Assembly (NCBI GenBank): GCA_045545595.1
Contig: JAZQBG010000019.1
Coordinates: 1 to 22,136, forward strand
Source: Bacilli bacterium
GTDB taxonomy: Bacteria; Bacillota_I; Bacilli_A; RF39; UBA660
Reading direction: 5' to 3'
Length of the DNA: 22,136 nt
In this document: one piece after another, positions 1 to 22,136 of the stretch
Layout of the letters: each line of letters opens with the position of its first letter
How positions within the stretch are numbered: position 1 is the stretch's first letter
Program-made: the position numbers and the translations under genes
Notes under the pieces: model-generated
Seen by the model: only the letters and a program-made list of their open reading frames with translations
What the model was told of the DNA's origin: nothing
The model's database searches: none

Positions 1-1341
1 TACTCTTGCATTTTCTGGTAGTTTCCATTTACCATTTACTTCTCTATCTAGTACTAGATTAAATGCCATGTTTTGTATTGCTGGTAATGCATTTGTTATT
101 TCATCTAAAAATACTATGTGTATCTTATCTTTTTCTTTTTCACATCTTTCTTCTAGCTTAACTAACCATGTTGGTTTTATATCTATTATCTTTTTACTAC
201 TTTCTATTAATTTATCAAAACTGATTTCACCTTTATCATACATTGGCTTTAACATTTCAAATGTTGCTTGATCTGTCATAGCTACACTTTTTCCATTTAA
301 GCTTTCTGGAGTTGCATTAGCTAGGTATATTATTTCACAATCTGGATCTAATTGTTTTACCCTGGCGCTTTTACCTTCACTACTTCTACCATGTAATAAT
401 ACTGATATTCCACTTTGTACTGAAGCTTTTATTATATCTTCTTCACTTACTTCTTCAAAATCAAAGTTATATGGATTTTTTCTTCTATTATTTTCTTCAT
501 CTTGTTCACTACTTACTTCTAGATTTACTGCTTTTGTACGAAACATTTCTATTGACAAATATTTATCCATAAACTCTTTCATATCAGTCTTAGAAAAATC
601 ACCTTTGTAATCCCTTGTGTTTTTAAACTGTATACCTGATACTATTATTTCTTCAGTTATCATTAATTTTGACTTTTCATCTACTAACCATTTTACTGGT
701 TCAACTTCAACCCATACATAATCACCACGTGTATAAGTTTCCCCGTTTGATAATGTAAATTCATCATCGAATGTATTAGCTGCAACTCTTACATATTTTT
801 TCCCGTTATATTCATATTCAGCATGAACTTTTGGACAAAATACTTCGTAATAATCATAACACATTATTGAATCAGTTATGTATGCATTGTTATTTTTATT
901 TAATCTTAAAGCAAGAAAGGTATCCTCTAATTTGTCTTGTATATTTTTAGGCGCTGCACTTCTTGGATAATAACCATATTCTACTTCTAGTATTCCATCT
1001 TTTGATCTTCCACTCACTCCGTTCGTGGGGATTGATTGGACGCTAGAGAACGATAAAGCGGGACGGACCCCACCAGTACGCTTATTAACAAGGTTGCTGT
1101 TACTATCACCATCGTAGTGAACGACGCGCGCGTCATTATCCTGATCATCAGTTTTAGTCCAATACCATCCTGTTCTTTTATCTAGTGTACGAGTATAGTC
1201 TACATAAAAAACACTACTTACAAATCCACCTAAAAGAATCGCAAAATCTGTTATTGCAGCTTTTGTTCCTCTTTTCTTTATTACATCTAGTGCCTTATCT
1301 CCAAATATTTGACTTTCTTCTAACAATGTTAGTTCTTGCAT
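1..1341 (-). CDS. DGR target protein, paralog 2 (5' portion only, runs off the left edge): N-terminal variable domain + AAA+ ATPase
   Basis: Not in the ORF track because it is edge-truncated. Hand translation from ATG (1341-1339) gives MQELTLLEESQIFGDKALDVIKKRGTKAAITDF... with no stop in 447 codons. It is highly similar by eye to residues 1-450 of the 665-aa ORF at 3226-5223, apart from the VR and a divergent linker with a 3-codon length difference. Walker A GRSSEGKS and Walker B IVFLDEITN are present. Confidence 0.8.
   Translation of the reverse strand, partial: MQELTLLEESQIFGDKALDVIKKRGTKAAITDFAILLGGFVSSVFYVDYTRTLDKRTGWYWTKTDDQDNDARVVHYDGDSNSNLVNKRTGGVRPALSFSSVQSIPTNGVSGRSKDGILEVEYGYYPRSAAPKNIQDKLEDTFLALRLNKNNNAYITDSIMCYDYYEVFCPKVHAEYEYNGKKYVRVAANTFDDEFTLSNGETYTRGDYVWVEVEPVKWLVDEKSKLMITEEIIVSGIQFKNTRDYKGDFSKTDMKEFMDKYLSIEMFRTKAVNLEVSSEQDEENNRRKNPYNFDFEEVSEEDIIKASVQSGISVLLHGRSSEGKSARVKQLDPDCEIIYLANATPESLNGKSVAMTDQATFEMLKPMYDKGEISFDKLIESSKKIIDIKPTWLVKLEERCEKEKDKIHIVFLDEITNALPAIQNMAFNLVLDREVNGKWKLPENARV
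1059..1132 (-). repeat. DGR variable repeat VR2
   Basis: 74 nt, colinear with TR 6527-6600. There are 9 mismatches: 8 at plus-strand T (coding-strand A of the TR) and 1 in the 3'-terminal hairpin loop. Encodes ARVVHYDGDSNSNLVNKRTGGVRP; the TR in the same frame encodes ARVVNNDGNSNNNNVNKRNGGVRP. Confidence 0.9.
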
Positions 1342-1374
1342 TATCTATCACTTACTTTCTCTTAAGTTTACGCA

Positions 1375-2826
1375 TTACCTTTTTCTACAATTATTTGAAT
1401 TTGAGTTAGATAATTTTTTTAATTGCTCATCCGTAATATATATAACTTTACCACCTGGTGGATTTATTTTGTCACTACCAAATACTACCCATATAGCATT
1501 TACACTTTTTTCAGGCATATCTGCATATCCATCAGTAAATATTATTTTATTTTCTGTCCTTCTAGAAAACGCATTAACTGCTGTATCAAAATTTGTTCCA
1601 CCTCTACCTACAAATTCCATATTATCAATGTCTTTTTCATTTCTAATTTCATGAAAACCATAAAATTTAGTGTCAAAACATCCGACCTTTACTTTAGAAG
1701 TTTTCAAAATATTTTTACATTCTCTAAGAAAATTTCTAAGTAGTGTATTATTAATAGAGCCACTGGTATCTAATAATATTTCAGTTTCTGGTTGAGGCAT
1801 TTTTTCAAGATGAGGAGTTACGATACCATCTTCAACAGTTGCGTTCTTATAAGACCAATCTACATTTAATTTAATAGCTTCCCTTAAATATCTTCTCCAG
1901 TCAATTAAAGGTGAAGCATTTCCTATATCATCAAATTTTATAATATTGGAATCAGTAGTATTACCTGAACTAGTAGATTGTTTCGCTAAAGAATTTTTAA
2001 GTTCTTCCAATAATTTTTCTTTTTCTTTTTTATTTTCGCTAAACGTTTTCTTTTCTCCTTGTTCAGATAGTTTTTTTATGGTTTCCTCTTTTTTACTTTT
2101 AGGTTCTGTATCTCCTTGTTCATTCTGAGGTTCAGTTTTTTCTTCTTTAGTTTCTTCATTTTTATCTCTATTAAATAATTTGTCTAAGAAATTACTTTTC
2201 TTTTTATTTTCCTTTTTCTCTTCTTGTTTTTGTCCGTTACCATTACTATTTTGTTGGTCTTGATTTTTTCTCTTTTCAATGGCATCATCCCACATACTAT
2301 GAGAGTCATGACCTACATTCATATCTTCAAATGTATCATCGCTTGACGAACTTTGACTAGGATTATTCTCTTGTCCATTTCCATCAGAACTAGACTGACT
2401 ATTTTTGTTGTCTTTCTGATTTTGGTTATTATTTTCCTTTTCCTTTAATAGTTTTTCATAATATGATTCAACATCATAATTATATGCTTCTGGTTTGTTA
2501 ACTCCACCTTCAACAAGTGGTAATCCATCATGCACTAAGTTTGCATTAATCACTGCATCTGCAGCTGTATTCCATAATCTTTTATCCTTGCCTTCACTTC
2601 TATAAATATGATTAAGCGCAACATGGGCTATTTCATGTGCAAAAATAAATACTTTTTCATCTTCTGTTAATCCACTTATAAAATCAGGATTATAATAAAT
2701 TGTATCACCATCTGTTTCTGCTATTGGACATTTTATTGTTTCAACATAATTCATATTCGCAAGTACACTTCCAAATGATGGATACTTTATAAGCAGTTTT
2801 CTTTTTATGTTATCTACATTTACCAT
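1375..2826 (-). CDS. VWA-like domain protein with N-terminal HExxH zinc metallopeptidase-like domain (DUF2201-type, as recalled) and a long low-complexity linker
   Basis: 483-aa ORF with AGGAGA RBS 6 nt upstream. N-terminus has FAHEIAHVALNH (HExxH) followed by WNTAADAVINANL. C-terminus has LLDTSGSI ... GGTNF ... IIFTDGY, typical of a VWA/MIDAS-like fold. About 175 aa of N/Q/S/K/E-rich linker lies between. This domain pair is a classical partner of MoxR-type AAA+ ATPases. Confidence 0.85.
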   Translation of the reverse strand: MVNVDNIKRKLLIKYPSFGSVLANMNYVETIKCPIAETDGDTIYYNPDFISGLTEDEKVFIFAHEIAHVALNHIYRSEGKDKRLWNTAADAVINANLVHDGLPLVEGGVNKPEAYNYDVESYYEKLLKEKENNNQNQKDNKNSQSSSDGNGQENNPSQSSSSDDTFEDMNVGHDSHSMWDDAIEKRKNQDQQNSNGNGQKQEEKKENKKKSNFLDKLFNRDKNEETKEEKTEPQNEQGDTEPKSKKEETIKKLSEQGEKKTFSENKKEKEKLLEELKNSLAKQSTSSGNTTDSNIIKFDDIGNASPLIDWRRYLREAIKLNVDWSYKNATVEDGIVTPHLEKMPQPETEILLDTSGSINNTLLRNFLRECKNILKTSKVKVGCFDTKFYGFHEIRNEKDIDNMEFVGRGGTNFDTAVNAFSRRTENKIIFTDGYADMPEKSVNAIWVVFGSDKINPPGGKVIYITDEQLKKLSNSNSNNCRKR

Positions 2827-2836
2827 ATAAATTCTC

Positions 2837-3229
2837 CTAGATTTGCGCTAATAAAGAATATATATTTTCATTTATAGGATTTTCTTTTAAATTAGAACAT
2901 GTAACAATAATGATACAATTCTTAGGTAATTCAAAAGTACTTACTTTTTTATATTTTAATATTTCACCAAACTTTATTTGTTCGTCAGTTGATATTTTAT
3001 TAATTTCATTTATAACTAGTATTTGATTCTTTTTTTCTATCAGTTCATTATACCAATTAGGCGCTACAAAATTTGTTTCTTCATAACTTCCATTTAATAT
3101 TTCTCTATCACAGTTACTTTCAATAATTACAGCATCTTCAAATGCTTTCACAGAAACATCCTCCATTAATATTGGTGAAATCCCCGATTTTATATAACTA
3201 TTTAAAATTTTCATTTTTTCTTCATTCAT
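2837..3229 (-). CDS. Small operon protein of unknown function; possible degenerate AAA+ core fragment
   Basis: 130-aa ORF. Its ATG overlaps the TGA of the upstream gene (ATGA), which suggests translational coupling. The segment LVINEINKISTDEQIKFGEILKYKKV...LPKNCIIIVTCSNL mimics the Walker B to sensor-1 stretch of the neighbouring ATPase (IVFLDEITNALPSIQNMAFNLVLDREV...LPENARVVAAGNEL), but with NE in place of DE and no P-loop. Confidence 0.6.
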   Translation of the reverse strand: MNEEKMKILNSYIKSGISPILMEDVSVKAFEDAVIIESNCDREILNGSYEETNFVAPNWYNELIEKKNQILVINEINKISTDEQIKFGEILKYKKVSTFELPKNCIIIVTCSNLKENPINENIYSLLAQI

Positions 3230-5223
3230 AGTTTTTTTGCTCCTTCATTCAAATTACTAACTCTAAGTTCAGCTATTCTCTCAAGTCTATCATTATCTCC
3301 ATGTATCCATATATTATCAAATGTTGCGGTTACTTCTGGTCCTAACTTTTCTACAAAACTTCTTACTACTTCTACATGTTCATCACTTACACTTGATAAA
3401 CCTAAAGCTGTCGCGTATTTTTCTGACAAGTTCATATTTAAATCACTTTCTGTATAGTTGTTATTTATTACATCTTCTACTGTAATTACTTGTTCTCTAC
3501 AGAAATTTACAAAGTCATATGTTACTTCTTCTCCTACTAATCCTCTTATCATCTCTGGCTTACCTGTTGTATATAATACCTTTGATGCCATCTCCCATTT
3601 TCTTGGGTCTGCATTAGGTTTTTCTCCTGTATATTCTGTTCTTAATGCTTCTATTCCTTTGTATGCTATAAAGGCATATACTGCTGGATGTATCTTTGTT
3701 TTTACTTCTTCTTTCTTATAATCTAATCTTTGATATTTTTCTTCTGGTGTCGATGCCCACTTTAACCAACTCTCTACTGTTGTCTCTATATATACATGAC
3801 AAAATCTATTATACAGTGGTTCTGTTAATTCGTTTGCTGACAATGAATCAGAAAGCTCATTTCCTGCCGCTACTACTCTTGCATTCTCTGGTAATTTCCA
3901 TTTACCATTTACTTCTCTATCTAATACTAGATTAAATGCCATGTTTTGTATACTTGGTAATGCATTTGTTATTTCATCTAAAAATACTATATGTATCTTA
4001 TCTTTTTCTTTTTCGCATCTCTCTTCTAGATTAACTAACCATGTTGGTTTTATATCTATTATCTTTTTACTACTTTCTATTAATTTATCAAATGTTATTT
4101 CACCTTTATCATACATTGGTTTTAACATTTCAAATGTTGCCTGGTCAGTCATAGCTACACTTTTACCATTTAAACTTTCTGGTGTGGCATTAGCTAGGTA
4201 TATTATTTCACAATCTGGATCTAATTGTTTTACTCTGGCACTTTTACCCTCACTACTTCTACCATGTAATAGTACTGATATTCCACTTTGTACTGAAGCT
4301 TTTATTATATCTTCTTCACTTACTTTTTCAAAATTAAAGTTATATGGGTTTTTTCTTCTATTATTTTCTTCTTTTTGTTCCTTTATTTCAGTACCTAAAT
4401 CCATATATATTGTTTGGAAATTTAACATTTCTTTTGACAAATATTTATCCATAAACTCTTTCATATCAGTTTTAGAAAAATCACCTTTATAGTCTCTTGT
4501 ATTTTTAAACTGTATACCTGAAACTATTATTTCTTCTGTAATCATTAATTTTGATCTTTCATCTACTAACCACTTTACTGGTTCAACTTCAACCCATACA
4601 TAATCACCACGTGTATAAGTTTCTCCATTTGATAATATAAATATCTCATCTTTAGAATTAGCTCGTACTCTTACATATTTTTTCCCGTTATATTCATATT
4701 CAGCATGAACTTTTGGACAAAAAACTTCGTCATAATCATAACACATTATTGAATCAGTTATGTATGCATTGTTATTTTTATTTAATCTTAAAGCAAGAAA
4801 GGTATCCTCTAATTTGTCTTGTATATTTTTAGGCGCTGCACTTCTTGGATAATAACCATACTCTACTTCAAATATTCCATCTTTTGATCTTCCACTCACT
4901 CCGTTCGTGGGGATTGATTGGACGCTAGAGAACGGTAAAGCGGGGCGTACCCCAACAGTACGTTTATTAACATAGTTGTTGTTACTATCACCACCGATGT
5001 TAACGACGCGCGCGTCATTATCCTGATCATCAGTTTTAGTCCAATACCATCCTGTTCTTTTATCTAGTGTACGAGTATAGTCTACATAATATTTGTTACT
5101 TACATATCCACCTAAAAGAATCGCAAAATCTGTTATCGCCGCTTTTGTTCCTCTTTTCTTTATTACATCTAGTGCCTTATCTCCAAATATTTGACTTTCT
5201 TCTAATAATGTTAGTTCATTCAT
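3226..5223 (-). CDS. DGR target protein, paralog 1: N-terminal variable (C-type-lectin/FGE-like, GVRPAL-type) domain fused to an AAA+ ATPase (MoxR/AAA_5-like)
   Basis: 665-aa ORF with AGGTGA RBS 7 nt before the ATG at 5223. No signal peptide or TM segment. Residues ~55-97 read GWYWTKT...ARVV...GVRPALPF, the pattern seen in small DGR-type variable ligand-binding domains. The VR covers residues 71-94. The central part has Walker A GRSSEGKS, Walker B IVFLDEITN, VVAAGN and YNRF motifs. Confidence 0.9.
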   Translation of the reverse strand: MNELTLLEESQIFGDKALDVIKKRGTKAAITDFAILLGGYVSNKYYVDYTRTLDKRTGWYWTKTDDQDNDARVVNIGGDSNNNYVNKRTVGVRPALPFSSVQSIPTNGVSGRSKDGIFEVEYGYYPRSAAPKNIQDKLEDTFLALRLNKNNNAYITDSIMCYDYDEVFCPKVHAEYEYNGKKYVRVRANSKDEIFILSNGETYTRGDYVWVEVEPVKWLVDERSKLMITEEIIVSGIQFKNTRDYKGDFSKTDMKEFMDKYLSKEMLNFQTIYMDLGTEIKEQKEENNRRKNPYNFNFEKVSEEDIIKASVQSGISVLLHGRSSEGKSARVKQLDPDCEIIYLANATPESLNGKSVAMTDQATFEMLKPMYDKGEITFDKLIESSKKIIDIKPTWLVNLEERCEKEKDKIHIVFLDEITNALPSIQNMAFNLVLDREVNGKWKLPENARVVAAGNELSDSLSANELTEPLYNRFCHVYIETTVESWLKWASTPEEKYQRLDYKKEEVKTKIHPAVYAFIAYKGIEALRTEYTGEKPNADPRKWEMASKVLYTTGKPEMIRGLVGEEVTYDFVNFCREQVITVEDVINNNYTESDLNMNLSEKYATALGLSSVSDEHVEVVRSFVEKLGPEVTATFDNIWIHGDNDRLERIAELRVSNLNEGAKKL
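3874..5223 (-). repeat. ~1.35-kb direct repeat with 1-1341 (paralogous 5' parts of the two target genes)
   Basis: Offset is 3882 at the gene starts and VRs and 3873 at the window's left edge, so copy 1 is 9 nt (3 codons) longer inside a divergent linker (about 4370-4440 versus 495-560). The remainder is near-identical by eye. Confidence 0.85.
4941..5014 (-). repeat. DGR variable repeat VR1
   Basis: 74 nt, colinear with the TR. There are 8 mismatches: 5 at coding-strand A positions of the TR (AAC>ATC, GAT>GGT, AAT>GAT, AAT>TAT, AAT>ACT) and 3 non-A changes, all within the last 15 nt. Encodes ARVVNIGGDSNNNYVNKRTVGVRP. Confidence 0.9.
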
Positions 5224-5275
5224 TTGTAAATCACCTACTACTATAATTCTACCATATTTTCACTATTTTTTAAAA

Positions 5276-6307
5276 TTATTCTCCATATTTATGAGGAAAA
5301 GTATCATTTTTAAGTTTTAAACTTTCATCTGTATTTTTAATATGATTATAAAAAGCATTTTTTCTAATATAGACATATTCATCATCCACTATATTTTTAT
5401 TCCTTAATTTGTTTAGCGTTTTTAAATGTCTTTTTAATCTAATCTTTGATGATGAACGTAATTTTCTTAATATCCGTCCATTACTATTTAAAATGTGTCT
5501 ATATCCAAGGAAATCTATTCCATTTTTAACCATACCTATTTGTGTTTTAAAATTCAATTCTAAATTAAGTTCATTGTTACATAACTCATCTATTTTATTT
5601 AAACAATAATTTAAATAATTTTTATCTCGGTGAATTAGTATCATATCATCCATGTATCGGATATAACCTTTAATTCTTAGTTTTTCTTTTATTAATCTAT
5701 CTACTTTATTTAAATAGAAAAGCGCAAACAATTGACTGGATTGATTGCCAAGTGGTAATCCTGCACTAGCATTATCTGGTTGTTCTTTTACTAGTTTTTT
5801 AATTAACCACATTTCATCAAGTGAAAATTCTACATTTTTAAGTAAATTTAATAATACTTGGTGGTCAATACTAGGAAAGTATTTTTTTATATCACATTTT
5901 AAATAGTAGATTTTATTATTACGTTCTTTTAAGTATTCATGTCGTAAAAATTTTTCTAATCTATTTATTGCAAAGCTACTACCCTTACCTTTTCTACAAG
6001 CAGCGTTGTCATATATTAATTTTTTCTCTATTTTAGGTTTAAGAACATTATCACAAAAACATCTTATAACTATTCTATCCTTAAATGGCGGTGCCTCAAT
6101 TAATCTTTTCTTTGGTTCATAAATTAAAAATGTTTTATATTTTCTTAATTTATATTTTTTTGTAGTTAGTTCTTTTTTTAAATTATTTAAATTAACTGCA
6201 AGATTAATTTCAAACCTAATAACTTCACCCTTATGTTGTTTAGATTTTCTACACTCTAAATAGGCATTGTATAAATTTTCAAAAGTAAATATTTCTTCTA
6301 ACTCCAT
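5276..6307 (-). CDS. DGR-type reverse transcriptase
   Basis: The ORF track starts at 6331 (GTG). I prefer ATG 6307 (MELEEIF...), which follows an AGGGGG RBS 6 nt upstream. Motifs: KCDIKKYFPSIDH, GLPLGNQSSQLFALFYLN (the [I/L]GxxxSQ signature that separates DGR RTs from retron and group II RTs), and YIRYMDDMILI (YxDD). It sits next to the TR. Confidence 0.92.
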   Translation of the reverse strand: MELEEIFTFENLYNAYLECRKSKQHKGEVIRFEINLAVNLNNLKKELTTKKYKLRKYKTFLIYEPKKRLIEAPPFKDRIVIRCFCDNVLKPKIEKKLIYDNAACRKGKGSSFAINRLEKFLRHEYLKERNNKIYYLKCDIKKYFPSIDHQVLLNLLKNVEFSLDEMWLIKKLVKEQPDNASAGLPLGNQSSQLFALFYLNKVDRLIKEKLRIKGYIRYMDDMILIHRDKNYLNYCLNKIDELCNNELNLELNFKTQIGMVKNGIDFLGYRHILNSNGRILRKLRSSSKIRLKRHLKTLNKLRNKNIVDDEYVYIRKNAFYNHIKNTDESLKLKNDTFPHKYGE

Positions 6308-6526
6308 AAATTTCCCCCTAAAAAAGAACACTCCGTGTAACTTGTAAAAAACAGATTATCTATTCGTTACTTGTGTAAGTGTTCATGTTTTTCCATCGCA
6401 CTTATTTCTTTTAGCGGTTAGAAAAGAGAAAAATTCCTTCACTTTAAATGCTGATATATTTTACTTAAAATATATTTATCTGATTTGTTTTATAGATTCA
6501 CATTGTAAATCTTTTCAAAAGTGAAT
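6308..6526 (-). ncRNA. DGR RNA spacer region between TR and RT (expected to be co-transcribed with the TR)
   Basis: Non-coding, with no credible ORF. Two inverted repeats: GATTCAC 6495-6501 / GTGAATC 6521-6527, abutting the TR 3' end, and GAACACT 6326-6332 / AGTGTTC 6378-6384, just upstream of the RT RBS. In characterised DGRs the TR-adjacent spacer is part of the functional RNA. Confidence 0.55.
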
Positions 6527-6600
6527 CGGGACGAACCCCACCATTACGTTTATTAACATTGTTGTTGTTACTATTACCATCGTTGTTAACGACGCGCGCG
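6527..6600 (-). repeat. DGR template repeat (TR)
   Basis: An intergenic 74-nt copy of the VRs. The coding-strand sequence is rich in AAC/AAT codons (9 AAY codons) and contains 23 adenines. It begins with CGCGCGCG and ends in a GGGG-UUCG-UCCC hairpin, a strikingly GC-rich patch in an AT-rich genome. Confidence 0.9.
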
Positions 6601-6672
6601 AAAAATACTCTACAAACAAGTACGCACACATAAAAATTTTTCCCTTAATCAAAAGTCTTTCGACTTAAAATC

Positions 6673-7257
6673 CTAATGTTTTGTATTCCATCTTTTATCA
6701 TCACTTTTCTTCCAAGCAATAGTTAAATTGATTGCTTCAGCAACTTGCATAGAAATTTGTTTATATTGTTTTTTTAATATACAAGAAGAATTAAAGGCAA
6801 GTAATGAAATATACCCTAATAGTTTTAGTTTTACTATAGCCTGTTTTTGTAATTCTTCTCTTCTTAATTTGTTATCTGTTGAGTCTATCCTTATATAATT
6901 AGCTTGCAATAAATATTCTAATGTATCTATACAATAGTTTTGCATACGATTAACAAATACTCCTCTAAATTTTTTAGGTGACTTTTCTGTAACTGTAATA
7001 ACGTATGCGGCTAATTTCTTTACAACAGTTATTACAACCAATTCATTAGCGTTATATGGTATTTTAGATATTGTTTCTAAATCTTTGTCCTCTTGCATTA
7101 TCACTTCTTTAGTTAATTTTTCATCAAATTTTATGTTATTTGCTGTAGCGATACCTTTTTTAATCTGTACTATATCTTCTACACTATTTGGATTTCTATC
7201 ATGTACATCTATTTGTTTTGGTATTTTCAAATTATTATCTCTACTTACTTGAAACAT
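6673..7257 (-). CDS. avd: Avd-like accessory variability determinant (four-helix-bundle type) with an N-terminal extension
   Basis: 194-aa ORF with AGAGGAG RBS 7 nt upstream. It lies directly upstream of the TR on the same strand. The C-terminal ~125 aa is helical and basic, with the general look of Avd/'23S rRNA-intervening-sequence' family proteins (KKFRGVFVNRMQNYCIDTLEYLLQAN ... AEAINLTIAWKKSDDKR). Assignment rests on position and pattern only. Confidence 0.6.
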   Translation of the reverse strand: MFQVSRDNNLKIPKQIDVHDRNPNSVEDIVQIKKGIATANNIKFDEKLTKEVIMQEDKDLETISKIPYNANELVVITVVKKLAAYVITVTEKSPKKFRGVFVNRMQNYCIDTLEYLLQANYIRIDSTDNKLRREELQKQAIVKLKLLGYISLLAFNSSCILKKQYKQISMQVAEAINLTIAWKKSDDKRWNTKH

Positions 7258-7347
7258 ATATTAACTCCTCTAAATTGTTTGTTTATATAAAACTAATTAA
7301 CAATGTAGTCTATTTTATCATAAAATATTTTGAAAGGAGTAATAAAA

Positions 7348-7608
7348 ATGTATACTGAATATTATGAAACATATCCAACATACACTTATACCAGTTCAGA
7401 AAACCCATCTAACATGACTACATATAGTTATAATCAAAATGATGGTGATAGATTAATTGGTGGATTTGGGGTTCCATTTGTATTAGGCGGGATAACAGGT
7501 GGACTACTTGCACCTGCATTTTATCGTCCATACTATAGACCACCATTCTATGGATCGTATAGACCATATAGACCATATTATAGGCCTCCATTTTATGGAA
7601 GATGGTAA
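7348..7608 (+). CDS. Small Tyr/Pro-rich protein with a central Gly-rich hydrophobic segment and tandem YRPYYRPPFYG repeats
   Basis: The ORF track starts at TTG 7330. ATG 7348 is preferred because AAAGGAG lies 8 nt upstream. The two repeat units differ only by synonymous changes, and a rho-independent terminator follows. Confidence 0.65.
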   Translation: MYTEYYETYPTYTYTSSENPSNMTTYSYNQNDGDRLIGGFGVPFVLGGITGGLLAPAFYRPYYRPPFYGSYRPYRPYYRPPFYGRW

Positions 7609-7632
7609 AACAGAGAAATTCTCTGTTTTTAA
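7608..7632 (+). terminator. Rho-independent terminator
   Basis: AACAGAG-AAATT-CTCTGTT hairpin followed by a T run, immediately after the stop at 7606-7608. Confidence 0.7.
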
Positions 7633-7697
7633 TTTTAATAAATTGAAATATAAATGATTATAATGTATAATATGTCTACAACGAAAGAAGGTAAAAC

Positions 7698-8438
7698 ATG
7701 AAAAGATTATATGAACAAGTACCTATAGATACTTGGAAGAGGATTGCAGACAGAGTTAAAAGATTAAATATAAATGGTTATACAAGCGATGAATTTAATT
7801 CAAATTTGAAGATATTACAAAATTTATTGTCGGATTTAGATTTATCATTAGAAGAAGGAAAGAAAGAACCAAAAATTGACGATCAAATTGGATTATCATC
7901 ATTACTATCTTCTATTTATTGTACAAGTATTATTCCAGAAAGTTCTATACAAGACTTTTGCGAATATATTTATGCATTAGATGATTTAGGTGTAGAAAAC
8001 ATAACATATAGACCAGTTAATTTTCCTAATAAAATTAATACAAAATTAGAGTATAGCGATGATTATGTACATATGCAAAAACTTATAAGTAAATGTTATA
8101 CAGATGGAAAGTTTAAATTATCAAGACCAGATATAATTAGTTATTGTGATTATAATCGATATTTAATTACAAATATAAAAGATGCTTCATATATATTAAT
8201 CACTAAAATTTCTCATCAAAGACCATATGCATTAAAAGAACCACAAGTATTAGAATCTGAAATTGTAATTAAAAACTTTAAAGGTAATTTACCAGATAAA
8301 AAAGAATTAATAAATATAGAATTCCCAAAATTAAAAATTCATTCTAGAAAAATTAGTTGGGGCGAAAGTCCAGAATATAGTCAAATATTTAATGAATATA
8401 TTAATGAAGATATAATTGTTAAAAAACTAAAAAAATAG
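7698..8438 (+). CDS. Hypothetical protein
   Basis: 246-aa ORF with GAAGGT RBS and a terminator downstream. I recognise no motifs. Confidence 0.6.
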   Translation: MKRLYEQVPIDTWKRIADRVKRLNINGYTSDEFNSNLKILQNLLSDLDLSLEEGKKEPKIDDQIGLSSLLSSIYCTSIIPESSIQDFCEYIYALDDLGVENITYRPVNFPNKINTKLEYSDDYVHMQKLISKCYTDGKFKLSRPDIISYCDYNRYLITNIKDASYILITKISHQRPYALKEPQVLESEIVIKNFKGNLPDKKELINIEFPKLKIHSRKISWGESPEYSQIFNEYINEDIIVKKLKK

Positions 8439-8440
8439 CA

Positions 8441-8474
8441 ATAAGCCATCAGTTTAACCTGATGGCTTATTTTA
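8441..8474. terminator. Bidirectional rho-independent terminator
   Basis: Perfect 12-bp stem ATAAGCCATCAG / CTGATGGCTTAT with a 6-nt loop. T runs follow on both strands. It lies between convergent ORFs. Confidence 0.8.
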
Positions 8475-8484
8475 AATATATAAA

Positions 8485-8643
8485 TTATTGTGAAACACTT
8501 ATTTCATTTAACATTTGTTCTTTTATTTTATCAATATCAGTAAAGAAAAGGTTAATACCTCGTTTCTTCATTTCTAACATATTATTAAAATTATCTAATA
8601 TTTGATCTTTTATATGGTATATATAACCGGTTTGTACTTTCAT
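8485..8643 (-). CDS. 52-aa ORF downstream of the tandem RNA repeats (MKVQTGYIYHIKDQILDNFNNMLEMKKRGINLFFTDIDKIKEQMLNEISVSQ)
   Basis: Below the ORF track size cutoff. AAGAGGA RBS lies 7 nt before ATG 8643, and the ORF ends just before the bidirectional terminator. Function unknown. The N-terminus is vaguely reminiscent of ToxN/AbiQ-type toxin N-termini, from memory only. Confidence 0.45.
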   Translation of the reverse strand: MKVQTGYIYHIKDQILDNFNNMLEMKKRGINLFFTDIDKIKEQMLNEISVSQ

Positions 8644-8675
8644 ATCATCATCCTCTTATATAAAAAGTATAACAA

Positions 8676-8714
8676 AATTGAAAAGAAAACTCTATTCAAA
8701 AGAATAAAGTTTTC
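8676..8714 (-). terminator. Rho-independent terminator (minus strand) between the repeat array and the 52-aa ORF
   Basis: 13-bp stem (8685-8697 / 8702-8714, with one G-U pair on the minus strand), a 4-nt loop, and a U run (UUUUCAAUU) following on the minus strand only. Confidence 0.75.
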
Positions 8715-8717
8715 AAA

Positions 8718-8815
8718 CATTTTCGTTCGGGATAATTTATTACTCGCACCACCCGAGAGCGAGAAACATTGTCGACCGGAATAACTTATTACTCGCACCA
8801 TCCGGGAGCGAGAAA
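8718..8815 (-). repeat. Two tandem 49-nt repeats, each predicted to form an H-type pseudoknot (structured RNA; type III antitoxin-like or tandem aptamer)
   Basis: Period is exactly 49 nt (the AAACATT motif recurs with its C at 8718, 8767 and 8816). 42 of 49 positions are identical. Stem 1 is CUCGC/GCGAG in both copies. Stem 2 is UCGGG/CCCGA in one copy and CCGGA/UCCGG in the other, i.e. two compensatory base-pair changes. The stems are interleaved in the order S1-5', S2-5', S1-3', S2-3'. Confidence 0.7.
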
Positions 8816-8835
8816 CATTTACAAATTGTGCATTT

Positions 8836-8864
8836 AATAATGCAATAATAATGCGAAAAGTCAA
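8836..8864 (-). promoter_or_regulatory. Candidate sigma-A promoter for the repeat array
   Basis: Minus strand: TTGACT (8864-8859), a 17-nt spacer ending in TGC, then ATTATT (8841-8836). The -35 element is good, the -10 is weak, and there is a TGn-like extension. Confidence 0.35.
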
Positions 8865-8874
8865 TTAATATTAA

Positions 8875-9642
8875 CTACTTAGCTAAAAAATATGCGTAAT
8901 TTCTATCTATATATTTAAATACTACGTTGAGTACAATTATTGAGATAAACATCAATTCTATATTTAAGAACATTGATAGTACTCCAACTACAATTCCAAA
9001 TATAATTTGTATAAATGCAGTATTAGGAGTTGATTTAAATTCTGGAATTACAAATAAACATAAAAACAGTAATATATAATCAATATTATCAAAAGACATA
9101 TTAAACAACATTTTAATAATAATGAATATTATACTAGCAATACTTATTCTAAACTTTGTTGACCTATTTGTAATAAGAGTAATTATTGAAACAAACAATA
9201 AAAAAGAATAAATAAATATATTATAATTACCAAATACTAAACTATTAGTTGTAAATATCATAAATAAATATATTACTAAACTAGAAATTGTATATATATT
9301 AATTTCATTATAGAATTTCGATATTAATACTACTCCAATATTCACAAATAACAATAGTAAATATGGAATATTTAATGGTGTTATAAAGACTACAATAATA
9401 CTAAAAATTAAATCTTTGTAATAATCGTTAATATTAATTTTATTAGTTTTAATATAATCAAATATTATACTTGTAAATAAACTTGCTACAATTGAAATAA
9501 TAAACAAAACTATACTATTTAATTCACCAATGTAACATCTATAAATCATAAATGGAATTAGTGTTAAAAAATTTGTTAGGATTATCTTTTGAGCATTATT
9601 CTTATCTTTTATGAAAGGCCCATTATTTACTATAAATTCCAC
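8875..9642 (-). CDS. Polytopic membrane protein, possibly RnfD/NqrB-like (short)
   Basis: 255-aa, very hydrophobic ORF. Its GTG start shares one nucleotide with the TAG stop of the upstream RnfC-like gene. The N-terminus NGPFIKDKNNAQKIILTNFLTLIP resembles the RnfD N-terminal pattern, but the protein is shorter than typical RnfD. Confidence 0.5.
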   Translation of the reverse strand: MEFIVNNGPFIKDKNNAQKIILTNFLTLIPFMIYRCYIGELNSIVLFIISIVASLFTSIIFDYIKTNKININDYYKDLIFSIIVVFITPLNIPYLLLLFVNIGVVLISKFYNEINIYTISSLVIYLFMIFTTNSLVFGNYNIFIYSFLLFVSIITLITNRSTKFRISIASIIFIIIKMLFNMSFDNIDYILLFLCLFVIPEFKSTPNTAFIQIIFGIVVGVLSMFLNIELMFISIIVLNVVFKYIDRNYAYFLAK

Positions 9643-10904
9643 TATAAATCACCATCCTTCTTCTTAGAATTAACAATTTCTCTTAAATCAATTTTTGAAG
9701 GACAAATGTATGAACATAAACCACAGTTTACACATTTATTTGGATTTAGTTTTTCCAGCATTTTAGTATTATCTGTATTTCTAATTAATATTGGTGATAA
9801 ACGAACAGGACAAACATTTACACATTTACCACAGTTAATACAATCTATTTCATTATATGATTCACAATCTAATGCCACTATACCAGATAATTTTTTATTA
9901 ATAACTACATCATCACTATCTAATGCATTACCAATCATTGGACCATTAGAAATTAGTGCTAGTCTTTTCTTAGTGTAATCACCAATATAATTTATTATAT
10001 CTTTAACTAGAGTTCCATCTTTAACAAGAATATTTTGAGGATTTTTAATATTTTCTCCACTAACAGTTATAACTCTTTCAATAACTGGTTTTCTGTATTT
10101 TAATACCCTATATATTTCATAAATTGTAGATATATTATTTACAATTATACATTTTTCAATAGGATTATTTTTAATGTCTATATTATATAAATATTTAATT
10201 AATGATTTTTCATATCCAATAGGATATATATCTGGTACTGTTTTAATTCTTATTTTAGGATAAGAACCAATATATTCGATTAAGTCATTCATTGCACTTT
10301 GATTATAATCTTTAAGAGCAATAACACACTCTTCAATTTCAAATATTTCCATCAAAGAATCTATTGTTTCTAAAATTTCAGGAGTATGTAAATTAAGAAT
10401 TGTGTAGTCTGAAGTTAAATATGGTTCACTTTCTATAGCATTGACAACTAATTTTTTAATTTTTAACTCCATACCATATTTATAATAAGTAGGATAATCA
10501 TTCCCACTCATACCTACTACACCACAGTTTTTAAATAGTTCTACAACTTCTTCTTTAGTGTATTGGTTTATCTTTTTCTTAGCACCTAATTTTTCTTTTT
10601 CTTTTTCTCTAAAATCATTTTCTATTTTAATTGTTTTAACTTTTTTATTATCTATATATGTTTTATCTACAAATTCTTTTACTATGCCACTGACACTACT
10701 AAATATCGGAAAATTATATTTGTCATTTGAACGTGCAACAATTTGATTTTTATATACGTAGTCTCCTTCTTTTACTAGAATTTGACAATTATTATTTTTA
10801 TACGTAACAAGCGGGATGTATATATAATCTACTTTTTCCATTGTAGATACTTCTCTTTTTAAAGAAATATTTTTATTATTAATTATTTTTTTACCTCTTA
10901 TCAT
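9642..10904 (-). CDS. RnfC-like iron-sulfur protein (two 4Fe-4S ferredoxin motifs) with a degenerate nucleotide-binding motif
   Basis: ATG 10904 (MIRGKK...) is preferred over the track's TTG at 10919 because GGGAGGG lies 6 nt upstream. Has an RnfC-type N-terminal barrel region (VSGIVKEF), SGNDYPTYYKY where GGAGFPTHVK is expected, ESEPYLTSD where ECEPYLT is expected, and CINCGKCVNVCP plus CVNCGLCSYICP. Confidence 0.7.
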   Translation of the reverse strand: MIRGKKIINNKNISLKREVSTMEKVDYIYIPLVTYKNNNCQILVKEGDYVYKNQIVARSNDKYNFPIFSSVSGIVKEFVDKTYIDNKKVKTIKIENDFREKEKEKLGAKKKINQYTKEEVVELFKNCGVVGMSGNDYPTYYKYGMELKIKKLVVNAIESEPYLTSDYTILNLHTPEILETIDSLMEIFEIEECVIALKDYNQSAMNDLIEYIGSYPKIRIKTVPDIYPIGYEKSLIKYLYNIDIKNNPIEKCIIVNNISTIYEIYRVLKYRKPVIERVITVSGENIKNPQNILVKDGTLVKDIINYIGDYTKKRLALISNGPMIGNALDSDDVVINKKLSGIVALDCESYNEIDCINCGKCVNVCPVRLSPILIRNTDNTKMLEKLNPNKCVNCGLCSYICPSKIDLREIVNSKKKDGDL

Positions 10905-10944
10905 ATACAACCCTCCCAATAATCCAATTATACAATGTTTTTTG

Positions 10945-10976
10945 ACAAAAGAAAAGAGATTTAAAATAAATCTCTT
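10945..10976 (-). terminator. Rho-independent terminator after yqeH
   Basis: 9-bp stem AAGAGATTT / AAATCTCTT overlapping the stop codon, with a U-rich tract downstream on the minus strand. Confidence 0.6.
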
Positions 10977-11994
10977 ATACCATTGCGTCTCTTTTTATAA
11001 CACTAACACCTTTAGGGGCTAAAATATCTATTCTACCAGGAGTAGTTATTTTAATATAACCTAACCCATTAATAACTATGTCTTCTCTACCTTCCACTTC
11101 AAAAGCATGAGTAACCAAATCTTCATATTTTTCAACATGTGTATCAATATTTACTTGCTTTATCTTAAGACCAGGTGCCATATAAATAGTAAAACTATTT
11201 CTTGGACCATTTAGATAGTTAATTCGTGCAAATTTATCAAGTTCTATAGATTTTTTAGATCTAATTTGATAAGTAATTGGTTTAATTTCTTTTTTAGGAG
11301 TTATCTTTTTCAAATCTTTAAAATCAATAAAATTAATTATACTAGTTTCATCTACAATACCAGGAGTATCAATTAAAGTTAAGTCTTCATCAAGTTCTAC
11401 ATTTATTTGATTTAGTGTTGTAGAAGGCATTAAACTTGCAGTTATATTACTTGTTGTAGTTGAATAATTTTTAACTAACTTATTAACTAATGTAGATTTA
11501 CCAGCATTAGTGCTACCTACTACATATACTTTTTTACTCTTTTGATGTTTCTTAATTTTGTTGTATAGTTCATCAAGTCCTTCATTATTCATCGCACTAA
11601 CAATTATTGTATCAACTATATTATGTTTCTCATTTAATGATTTAATATAATCAATTAATTTATTATTATTAATTGACTTTGGCATTACATCTCTTTTAGT
11701 TATTACAAGTATAGTATCATTACTTAAATATTTATGTATGATTTCAATGTTATTAGATAGTGTAAATAAATCAACTACATATAATACTAAATCATTGGTA
11801 TTATTTATACTTTTTACTATATCGATAAAATCATCATTTTTTTTCTTTATTTCATAATATTCACCGTAATATTTCATTCTAAAACAACGTTTACATATTA
11901 ATGAACTATTATAGTCTTTCTCATCTACATATCCTTCTAGTTCTGGATTATCATACTGCATCACACTTCCGCATCCAAGACACTTTTTAGTCAT
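10975..11994 (-). CDS. yqeH: Ribosome biogenesis GTPase YqeH (circularly permuted GTPase with N-terminal zinc ribbon)
   Basis: ATG 11994 with AAGAGG 8 nt upstream (the track start at 12012 is TTG). Has CLGCG...CKRCF, then a TKRD (G4) motif preceding GSTNAGKSTLVNKL (G1), which is the permuted order. It is adjacent to yqeG, as in Bacillus. Confidence 0.88.
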   Translation of the reverse strand: MTKKCLGCGSVMQYDNPELEGYVDEKDYNSSLICKRCFRMKYYGEYYEIKKKNDDFIDIVKSINNTNDLVLYVVDLFTLSNNIEIIHKYLSNDTILVITKRDVMPKSINNNKLIDYIKSLNEKHNIVDTIIVSAMNNEGLDELYNKIKKHQKSKKVYVVGSTNAGKSTLVNKLVKNYSTTTSNITASLMPSTTLNQINVELDEDLTLIDTPGIVDETSIINFIDFKDLKKITPKKEIKPITYQIRSKKSIELDKFARINYLNGPRNSFTIYMAPGLKIKQVNIDTHVEKYEDLVTHAFEVEGREDIVINGLGYIKITTPGRIDILAPKGVSVIKRDAMV

Positions 11995-12508
11995 AGTATT
12001 TACCTCTTTCAAACAATCCTCTTTTATTTAGTTTCTTTTCTATTATTTTTTCTAACTTTCTATTAAATTTTGTAACAGTAATATCGTTTTTACTAATTGG
12101 GTTAACAAGTATTGTTGTTATGCCTATTCTATTTCCACCAAATATATCAGTTAGCAATTGATCACCAATAATAGCAGTTTCACTTAAGTCAAATTTATAT
12201 TCTTTTAATATTTTTAAAAACTTAGTTTTAACTGGTTTCATAGAAGAAGCACTACAGTCTACTACTAATTCATCTTTAAATGGTGTTAGTCTCTTTCTAG
12301 GACTATTAGACATAATTATAACTTTAAAATCTAGTTCTTTTAAGTTATCAAATAAATCTCTAATTTTTTTATTAGGCTTTTTAACATTTGGTGGAACTAT
12401 GGTATTATCCAAATCAAATAATAAACATTTAATTCCATCCTCTTTTAACTTCATATAATCAACTTGATAAATGTTTTTATAATATCTATCTGGTAAGAAA
12501 ATATCCAT
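11987..12508 (-). CDS. yqeG: YqeG-family HAD-IIIA phosphatase
   Basis: 173 aa with LLFDLDNTIVP (DxDxT), IIMSNS and IIGDQLLTDIFGGNRIG. Shows the conserved yqeG-yqeH synteny and an 8-nt overlap with yqeH. Confidence 0.85.
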   Translation of the reverse strand: MDIFLPDRYYKNIYQVDYMKLKEDGIKCLLFDLDNTIVPPNVKKPNKKIRDLFDNLKELDFKVIIMSNSPRKRLTPFKDELVVDCSASSMKPVKTKFLKILKEYKFDLSETAIIGDQLLTDIFGGNRIGITTILVNPISKNDITVTKFNRKLEKIIEKKLNKRGLFERGKYYD

Positions 12509-12590
12509 AATTTCACCTTCCTTTTATCATTATACTATAAATTTGCACTTTTAAAACAAAAAATATATCTTTAAACGATATATTTTTAAA

Positions 12591-13439
12591 CTATTTATTT
12601 TTAAATTTAGAAATGTCAAATAATTTCTTTGCTTTTTGCTTTTGTTCTTGTTTTGATTTAATATAATCACCATGAAGTTTTAGTGCAACACTCTCTAGAG
12701 TTTTAAGGATTTCTTCTGAATGATATTTATTTAACTTAGATGCAAACTCTTTATAAATTATAGCGTATTTATCTATTTCACTAGCTAATCTTTCAACCCT
12801 ATTCAAATCAATAGTTGGTATTTTAATACTATTGATTAATTGTTTTTGTTGTTCATTATCTATAATGAGATTGTCATTTTTAAACGAATTAACAAAATTA
12901 TTAAAATCAGATATTAGTTTTTTATAACCATTTTTAACAGGTATACATATATAATCATTTTCTAAAGTTATAATACTCTTTTCACAATCAAATCTTTTAA
13001 TATATAAAAGTTTTTCATTTGTTTCAAGATTTTTAGTAAATACAATATCATCATTTGGTGATATACAAACTCCATTTTTAACATTATAGGTAATATTATG
13101 ATCGCTTTTATTAGTTATTTTGGTAGATGTAATTTCATATGTATGCCCATTTTCATTTTTATAATTTATTACATCCCAAGGTAAGTCAACTAAATTATGA
13201 GTTAATTTATATGGCTTTCCGTTATTTTCAAAATTAATCTTTTCATATAATTTAATATAGTCAAAACATGAATATGTTATTTCATCATAATTTTTACCAT
13301 TTAGTATAATATTAATTATTCTCAAATCTTTATTATCTGACCATACAGAACCTACTTCAACACTTCCTATTTTAGTTTCTACTTTATAATTTCCTTCTGG
13401 CAGATTACAAAGCAATACTGCAATATCCTTCATTTCCAT
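12591..13439 (-). CDS. Hypothetical protein
   Basis: 282-aa ORF with AAGGAG RBS 8 nt upstream. No recognisable motifs. The C-terminus looks like a coiled coil. Confidence 0.6.
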   Translation of the reverse strand: MEMKDIAVLLCNLPEGNYKVETKIGSVEVGSVWSDNKDLRIINIILNGKNYDEITYSCFDYIKLYEKINFENNGKPYKLTHNLVDLPWDVINYKNENGHTYEITSTKITNKSDHNITYNVKNGVCISPNDDIVFTKNLETNEKLLYIKRFDCEKSIITLENDYICIPVKNGYKKLISDFNNFVNSFKNDNLIIDNEQQKQLINSIKIPTIDLNRVERLASEIDKYAIIYKEFASKLNKYHSEEILKTLESVALKLHGDYIKSKQEQKQKAKKLFDISKFKNK

Positions 13440-13478
13440 CTATATCACTCCTTAGGTATTTATTCTATCACAAAATAA

Positions 13479-13516
13479 CAAAAAAGCACACACTTTTTTA
13501 ATTGTTTACTGTGTGC
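13479..13516 (-). terminator. Probable rho-independent terminator after the deacetylase gene
   Basis: 7-bp stem GCACACA / TGTGTGC overlapping the stop codon, followed by a U run on the minus strand. The loop is rather large (17 nt). Confidence 0.4.
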
Positions 13517-14928
13517 GCAATTTGTGGGGTGTTGCTATCTATTGCTGCAAAGGTATATCCTGCATTTTGACAAGTAGTTATTATATCTTTTAAAGCATTT
13601 AATGTTTTATAGTTGTTTTCAAAATCATGCATTAATACTACATTTGTTTTAGTAGGTGATATTCCTTTTATAACGTTATTATAAACGTCATTTTTGTTAT
13701 TTGCACCACCAGCATCACCACTAGCAACATTCCAGTCAAAATAAGTAAAACCTTTTTCTGTAACTGAACTAACTAATCTACTCATTATACCAATATTAAA
13801 TTGTTTGCTTACTGTATTTGAACTTCCTCCTGGGAATCTTATTATTTTACTTTCTACGCCTGTAATATTTTTAACTTTATTACTTATAGAATATAAATCA
13901 TTAAAGTAAGCATCTTCAGATTTATATATTTGATTGTATTGATGTGTACATGTATGAAGAGCGATAGTATGTCCTTCATCATATGCTCTTTTTATTAGGT
14001 AATTTAATGAATCACTTTTACATGTTACAAAAAATGTTGCTTTAACACCAGTTTCTTTTAATACATCAAGTACTTTTGGAGTGATTGAAGCACTAGGACC
14101 ATCGTCAAAAGTTAAATATATCATTGATGATTTATATGTTCCTTGTTTAATTTGTACTTTATTATTATATACATTTATTTTTCTTGATACTATACTTTCA
14201 TTACCACTTTTATCATTAACCTTATATTGTATTTCATAACTACCCACTTTATTTACATCTATATTATTAGTTATCTTTACTTCACTAGTCAAATCACCAT
14301 CACAATTATCTAATGCACTATATCCCGGTTCATTATAGGCTTGTCCAATTGGAATAGTTAATGACTCATTTCCATTTAGTGTAATTGTAGGAGCTTCAGT
14401 ATCTTCAAATTTTAATTTTCTTTCAATATTAGTTGCATTACCAGAACTATCTTTAACTGTATATTTTATTAAATCTTTATTATTAATTATTTTAACTTTA
14501 TCACTAATATCTCCATCATGATTATCAATCGCACTATAACCTAATTCCTCATATTCTTTATTAGGACAAACTGATACTTCTTCTCCACCTACTAATTCAA
14601 TTATAGGAGCTTCTTCATCTACTACCTTAACATTTCTAGTAATCGATTTATTAATTAATCCATTTTTATAAATATATTTTATTTTGTATGTTCCAACTTT
14701 GTTAGTATTAACTTTACCTTTAATCTTGATATTATAATTATTATTACCAAATAGATTTTTAGCTTTAACACCTAATTCTTTATATTCTCCGTTTAACGAT
14801 ACTATTTGATTATTATCTCCATTTAATTTTAAACTTGGAATATACGCAAAATATACACTTATTGTTAAAGCAATTAAGAACAACAAAACAGAAATTATTA
14901 TAATCATAACCTTTTTCATACTACTCAC
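13498..14928 (-). CDS. Membrane-anchored polysaccharide (peptidoglycan) deacetylase: N-terminal TM, three Ig-like repeats, C-terminal NodB domain
   Basis: 476 aa with an N-terminal hydrophobic helix. Repeated units have the form EAPxIxLxG...Y.E.GY.A.DN.DGD. NodB motifs are present: LTFDDGP, HTCTHQ, IRFPGG. The start may be ATG 14919 rather than GTG 14928. Confidence 0.85.
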   Translation of the reverse strand: MSSMKKVMIIIISVLLFLIALTISVYFAYIPSLKLNGDNNQIVSLNGEYKELGVKAKNLFGNNNYNIKIKGKVNTNKVGTYKIKYIYKNGLINKSITRNVKVVDEEAPIIELVGGEEVSVCPNKEYEELGYSAIDNHDGDISDKVKIINNKDLIKYTVKDSSGNATNIERKLKFEDTEAPTITLNGNESLTIPIGQAYNEPGYSALDNCDGDLTSEVKITNNIDVNKVGSYEIQYKVNDKSGNESIVSRKINVYNNKVQIKQGTYKSSMIYLTFDDGPSASITPKVLDVLKETGVKATFFVTCKSDSLNYLIKRAYDEGHTIALHTCTHQYNQIYKSEDAYFNDLYSISNKVKNITGVESKIIRFPGGSSNTVSKQFNIGIMSRLVSSVTEKGFTYFDWNVASGDAGGANNKNDVYNNVIKGISPTKTNVVLMHDFENNYKTLNALKDIITTCQNAGYTFAAIDSNTPQIAHTVNN

Positions 14929-15004
14929 TATCCTACACTCACACCAATTATATCACCTTTCTCAAGTTTTTTGTCAAAATATGTTTCAAAATAAATATAA
15001 TTAA

Positions 15005-15718
15005 TTGGGAAGTGATATTTTGTTATTTAATTTATTAGTTGAACTTATTAAGAACAGTATATTTTTAACAGGTTCTTATAGTAATAATGTTTTTCCAGAT
15101 CCTTTAAGTAAAGAGGAAGAAGAAGAATGTATAAAAAATCTTCAATTAGGTAACAAAGATGCAAGAAATAAACTTATTGAACATAATTTAAGGTTGGTTG
15201 CGCATATTATTAAAAAATTTGAGAAAAACAATAACGACAACGATGATTTAATTAGTATTGGTACAATTGGTTTAATTAAAGGAATTGATACATATAAAGA
15301 TAAACATGGTACTAGAATAACTACTTACTGTGCGAGATGTATCGAAAATGAGATATTGATGTATTTTAGAAGCAATAAGAAAAATGATAAGAATATTAGT
15401 ATTAATGAAAGTATTGGTTATGATAAAGATGGTAATGAAATTACCTTTATTGATATATTAAAAACACCTAATCCTGATTTTGTAGATGATATATATACTA
15501 AAGACAATGTAGCTTTATTAAAAGAATATATGGGAGTTTTAACCGAAAGAGAAAAATTAATAATTGCGAAAAGATACGGATTATTTGGTAGTGATGAAAT
15601 GACACAAAAAGAAATCGCGAAAGAGTTAAAAATTTCTAGAAGTTATGTTTCTAGAATAGAAAAAAGAGCACTTACTAAAATGTTAAGAGAATTTATAAAA
15701 AGTAAAAATATTGATTAA
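15005..15718 (+). CDS. sigK: Sporulation sigma factor, pro-sigma-K
   Basis: LIEHNLRLVAHIIKKFE, DLISIGTIGLIKGI, ARCIENEILMY and ISRSYVSRIEKRAL closely match B. subtilis SigK as I recall it. The N-terminal hydrophobic pro-sequence ends ...SYSNNVFPDPLS. There is no ATG, so the start is TTG at 15005 or 15020. The gene is uninterrupted (no skin-like insertion). Confidence 0.85.
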   Translation: MGSDILLFNLLVELIKNSIFLTGSYSNNVFPDPLSKEEEEECIKNLQLGNKDARNKLIEHNLRLVAHIIKKFEKNNNDNDDLISIGTIGLIKGIDTYKDKHGTRITTYCARCIENEILMYFRSNKKNDKNISINESIGYDKDGNEITFIDILKTPNPDFVDDIYTKDNVALLKEYMGVLTEREKLIIAKRYGLFGSDEMTQKEIAKELKISRSYVSRIEKRALTKMLREFIKSKNID

Positions 15719-15742
15719 AATCTCGTAATAGAGATTTTTTTA
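15717..15742 (+). terminator. Rho-independent terminator after sigK
   Basis: AAAATCTC-GTAATA-GAGATTTT hairpin followed by a T run. Confidence 0.7.
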
Positions 15743-15748
15743 ATGTAT

Positions 15749-15773
15749 CAAAAAAAGAACTATTTCTAGTTCT
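15749..15773 (-). terminator. Rho-independent terminator after csp
   Basis: AGAACTA-(4 nt)-TAGTTCT hairpin directly after the stop, with a U7 run on the minus strand. Confidence 0.7.
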
Positions 15774-15995
15774 TTAGATACTAATCTTTTCTTCTTCGAT
15801 TACTTTAACATTAGTTGCTTGTAAACCTTTTTCAGTTTCCACTAAATCAAATACTACTCTTTGGCCCTCTTCAAGACTTTTAAAGCCCTTGCCTGGAATG
15901 ATTGAATAATGAACAAATATGTCATTTCCTTGTTCGTCAACAATGAAACCATATCCTTTAACATTATTGAACCATTTTACGATTCCTGTTTTCAT
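15774..15995 (-). CDS. Cold-shock protein (CspA family)
   Basis: 73 aa reading [18 protein letters not shown]...DIFVHYS, with the RNP1/RNP2 motifs of cold-shock domains. AAAGGAG RBS. Confidence 0.9.
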
Positions 15996-16209
15996 AATAT
16001 TCTCCTTTTACATTTCAAACTGCTGTACATAACTACTCCGGTGCTAGCAATATGGAGTACTGTTTTATATTAGCATTTAATTTACAAAAAAAGACATTTT
16101 TTGCATAAATAAAATGTTTAGTCCACAACAAGTAAGATTTTTGTAAAAAAGAGAAACCGGTTATACTTTTAATCATAAATACACTAACATTTATGATTAA
16201 AACAGGAAT

Positions 16210-16944
16210 TTATTCTCCTGTTTTAACTAATTCTCTAAGTCCCTTAACACTTCTTATAGAAATGTTACCTCTTAATATATCACCATTGTCAAATGTAATC
16301 GCATTCTTATTAAAATCACATTTTTTAATTTTTTTAGTATTAATAATGCATCCCTTATTAATTTTATAGAAATCCCTATTTACCTGTCTTTCAAAAAAAT
16401 ATAAAGGTTTTTTTACATCATACTTTTTATTCTTAGTAGTTATAACACACTTTCTTTCCATTGTGTCAGTTTCAATTCTATACACATCGTCATATTTTAA
16501 ATTATAATCAACCTTTTCTACTTGAAATTTAATAGACTTTTTATATCCAAATATTCCTAGTGATAGATCTACTAATTCTATTATATTTTTATCGTAATTA
16601 ACACTTTTACACACATAATCTAAAAGCGCTAATCTTAGTCTTTGAGCTTCACTAAGTAATTCTTTATACCCAGTTTCTAAAATAATAATACTGTCATAAT
16701 CACACTTTGATCTAATATCATTTGCGATATCTATTCCCGAATCATCATTTTGTAATTCGATATCTAAAATATAAATGTAATGACCATCATCGGAATGTTC
16801 AACAATCTTTTTTAATTTATCAGTATAACTTTCAAAAGTTTTAATTGTGTAATTTATATTTGTATTCATCATATAACTTTCAATAATATCTTTAGTTCTT
16901 ACCCTATAACTTTTATTATCTTCAACTATAATAATATTTACCAC
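16210..16944 (-). CDS. LytTR-family response regulator (REC + LytTR DNA-binding domain), no adjacent kinase
   Basis: GTG 16944 is preferred because AAGAGGAG lies 7 nt upstream (the track extends to 17004). N-terminus reads VNIIIVEDN ... YILDIEL, a receiver domain. The C-terminal LytTR-like region reads VYRIETDTMERKCVITTKNKKY...FYKINKGCIINTKKI. Confidence 0.8.
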   Translation of the reverse strand: MVNIIIVEDNKSYRVRTKDIIESYMMNTNINYTIKTFESYTDKLKKIVEHSDDGHYIYILDIELQNDDSGIDIANDIRSKCDYDSIIILETGYKELLSEAQRLRLALLDYVCKSVNYDKNIIELVDLSLGIFGYKKSIKFQVEKVDYNLKYDDVYRIETDTMERKCVITTKNKKYDVKKPLYFFERQVNRDFYKINKGCIINTKKIKKCDFNKNAITFDNGDILRGNISIRSVKGLRELVKTGE

Positions 16945-17116
16945 ACTACCACTCCTCTTATTATAACAACATTTTATCACATAACTTATTCTATTAGCAA
17001 ACAATTTCTTTCCAAAATTAAAGTCTTTTTAAATATTTTTATCAATATATATATTAGGTACTATTAATTCTAAATTTCGACAATCACTTAAGCTACAATT
17101 GTCTTAGGTGATTTAG

Positions 17117-17575
17117 ATGAAAAATAAAATAATTATTCCAAGTATTCTTTCTTTAATGATAGGTTCATACCTAGGTTTTATAATTTTTAGGCAGTATAAA
17201 ACTACTAGTCAAAGTGTTTTTTCGGAGACAACAATAATATATTTTTTGCAACAAGGAGTGTATTCTTCAAAAGAAAGTATGGAGGATAATACTAAACTAC
17301 TTAGTGAGTATATATATACTTTAGAAGATGGTCAGTATAGAGTATTTGTTGGTATTACAACTGATAAGTCAAATTCTGAGAAAATTAAAGAAATATTTAA
17401 CAACAGAGGTATAGATATCTATATTAAAGAAAGAAATATTGAAGATATGGCATTCGTTGAAAAACTTAAACAATATGATGAAATAATTAGAACTTCAAAT
17501 GATGAAAGTGCAATACTAGAATTAGAAAGTCAAATATTAAATGAATATGAATTGGTGGTGAAGGAAAATAACTAA
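17117..17575 (+). CDS. Membrane-anchored protein with a probable SPOR-like domain
   Basis: 152 aa with AGGTGA RBS and an N-terminal TM segment. YFLQQGVYSSKESMEDN...GQYRVFVGITTDKSNSEKIKEIF resembles the SPOR repeat pattern. Confidence 0.5.
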   Translation: MKNKIIIPSILSLMIGSYLGFIIFRQYKTTSQSVFSETTIIYFLQQGVYSSKESMEDNTKLLSEYIYTLEDGQYRVFVGITTDKSNSEKIKEIFNNRGIDIYIKERNIEDMAFVEKLKQYDEIIRTSNDESAILELESQILNEYELVVKENN

Positions 17576-18251
17576 ATTTAAAGATTTAATTGATGAAGAA
17601 AAACCTAGAGAAAGATTTTTAAGATATGGTGTAAGTAATCTATCTAATGAAGATTTAATATCTATTATTTTAAAAACTGGAACCAAGGATTTTTCAGTTA
17701 AAGAAGTAAGTAATAATGTATTAAGTGAAATAGAAAATATACAAGGTTTAAAAGATATAACAGTTAATAAACTTATGTCTATCAAAGGAATTGGAAAAAC
17801 AAAAGCAATTGAATTAATTAGTGCGATAGAACTTGGAAGAAGAGTTCATACTAAAGAAGAAAAAATTTGTAAAAAGATTAAAACTCCAGAAGACACTTTT
17901 CTATATATGGAAAGTAGATTACTAAATAAAAAGAAAGAACATTTTTATGTTATATATTTAGATACTAAATCAAATGTAATTGAAGTTAAATTATTGTTTA
18001 TTGGTGGATTAAATGAATGTGTTATAGATATTAGAGAAATTTTTAAAAATGCACATTTACTTAGCGCACATTCTTTTATTTGTGTACATAATCATCCTAG
18101 TGGAGATCCTACTCCATCAAAGTCTGATGACATTAATACAATTGAATTAATAAAAATTGGAAAATTGCAAAAAATATTACTAAAAGACCATATTATAATT
18201 GGAAATGGGAAATACTATAGTTACTACGAAAATGGGAAATATATGTTTTAA
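17568..18251 (+). CDS. radC: RadC-family JAMM protein (start codon uncertain)
   Basis: The track ORF (17775-18251) contains HNHPSGDPTPSKSD (JAMM motif). The same frame is open back to 17562 and encodes the conserved RadC N-terminal HhH region (FKDLIDEEKPRERFLRYGVSNLSNEDLISIILKTGTK...). There is no ATG, GTG or TTG before 17775; ATA 17568 and ATT 17589 are the only near-cognate options. Confidence 0.7.
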   Translation: MTKFKDLIDEEKPRERFLRYGVSNLSNEDLISIILKTGTKDFSVKEVSNNVLSEIENIQGLKDITVNKLMSIKGIGKTKAIELISAIELGRRVHTKEEKICKKIKTPEDTFLYMESRLLNKKKEHFYVIYLDTKSNVIEVKLLFIGGLNECVIDIREIFKNAHLLSAHSFICVHNHPSGDPTPSKSDDINTIELIKIGKLQKILLKDHIIIGNGKYYSYYENGKYMF

Positions 18252-18279
18252 AAATTTTAAATATATATTATAATCTATA

Positions 18280-19152
18280 ATGGGATGTGGTATAATGCAC
18301 AAAAAAAATAAAAAAAGACTCGAAGCAAAATATATTATATTAATTGTAATAGGTACAATAATACTTTTGTTGTCTATATACGCTTATATAATAAAGGATA
18401 AGAGAGAATTAAATAAATTTGAACAAATATTAAAAGACACTGTTATTACAGTAGAAAATATAGTTTTATTCCCATTTAGATATGTAACTAATGGAATAAC
18501 CCAGTTTATAAATTTAAAAGATGTATATAAAGAAAATGAAATACTGAAAAAAAACTTAGATAGATATGATTTAATATATACCCAAAATCAAGAATTAAAA
18601 AAACAAATCGAAGAATTAAAAGAATTAACTAATATTGATTATGTATTAACTGACTATGAGTATTTAAATGCAGCAGTAATAAATAGAAATTTAGGTTATT
18701 GGTATGATACTGTTACAATAAATAAAGGTAGCAAAGATGGTATCAAAAAGGACATGGCAGTAATTACAAGTAAAGGTTTAGTTGGTAAGATAACTAAAAC
18801 CACATCGTTTAACAGTGAAGTTAAATTAATTACCTCTAGTAATTCAAATAATAGAATTTCAGTAATAATTGATAATAATGGCGAACAATCATATGGAATT
18901 TTATCTGGATACGATGAAAAGAAAAATTTACTAACTATTGAAGGAATAAGCGATAATAAAGAAATACCAAAAGACGCTATAGCTTATACAAGTGGATTAA
19001 ATGATTTATTTCCTAGTGGAATTAGAATTGGTACTGTAAAAGAGGTGAAAAAAGATAATTATGGTTTATCTAAAATTGTCTATATAGAACCAGCAAGTGA
19101 ATTAGGCGAATTAAATACAGTCAGTGTATTAAAAAGGAAAGATGATAAATGA
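18280..19152 (+). CDS. mreC: Rod shape-determining protein MreC
   Basis: 290 aa with an N-terminal TM, a coiled coil, GLVGKITKTTSFNSEVKLITSSNS and SGLNDLFPSGIRIGTV. It is followed by mreD with an ATGA overlap. The start could be ATG 18295. Confidence 0.85.
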   Translation: MGCGIMHKKNKKRLEAKYIILIVIGTIILLLSIYAYIIKDKRELNKFEQILKDTVITVENIVLFPFRYVTNGITQFINLKDVYKENEILKKNLDRYDLIYTQNQELKKQIEELKELTNIDYVLTDYEYLNAAVINRNLGYWYDTVTINKGSKDGIKKDMAVITSKGLVGKITKTTSFNSEVKLITSSNSNNRISVIIDNNGEQSYGILSGYDEKKNLLTIEGISDNKEIPKDAIAYTSGLNDLFPSGIRIGTVKEVKKDNYGLSKIVYIEPASELGELNTVSVLKRKDDK

Positions 19153-19658
19153 TTTTTGGAATAATAATAATTACTATATCTTTTCTTTTAGATTCTTTTT
19201 TATCAATGTATATTCCAATAACAGTATCTAACTATAATTTACTAGTACCTATGTTTACAATTGTTTCGTTAATATTGATATATCCATATTTTAACAATGA
19301 TGAAAAAAATTATTTGATAACATGTTCAGTATTTGGATTATTATATGATATTACTTTTACTAATACTTTTGGACTTAATACTGCCCTATTCTTTGGCCTT
19401 GGTTGTATTATTATATTCCTAGATGGTGCGTTATCAAATAATCTATTTAGTTTAATTGTTAAGATGTTAATAGTAATAATATTATATGATGTGATAACAT
19501 ACTTAATATTATTGTTATTAAATTATATTGATTATGGGATATTAACTCTAGTAGTAAAAATTGGGAAATCATTAATATTAAATACAATTTACTTAACGGT
19601 AACTTACTTTATAACTAATATGATAGCAAAAAAGTTACATATTAAAAAGACAATATAA
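19149..19658 (+). CDS. mreD: Rod shape-determining protein MreD
   Basis: 169-aa polytopic membrane protein, translationally coupled to mreC. Assigned by position and hydrophobicity. Confidence 0.7.
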   Translation: MIFGIIIITISFLLDSFLSMYIPITVSNYNLLVPMFTIVSLILIYPYFNNDEKNYLITCSVFGLLYDITFTNTFGLNTALFFGLGCIIIFLDGALSNNLFSLIVKMLIVIILYDVITYLILLLLNYIDYGILTLVVKIGKSLILNTIYLTVTYFITNMIAKKLHIKKTI

Positions 19659-19660
19659 AA

Positions 19661-19700
19661 AGTTGAGCAATAAAATTAATTATTGTTCAACTTTTTCTTT
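19661..19700 (+). terminator. Rho-independent terminator after mreCD (overlaps the 3' end of the convergent rnj)
   Basis: 13-bp stem 19661-19673 / 19680-19692. It has one G-U pair on the plus strand, which would be a C-A mismatch on the minus strand. TTTTCTTTTT follows. Confidence 0.65.
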
Positions 19701-21377
19701 TTTAGTATTCATTACAATTGGTAATATAATTGGATTTCTACCTGTTTCATCTTTTATAAAACTAGACACTCCGTTTACAATTGAATATTTTAAATCATTA
19801 TAATTAAATGATTCTTTGCTAGATAAATGTTTTTGGATAATTGTAGTAGCGATCTCTTCAATCTTCTTAATTAATTCAACATTTTCATTAACTAATACAA
19901 ATCCTCTAGTTGTAATATTAGGCGCTACTAGTAATTTTTTGTTATCAACATCAATTGATGCAATAACAACTAATATTCCATCACTAGACATTATCTTTCT
20001 ATCTTTAATAACTAGGTTACCTATGTCCCCTATTCTGTTACCATCAACATATACATCACTAGCAGGTACACTACCTTGTTTTTTAATACCATTTTTAGAA
20101 AGTGATAATACTTCACCATTTTCTAAAACAAAGGTTTTATTTTTCGGTATTCCTAATTCTACACCAATATCAGCATGTTGTTTTAACATTCTAAATTCCC
20201 CATGTACTGGCATAAAATATTCAGGATCTATTAATCTTAACATTAATTTTAATTCTTCTTCTTTAGCATGTCCTGAAGTGTGAACTTCACTTAACATTGT
20301 ATTATTGTATACTTTCGCACCCTTTAAATATAGTTTATTAATTACTTTTGATACAGATAAACCATTACCAGGAATTGGCGATGAAGATAGTATTACTACA
20401 TCATTTGGTAATAATTTTATTAATTTATGAGAACCATTTGCGATTCTAGAAAGCGCAGCTAAAGGTTCACCTTGAGATCCTGTACATAGTAAACAAACTT
20501 TATTTGGAGCCATTTTTCTAGCTTCTTCAGGAGTTATAAATATAGATTTATCTTTAATATATCCACCTTGAACTGCAATTTCGATAGAGGTTTCCATACT
20601 TCTACCAAAAAGCGCAATTTTTCTTCCATTTTTTCTACAAGTTTCAACAATATGTTTTAAACGATAAATATTAGATGCAAATGTCGCAAGTATTATTCTA
20701 TTTTCAGTTTCTCTTGAGAATATATCTGATAAGGTTTCATCAACTTTTGATTCACTTAAACTAAATCCTTCTGATAAAGCATTAGTACTATCACTAAGTA
20801 ATAGCTTAACCCCTTTTTTACCAACTGAAGCCATTTTATGTATATTAGCGTTAGGTCCAATTGGTGTCATGTCAAATTTAAAATCTCCTGTAGCAACTAT
20901 TGTTCCATTAGGTGTATGAACCACTATTCCATGTGAATCAGGAATTGAGTGTGTAGTTGCGAAAAACTCTACATCAAAAAATTTAGATTTGATTCTAGTT
21001 TTCTCATTATATGTTACTAATCCCTTAAAAGGAATATTTCTTTCTTCAAGCTTTTTTCTAATTAAAGGAACAGCTTGATTAGGTGCATATATTGTAGGAA
21101 TATTAACCGACTGTAATAAAAATGGAATACCTCCAATATGGTCCTCATGACCATGTGTTATTATAAGACATTTGATTTTTTCTTGATTTTTCTTTAAAAA
21201 AGTATAATCTGGAATTACGTAATCAATTCCTAATAATTCATCTTCAGGAAACATTACTCCAGAATCAATTATAATTATTTCAGAATTATGCATAACAACG
21301 TACATATTTTTCCCCACTTCGCCTAATCCACCAAGTGCGAAAACTTTAGTATCGTCGTTAGTATTAAAAAGTTTCAT
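19680..21377 (-). CDS. rnj: Ribonuclease J (metallo-beta-lactamase / beta-CASP)
   Basis: 565 aa reading FALGGLGEVGKNMY ... ITHGHEDHIGG ... HTSGHA, with the typical RNase J length and motifs. AAAGGAGAA RBS. Confidence 0.9.
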   Translation of the reverse strand: MKLFNTNDDTKVFALGGLGEVGKNMYVVMHNSEIIIIDSGVMFPEDELLGIDYVIPDYTFLKKNQEKIKCLIITHGHEDHIGGIPFLLQSVNIPTIYAPNQAVPLIRKKLEERNIPFKGLVTYNEKTRIKSKFFDVEFFATTHSIPDSHGIVVHTPNGTIVATGDFKFDMTPIGPNANIHKMASVGKKGVKLLLSDSTNALSEGFSLSESKVDETLSDIFSRETENRIILATFASNIYRLKHIVETCRKNGRKIALFGRSMETSIEIAVQGGYIKDKSIFITPEEARKMAPNKVCLLCTGSQGEPLAALSRIANGSHKLIKLLPNDVVILSSSPIPGNGLSVSKVINKLYLKGAKVYNNTMLSEVHTSGHAKEEELKLMLRLIDPEYFMPVHGEFRMLKQHADIGVELGIPKNKTFVLENGEVLSLSKNGIKKQGSVPASDVYVDGNRIGDIGNLVIKDRKIMSSDGILVVIASIDVDNKKLLVAPNITTRGFVLVNENVELIKKIEEIATTIIQKHLSSKESFNYNDLKYSIVNGVSSFIKDETGRNPIILPIVMNTKKEKVEQ

Positions 21378-21490
21378 ATTTTCTCCTTTCTTCTTTTTTA
21401 TATTTTTTTCATCGCTACCTAATTATATAAAATTTTAATCGTTTTGTCTATAAGTAATTCAGTAGTTTAATTAATATAAAAATTTGATAT

Positions 21491-21525
21491 AAATTAAAAA
21501 CAAACTCCACAAAAAGAGTTTGTTT
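21491..21525 (-). terminator. Rho-independent terminator of the tRNA operon
   Basis: 10-bp stem AAACAAACTC / GAGTTTGTTT (21498-21525) with a U-rich tract downstream on the minus strand. Confidence 0.65.
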
Positions 21526-21535
21526 AATTACTTAA

Positions 21536-21611
21536 TGGTGTCCCGCCCGAGGCTCGAACTCGGGACCCTTTGATTAAAAGTCAAATGCTCTACCAACTGA
21601 GCTAACGGGAC
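21536..21611 (-). tRNA. tRNA-Lys (anticodon UUU)
   Basis: The reverse complement GUCCCGUUAGCUCAGUUGGUAGAGCAUUUGACUUUUAAUCAAAGGGUCCCGAGUUCGAGCCUCGGGCGGGACACCA folds as a cloverleaf. Anticodon loop CUUUUAA; encoded CCA. Confidence 0.93.
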
Positions 21612-21619
21612 AAATAATT

Positions 21620-21694
21620 TGGCTGCCTCGGCTAGATTCGAACTAGCGCATGTCAGAGTCAAAGTCTGATGCCTTACCGCTTGGCTACGAGGCA
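21620..21694 (-). tRNA. tRNA-Gln (anticodon UUG)
   Basis: Reverse complement UGCCUCGUAGCCAAGCGGUAAGGCAUCAGACUUUGACUCUGA...GCAGCCA. Anticodon loop CUUUGAC. Resembles Firmicutes tRNA-Gln. Confidence 0.9.
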
Positions 21695-21709
21695 ATCATT
21701 CAAAAAGAC

Positions 21710-21793
21710 TGGTGGAGGGAGATGGATTTGAACCATCGAACCCGAAGGAACAGATTTACAGACTGCCGCGTTTGACCACTTCGCTACCCTTCC
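21710..21793 (-). tRNA. tRNA-Tyr (anticodon GUA, long variable arm)
   Basis: Reverse complement GGAAGGGUAGCGAAGUGGUCAAACGCGGCAGUCUGUAAAUCUGUUCCUUCGGGUUCGAUGGUUCAAAUCCAUCUCCCUCCACCA. Close to B. subtilis tRNA-Tyr as I recall it. Confidence 0.88.
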
Positions 21794-21800
21794 AAAAAAA

Positions 21801-21876
<76 letters not shown>

Positions 21877-21883
21877 AAAAAAA

Positions 21884-21960
21884 TGGTGGGCGATATAGGA
21901 CTCGAACCTATGACCCCTTGCTTGTAAGGCAAGTGCTCTAACCAACTGAGCTAATCGCCC
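21884..21960 (-). tRNA. tRNA-Val (anticodon UAC)
   Basis: Reverse complement GGGCGAUUAGCUCAGUUGGUUAGAGCACUUGCCUUACAAGCAAGGGGUCAUAGGUUCGAGUCCUAUAUCGCCCACCA. Confidence 0.92.
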
Positions 21961-21980
21961 GAAAAACATTGACGTAATTT

Positions 21981-22009
21981 AATATACCACGCATACATAA
22001 TTTTGTCAA
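21981..22009 (-). promoter_or_regulatory. Sigma-A promoter of the tRNA operon
   Basis: Minus strand: TTGACA (22009-22004), a 17-nt spacer ending in TGG, then TATATT (21986-21981). The -10 lies about 20 nt upstream of tRNA-Val. Confidence 0.7.
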
Positions 22010-22016
22010 TACTATT

Positions 22017-22136
22017 TTATTGATTTTTTATTTTTTTTAAAGATTCCTCTATCCAAATAGGTAACCAATACTCTAAAGTTCTAAAACCAAGGGACGTTTC
22101 TCTAATCCACTTAAGTTTAATAAACATTTTCTTTTT
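22017..22136 (-). CDS. 3' end of an ORF entering from the right edge, or a 36-aa small ORF (MFIKLKWIRETSLGFRTLEYWLPIWIEESLKKIKNQ)
   Basis: The frame is open from the window edge to TAA at 22019-22017. No function can be assigned. Confidence 0.25.
   Translation of the reverse strand, partial: KKKMFIKLKWIRETSLGFRTLEYWLPIWIEESLKKIKNQ

Follow-up and report, generated by a model that had tools for sequence, protein, structure and literature searches.

The first part of the analysed DNA (a stretch of 22,136 nts, hereafter the window) very probably represents a chromosomal diversity-generating retroelement (DGR) of a gut Bacilli bacterium. As claimed in the initial annotation, the DGR is complete: avd, the template repeat (TR), the reverse transcriptase (RT) and two targets bearing a variable repeat (VR) are all present (Table 1), each confirmed by an independent test, and about 20 other species have this cassette with an identical signature. 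What is new here is the target architecture, since the variation is placed near the N-terminus of AAA+ ATPases predicted to be cytoplasmic. The proteins that would be rewritten are two such ATPases with a protease-like partner, and not the C-termini of surface or phage-tail proteins; the interesting part of the system is that these AAA+ targets lie within a conserved operon encoding the ATPase, a small protein and a VWA-metallopeptidase. Such DGR-fed ATPases with their partner occur commonly in gut bacteria, and we found no prior description of them in the literature.

Table 1. Coordinates of the retroelement and of the adjoining operon in the window.
Feature	Position	Strand	Description
Gene order	7257 down to 1 (listed coordinates)	(-) for all	avd-TR-RT-target 1-130-aa gene-DUF2201-target 2
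avd	6673..7257	(-)	194 aa; ~70-aa N-terminal extension, then four-helix-bundle part aa ~70-190
TR	6521..6600 (read 6600..6521)	(-)	intergenic, 72 nt past avd stop
TR mutagenic part	6600..6542	(-)	23 adenines in 12 codons
TR IMH*-like end	6541..6521	(-)	G+C-rich, GGTGGGGTTCGTCCCGATTCAC
Spacer RNA, TR to RT (~190 nt)	6326..6530	(-)	seven helices
Spacer H1	6530-6529/6437-6436	(-)	
Spacer H2	6525-6518/6445-6438	(-)	pairs TR 3' end
Spacer H3	6512-6507/6499-6494	(-)	
Spacer H4	6475-6467/6462-6454	(-)	
Spacer H5	6422-6414/6399-6392	(-)	
Spacer H6	6384-6377/6333-6326	(-)	then U-run
Spacer H7	6365-6360/6354-6349	(-)	
RT	5276..6331	(-)	listed ORF start GTG 6331
Target 1	3226..5223	(-)	665 aa; VR-bearing module aa 1-268, disordered linker ~269-288, AAA+ ~300-650
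VR1	4935..5014 (read 5014..4935)	(-)	target 1 codons 71-97; 5 adenine-site differences vs TR
130-aa protein gene	2837..3229	(-)	start overlaps target-1 stop by 4 nt
DUF2201 protein gene	1375..2826	(-)	483 aa; zincin-like metallopeptidase (HEIAH), low-complexity linker, C-terminal VWA-like domain
Target 2	1..1341	(-)	target 1 paralogue, 92.5% nucleotide identity; 447 codons visible, cut by window edge
VR2	1053..1132 (read 1132..1053)	(-)	target 2 codons 71-97; 8 adenine-site differences vs TR

Template repeat, variable repeats and adenine-specific differences

A repeat search of the window recovered the three colinear copies described in the initial annotation, here as 80-nt repeats with 85-88% identity. 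TR and VRs were compared register-exact on the minus strand, and the mutagenic part was defined as TR positions 1-59 (23 A and 36 non-A). This restriction matters because the non-A differences begin at position 60. Within these 59 nts, all 13 TR/VR differences coincide with a template A and none of the 36 non-A positions is changed, the same counts as those reported at the outset. The hypergeometric probability of such adenine-only differences is 0.0067 for VR1 and 0.00022 for VR2 (joint ~1.5e-6), and the substituted adenines have become C, G and T. The last ~20 nts behave differently: non-A differences are found at G60T and T70C (both in VR1), at C78T (in both VRs) and at T67, which is A in VR1 and C in VR2, while the change A75C is common to VR1 and VR2. 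Among the non-A changes of VR1 in this region, G60T is non-synonymous and the others are synonymous.

The template translates as ARVVNNDGNSNNNNVNKRNGGVRP, as previously read. Its rewritable codons, in template terms N75, N76, D77, N79, S80, N81, N82, N83, N84, N86, K87, and N89, give roughly 1e13 possible peptides within an invariant frame formed by G78, V85, R88, and R93. The G+C-rich 3′ end is a candidate IMH/IMH*-like end; the TR finishes with ..CCCGATTCAC and the VR with ..CCCGCTTTAC, and this fixed difference (GATTCAC vs. GCTTTAC) is kept in all lineages compared (about 20 species). Both VRs lie near the N-termini of their targets (within the first 97 of 665 codons in target 1) and do not match the C-terminal site typical of DGRs; therefore the IMH-like end falls inside the coding sequence. 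In the survey of Wu et al. (PMC5758913), diversification of N-termini was recorded in only 3 of 372 DGRs. Thus, the "classical" design attributed to this element holds for the AAY-rich template but not for the layout. No significant DNA hairpin was detected 3′ of the VRs (z -1.9 and -1.2).

The same signature was found in related genomes, where the initial annotation had suggested looking for it. In the about 20 other species with the cassette, 294 of 378 TR/VR differences are located at TR adenines, which represent 32% of the TR bases. Furthermore, across 57 target homologues the entropy maxima coincide exactly with the 12 template codons that contain adenines, and invariant residues lie in between. 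The target protein of the window locus is a singleton cluster, and its closest relatives are 78-79% identical. Alleles within these relatives agree along ~660 residues apart from the VR: P0002 and P0314 differ in 12 columns, all of them between aa 65 and 89, and 14 of the 21 variable columns of the P0010 cluster are in the VR. Overall, the sequences indicate VR-confined variation both in the closest relatives and family-wide.

Reverse transcriptase, Avd and spacer RNA

The RT gene most likely starts at ATG 6307, which lies behind a GGGGGA ribosome-binding site, rather than at the listed GTG. The best solved relative of its product in the PDB is 8ub7_A (1e-38), a chain 100% identical to the brt gene product of Bordetella phage BPP-1, compared to 5e-14 for a group II intron RT; the match to PHROG 1423 reaches 2e-103. 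The motifs LPLGNQSSQ, which aligns with IPIGSLTSQ of Brt, and YMDD are both present, as originally noted, and we assign the RT to the DGR type. Likewise, the gene upstream of the TR was correctly recognized as Avd-like, judging from the match of its product to PHROG 3206 "Avd protein of DGR" (8.2e-15). Matches to NCBIfam DivGenRetAVD (3.4e-7, whole profile covered) and Pfam bAvd (0.0036, 2-106 of 107 profile positions) are below the respective cut-offs. Full-length avd homologues with 57-73% identity are located upstream of the RT in most related cassettes.

The spacer between TR and RT is predicted to fold into seven helices, one of which engages the 3′ end of the TR. RNAalifold, applied to an alignment of 19 lineages, yields 47 pairs, 26 of which show compensatory changes; 96.2% of the alignment cells are paired, as compared to 36-56% when the partner is slid, and none of 500 shuffles reaches the observed covariation. 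No Rfam family matched the spacer. This region is a structured RNA, counterpart of the Bordetella Sp region, and by analogy it would have a role in priming.

The element resembles the BPP-1 DGR in having Avd, a TR located between avd and RT, a structured spacer past the TR, the [I/L]GxxxSQ and YMDD motifs of the RT, adenine-specific TR-to-VR differences, an AAY-rich template, and a G+C-rich 3′ end which differs between TR and VR. On the other hand, the order is avd-TR-RT-target instead of target-avd-TR-RT (the target being mtd in BPP-1), the TR is ~80 nts long instead of 134, the VR is near the target N-terminus with a coding IMH-like end and no clear hairpin beyond it, and the two targets are predicted cytoplasmic ATPases encoded on the chromosome, and not a tail fibre encoded in a phage.

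The target ATPases and their operon

Target 1 contains the Walker A (GRSSEGKS) and Walker B (IVFLDE) motifs, matches Pfam AAA_5 (4.3e-5) and, over aa 305-634, PHROG 1297 "ATPase" (7e-46), and has more than 3000 homologues. Reading the sequence of target 1 by eye reveals neither a signal peptide nor a membrane helix, and for this reason we consider these AAA+ proteins as probably cytoplasmic. Beyond the N-terminal position of the VRs, the initial annotation had left unmentioned that target 2 is truncated by the window edge and that the targets are AAA+ ATPases of this kind in a conserved operon.

The AlphaFold model of the VR-bearing module is confident (pLDDT 91), and a beta-rich subdomain precedes the AAA+ ATPase. 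A Foldseek search of this model against PDB and BFVD found nothing, so that a link to C-type lectins was not obtained. At the profile level, the module weakly matches Fib_succ_major and DUF6273; the latter match (0.0019 for the window protein, 5e-6 for the best of 25 relatives) spans ~50 residues and is below the Pfam threshold. C-type-lectin-like DUF6273 proteins are DGR targets of phages of gut Firmicutes, such as the tentaclins and Mtd-like proteins (PMC10743442; bioRxiv 10.1101/2024.10.15.618418). The VR segment ..W.T....DARvV...G......V..R.GG.RPAL weakly matches the VR-bearing C-terminal end of DUF6273 and the habitat is the same, but here a beta-rich subdomain and an AAA+ ATPase come after the module, and the protein is not a virion component.

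The DUF2201 protein is identified by Pfam DUF2201_N (4.4e-35) and DUF2201 (2.2e-14) and by PHROG 1314 (2e-69), and its gene occurs in nearly all related loci reaching far enough. The 130-aa protein has no match in Pfam, NCBIfam, PADLOC, or PHROGs. Almost all related loci of sufficient extent have a homologue of it between the ATPase and DUF2201 genes. Of the 70-odd species-level loci recovered from gut Bacilli/Clostridia, nearly all retain the three-gene module. Directly upstream of it, 23 of 62 assessable loci have the full Avd-TR-RT cassette, 10 have an RT remnant only, and 29 have no RT. In PADLOC 2.0, the ATPase, the 130-aa and the DUF2201 proteins gave no match, and the RT matched generic RT models only. 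As to the surroundings, a CptIN toxin-antitoxin remnant is located 1.2 kb away in the window, and related modules occupy differing chromosomal sites beside IS605-type transposase, RhuM, recombinase, and toxin-antitoxin genes.

Two known systems are close to this module. In cyanobacteria and gammaproteobacteria, VMAP ternary MoxR-vWA conflict systems are DGR-linked (Kaur et al. 2020, PMC7159879; Dore et al. 2024, PMC10907252), and in the proposal of these authors a diversified sensor serves a conflict system operating inside the cell. They share with our module the coupling of a DGR to an AAA+ (MoxR-like) ATPase and a vWA protein, the peptidase domains and the mostly cytoplasmic targets. However, their VR belongs to a C-type-lectin (FGS) domain at the C-terminus, which usually is either fused to the vWA protein or part of a separate target adjacent to the ATPase. 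Here, the ATPase itself carries the VR, in its N-terminal module, and the vWA partner is the DUF2201 metallopeptidase-VWA protein. Their third component is a VMAP protein with a peptidase or nucleotide-cyclase effector, while in our case it is the 130-aa protein without match; indeed, no VMAP protein, trypsin, caspase, or TIR domain was found in the module with Pfam, NCBIfam, and PADLOC. The hosts also differ, being small-genome gut Bacilli/Clostridia and not multicellular bacteria. The N4-like phages (Schitoviridae; e.g., Erwinia phage S6 gp035/gp036) have in turn an ATPase with 24-28% identity over aa ~300-630 and a homologous metallopeptidase/VWA partner, the two genes being adjacent and in the same order, but these phage ATPases have no variable module at the N-terminus, the ~130-aa gene is missing from the middle, and no DGR is linked to them.

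Alternative readings and proposed function

The reading that this is not a DGR at all, but a decayed gene fragment (the intergenic copy) next to a retron, group II intron or defence-type RT, is extremely improbable. The RT does give sub-threshold matches to group II, Drt3a, and retron models (NCBIfam, PADLOC), which can be ascribed to general RT similarity. Already contradicting this reading are the relationship of the RT, which among solved structures is by far closest to Brt, the adjacent Avd gene, the covariation of the spacer RNA, and the adenine-only mismatch pattern recurring in about 20 lineages; moreover, Rfam finds no group II intron or retron RNA. We also judge it unlikely that the element, a DGR by origin, is now a fossil in the window genome, incapable of homing and with VR1 and VR2 as frozen past products. 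Although decay of the DGR is common in the family, as the loci with an RT remnant or none indicate, and a few non-A changes are present at the 3′ ends of VR1 and VR2, here the RT ORF is intact, catalytic motifs included, and so are avd, the TR and every spacer helix. Furthermore, the mutagenic 59 nts differ at adenines only, despite the paralogues diverging by 7.5% elsewhere, and, had activity been lost, ordinary drift would have introduced non-A changes there as well. None of the three refuting observations named in the initial annotation was encountered, and we consider the DGR as genuine and the cassette as probably still active.

Less improbable, but still not our preferred explanation, is that a real DGR serves as the own diversifier of a phage-derived or selfish mobile module, involved for example in take-over, exclusion or addiction, and that this module has no sensing or defence role for the host. 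The adjacency of the ATPase half and the DUF2201 partner in N4-like lytic phages, with the matches to PHROGs 1297 and 1314, the varied chromosomal sites with their mobile and toxin-antitoxin neighbours, and the nearby CptIN remnant would fit this origin. However, among phage records none contains the variable N-terminal module, and their coverage of the protein does not exceed about one half. The flanking genes, in the window as in the related loci, are housekeeping genes with no phage structural genes among them, and many species keep the module after DGR loss.

In our main reading, the steps of diversification can be drawn from the Bordetella paradigm. The avd gene, the TR and the structured spacer would be transcribed, and the RT-Avd complex would bind the folded spacer, which keeps the TR 3′ end in a helix. 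The TR would then be copied by RT-Avd into cDNA with misreading of adenines, and this cDNA would replace the homologous 60-65 nts of VR1 or VR2, with the 3′-end difference between TR and VR setting directionality. The ATPase would be co-transcribed with the ~130-aa protein and the VWA-plus-zinc-metallopeptidase protein, and its variable module could be a ligand-binding surface choosing what the ATPase/VWA/peptidase machine acts on.

From domain content and context, our best guess is that the module serves inside the cell as a diversified sensor or as a selector of substrates, directed most plausibly against invading elements. More tentatively, gut Firmicutes may possess in this operon an intracellular recognition system that has not been described before, whose hypermutable N-terminal receptor module on the ATPase picks out foreign proteins, from phages or plasmids, to undergo ATP-driven remodelling or proteolysis. 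Such a system could switch itself off in many lineages, because the template carries in-frame stop codons. If this proposal is true, the recognition system would amount to an "antibody-like" device of the cytoplasm, serving immunity or targeted degradation.

Adenine-restricted repeats and the cassette that templates them

A repeat search of the window recovered one family with three members of 80 nt each, 85–88% identical to one another and set in DNA of 25–30% G+C. These are the template repeat (TR) and the two variable repeats (VR1 and VR2) of the table below. When compared in exact register on the minus strand, TR nucleotides 1–59 (6600..6542), a segment made of 23 adenines and 36 other bases, show 5 differences to VR1 and 8 to VR2. 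All 13 differences fall on template adenines, which are replaced in the VRs by all three other bases; the probability of such an adenine-only pattern arising by chance is 0.0067 for VR1 and 0.00022 for VR2. The initial annotation had claimed adenine-only mismatches in these 59 nt, and its restriction to this segment was both correct and necessary, since non-adenine differences start at position 60: G60T, T67A and T70C in VR1, T67C in VR2, and C78T in both VRs. At an adenine site beyond position 59, both VRs also share A75C. No significant DNA hairpin was found 3′ of the VRs. The template translation, the reverse transcriptase (RT) motifs and the gene order all agree with the complete diversity-generating retroelement (DGR) with two targets described in that annotation.

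Features of the DGR, its target operon and the neighbouring CptIN remnant
Feature	Position	Strand	Remarks
avd	7257..6673	-	194 aa; PHROG "Avd protein of DGR" 8e-15
TR	6600..6521	-	template repeat
RT ORF	6331..5276	-	best solved relative PDB 8ub7_A, 1e-38
Target 1	5223..3226	-	665 aa; VR1 at codons 71–97
VR1	5014..4935	-	in target 1
130-aa ORF	start overlapping target-1 stop	-	without database match
DUF2201 protein	after 130-aa ORF	-	483 aa
Target 2	1341..1	-	target-1 paralogue, 92.5% nucleotide identity; cut at window edge; VR2 at codons 71–97
VR2	1132..1053	-	in target 2
CptIN antitoxin RNA repeats	8812..8715	-	tandem 49-nt repeats, two units
Terminator-like hairpin	8714..8685	-	3′ of CptIN repeats
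Short ORF	about 8642..8484	-	52 aa; reduced toxin gene
Terminator	8471..8440	-	3′ of short ORF

The avd product aligns with the whole length of the Avd models in NCBIfam and Pfam as well, with scores below the cut-offs. Its four-helix-bundle part is preceded by an N-terminal extension of ~70 aa (window 7050–7257); most related cassettes share this extension, for which Pfam and PHROGs gave no domain match. The best solved relative of the RT is Brt of Bordetella phage BPP-1 (100% identity to 8ub7_A by tblastn), followed by group II intron RTs at 5e-14, and the RT motif LPLGNQSSQ aligns with IPIGSLTSQ of Brt. A group II intron or retron RT is ruled out by this ranking and by Rfam, which returned no match in the region to a group II intron, a retron or any other family.

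The spacer between the TR end and the RT start, 180–224 nt long in 20 related cassettes, has a conserved RNA structure. Its alignment across 19 lineages is highly conserved, and RNAalifold yields seven helices with 47 pairs, 26 of which show compensatory changes. The helices are paired in 96.2% of the alignment cells, as against 36–56% once the 3′ partners have been shifted by one to three columns, and none of 500 shuffles equalled the real alignment in its count of covarying pairs or in its covariation score. Helix 2 pairs the 3′ end of TR, 6525..6518 (TTCACTTT), with 6445..6438, and covaries, CA/TG in 14 lineages being replaced by TG/CA in 5. Helix 6 (6384–6377/6333–6326) ends in a U-run immediately 5′ of the RT ribosome-binding site, a GGGGGA preceding ATG 6307; as this helix overlaps the listed start, GTG 6331, translation most likely begins at ATG 6307 and probably gives a product of 343 aa. 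In the Bordetella element, RT-Avd uses the Sp region as an RNA platform to prime the synthesis of cDNA into TR, and by analogy the spacer RNA described here may play the same part.

The diversified ATPase and its genomic setting

All cassette and module genes lie on the minus strand. Target 1 starts with a VR-bearing N-terminal module (N-module, aa 1–268), for which a confident model was obtained (pLDDT 91, pTM 0.91), and continues through a disordered linker into an AAA+ ATPase (Pfam AAA_5 4e-5; PHROG ATPase 7e-46 over aa 305–634) whose Walker A and Walker B motifs are visible in the sequence. Inspection of the sequence revealed neither a signal peptide nor a membrane segment, which, together with the ATPase, argues for a cytoplasmic protein. 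The 130-aa protein has no match in Pfam, NCBIfam, PADLOC or PHROGs, while the last gene of the module encodes a protein with DUF2201_N (zincin-like metallopeptidase, HEIAH; 4e-35) and DUF2201 (VWA-like; 2e-14) domains. PADLOC has no model for any of these three proteins, and sequence and profile searches of PDB with the target, Avd and the DUF2201 protein returned nothing useful. The DUF2201 protein also matches PHROG 1314 (2e-69), whose label "HNH endonuclease" looks like a misnomer.

The fold of the variable module was approached through weak profile matches. Residues 45–96 resemble the C-terminal, VR-bearing end of DUF6273 (0.0019), a match found in 7 of 25 relatives (best 5e-6), and the C-terminal end of Fib_succ_major. 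DUF6273 has been described as a C-type-lectin-like DGR target domain in gut phages (PMC10743442; bioRxiv 10.1101/2024.10.15.618418). A Foldseek search with the confident N-module model gave nothing below E 0.1 in PDB or BFVD, and the full-length target model gave only generic AAA+/helicase noise. With no Foldseek relative in these databases, a C-type-lectin assignment, in the form of a reduced lectin-like fold, is a tentative lead from the sequence matches.

Apart from this, the window is ordinary chromosomal DNA carrying rnfC/D, yqeH, a sigma factor gene, cspA, radC, mreC/D, RNase J and five tRNAs, and the rnf, yqeH, mreCD, RNase J and tRNA genes in the flanks rule out a prophage location. 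A 92-aa ORF (7330–7608, plus strand), situated between the DGR and an unannotated 246-aa ORF (7698–8438), is rich in Tyr, Pro and Gly; it has YRPY/PPFYG repeats and a hydrophobic, Gly-rich centre, and matches no family in Pfam or PHROGs. The adjacent segment 8440–8812 (minus strand) is the remnant of a CptIN type III toxin-antitoxin locus. Its two repeat units, distinguished from one another by two compensatory changes, contain interleaved inverted repeats with pseudoknot potential. They recur in 52 metagenome contigs, usually as a pair of copies 49 nt apart with a terminator and a gene behind them. An intact version of this downstream gene in a related locus (L116:6647–7111) encodes the CptN toxin (NCBIfam CptIN 1.9e-48; PDB 4rmo 1.4e-16). 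In the window, an internal deletion has reduced the toxin gene to 52 codons and the antitoxin RNA repeats are intact; Rfam gave no match for these repeats.

Hypervariability and loss of the cassette among relatives

Using an ungapped nucleotide scan for the VRs, we located TR and VR in about 20 full related cassettes. Template adenines account for 294 of the 378 TR/VR differences and for 32% of TR bases, and many TR/VR pairs differ at adenines only. In all these cassettes the TR end reads ..CC(A/C)GATT(C/T).. and the VR ..GCTT(T).., a fixed GATT/GCTT difference that we take to mark the 3′ boundary. The same pattern is found in the proteins. Across 57 homologues, entropy peaks of 2.3–3.8 bits occur at residues 75, 76, 77, 79–84, 86, 87 and 89, which are exactly the twelve adenine-containing template codons; G78, V85, R88 and R93, between or after the peaks, show little or no variation. 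Near-identical proteins that come from different samples but share a 90% cluster vary mainly in the VR. For instance, P0002 and P0314, which have 78% identity to the window protein, are distinguished by 12 columns, all of them in aa 65–89; the P0010 cluster has 14 of its 21 variable columns in the VR, with up to 8 states, and the P0003 cluster has two VR haplotypes. The population signature that the initial annotation had proposed to look for is therefore present in the nearest relatives.

About half of the related TRs contain an in-frame TAA or TAG in the VR frame (L006, L007, L012, L013, L016, L017, L020, L040, L059 and L062), frequently as N*NG where the codon corresponds to residue 76. The classical AAY design, by contrast, is free of stops; the window TR has no stop codon and only one AAA codon. 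Adenine mutagenesis turns such stops into W, L, Y, F, C or S, or leaves them nonsense, and VR stop codons are found at the same sites in four reference genomes (L006, L007, L013 and L040). An alternative genetic code was rejected as an explanation of the VR stops: all three stop codons occur among them, and the neighbouring genes read normally (tblastn). The template stops suggest that these related DGRs may also produce null (OFF) alleles.

More than 3000 homologues of the target were retrieved, most of them ~645 aa long, unnamed and from gut metagenomes, and the N-module alone has 2929 representatives at 50% identity. GTDB species representatives provided 78 distinct related loci, with labels including uncultured Bacilli or "Tenericutes", Clostridia, Coprobacillus sp. 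CAG:605 and Candidatus Faecisoma. In nearly all loci long enough to show it, the ATPase gene is followed by the ~130-aa gene and then by the DUF2201 gene. Tandem target paralogues are common, and some homologues (P0004, P0006, P0007, P0165, P0168 and others) reach ~900–1000 aa, with two or three N-modules before the ATPase. In L062 (7001–16000), four tandem targets follow a single cassette; their VRs are all identical and show several non-adenine differences from TR, which could reflect recent duplication, assembly collapse or an inactive element.

The presence of the cassette was scored in the 62 loci with sufficient upstream sequence. A full RT lies immediately upstream of the target in 23, nearly always with Avd and TR. 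Another 10 (L005, L009, L024, L025, L043, L044, L047, L051, L060 and L080) retain only an RT remnant of 40–290 codons, with no TR detected and with Avd only in L080, and in 29 the upstream flank contains no RT. The module of ATPase, small protein and DUF2201 protein thus outlives its diversifier. In the window, avd, TR, spacer and RT stand together; it is unlikely that the DGR is already inactive in this genome, and we are highly confident that it is a functional-type element diversifying both ATPase genes.

Comparison with known systems and implications

In most descriptions, DGR targets are surface or virion proteins with a lectin-fold VR at the C-terminus. The cassette described here has the defining features of a DGR and departs from the typical element in three ways: the VR is N-terminal, the IMH-like end is coding, and no hairpin was detected after the VR. 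N-terminal diversification was reported in 3 of 372 DGRs (Wu et al., PMC5758913); VRs are described as C-terminal lectin folds, and cellular targets as mostly membrane-anchored binders (Roux et al., PMC8144416). In cyanobacteria and gammaproteobacteria, DGRs are tied to MoxR-vWA "VMAP ternary" systems, and intracellular conflict-type targets have been reported only in multicellular cyanobacteria and in gammaproteobacteria (PMC7159879; PMC10907252). In VMAP ternary systems, unlike in the present locus, the VR is part of a C-terminal lectin domain that usually belongs to the vWA protein; these systems also include VMAP, trypsin, caspase or TIR components, none of which is found here. Full-text literature searches that paired DGR with DUF2201 or with AAA+ ATPase brought up no account of such an architecture, and those on DGR and cytoplasmic defence returned only the cyanobacterial and gammaproteobacterial work. 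Adjacent ATPase and DUF2201 genes do occur in N4-like lytic phages, near the phage RNA polymerase genes, as in Erwinia phage vB_EamP-S6 (L084, 3998–6186; ATPase and DUF2201 metallopeptidase/VWA genes); in contrast to the window target, the phage ATPase lacks the N-module.

Following the Bordetella paradigm, self-primed, adenine-mutagenic cDNA synthesis from TR would be followed by replacement of about 60–65 nt of each VR. Judging from the domain content of the module, the variable patch may form a binding surface that steers the AAA+/VWA/metallopeptidase machine to chosen ligands, plausibly derived from invading elements. An immune or targeted-proteolysis role of the diversified module is a tentative proposal, which we consider rather doubtful.

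The locus, together with its wider family, extends targeted hypermutation to the motor protein of an ATPase/VWA/peptidase machine, to small-genome gut Bacilli as hosts, and to an N-terminal VR whose homing signal must be coding. If the variable module does select ligands, it would represent a compact natural scaffold for programmable intracellular recognition, and somatic-style diversification in bacterial cytoplasmic immunity would become a testable idea. Finally, the coexistence of full, remnant and absent cassettes (23, 10 and 29 loci, respectively) constitutes a natural experiment on when diversification pays.

What the first reader, a model, noticed from the sequence alone, without database searches (positions are those of the whole stretch)
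1059..5014. One TR serves two independently diversified VRs, with two shared substitutions
VR1 encodes NIGGDSNNNYVNKRT and VR2 encodes HYDGDSNSNLVNKRT, against NNDGNSNNNNVNKRN for the TR. Most substitutions are private to one copy, which indicates separate mutagenic homing events into two targets. Two are shared: AAT>GAT at TR codon 9 and AAT>ACT at codon 19. These could reflect duplication after an earlier homing event, gene conversion, or selection. AAA (Lys) is kept or changed synonymously (AAG in VR2), and no stop codon was created. The element therefore looks active or recently active, and the products appear to be under selection.
Basis: seen in the sequence. Interest (0 to 1): 0.65.

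Follow-up and report, generated by a model that had tools for sequence, protein, structure and literature searches.

The report
Retroelement diversifying two paralogous ATPase genes
This is a diversity-generating retroelement whose single template rewrites a short patch near the start of two paralogous ATPase genes; two targets per template is ordinary for such elements, the two shared changes are consistent with chance, and the unusual part is the kind of protein being diversified.

Summary
Three 80-nt copies lie on the minus strand: a non-coding template (TR, 6521-6600) and two coding variable regions, VRb (4935-5014) and VRa (1053-1132). In the part upstream of the GC-rich 3' end, 13 of 14 VR/TR differences are at TR adenines.

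The element has the expected DGR (diversity-generating retroelement) parts:
- an Avd-like accessory gene;
- the TR;
- a 190-nt structured spacer;
- a reverse transcriptase with YMDD and LGNQSSQ motifs.

Two targets per TR is a known DGR layout (13% of DGRs in Wu 2018). The two shared substitutions are not beyond chance (simulated P = 0.11). One of them, Asp, is also the commonest residue at that position family-wide.

Current activity cannot be shown because no same-species sequence exists in the collections. In the nearest relatives, the same gene from different samples differs almost only inside the VR.

The unusual feature is the target. It is a predicted cytoplasmic 665-aa protein with the VR at residues 70-96, in an N-terminal DUF6273-like domain fused to a MoxR-like AAA+ ATPase. 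A VWA-metallopeptidase partner gene follows. The family is large and comes from uncultured gut Bacilli.

The parts
6673..7257 (-). Avd-like accessory gene (194 aa), with a roughly 70-aa N-terminal extension
   Evidence: Pfam bAvd E=0.0036 and NCBIfam DivGenRetAVD E=3.4e-7, both below the curated cut-offs. It keeps 59-69% identity and the same position upstream of TR/RT in about 25 related loci.
6521..6600 (-). Template repeat (TR), non-coding. Its 23 mutable adenines lie between 6544 and 6587. The 3' part 6521-6543 is the IMH*-like element GGTGGGGTTCGTCCCGATTCAC.
   Evidence: It sits between avd and RT, as in 20 relatives.
6332..6520 (-). Structured spacer of the DGR RNA between TR and RT. The TR 3' end (GATTCACTTT) pairs with AAAGTGAAGG about 85 nt downstream, enclosing two hairpins; two further helices follow.
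   Evidence: Alignment of 17 loci. RNAalifold gives 41 pairs, 22 with compensatory changes. The window keeps all helices except one C-A mismatch.
5276..6331 (-). DGR-type reverse transcriptase (351 aa)
   Evidence: RVT_1 E=1.3e-18. YMDD at residue 226 and LGNQSSQ at residue 194.
3226..5223 (-). Target B (665 aa): N-terminal DUF6273-like variable domain, beta-rich middle domain, MoxR-like AAA+ ATPase and helical C-terminus
4935..5014 (-). VRb (residues 70-96 of target B). 4935-4957 is the IMH-like 3' element.
2837..3229 (-). Small conserved partner gene (130 aa), function unknown
   Evidence: Always lies between or next to target and VWA genes in 77 loci. No family match beyond a weak Sigma54_activ_2 hit, E=0.026.
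1375..2826 (-). Partner gene (483 aa): DUF2201_N metallopeptidase (HEIAH) plus DUF2201 VWA domain (MIDAS motif DTSGS)
   Evidence: Pfam E=4.4e-35 and E=2.2e-14; motifs; synteny.
1..1341 (-). Target A, a paralog of target B that runs off the window's left end (first 447 codons present; 91% aa identity)
1053..1132 (-). VRa (residues 70-96 of target A). 1053-1075 is the IMH-like 3' element.

Best explanation
This is a chromosomal diversity-generating retroelement. The TR and its structured 3' spacer are transcribed. The RT, with the Avd-like protein, copies the TR into cDNA and misreads adenines. The cDNA then replaces the homologous 60-70 nt of a VR, guided by the GC-rich 3' element (IMH) and by the 13-nt CGCGCGCGTCGTT homology at the 5' end. 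Both paralogous target genes carry that homology, so each is rewritten separately; this explains the mostly private substitutions. The two identical substitutions are coincident hits, possibly helped by selection for Asp at residue 79.

The 12 variable codons form a beta-hairpin in a small N-terminal DUF6273-like domain. That domain is fused to a MoxR-like AAA+ ATPase, which works with a VWA-metallopeptidase partner.

Shown here: the repeats, the adenine bias, intact genes and motifs, the conserved RNA structure, and VR-restricted polymorphism in relatives.

Inferred: the homing steps (by analogy with Bordetella phage BPP-1), present-day activity in this strain, and the role of the target. My inference for the target is a cytoplasmic variable-ligand sensor that couples binding to ATPase-driven activation of the peptidase, most plausibly in a conflict or phage-defence role.
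For: - Three-copy repeat with adenine-specific differences.
- RT with YMDD and the DGR motif LGNQSSQ, and an Avd-like gene.
- The same avd-TR-RT-target layout in 20 relatives with a recognisable TR, with the VR at nt 186-224 of the gene. Pooling 21 TR/VR pairs, including the window's two, gives 215 substitutions at 523 TR adenines against 23 at non-A bases.
- The fixed TR/VR difference GATTCAC versus GCTTTAC at the 3' end is conserved family-wide. The TR version forms a covarying RNA helix.
- Paralog differences are concentrated in the VR, with identical flanks.
- In the nearest relatives, the same gene from different samples differs almost only in the VR: 16 of 18 differences and 18 of 22 differences.
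- Shared substitutions are compatible with chance, P = 0.11.
- The target has a confident AAA+ fold related to MoxR, NorQ and RavA. Walker A/B, HExxH and MIDAS motifs are intact, and there are no membrane segments.
Against: - There are no population or same-species data for this strain.
- VRb has only 22% of its adenines changed, the lowest of 21 pairs. It also has three non-A differences in its 3' element, and one spacer helix has a C-A mismatch. These features would fit an element that has been quiet for some time.
- No DNA hairpin beyond chance lies 3' of either VR.
- The Avd match is below curated thresholds.
- The N-terminal domain has no significant structural match to known DGR variable proteins.
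- The defence role is pure inference: PADLOC finds nothing for the target, p130 or VWA proteins.
Confidence: 0.85

Rival explanations
1. The element is a fossil. Both VRs were written by mutagenic homing in the past, but the DGR no longer works in this strain, and the VRs now evolve by ordinary mutation.
For: VRb has the lowest mutated-A fraction in the family set and three non-A changes near its 3' end, and VRa has one. One spacer helix carries a C-A mismatch. A syntenic relative (L081) has lost or never had the avd-TR-RT unit at the same chromosomal site. In sister lineages, identical VR alleles recur in different samples, so rewriting is not continuous.
Against: The RT, Avd, TR, 5' homology and all other RNA helices are intact. 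The non-A changes lie in the 3' element, which in the BPP-1 model is not copied from the TR, and two are synonymous. Neither VR has a stop codon, although the AAA codon can yield one.
Confidence: 0.25
2. The two shared substitutions are inherited. One VR was diversified, the gene was then duplicated or gene-converted, and later homing events rewrote only part of each VR.
For: The flanks of the two VRs are identical for 88 and 62 nt, although the paralogs differ by about 8% overall. This could mark a gene-conversion tract. P0003, a close relative, also has GAT at codon 9 and ACT at codon 19.
Against: - Chance alone gives two or more identical shared hits in 11% of trials.
- One shared site (TR 6544) is the adenine nearest the 3' priming end, so any later homing would overwrite it first. 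The shared sites are interleaved with private ones.
- Relatives' TRs mostly have AAT at both codons, so TR drift is unlikely.
- Other close relatives carry Val, Leu or Arg at codon 9 and Asp or Asn at codon 19.
Confidence: 0.1
3. There is no retroelement action. The two VRs are ordinary fast-evolving paralog segments under positive selection, and the third copy is a gene fragment.
For: A second variable patch, at residues 40-46, differs between the paralogs without any template. Some variability in this domain is therefore untemplated.
Against: Differences fall at the template's adenines (P = 1.5e-4 in the window; 215 versus 23 family-wide). The third copy is non-coding, sits between avd and RT in 20 relatives, and is embedded in a covarying RNA structure.
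Confidence: 0.01
4. One of the two VR-bearing copies is an assembly duplication.
For: Some related assemblies do show tandem target copies with identical VRs (L057, L059, L063).
Against: In the window the copies differ at about 110 of 1341 nt, including a 9-nt indel. Their upstream regions differ, and they are separated by the p130 and VWA genes. The same target-p130-VWA-target order occurs in L076, L079 and L080.
Confidence: 0.01

Closest known systems
Bordetella phage BPP-1 DGR (mtd-avd-TR-brt), the prototype
   Same: Avd-like gene, non-coding TR next to an RT with the DGR motif, adenine-specific TR-to-VR differences, a GC-rich 3' element with fixed TR/VR differences (IMH versus IMH*), and a structured RNA region between TR and RT.
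   Different: - The gene order is avd-TR-RT-target, with targets downstream.
- The TR is only 80 nt long, with 23 adenines.
- The VR lies at residues 70-96 of a 665-aa protein, not at the C-terminus.
- There are two targets.
- No hairpin beyond chance lies 3' of the VR.
- The element is chromosomal, not in a phage: its neighbours are Rnf, YqeH, sigma factor and tRNA genes.
Multi-target DGRs (Treponema denticola, Stenotrophomonas; Wu et al. 2018, PMC5758913)
   Same: One TR serves several paralogous targets. [quoted passage not shown]
   Different: Those targets are mostly C-terminal CLec or FGE-type surface proteins. Here the targets are ATPase fusions with an N-terminal VR, and only three N-terminal cases were noted among 372 DGRs.
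Tentaclins: gut-phage DGR targets with an N-terminal DUF6273 C-lec-like domain (PMC10743442)
   Same: [quoted passage not shown]
   Different: Tentaclins are phage proteins with Ig domains after the variable domain. Here the domain is fused to an AAA+ ATPase in a bacterial chromosome. The DUF6273 match is weak: 10 of 64 members, best E = 1.5e-5, with the window protein below the cut-off.
DGR-associated vWA-MoxR (VMAP) ternary conflict systems (Kaur et al. 2020, PMC7159879; Dore et al. 2024, PMC10907252)
   Same: A DGR-diversified binding domain is combined with a MoxR-like AAA+ ATPase, a vWA protein and a peptidase. Targets are predicted to be cytoplasmic, and duplicated targets are common.
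   Different: - In those systems the VR is in a C-terminal FGS/CLec domain fused to the vWA protein, MoxR is separate, and a VMAP protein is present. The hosts are cyanobacteria and gammaproteobacteria with multicellular habits.
- Here the VR domain is N-terminal and fused to the ATPase itself.
- The peptidase is fused to the VWA protein (DUF2201).
- No VMAP protein is detected.
- The hosts are small-genome, uncultured gut Bacilli.
MoxR-VWA chaperone pairs (RavA-ViaA, NorQ-NorD, CbbQ-CbbO)
   Same: The AAA+ fold of the target matches RavA, NorQ and CHU_0153, and it is paired with a VWA protein carrying a MIDAS motif.
   Different: Those pairs mature or remodel specific enzymes and have no hypervariable domain, no retroelement and no HExxH peptidase on the VWA partner.

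Membership tests
Diversity-generating retroelement (DGR) | Reverse transcriptase of the DGR type (YxDD catalytic motif and [I/L/V]GxxxSQ in motif 4) | tested here: met
   RVT_1 E=1.3e-18; YMDD at 226 and LGNQSSQ at 194. No phylogenetic placement was done.
Diversity-generating retroelement (DGR) | TR/VR near-repeat whose differences fall at adenines of the non-coding copy | tested here: met
   13 of 14 differences upstream of the GC-rich element are at TR adenines. An A-masked pattern finds exactly 3 sites, with 0 in shuffles.
Diversity-generating retroelement (DGR) | Accessory gene (Avd or HRDC) | tested here: inconclusive
   The bAvd and DivGenRetAVD matches are below curated cut-offs, but the gene is conserved in position upstream of the TR in about 25 loci.
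Diversity-generating retroelement (DGR) | IMH at the 3' end of the VR, with a diverged IMH* in the TR | tested here: met
   GC-rich GGTGGGGTNCGYCCCG is followed by GCTTTAC in the VRs and GATTCAC in the TR. The same fixed difference occurs in 20 relatives. The function of the element was not tested.
Diversity-generating retroelement (DGR) | VR displayed on a C-type-lectin-like (or Ig-like) ligand-binding fold | tested here: inconclusive
   Weak Pfam DUF6273 and Fib_succ_major matches cover the VR. The confident N-terminal model (pLDDT 94) has no significant PDB or BFVD match; the best is a DUF6273 phage protein at E = 0.1.
Diversity-generating retroelement (DGR) | Ongoing RT-dependent mutagenic homing | not testable with these tools
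   No same-species sequences exist. Indirect support comes from VR-restricted polymorphism between samples in the nearest relatives.
VMAP (vWA-MoxR-associated protein) ternary conflict system | MoxR-like AAA+ ATPase | tested here: met
   AAA_5 E=4.3e-5; Foldseek hits to RavA, NorQ and CHU_0153; Walker A/B intact.
VMAP (vWA-MoxR-associated protein) ternary conflict system | vWA-domain protein encoded alongside | tested here: met
   DUF2201 VWA-like domain E=2.2e-14 with a DTSGS MIDAS motif.
VMAP (vWA-MoxR-associated protein) ternary conflict system | A VMAP-domain third component | tested here: not met
   The third gene (130 aa) matches no family in Pfam, NCBIfam or PADLOC. No VMAP profile was available here, so a very distant relation cannot be excluded.
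VMAP (vWA-MoxR-associated protein) ternary conflict system | DGR-variable FGS/CLec domain at the C-terminus of the vWA protein | tested here: not met
   The VR is at residues 70-96 of the ATPase protein, and the VWA protein has no VR.
Known anti-phage defence systems (PADLOC-DB 2.0) | Match of the target, p130 or VWA protein to a defence-system model | tested here: not met
   No hits for these three proteins; only the RT matches generic RT models.

The most novel reading that the evidence does not exclude
The window shows one member of a large, undescribed family found in uncultured gut Bacilli. In this family a DGR reprograms the ligand-binding tip of a cytoplasmic MoxR-like AAA+ ATPase, which acts with a VWA-metallopeptidase. 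Under this reading the system is a hypervariable intracellular sensor, probably directed against phages or other invaders. That would extend 'DGR-diversified antigen sensors' from multicellular cyanobacteria and proteobacteria to unicellular, small-genome gut bacteria. In many relatives the TR carries in-frame stop codons, so homing would also switch the sensor on and off.
Probability: 0.3. Interest if true: 0.8.

Novelty: new variant of a known kind. Interest (0 to 1): 0.45.

Why it matters

The target is what matters. Most cellular DGR targets described so far are surface or secreted binding proteins with a C-terminal VR. DGR-diversified NTPase systems have been proposed as antigen sensors mainly in multicellular bacteria.

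Here the variable domain is N-terminal and fused directly to a MoxR-like ATPase, with a VWA-peptidase partner. The family has at least 3,180 database relatives (E <= 0.001 among the 8,000 candidates scored) and occurs in 319 stretches of species-representative genomes, mostly gut MAGs.

If these are intracellular sensors, they give a compact three-gene system plus retroelement. That system could be used to test how a bacterium uses programmed hypermutation for recognition inside the cell.

Tried and rejected
An A-masked TR pattern found nothing in metagenome contigs or viral contigs. The closest target proteins are 78-79% identical and the closest RT in metagenome contigs is 75% identical. The test could not be done.
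- **Structural identification of the VR domain.** The confident N-terminal model gave no significant PDB or BFVD hit. Sequence and profile searches of the PDB found nothing.
- **BPP-1-type DNA hairpin 3' of the VRs.** Folding energies were no better than shuffles, with z-scores of -0.3 and -0.1.
- **p130 as a degenerate AAA+ fragment of the target.** BLASTP showed no significant similarity.
- **Known defence system.** PADLOC and NCBIfam gave nothing for the target, p130 or VWA proteins.
- **Prophage origin.** The flanks are housekeeping genes (Rnf, YqeH GTPase, HAD, sigma factor, RadC, five tRNAs). The same neighbourhood occurs without the DGR in L081.
- **A second TR for the variable patch at residues 40-46.** No repeat was found in the window. 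The apparent A-bias there, 6 of 7 changes, is not significant given about 50% A content.
- **TR drift as the source of the shared substitutions.** Relatives' TRs mostly keep AAT at both codons.


Full report
**The observation**

The window holds three copies of an 80-nt sequence, all on the minus strand: 6521-6600, 4935-5014 and 1053-1132. I built a pattern that keeps every non-adenine base of the 6521-6600 copy and frees every adenine. It matches exactly these three places with no mismatch, and matches none of 100 shuffles of the window.

The copy at 6521-6600 is intergenic.

Upstream of the GC-rich 3' end there are 23 adenines in the template.
- VRb (4935-5014) differs from the template at 5 of them.
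- VRa (1053-1132) differs at 8.
- The only other change there is G>T in VRb, at the first bases of the GC-rich element.
- Counting the whole repeat before the fixed 3' difference, 13 of 17 changes are at adenines, against an adenine content of 31% (P = 1.5e-4).

The two shared changes exist: AAT>GAT at TR 6575 and AAT>ACT at TR 6544. A third site is hit in both copies with different bases.

**What it is**

Read on the minus strand, the gene order is as follows:

| Order | Feature | Coordinates |
|---|---|---|
| 1 | Avd-like gene | 7257-6673 |
| 2 | TR | 6600-6521 |
| 3 | 190-nt spacer | 6520-6332 |
| 4 | Reverse transcriptase | 6331-5276 |
| 5 | Target B | 5223-3226 |
| 6 | 130-aa gene (p130) | 3229-2837 |
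| 7 | 483-aa DUF2201 gene | 2826-1375 |
| 8 | Target A (runs off the window) | 1341-1 |

The RT has YMDD and the DGR-type LGNQSSQ motif. The Avd match is weak, but the gene keeps its place in about 25 related loci. This is a diversity-generating retroelement (DGR).

It is chromosomal rather than phage-borne.
- The neighbours are Rnf subunits, a YqeH GTPase, a HAD phosphatase, a sigma factor, RadC and five tRNAs.
- A related contig, L081, has the same neighbourhood with a single target cassette and no avd-TR-RT.

**Family evidence**

The target protein has at least 3,180 database relatives (E <= 0.001 among the 8,000 candidates scored) that align full-length at 45-79% identity. It is found in 319 stretches of species-representative genomes. 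Most are uncultured gut Bacilli or 'Tenericutes' MAGs from human, mouse, rabbit and ruminant samples.

In 77 fetched loci the target, p130 and VWA-metallopeptidase genes almost always occur together. About 29 loci have RT sequence directly upstream of the target, most of them with the Avd-like gene as well. Fifteen have two to six target copies.

In 20 relatives with a recognisable TR, the TR sits between avd and RT, and the VR is at nt 186-224 of the target gene. Pooling 21 TR/VR pairs, including the window's two, gives 215 substitutions at 523 TR adenines (41%) against 23 at other bases.

The 3' end shows a fixed difference everywhere: GATTCAC in the TR and GCTTTAC in the VR. This is what an IMH*/IMH pair looks like.

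The TR-to-RT spacer is conserved. RNAalifold predicts 41 pairs, 22 of them with compensatory changes. One helix pairs the TR's own 3' end (GATTCACTTT) with AAAGTGAAGG about 85 nt downstream. That explains why the TR keeps GATTCAC while the VRs keep the coding version. The window retains these helices apart from one C-A mismatch.

**Independent diversification**

The two paralogs differ at about 8% of nucleotides and by a 9-nt indel. Two unique genes lie between them, so neither is an assembly duplicate. Within the 67-nt VR there are 12 paralog differences. The 88 nt before it and the 62 nt after it have none. The differences are therefore targeted to the VR.

**The two shared substitutions**

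I simulated 23 sites with 8 and 5 hits, using the family's substitution spectrum (A>G 43%, A>C 29%, A>T 27%). Two or more identical shared changes occurred in 11% of trials, and three or more doubly hit sites in 21%.

Asp at residue 79 (codon 9) is the commonest residue at that position in the family, 24 of 71. A neutral expectation from the same spectrum is roughly 10%. Convergent selection is therefore plausible for that site. Thr at residue 89 is not strongly favoured (9 of 71).

Inheritance through duplication or gene conversion is not needed, and it fits poorly. One shared site is the adenine closest to the 3' end, which would be overwritten first by any later homing. The shared sites are also interleaved with private ones.

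Close relatives carry Val, Leu, Arg or Asp at codon 9 and Asp, Asn or Thr at codon 19. P0003 has the same Asp/Thr pair as the window, which hints at some preference.

**Is it active?**

This cannot be shown here. No sequence from the same species is in the collections: the closest targets are 78-79% identical and the closest RT 75%.

Indirect evidence favours activity in the clade.
- P0002 and P0137 are the same gene from two samples. They differ at 18 of 1980 nt, 16 of them within nt 227-265.
- P0142 and P0003 differ at 22 of 1989 nt, 18 of them within nt 223-266.

On the other hand, identical alleles also recur in different samples (L079 = L080), so rewriting is occasional rather than constant. 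In the window, VRb has the lowest fraction of changed adenines of the 21 pairs (22%) and three non-A changes in its 3' element. I put a quarter of the probability on a currently silent element.

**The target**

The AlphaFold model of target B is confident (mean pLDDT 86). Its C-terminal half matches AAA+ ATPases, including MoxR-type RavA, NorQ and CHU_0153. Walker A (GRSSEGKS), Walker B (IVFLDE) and sensor-1 are present.

The N-terminal 265 residues model very confidently on their own (pLDDT 94, pTM 0.92). The VR forms a beta-hairpin at residues 70-84. This model has no significant match in the PDB or in BFVD. The best hit is a phage DUF6273 protein at E = 0.1.

Pfam DUF6273 covers the VR region weakly in the window protein and passes E <= 0.01 in 10 of 64 relatives. 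DUF6273 is a C-lec-like DGR target domain already known at the N-terminus of gut-phage 'tentaclins'.

The partner protein has an HEIAH metallopeptidase domain and a VWA domain with a DTSGS MIDAS motif. None of the three proteins has a membrane segment.

My inference is a cytoplasmic sensor. A hypervariable hairpin binds a ligand, and the AAA+ ring with its VWA adaptor turns that binding into peptidase action. This resembles the DGR-linked vWA-MoxR conflict systems proposed by Kaur et al. 2020 and Dore et al. 2024. It fails two of their defining features: no VMAP protein is detected, and the VR is not on the vWA protein. PADLOC finds nothing for these three proteins. The function is unproven.

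**Comparison with what is known**

- Two targets per TR is ordinary: 13% of DGRs.
- N-terminal VRs are rare but recorded: three of 372 DGRs, plus the tentaclins.
- DGR links to MoxR/vWA systems have been described computationally, in other phyla and with a different architecture.
- I found no paper that links DGRs with DUF2201. The large 2021 survey I searched (Roux et al., PMC8144416) does not mention ATPase targets.

I therefore rate the finding as stated as ordinary. I rate the system as a new variant of a known kind.

Noticed in passing
L001, L002, L005, L007, L008, L011, L012, L015, L035, L054, L057, L072 (TRs); VRs of L001 10001-10420, L002, L005, L008, L035: In 12 of 20 relatives the TR carries in-frame TAA or TGA at conserved codons, most often 6 and 12, so faithful copying would give a nonsense VR. 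Five species-representative assemblies have in-frame TGA, TAG or TAA inside the VR of an otherwise intact target gene. The window's TR has AAC at both places. This may be DGR-driven on/off switching, or a consensus artefact of mixed VR populations.
   Followed up: partly
window 6332-6543 (-) and the matching regions of 16 loci: The DGR RNA between TR and RT has a conserved structure with 22 covarying pairs. The TR's 3' end pairs with a downstream segment, which accounts for the fixed TR/VR difference GATTCAC versus GCTTTAC. The last helix overlaps the RT ribosome-binding region.
   Followed up: partly
window 5090-5105 (target B) and 1208-1223 (target A), residues 40-46: A second cluster of paralog differences (YVSNKYY versus FVSSVFY) has no template copy in the window. 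The same positions vary as N/D/Y/H/S across the family and within 90% clusters. It may be part of the binding surface next to the VR hairpin.
   Followed up: partly
L081 1-12251: A related species has the same chromosomal neighbourhood (deacetylase, HAD, YqeH, RnfC, RnfD, two small genes) and one target-p130-VWA cassette, but no avd-TR-RT. Its VR region has lost the family-invariant Val85 and Arg88.
   Followed up: partly
L079, L080, L078 (nearest relatives): In the nearest relatives the last target copy is followed by a DUF3048 gene, not by its own p130 and VWA genes. Two targets therefore appear to share one p130-VWA pair. The window's target A may be such a terminal copy.
   Followed up: no
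L057 8548-17965; L059; L063: Tandem target copies carry identical VRs: four copies in L057, two each in L059 and L063. In L057 the VR has 7 non-A differences from the TR. This may be recent duplication, assembly collapse or an inactive element.
   Followed up: no
window 8715-8812: Two tandem 49-nt repeats (86% identical) lie in the intergenic region between the 246-aa gene and the RnfD-like gene. Each contains a CTCGC...GCGAG inverted repeat. No Rfam match.
   Followed up: no
window 4955 (VRb, residue 90): A non-adenine G>T change gives Gly>Val at the first codon of the GC-rich 3' element. Val is a natural variant at this position in 14 of 71 relatives, and some relatives' TRs also have T there.
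   Followed up: yes

Follow-up and report, generated by a model that had tools for sequence, protein, structure and literature searches.

A diversity-generating element varies the N-terminal module of an AAA+ ATPase encoded with a VWA-zincin protein in gut Bacilli

The window analysed here, a stretch of 22,136 nucleotides from a Bacilli bacterium, carries a DGR composed of an Avd-like accessory gene, a template repeat (TR) and a reverse transcriptase (RT), which rewrites 12 codons in the N-terminal module of a 665 aa protein (target 1; 3226..5223, minus strand) via adenine mutagenesis. The elements of the locus all lie on the minus strand, in the order Avd, TR, RT, target 1, a 130 aa protein, a DUF2201 protein with zincin and VWA domains, and target 2. 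With few exceptions, the DGR targets studied to date are proteins of the surface or the virion whose variable patch sits at the extreme C-terminus. Whilst the association of DGRs with MoxR/vWA proteins is a known theme, the new feature of this locus is its inverted syntax, whereby an N-terminal variable module is fused directly to the motor itself. We found no published account of an N-terminal-variable AAA+/DUF2201 layout.

All components of a DGR were identified upstream of target 1. The Avd-like protein (194 aa; 6673..7257, minus strand), which carries an N-terminal extension of approximately 70 aa, matched phrog_3206 'Avd protein of DGR' (E 8e-15), NCBIfam DivGenRetAVD (E 3e-7, under the curated cutoff) and Pfam bAvd (E 0.004), and its homologues upstream of the RT in homologous loci displayed 59–69 % identity. 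The TR (6521..6600, minus strand) is an untranslated, AAC/AAT-rich sequence of 80 nt containing 25 adenines, and homologous TRs were located between avd and the RT in 19 other loci. Immediately after the TR lies GATTCACTTTTGAAGAGATTT, which was largely kept, with variants, across 20 aligned loci. The TR-to-RT spacer (6332..6520, minus strand) displayed a conserved, covarying RNA structure (RNAalifold on 15 loci: compensatory changes in 22 of 49 pairs) and probably belongs to the DGR RNA. The RT itself (351 aa; 5276..6331, minus strand) matched RVT_1 (E 1e-18) and a PADLOC RT model (E 2e-38) and bears YMDD as well as LGNQSSQ, an instance of the DGR-type motif-4 signature (I/L)GxxxSQ; RTs with 56–74 % identity occupied the same position in 27 loci. 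The 80 nt repeat is present in the window in three copies, namely the TR, the variable repeat VR1 (4935..5014, minus strand) in target 1 and VR2 (1053..1132, minus strand) in target 2. A preliminary description of this DNA had assigned the variable repeat of target 1 to residues 71–94; its N-terminal position stands, but the span is corrected here to residues 70/71–96. Target 2 (1..1341, minus strand) is a paralogue of target 1 with 90 % identity over 447 aa and extends past the end of the window; together with its own VR, it was absent from the earlier finding. The GC content of the DGR region was 26–32 %, compared with 21–26 % in the remainder of the window.

Comparison of the repeats revealed the pattern of substitution that underlies this assignment. 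VR1 differs from the TR by 10 mismatches, 6 of which fall at TR adenines, and VR2 by 12, of which 9 fall at TR adenines, whilst the non-A differences are all confined to the last 21 nt, an IMH-like GC-rich end. The variable codons of target 1 are 75–77, 79–84, 86, 87 and 89. Across 19 RT-linked homologous loci there were 256 mismatches at TR adenines versus 60 at other bases, a tally that counts four identical paralogue comparisons from one locus (L063) separately and includes one chance match in another (L065). The most variable columns of the target family corresponded one-for-one to the A-containing TR codons. In addition, strain variants of one homologous cluster, 98–99 % identical to each other and with Avd-RT at the representative locus, differed almost only in the VR; this strain-level variation pertains to a homologous DGR-linked cluster, the window locus being a single sequence on record. 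These data support active diversification of the target family by a genuine DGR.

Translation of the ORF bore out the 665 aa product, which comprises an N-terminal variable module, a linker and the AAA+ ATPase, with residues 270–287 of the linker disordered in the structure model. The N-terminal module (residues 1–268; 4420..5223, minus strand) was modelled by AF2 with a pLDDT of 95.7 and a pTM of 0.93 and consists of a DUF6273-like half-domain (approximately residues 1–100) and a beta-rich domain (approximately residues 100–265). The window protein matched Pfam DUF6273 (E 0.024) and Fib_succ_major (E 0.021) under threshold in both cases. Two homologues, P0071 (25.4 bits) and P0004 (27.3 bits), exceeded the DUF6273 GA of 23.5, with matches that cover profile positions 77/103–169 of 172 only, i.e. 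the C-terminal half, and that correspond to target residues 23–97 with the VR at the profile end. The suggestion of a C-type-lectin fold in the preliminary description therefore found partial backing in these half-domain matches, whereas the match of the window protein was weak and Foldseek did not confirm it. The fold of the module returned no significant match in PDB or BFVD, no 3D likeness to solved lectin-type DGR targets (Mtd, TvpA and others) was found, and a search of PDB sequences with the family profile yielded nothing relevant. A circularly permuted lectin domain was also considered and rejected, as residues 98–268 of ten homologues, scanned against Pfam at E≤10, contained no DUF6273 signal and returned one weak sub-threshold match to DUF3592 and nothing else.

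The apparent position of the VR at the C-terminal end of a DUF6273-like half-domain recalls tentaclins and other gut phage DUF6273 DGR targets (PMC10743442, PMC11792537). Tentaclins, however, are virion receptor-binding proteins with Ig-like domains (PMC10743442, PMC11792537), whereas target 1 retains a recognisable C-terminal half of DUF6273 only, after which come a beta-rich domain without matches and an ATPase. The occurrence of DUF6273-type domains in phage receptor-binding proteins (PMC10743442), along with the observation that most cellular DGR targets are surface proteins (PMC8144416), could be taken to indicate an ordinary DGR adhesin that is displayed on the surface or secreted, with an export route that went unrecognised, but we consider this extremely improbable. 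No 19-residue stretch of target 1 exceeded a Kyte–Doolittle mean of 0.83, and by this measure the protein accordingly has neither a TM segment nor a signal-like N-terminus, as the preliminary description had stated; hydropathy likewise gave no signal peptide or TM segment in the 130 aa protein or the DUF2201 protein. Furthermore, the ATPase to which the module is fused has intact Walker motifs, which points to ATP supplied in the cytoplasm.

The ATPase domain (residues 300–665; 3229..4326, minus strand) contains Walker A (residues 321–328), Walker B (412–417), sensor 1 (N455) and R473, and matched AAA_5 (24.0 bits versus a GA of 22) and the phrog_1297 ATPase family (E 7e-46). The Walker and sensor motifs noted previously are present and were conserved in 72 homologues, among which G321, G326, K327 and S328 of Walker A, E417 of Walker B, N455 and the arginine-finger residue R473 were invariant and D416 of Walker B was kept in at least 90 %. 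A sequence profile search of PDB gave no match. Foldseek identified NorQ, RavA, CHU_0153 and MCM (E approximately 1e-6 to 1e-7), with MCM chains matching as well as or better than NorQ, RavA and CHU_0153 (E approximately 1e-6), and these results support an AAA+ ATPase of the MoxR/MCM (helix-2-insert) type. A similar domain order is familiar from the Type IV restriction system McrB/McrC, in which the specificity domain at the N-terminus differs from one homologue to the next and is fused to an AAA_5-type NTPase ring that acts with an effector encoded immediately downstream. McrB, however, is a GTPase that recognises modified DNA and is partnered by a nuclease; the likeness to the target operon is one of architectural analogy only, and McrB chains were not among the 50 Foldseek matches listed for the AAA+ domain.

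The two genes downstream of target 1 encode its apparent partners. The 130 aa protein (2837..3229, minus strand) is a degenerate paralogue of the AAA+ core that has no Walker A lysine and in which the Walker B DE is replaced. Its kinship with the target was visible by profile–profile comparison only (hhalign of the two families: 92 % probability, E 6e-7, colinear with target residues 305–477), pairwise BLASTP being not significant, and the earlier reading of this small ORF as AAA-like was thereby upheld. The target stop and the start of the 130 aa gene overlap as ATGA, in keeping with the translational coupling previously proposed, and the DUF2201 gene starts 10 nt past the stop of the 130 aa gene, with an AGGAG overlapping that stop. 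The DUF2201 protein (483 aa; 1375..2826, minus strand) comprises a DUF2201_N zincin-like metallopeptidase domain (Pfam, E 4e-35), a low-complexity linker and a DUF2201 VWA-like domain (Pfam, E 2e-14), and also matched phrog_1314 (E 2e-69), in agreement with its initial description as a VWA and HExxH partner. Across 22 sequences, including a phage homologue, residues H64, H68 and H73, D353-x-S355-G356-S357 and T431-D432-G433 were invariant and E65 was kept in at least 90 %. Conservation covers the zinc and MIDAS sites of this protein as well as the catalytic motifs of the ATPase.

The family was abundant, with over 3000 protein clusters, and species-representative genomes contained relatives in 261 matching stretches; the hosts were uncultured gut Bacilli, labelled Bacilli or Tenericutes. 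The operon of target, small protein and DUF2201 protein was near universal across 77 species-level gut Bacilli genomes, with the 130 aa protein found in nearly all 77 loci. A survey of homologue neighbourhoods thus agreed with the proposed association, in that the VWA partner was almost always linked and approximately 40 % of loci were linked to Avd-TR-RT, which lay directly upstream in 23 of the 57 loci with enough flank. In the remaining loci, approximately 60 %, an RT was absent from the surrounding 10 kb. Some RT-less loci (L068, L076 and L082) contain paralogues that diverge evenly rather than in the VR, and the machine would therefore also work with a fixed head. Target paralogues were additionally found in tandem arrays of up to five. 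A 311 aa gene following DUF2201 in locus L001 was considered as a further copy of the N-terminal module and rejected.

Genes flanking the operon (148 ORFs from 15 loci, Pfam scan) were mostly housekeeping, and no recurrent defence or mobility genes were present among them. None of the three operon proteins (target, small protein and DUF2201 protein) matched a family in PADLOC (PADLOC-DB 2.0), where the RT alone had matches, to generic RT models. Neither analysis lent support to the role in phage or mobile-element sensing that had been suggested from the sequence. One DGR-linked locus adjoins a Mob_Pre relaxase. The housekeeping character of the chromosomal context and the large fraction of loci without a nearby RT would suit a housekeeping MoxR-type chaperone or maturation system, with the N-terminal module acting as a substrate adaptor and its variation being incidental or a relic; the characterised MoxR–VWA pairs RavA–ViaA and NorQ–NorD are indeed maturation factors (PMC9976466, PMC13036017). 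We nonetheless judge this very unlikely, as a fixed endogenous substrate leaves unexplained a targeted hypervariation that is ongoing at strain level and confined to templated codons, and does not account for the tandem arrays of target paralogues.

Sequence comparison indicated that the ATPase–DUF2201 pair is homologous to the gp24 (ATPase)/gp25 (vWFA)-type pair of N4-like phages, the AAA+ part of the target corresponding to phrog_1297 and the DUF2201 protein to phrog_1314. The ATPase part had matches in 616 phage records, and the order ATPase–small ORF–DUF2201 recurs in N4-like phages beside replication genes. In LUZ7, gp037–gp039 follow the same order as the operon described here and retain HExxH and DxSGS; BLASTP of the DUF2201 protein gave E values of 7e-11 and 9e-10, whilst the small ORF of LUZ7 displayed no detectable homology to the 130 aa protein. 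In contrast to target 1, the phage ATPases are approximately 350 aa long and lack the N-terminal module, and the phage systems have no DGR. The gp24/gp25 genes of N4-like phages are core genes without assigned function (PMC4193335), so that phage ancestry provides no functional anchor.

The strong phage family matches of the ATPase and DUF2201 protein, the three-gene order in N4-like phages, the relaxase beside one DGR-linked locus and the GC content of the DGR region would all be compatible with a phage-derived module or one serving a mobile element, active in counter-defence, exclusion of rivals or take-over of host proteins, in which the DGR tracks variable host or rival targets. This is quite unlikely given that IMG/VR (2.9 million contigs) yielded 1 relative only, situated in the host flank beyond the end of a prophage, against the 261 stretches in species-representative genomes. 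Moreover, the N-terminal module had no tblastn match in 50,697 phage records, and flanks were housekeeping in most loci.

Taken together, we give an even chance to a cytoplasmic recognition-and-proteolysis machine of AAA+ ATPase, degenerate AAA+ subunit and VWA-zincin peptidase, the specificity of which is redrawn by the DGR. Such a three-protein machine would share stock with the N4-like phage gp24/gp25-type pair, the ATPase having gained a putative ligand-binding module at its N-terminus in gut Bacilli. An ATPase hexamer would display six copies of the variable head, and the VWA domain would dock on the ring, as in NorQ–NorD and RavA–ViaA. The head would capture a protein ligand that changes rapidly and is most likely of foreign origin, from a phage or mobile element, after which ATP hydrolysis may remodel or unfold the bound ligand for the zincin domain, or alternatively license that peptidase, so that specificity would be redrawn with the motor unchanged. 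Every step beyond variation of the head is what we infer, the ligand, complex and activity all being predicted. The reading of target 1 as a sensor-ATPase, put forward in the preliminary description, is supported structurally, whereas an immune role is not.

Precedent for the concept of DGR-diversified sensors beside MoxR/vWA proteins comes from the DGR-associated MoxR-vWA 'ternary' conflict systems of Kaur et al. 2020 (PMC7159879) and Dore et al. 2024 (PMC10907252). These share with the present operon a DGR-varied ligand-binding domain, a predicted cytoplasmic location, a MoxR-like AAA+ ATPase with vWA, an associated peptidase activity and the common occurrence of multiple target paralogues. 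The ternary systems, however, invariably place the lectin-type domain at the C-terminus, either of the vWA protein or of a separate target, include VMAP or iSTAND as third component and occur in cyanobacteria, gammaproteobacteria and other multicellular bacteria. In the present operon the ATPase itself bears the variable module at its N-terminus, the vWA protein includes a DUF2201_N zincin, the third protein is a degenerate AAA+ core and the hosts are uncultured gut Bacilli; none of the window proteins matched VMAP, iSTAND or bpMoxR in Pfam at E≤0.1. The analogy drawn at the outset to the conflict systems of Kaur et al. therefore applies to the theme and not to the architecture. A system from Paul et al. 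2017, as described in PMC10907252, also has a single polypeptide with both an AAA ATPase and a DGR-variable domain, in uncultured bacteria with small genomes, but by that description its variable domain is C-terminal, which sets it apart.

The anatomy of the operon proteins also fits a trigger-type, abortive-infection-like sensor, whereby the ligand-bound head would act through the ATPase to direct the zincin against a host protein or pro-toxin, arresting the cell and leaving the ligand undegraded. The MoxR-vWA ternary systems have been proposed to follow this logic, with the DGR target cast as the sensor by Dore et al. (PMC7159879, PMC10907252). We find this unlikely here, since the operon contains no toxin-like effector, VMAP or adaptor domain (Pfam, PADLOC), the 148 ORFs of 15 loci provide no defence-island context, and the counterparts of the pair in phages belong to the core genes (PMC4193335), a status that disfavours an intrinsically suicidal module. 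As for the proteolytic machine that we prefer, its more specific form is a programmable intracellular immune device, in which a hexameric unfoldase with DGR-redrawn heads would feed phage or mobile-element proteins to a dedicated VWA-tethered zincin, continual redrawing of the heads giving the cell a repertoire of specificities against such proteins. This we put forward tentatively, as possible but on the doubtful side. If true, it would amount to an antibody-guided degradation machine in reduced-genome bacteria, with a motor module captured from, or common to, N4-like phages.

The present family extends the DGR–NTPase theme to human and animal gut Bacilli, where it is abundant, and, for the ATPase/vWFA core genes of N4-like phages, which are conserved but unexplained, it gives a first handle on function. 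Earlier proposals of cytoplasmic DGR–NTPase 'antigen sensors' have, to our knowledge, had no experimental test and were tied to multicellular bacteria. The operon is compact, with three genes and a three-part DGR, and thus presents a tractable system in which to ask whether bacteria employ targeted hypermutation to recognise ligands within the cell. Engineered binders could likewise be evolved on the N-terminal module as a new scaffold. The variable head is a portable module: a 1.8-billion-protein library contained 1756 cluster representatives, many of them stand-alone proteins, whilst in others the module was fused N-terminally to AAA_5, ankyrin, AAA_16/ATPase_2, pentapeptide or LRR domains.

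Positions 1 to 7257 are occupied by closely packed minus-strand genes: an Avd-like gene (7257..6673, 194 aa), a template repeat (TR; 6600..6521, 80 nt), a reverse transcriptase gene (RT; 6331..5276, 351 aa), the flagged ORF, designated target 1 (5223..3226, 665 aa), a small gene (3229..2837, 130 aa), a DUF2201 gene (2826..1375, 483 aa) and a second target copy (target 2; 1341..<1, at least 447 aa), which is 90 % identical to target 1 and continues past the window edge. A diversity-generating retroelement (DGR) is present. A repeat finder located an 80-nt sequence in exactly three copies, namely the TR, VR1 in target 1 (5014..4935) and VR2 in target 2 (1132..1053). VR1 differs from the TR at 10 positions, 6 of them TR adenines, and VR2 at 12, 9 of them adenines, with all non-adenine differences confined to the last 21 nt, the GC-rich IMH-like end. 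The RT carries LGNQSSQ and YMDD and matches RVT_1, whilst the protein upstream of it matches Avd models. Read in frame, the TR consists of AAC/AAT codons; the variable residues of target 1 are 75–77, 79–84, 86, 87 and 89, and the intervening scaffold codons are adenine-free. The preliminary description, which placed the VR at residues 71–94, was essentially right, TR/VR1 homology in fact running from residue 70/71 to 96. The adenine substitution set of VR2 (1053–1132) differs from that of VR1, and outside the VR the two targets also differ in patches at residues 185–196 and in the linker at 264–285. The coding IMH-like 3′ end holds a short GC-rich hairpin, GGGGTnCGnCCCC, in the TR (6527–6540), VR2 (1057–1074) and VR1 (near 4941–4954).

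The spacer between TR and RT (6332–6520, minus strand) shares a conserved fold with its equivalents in homologous loci L006–L079. It comprises 49 pairs, 22 with compensatory changes (covariation in 15 loci), and the spacer is probably a structured part of the DGR RNA. The motif immediately following the TR, GATTCACTTTTGAAGAGATTT, is largely kept, with variants.

The full-length target has more than 3000 significant homologues, mostly of 630–690 aa and about 55 % identity, nearly all of them metagenomic and without annotation. A scan of 185,579 species-representative genomes identified 261 stretches encoding a relative, and the great majority of the 77 loci kept were from gut MAGs under the labels Bacilli, Tenericutes or Mollicutes, 'Coprobacillus sp. 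CAG:605' or 'Clostridium sp. CAG:417'. This is a large, unannotated, compact and gut-dwelling family. The order target, small protein, DUF2201 was kept in nearly all 77 loci, and Avd-TR-RT occupied the equivalent position in 23 of the 57 whose upstream sequence extended for 2.5 kb or more, bearing out the proposed linkage of the ATPase to a VWA partner and to RT/TR. Target 1 and the small gene share an ATGA stop/start overlap, and the small gene ends inside an AGGAG with the DUF2201 start 10 nt later; the three operon genes are both co-inherited and translationally coupled.

Diversification was evident across the family. In the 19 RT-linked loci where a TR was found, mismatches fell at TR adenines 256 times versus 60 at other bases, a tally that counts four identical L063 paralogue comparisons separately and includes one chance match in L065. 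Nine VR positions were among the ten most variable columns of a 72-sequence alignment, and the 12 high-entropy VR columns (H 2.5–3.8 bits) were exactly those whose TR codons have adenine in the first or second position, whereas adenine-free codons 78, 85, 88, 91, 93 and 94 were nearly invariant (H <0.5). In one 90 %-identity cluster of 818 sequences, whose representative has Avd and RT upstream, those members that were 98–99 % identical to that representative differed from it almost only at high-entropy VR positions. These family-wide patterns show a patch of the target's N-terminal module being rewritten by a working DGR.

Tandem target copies were common, with a maximum of five in L049. Paralogues in RT-less loci L049 and L031 differed disproportionately in the VR, suggesting a DGR that works in trans or was active in the past; those in L068, L076 and L082, also RT-less, diverged evenly, and evidently there are fixed-head versions of the machine too. 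L049 has two sets of the operon along with its five diverged copies, and an RT is absent within 10 kb. The four copies in L063 (8554–17965) are identical through the regions compared, VRs included, reflecting either an assembly artefact or very recent tandem amplification. In L005 (5444–8500), a 1018-aa homologue (P0012) is lengthened by a second AAA+ unit, with a full-length target before it and DUF2201 directly after. At L084 (281–1564), which represents the abundant P0024 cluster, the Avd-RT-target-small-DUF2201 cassette has a Mob_Pre relaxase and an HTH gene as neighbours, hinting at mobilisable copies in some strains.

The AlphaFold2 model of target 1, built with 72 homologues (mean pLDDT 86.7), has three parts: a compact N-module (residues 1–268), a disordered linker (270–287) and an alpha/beta-plus-helical C-terminal region. 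A model of the N-module by itself reached pLDDT 95.7 and pTM 0.93. In the model the VR spans a beta-hairpin (strands 71–74 and 80–83), a loop and a strand (95–97), with pLDDT >90 throughout, a placement that agrees with the description of tentaclins. The C-type-lectin fold proposed earlier is only partly supported. Foldseek did not confirm it: nothing in the PDB was significant (best E 0.15), and the best match in BFVD was a marginal one to DUF6273 (E 0.039, TM 0.26), a name that the papers found attach to phage proteins. Residues 100–265 are beta-rich and matched no Pfam family; circular permutation was tested as an explanation for this region and failed. A search of residues 1–268 against 1.8 billion cluster representatives returned 1756 relatives at E<=1e-3. 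The best 150 of these were mostly stand-alone proteins of 265–410 aa; in others the module was N-terminal and followed by AAA_5, ankyrin repeats, AAA_16/ATPase_2, DUF4116, pentapeptide repeats, TelA or LRR_5, and some carried tandem N-modules. The N-module is a portable module. It had no tblastn match in 50,697 phage records.

The C-terminal region is an AAA+ ATPase, as first described: it lies narrowly above the Pfam AAA_5 threshold, matches phrog_1297 'ATPase' at E 7e-46 and resembles NorQ, RavA, CHU_0153 and MCM subunits by Foldseek (E about 1e-6 to 1e-7). On these resemblances it belongs to the helix-2-insert group, of which MoxR is a member, but they do not single out MoxR itself. Every family sequence keeps the Walker A residues, E417 of Walker B, N455 of sensor 1 and R473, and at least 90 % keep D416 of Walker B. 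The 483-aa protein comprises DUF2201_N and DUF2201 domains joined by a long low-complexity linker. Across 22 sequences, one phage homologue among them, H64, H68, H73, the MIDAS D353-x-S-G-S and T431-D-G never vary, and at least 90 % have E65. Motifs of the ATPase, the zinc site and the MIDAS are all strongly conserved. The small protein had been read correctly as an AAA-like fragment: its family is colinear with target family residues 305–477 (hhalign probability 92 %, E 6e-7), keeping the order of strands, P-x-W and the sensor-1 strand 'LPxNCxIIVT'. Having lost Walker A GK[ST] and Walker B DE, it is a degenerate and probably non-catalytic AAA+ core.

Simple hydropathy, as opposed to a signal-peptide predictor, gave none of the three operon proteins a signal-like N-terminus or a transmembrane segment, matching the earlier view of the target. 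Cellular DGR targets are mostly surface proteins (PMC8144416), and we regard a surface adhesin as highly improbable here.

The ATPase and DUF2201 proteins have phage relatives. Of the phage families, phrog_1297 is matched by the AAA+ part and phrog_1314 by the DUF2201 protein. For the ATPase part there were matches in 616 phage records, mostly of N4-like phages; one carries the annotation 'N4 gp24-like protein' and another 'MoxR-like ATPase'. In Pseudomonas phage LUZ7 the ATPase gene (gp037) precedes a small ORF (gp038) and the DUF2201 homologue (gp039), with helicase and DNA polymerase next, and homology of gp039 covers both DUF2201 domains. Both gp039 (L083 5507–6712) and phrog_1314 are labelled 'HNH endonuclease', yet the DUF2201 zincin and VWA are kept with HExxH and DxSGS, and the label is likely a propagated misannotation. 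N4 gp24 and gp25 (vWFA) are core phage genes whose function is unknown (PMC4193335); this pair is now linked to targeted hypermutation. The sole relative found in IMG/VR lies beyond host genes beside a prophage end, so the cellular family is not viral, and a function serving phages or mobile elements appears unlikely.

DGR-diversified sensors beside MoxR and vWA proteins were proposed by Kaur et al. (PMC7159879), a concept developed by Dore et al. (PMC10907252). Those systems include a VMAP or iSTAND component, whereas the window proteins gave no Pfam match to either; they belong to multicellular lineages, unlike the hosts here. Their variable domain is C-terminal, with a strict syntax placing all other domains N-terminal to the lectin-type domain (PMC7159879), but here it is neither C-terminal nor on the vWA protein. 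The usual syntax is inverted in the target family. N-terminal or internal VRs are rare in surveys (PMC5758913), and our literature search found no paper combining a DGR with DUF2201. The preliminary observation is confirmed and extended, and its interpretation is supported in part: architecture and linkage hold, the lectin fold less so.

RavA–ViaA and NorQ–NorD are the established reference for MoxR-VWA pairs (PMC9976466, PMC13036017). By analogy, we infer that the ATPase would form a hexameric ring that may include the degenerate paralogue or be capped by it, with the VWA domain docked on the ring. Six variable heads might then capture a fast-evolving protein ligand with avidity, and ATP hydrolysis would remodel it for the zincin or license the zincin, a proposal we believe and doubt in about equal measure. 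Its main rival, a trigger-type sensor with a peptidase directed against a host target, seems rather unlikely. PADLOC gave no match for the three operon proteins, and neighbours of homologous loci are mostly housekeeping genes (e.g. DnaB, SRP54, FtsW, RNase J and ribosomal protein L9); an immune role such as the suggested phage sensing has no direct support. A housekeeping chaperone, to which such neighbours might point, is itself quite unlikely.

Upstream of the Avd gene are two divergent plus-strand ORFs without a family match, encoding a Tyr/Pro/Arg-rich protein of 92 aa with YRPYYRPPFYG repeats (7330–7608) and a protein of 246 aa (7698–8438). Between the latter and an RnfD-like gene, an intergenic 49-nt unit occurs twice in tandem (8715–8812, 86 % identical) with no Rfam match. 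GC content is 26–32 % in the cassette versus 21–26 % in the rest of the window, which is ordinary chromosome with RnfC/RnfD-like genes, a YqeH-type GTPase, RNase J, a sigma factor and five tRNAs. The tRNA genes (Lys, Gln, Tyr, Thr and Val) cluster at 21536–21960 beside RNase J, confirming this ordinary chromosomal context.

What the first reader, a model, noticed from the sequence alone, without database searches (positions are those of the whole stretch)
8485..8866. Promoter, two 49-nt pseudoknot repeats with compensatory mutations, terminator, then a 52-aa ORF: type III TA-like or tandem-riboswitch-like module
On the minus strand, a TTGACT-type promoter is followed by two head-to-tail 49-nt units. 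Each folds as an interleaved two-stem (H-type) pseudoknot. Stem 2 differs between the copies by two compensatory pair changes (UCGGG/CCCGA versus CCGGA/UCCGG), which argues for selection on RNA structure. Next comes a strong 13-bp terminator that is oriented for the minus strand only, then a good RBS and a 52-aa ORF ending at a bidirectional terminator. The order repeats - terminator - ORF is the hallmark layout of type III toxin-antitoxin loci (ToxIN, CptIN, TenpIN), whose antitoxin RNAs form pseudoknots. However, the ORF is about one-third the size of known ToxN-like toxins. It could therefore be a truncated relic, a new mini-toxin, or a tandem aptamer controlling a small peptide through the terminator.
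Basis: partly seen in the sequence, partly recalled or inferred. Interest (0 to 1): 0.65.

Follow-up and report, generated by a model that had tools for sequence, protein, structure and literature searches.

The report
Decayed CptIN type III toxin-antitoxin locus
This is the remnant of a known kind of RNA-protein toxin-antitoxin system (CptIN): the two pseudoknot antitoxin RNA repeats and the terminator are intact, but the toxin gene has lost its catalytic core through an in-frame deletion, so it is an ordinary decaying locus and not a new mini-toxin or riboswitch.

Summary
On the minus strand there are two head-to-tail 49-nt units (8819-8771 and 8770-8722), a 13-bp intrinsic terminator, an RBS, a 52-aa ORF and a second terminator.

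The same repeat unit occurs in more than 117 genomes of uncultured gut Bacilli, "Tenericutes" and Clostridia MAGs, usually as exactly two copies. Both pseudoknot stems covary strongly across 150 distinct units.

In 58 arrays the repeats and terminator are followed by a ~155-165-aa ORF. This ORF is a full-length homologue of the CptN toxin of Eubacterium rectale (PDB 4RMO, E = 2.5e-17). [quoted passage not shown]

The window's 52-aa ORF is CptN residues 1-13 fused in frame to residues 121-159. The 107 missing codons include the catalytic Ser-Ser-Lys/Arg motif. A 14-nt deletion has also removed the family's -10 promoter box.

Syntenic relatives carry independent lesions at the same chromosomal site: a stop codon, a different deletion, and only one repeat unit. 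Short cptN remnants behind complete repeat arrays were already reported in 2012.

Verdict: this is a degenerate member of a known family. The riboswitch and mini-toxin readings are rejected. Interest is low.

The parts
8859..8864 (-). -35 hexamer TTGACT of the cptIN promoter
   Evidence: The same TTGAC(T/A) lies upstream of arrays in relatives.
8851..8852 (-). Junction of a 14-nt deletion that removed the family's -10 box. Relatives read TTGACTTTTnGCA-TAAAATATAGTATA-TTATTATTGCAT. The best remaining -10 is CATTAT (8842-8837) at a 16-nt spacing.
   Evidence: Alignments, and the upstream listing. A TTGAYN-N16-18-TANAWT match lies upstream of 85 of 132 arrays but not in the window.
8829..8844 (-). 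Leader hairpin UGCAUU-AUUA-AAUGCA between the promoter and the first unit. Relatives have the equivalent UGCAYUUG..AGUGCA.
   Evidence: Read and conserved in position. Its function is inferred (5' stabiliser); it was not tested.
8771..8819 (-). CptI antitoxin unit 1 (49 nt). H-type pseudoknot: stem 1 is 8812-8808 with 8796-8792; stem 2 (CCGGA/UCCGG) is 8805-8801 with 8780-8776.
   Evidence: Covariation.
8722..8770 (-). CptI antitoxin unit 2 (49 nt). Stem 1 is 8763-8759 with 8747-8743; stem 2 (UCGGG/CCCGA) is 8756-8752 with 8731-8727. It is identical to the commonest unit in relatives that have intact toxins.
   Evidence: (10 identical copies in other loci).
8715..8721 (-). Third copy of the unit-boundary motif AAUGUUU. 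It closes unit 2 and is the inferred third processing site.
   Evidence: Read. A1, A2 and U6 of the unit are at least 90% conserved. The analogy is to CptI_Er, which is cleaved after A45 before AAGUUU.
8675..8714 (-). Intrinsic terminator (13-bp stem, UUUU loop, U-tract) between the antitoxin array and the toxin ORF.
   Evidence: An equivalent hairpin follows 55 of 58 arrays that have an intact toxin.
8651..8657 (-). Ribosome-binding site AAGAGGA of the cptN remnant.
   Evidence: Read.
8485..8643 (-). cptN remnant of 52 aa: residues 1-13 joined in frame to residues 121-159 of the full-length toxin. The deletion junction lies at codons 13/14 (about 8605/8604). 107 codons are missing.
8440..8471 (.). 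Terminator hairpin shared with the convergent 246-aa gene (7698-8438, plus strand).
   Evidence: I2.

Best explanation
The region is a degenerate cptIN locus, a type III (protein toxin / RNA antitoxin) toxin-antitoxin system.

**How the intact family works (by homology).** One sigma-70 promoter drives a short leader hairpin and two ~49-nt CptI units, each of which folds as an H-type pseudoknot. An intrinsic terminator stops most transcripts, and read-through produces the mRNA of CptN, a ~160-aa endoribonuclease. By analogy with the solved E. rectale CptIN complex, CptN cuts the precursor at the conserved unit boundaries (GA(N)-AAUGUUU). It stays bound to the pseudoknot products as an inactive 2:2 complex. 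It is released to cleave RNA when antitoxin supply stops.

**State of the locus in this window.** The RNA part and the terminator are intact. The toxin gene has an in-frame deletion of codons 14-120 that removes the beta-core and the catalytic Ser-Ser-Lys/Arg motif. A 14-nt deletion has also removed the -10 box. The locus can therefore neither kill nor process its RNA. At most it yields a weakly transcribed, unprocessed ~150-nt RNA and a 52-aa fragment. It is a relic, caught in the order expected for TA decay: the toxin goes first and the antitoxin last.

**Shown:** homology, covariation, the lesions, and independent decay in syntenic relatives.

**Inferred:** processing site, stoichiometry, transcription level, and loss of all activity.
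For: Almost all are gut Bacilli, 'Tenericutes' or Clostridia MAGs. nhmmer resolved 247 units in 138 arrays, of which 107 have exactly two units.
2. Downstream of the terminator, 58 arrays have an intact ~155-165-aa ORF, 22 have a degraded one, 41 have none within 1.1 kb, and 17 are cut by a contig end.
3. A full-length relative matches the CptN toxin 4RMO_A over residues 5-150 of 159 with E = 2.5e-17.
4. On 150 distinct units, 95.1% of cells are paired, against 27-53% when partners are slid. Eight of 10 pairs show changes on both sides, including all 5 pairs of stem 2, and 0 of 500 shuffles reach the observed values.
5. The unit has the same architecture as CptI_Er: AAGUUU-type 5' tail, 5-bp stem 1, 1-2-nt loop 1, 5-bp stem 2, an A/U-rich loop 2 containing AUAAAU, and a 3' tail ending GA. 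These come from the primer sequence and residue numbering in PMC4627078. The alignment score is reached by only 17 of 2000 shuffles.
6. The window ORF aligns to residues 1-13 and 121-159 of the closest intact toxin. Every near-invariant core residue (R34, P35, Y37, W47, S52, S53, K57, Y58, C72, Q90, F93, P94) lies in the gap. The DNA is collinear up to codon 13 and again from codon 121.
7. The -10 block present in L108, L014, L005 and L121 is missing here.
8. Syntenic loci L121-L124 (YqeH-RnfC-RnfD-locus-Y/P-rich ORF-bAvd-like) carry, at the same site, one unit, an intact -10, and a cptN with a GTG start, a W47 stop and a different internal deletion.
9. Blower et al. 2012 already list cptIN loci with 45-101-aa 'toxins' behind full repeats and terminators (PMC3401426).
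Against: - Nothing here shows transcription, processing or lack of toxicity directly.
- Both units keep all ten pairs, and unit 2 is identical to units of functional-looking loci. The RNA could therefore still be under selection.
- The deletion is in frame and the RBS and start codon are intact, so a 52-aa product may still be made.
- The contig is a metagenome assembly, and the deletion allele was found nowhere else. An assembly artefact cannot be formally excluded.
- The window is the whole contig, so other cptN copies in the genome cannot be checked.
Confidence: 0.87

Rival explanations
1. The toxin is dead, but the two-unit CptI array is kept because it is useful on its own. As an orphan antitoxin it could neutralise a paralogous CptN elsewhere in the genome, or an incoming CptN on a mobile element or phage (anti-addiction or immunity RNA).
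For: - Both units are structurally perfect and the terminator is intact.
- Toxin-less arrays are common: 41 of 121 classifiable arrays.
- Some genomes carry several arrays or loci. L008, L019 and L093 have three arrays in a row, and OZ006970.1 gives both L048 and L076.
Against: - The native -10 box is deleted in the window.
- Toxin-less arrays look eroded: 55% of their units have all ten pairs against 80% next to intact toxins, and 28 of 41 have a terminator-like hairpin against 55 of 58.
- The syntenic relative has dropped to one unit.
- CptI antitoxins did not cross-neutralise non-cognate CptN in experiments (PMC4627078).
Confidence: 0.08
2. The 52-aa ORF is a functional small protein: a mini-toxin, or an RNA-binding fragment that still partners with the repeats.
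For: - The deletion is in frame, and the RBS, ATG and stop codon are intact.
- The retained C-terminal segment aligns with CptN_Er residues 121-152. That stretch includes positions equivalent to V129, M132 and F139, which line one antitoxin-binding pocket.
Against: - The whole beta-core and the Ser-Ser-Lys/Arg catalytic motif are missing.
- No other contig in 5.8 billion protein clusters carries this fusion. Every other hit is a C-terminal fragment of a longer or broken toxin.
- Remnants elsewhere have different, unrelated breakpoints, for example L043, L100, L001 and L121. This argues for random decay and not for a selected product.
- No Pfam or PADLOC family matches.
Confidence: 0.03
3. The two units are tandem riboswitch aptamers, or a leader, controlling the downstream gene through the terminator.
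For: Two similar structured domains lie directly upstream of an intrinsic terminator, and there is covariation.
Against: - No Rfam family reaches its threshold. The best sub-threshold match is MCS4 at 21.8 bits against a gathering score of 56, E about 1.
- There is no anti-terminator alternative pairing.
- The only conserved downstream gene is a CptN toxin.
- The unit matches the solved CptI antitoxin architecture.
Confidence: 0.01
4. The deletions are artefacts of metagenome assembly, and the real genome carries an intact cptIN.
For: The allele is unique to this contig. The repeats and AT-rich sequence are hard to assemble.
Against: - There are two separate clean deletions. One is in frame and lies between GA(T/A)GAA microhomologies.
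- Syntenic relatives from four independent samples also have a broken cptN at this site.
Confidence: 0.02

Closest known systems
CptIN of Eubacterium rectale (PDB 4RMO; Rao et al. 2015, PMC4627078)
   Same: - Gene order is promoter, about 2 tandem repeats, intrinsic terminator, toxin.
- Full-length relatives of the window ORF align end to end with CptN_Er (E = 2.5e-17) and keep the IPLSS(K/R) motif.
- The RNA unit is an H-type pseudoknot with a short loop 1, an A/U-rich loop 2 containing AUAAAU, an AA(U)GUUU 5' tail and a GA-type 3' tail.
   Different: - The unit is 49 nt, against 45 nt in CptI_Er.
- Primary sequence is mostly different. The Asp81, Ser85 and Tyr104 positions of CptN_Er are not conserved in this subfamily by the alignment.
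- The window copy itself lacks residues 14-120 and the -10 box, so it is not a working system.
Short-'toxin' cptIN loci listed by Blower et al. 2012 (Bryantella formatexigens 66 and 45 aa, Lachnospiraceae 9_1_43BFAA 54 aa, Pyramidobacter 81 aa; PMC3401426)
   Same: A full set of repeats plus a terminator is followed by an ORF that is only part of a CptN. The window's 52-aa ORF is the same phenomenon.
   Different: Those authors left open whether the partial proteins are active. Here the breakpoints are mapped and show loss of the catalytic core. Syntenic relatives show independent lesions, which supports decay.
ToxIN (Pectobacterium atrosepticum, Bacillus thuringiensis) and AbiQ
   Same: These share the type III logic and the toxin superfamily. 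One relative scores marginally on Pfam ToxN_toxin (25.4 bits against a cut-off of 25).
   Different: They have 34-36-nt repeats in 2.9-5.5 copies, form a 3:3 triangular complex, and belong to a different toxin family. The other relative tested does not match PF13958.
Rfam MCS4 (Mycoplasma sRNA, RF02713)
   Same: A weak sub-threshold cmscan match covers unit 2 plus the terminator.
   Different: The score is 21.8 bits against a gathering score of 56, with E about 1. It is treated as chance.

Membership tests
cptIN (type III toxin-antitoxin) | Tandem array of short direct repeats immediately upstream of the toxin gene, on the same strand | tested here: met
   Two units of 49 nt. 107 of 138 related arrays also have two units. 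The published cptIN range is 40-48 nt in 1.9-3.4 copies, so 49 nt lies just outside it.
cptIN (type III toxin-antitoxin) | Rho-independent terminator between the repeats and the toxin ORF | tested here: met
   A 13-bp stem plus U-tract at 8714-8675, on the minus strand only.
cptIN (type III toxin-antitoxin) | Downstream ORF homologous to CptN | tested here: met
   Full-length ORFs of relatives match 4RMO_A at E = 2.5e-17. The window ORF matches these relatives only at residues 1-13 and 121-159 (tblastn E = 4e-13 for the C-terminal part; alignment).
cptIN (type III toxin-antitoxin) | Complete toxin with the ribonuclease active site (Ser-Ser-Arg/Lys triad and beta-core) | tested here: not met
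   Residues 14-120, including S52-S53-K54, are deleted in the window. They are present in 58 related loci. The window copy is therefore a remnant of a family member and not a functional one.
cptIN (type III toxin-antitoxin) | Antitoxin unit folds as an H-type pseudoknot | tested here: met
   Covariation supports both stems: 95.1% of cells are paired and 8 of 10 pairs have changes on both sides. This is computational only.
cptIN (type III toxin-antitoxin) | Toxin cleaves the repeat precursor and is neutralised by the processed RNA; toxicity can be rescued | not testable with these tools
   This needs kill/rescue and RNA-processing assays. Only the conserved boundary motif AAUGUUU (three copies) is seen.
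ToxIN / AbiQ family (Pfam PF13958) | Toxin matches the ToxN_toxin profile above the gathering score | tested here: inconclusive
   One relative scores 25.4 bits against a cut-off of 25. Another has no hit, and the window ORF has no hit. The relation is at superfamily level only.
Riboswitch or cis-regulatory leader | Match to a curated RNA family, or consistent association with one class of metabolic or transport gene together with an expression platform | tested here: not met
   No Rfam hit reaches the gathering score and only chance-level hits appear at E up to 10. The downstream gene is a toxin or nothing.

The most novel reading that the evidence does not exclude
Structurally perfect CptI arrays that have lost their toxin, as here and in about a third of related arrays, are retained as stand-alone 'immunity' RNAs. 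They would neutralise CptN toxins brought in by mobile elements or phages, or encoded by paralogous loci. This would be an RNA version of the anti-addiction orphan antitoxins known for type II systems.
Probability: 0.07. Interest if true: 0.55.

Novelty: new member of a known kind. Interest (0 to 1): 0.2.

Why it matters
- It settles the annotation. The 52-aa ORF should be called a cptN pseudogene fragment, and the repeats a CptI antitoxin array. The repeats are absent from Rfam, so they are easily mistaken for a riboswitch or an unknown sRNA.
- It extends the cptIN family to a large, previously undescribed 49-nt subfamily in uncultured gut Bacilli, "Tenericutes" and Clostridia. The subfamily comprises 138 arrays and 181 distinct units, and it gives unusually clean covariation support for the CptI pseudoknot.
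- It gives a snapshot of TA decay: 58 intact, 22 degraded and 41 toxin-less arrays. This fits the expectation that toxins are lost before antitoxins.
- None of this changes what is understood about type III systems.

Tried and rejected
- **Rfam.** The gathering scan of the whole window returned only five tRNAs. The permissive scan of 8400-8950 returned only chance-level hits, the best being MCS4 at 21.8 against 56 bits. A known riboswitch or sRNA is rejected.
- **Protein family scans of the 52-aa ORF.** Pfam and PADLOC returned nothing meaningful. The peptide is too short and too broken to be classified on its own. Classification came from full-length relatives.
- **MFE folding of the whole leader.** This pairs unit 1 with unit 2 (z = -2.9). 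It cannot represent pseudoknots and is contradicted by the covariation result, so it was not used.
- **Synteny.** No synteny with the 119 pattern-derived loci was found. Syntenic relatives were reached only through the fragment P0026.
- **Phage and plasmid collections.** There was no match in either, and only one viral-contig hit. There is no evidence that this subfamily is phage- or plasmid-borne.
- **Search for the same deletion junction in metagenome contigs.** Both the exact and the degenerate pattern returned nothing.
- **A weak tblastn hit.** CptN residues 1-93 hit the 282-aa ORF at 12591-13439 at E = 0.027. Pfam does not support it and it was dismissed as chance in an AT-rich proteome.
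- **Supplementary tables of Blower 2012.** These are not held, so it could not be checked whether this repeat sequence was already listed.

Full report
**1. Observation**

Tandem Repeats Finder finds one 49-nt-period array at 8715-8819, with 2.1 copies, 87% matches and score 161. It is the only repeat of this kind in the window. The repeat finder gives two 49-nt copies at 86% identity.

In minus-strand phase, unit 1 is 8819-8771 and unit 2 is 8770-8722. Each unit has an interleaved pair of 5-bp stems:
- Stem 1 is CUCGC/GCGAG in both units.
- Stem 2 is CCGGA/UCCGG in unit 1 and UCGGG/CCCGA in unit 2.

Two base pairs therefore differ on both sides between the copies, as claimed.

A third copy of the unit-initial motif AAUGUUU (8721-8715) follows unit 2 and runs straight into the terminator stem. 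The terminator (8714-8685 plus U-tract) is called on the minus strand only. Two terminator-like sites were found in the region, against 0.1 expected from shuffles.

The RBS AAGAGGA, the 52-aa ORF (8643-8485) and the hairpin at 8471-8440 are all present.

The promoter is the weak part. TTGACT is there, but the best -10 is CATTAT. Promoter-like matches in this AT-rich stretch are no commoner than in shuffles (5 against 5.2).

**2. What it is**

*No known RNA family matches.* Rfam has nothing here at gathering thresholds. A permissive scan gave only chance-level matches; the best was MCS4 at 21.8 bits against a gathering score of 56.

Nearly all are uncultured gut Bacilli, "Tenericutes" or Clostridia MAGs, often with two matches 49-50 nt apart. 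Two hits (L009, L042) are high-GC chance matches and were dropped.

An nhmmer profile of the units then resolved 247 units in 138 arrays:

| Units per array | Arrays |
|---|---|
| 2 | 107 |
| 1 | 29 |
| 3 | 1 |
| 4 | 1 |

*The conserved downstream gene is a toxin.* In many loci the array and terminator are followed by a ~155-165-aa ORF beginning MKxxTGYxYHIKDEFF... and containing ILWFIPLSSK. One such protein (L031) matches the CptN toxin of Eubacterium rectale (4RMO_A) over residues 5-150 of 159 at E = 2.5e-17. Pfam's ToxN_toxin model is only marginal: 25.4 bits against a cut-off of 25 for one relative, and no hit for another. The family is therefore cptIN, one of the three published type III toxin-antitoxin families (PMC3401426).

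**3. The RNA**

On 150 distinct units (alignment A1), I tested the two-stem pseudoknot explicitly.

| Measure | Result |
|---|---|
| Cells forming standard pairs | 95.1% |
| Same, with 3' partners slid by 1-3 columns | 27-53% |
| Pairs with changes on both sides | 8 of 10 |
| Stem 2 pairs with changes on both sides | 5 of 5 |
| Shuffles reaching the observed values | 0 of 500 |

Stem 2 shows many pair types, for example CG 44, UA 42, AU 12 and GU 7 at its outer pair. Stem 1 varies less, partly because the search pattern fixed it. Even so, bystander units show CUCAC/GUGAG, GUCGC/GCGAC and CCGC/GCGG variants.

Loop 2 (UAAUAAAUUAU) is nearly invariant.

The E. rectale antitoxin sequence can be read from the cloning primer in PMC4627078: AAGUUUACCACUGACCGAUAUGUGGUAUAUAAAUGGUCGGGUUGA. 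The paper describes it as follows:
- a 45-nt H-type pseudoknot with a one-base loop 1;
- an A-rich loop 2 (A27-G35) that forms A-minor twists essential for antitoxicity;
- cleavage after A45, leaving a cyclic phosphate.

The window's units have the same layout and share the AA(U)GUUU tail, the AUAAAU in loop 2 and the GA-type 3' end. The alignment score is reached by only 17 of 2000 shuffles. The exact cut site in this subfamily is inferred, not determined.

**4. The 52-aa ORF**

Aligned with intact relatives and CptN_Er (A3; pairwise), the ORF consists of residues 1-13 and 121-159 of the closest intact toxin (L108). Residues 14-120 (107 aa) are absent. That gap contains every near-invariant core position:
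- R34, P35, Y37, W47, S52, S53, K57, Y58, C72, Q90, F93, P94;
- including the Ser-Ser-Lys/Arg motif, which corresponds to the S51-S52-R53 catalytic triad of CptN_Er.

At DNA level the window is collinear with L108, L014 and L005 through the leader, both units, the terminator, the RBS and the first 13 codons. It resumes at ...GAAATATTAGA... The junction lies between GA(T/A)GAA microhomologies.

Other loci have remnants with unrelated breakpoints or frameshifts, for example L043, L100, L001, L075 and L078.

**5. The promoter**

The nearest relatives read TTGACT-TTTnGCATAAAATATAG-TATATT-ATTATTGCAT..., followed by a leader hairpin. The window reads TTGACTTTTCGCA-TTATTATTGCAT. It therefore lacks 14 nt (TAAAATATAGTATA) that include the -10 box. 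A TTGAYN-N16-18-TANAWT match lies within 100 nt upstream of 85 of 132 arrays, but not in the window.

**6. Population picture**

Of 121 arrays whose downstream 1.1 kb could be classified:

| Toxin status | Arrays | Units with all ten pairs | Terminator-like hairpin |
|---|---|---|---|
| Intact | 58 | 80% | 55 of 58 |
| Degraded | 22 | 74% | 21 of 22 |
| None | 41 | 55% | 28 of 41 |

Some frameshifts may be MAG errors, so the degraded count is an upper estimate. The toxin-less arrays look eroded. This fits neutral decay after toxin loss better than a conserved stand-alone role. One caveat applies: every locus was ascertained through at least one perfect core.

**7. Syntenic relatives**

A fragment hit, P0026, led to loci L121-L124 from four samples. 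They have the same neighbourhood as the window: YqeH GTPase, RnfC-like, RnfD-like, the locus, a Y/P-rich small ORF, then a bAvd-like ORF. At this site:
- the -10 box is intact;
- only one unit remains;
- cptN has a GTG start, a stop codon replacing W47, and an internal deletion that differs from the window's. It keeps codons 14 to about 84 and lacks roughly 85-134.

The two lineages therefore broke the same ancestral gene independently. The 246-aa gene of the window (7698-8438) is absent there, so the site is variable.

The window's own deletion junction occurs nowhere else in the protein database or in metagenome contigs.

**8. Mechanism and verdict**

Working members of this subfamily most likely behave like CptIN_Er. 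Terminator-limited read-through keeps RNA in excess. CptN processes the two-unit precursor at the three AAUGUUU boundaries and is held inactive by the pseudoknots.

The window copy has no catalytic toxin and a crippled promoter. It is a relic (confidence about 0.87).

Rival readings:
- A retained orphan antitoxin is not excluded (about 0.08).
- A functional mini-protein is very unlikely (about 0.03).
- An assembly artefact is very unlikely (about 0.02).
- A riboswitch is very unlikely (about 0.01).

**9. Novelty**

The cptIN family, its pseudoknot antitoxin, and even 45-101-aa partial 'toxins' behind full repeat sets are published (PMC3401426; PMC4627078). What is new:
- membership of this large 49-nt subfamily from uncultured gut Bacilli. 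It is absent from Rfam and lies just outside the 40-48-nt range reported in 2012;
- the mapped lesions.

The subfamily shows no sign of being phage- or plasmid-borne: there was one viral-contig hit and none in the phage or plasmid collections. Interest is low.

Noticed in passing
window 5276-7257 (minus strand), with repeats at 6521-6600, 4935-5014 and 1053-1132: This looks like a diversity-generating retroelement. A reverse transcriptase (RVT_1, 5276-6331) sits next to a weakly bAvd-like ORF (6673-7257). An ~80-nt AAC-rich repeat lies between them, and two diverged copies lie inside paralogous ~1.1-kb segments (1-1132 and 3874-5014). On the minus strand most template-to-copy mismatches fall at template adenines, roughly 6 of 10 and 9 of 12.
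   Followed up: partly
L008 4726-5775; also L019 and L093: Three CptI-type arrays lie in a row within about 1 kb, and only the first is followed by a toxin gene. The other two arrays are divergent unit types (UUAAUCGC... and CUCAC/GUGAG) with nothing CptN-like in the next 1.1 kb.
   Followed up: no
window 8771-8819 against 8722-8770; the same in L014, L005, L108, L105 and L114: The stem-2 difference between the first and second unit (CCGGA/UCCGG, then UCGGG/CCCGA) is shared by many related loci. Other clades have identical stems in both units. Whether non-identical units matter, for example to avoid cross-unit mispairing or for the 2:2 complex, is unknown.
   Followed up: no
window 8829-8844 (minus strand) and the equivalent position in relatives: A short leader hairpin (UGCAYU...AGUGCA) between the -10 box and the first unit is conserved in position across many arrays. 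It may be a 5' stabiliser of the antitoxin precursor.
   Followed up: no
window 7698-8438 (plus strand): A 246-aa ORF with no Pfam match lies convergent to the relic. It is absent from the syntenic loci L121-L124, so it is an insertion or deletion polymorphism at this site.
   Followed up: partly
window 7330-7608 (plus strand): A 92-aa Tyr/Pro/Arg-rich ORF (…YRPYYRPPFYGSYRPYRPYYRPPFYGRW) contains a 9-nt tandem repeat. It is conserved in the syntenic relatives as a 90-aa ORF.
   Followed up: no
window 8875-10919 (minus strand): Only an RnfC-like gene (425 aa) and a short RnfD-like gene (255 aa, partial profile match) are present, with no other rnf genes. They are followed upstream by a YqeH-type GTPase. 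The same pair occurs in L121.
   Followed up: no
window 21539-21960 (minus strand): A cluster of five tRNA genes.
   Followed up: no
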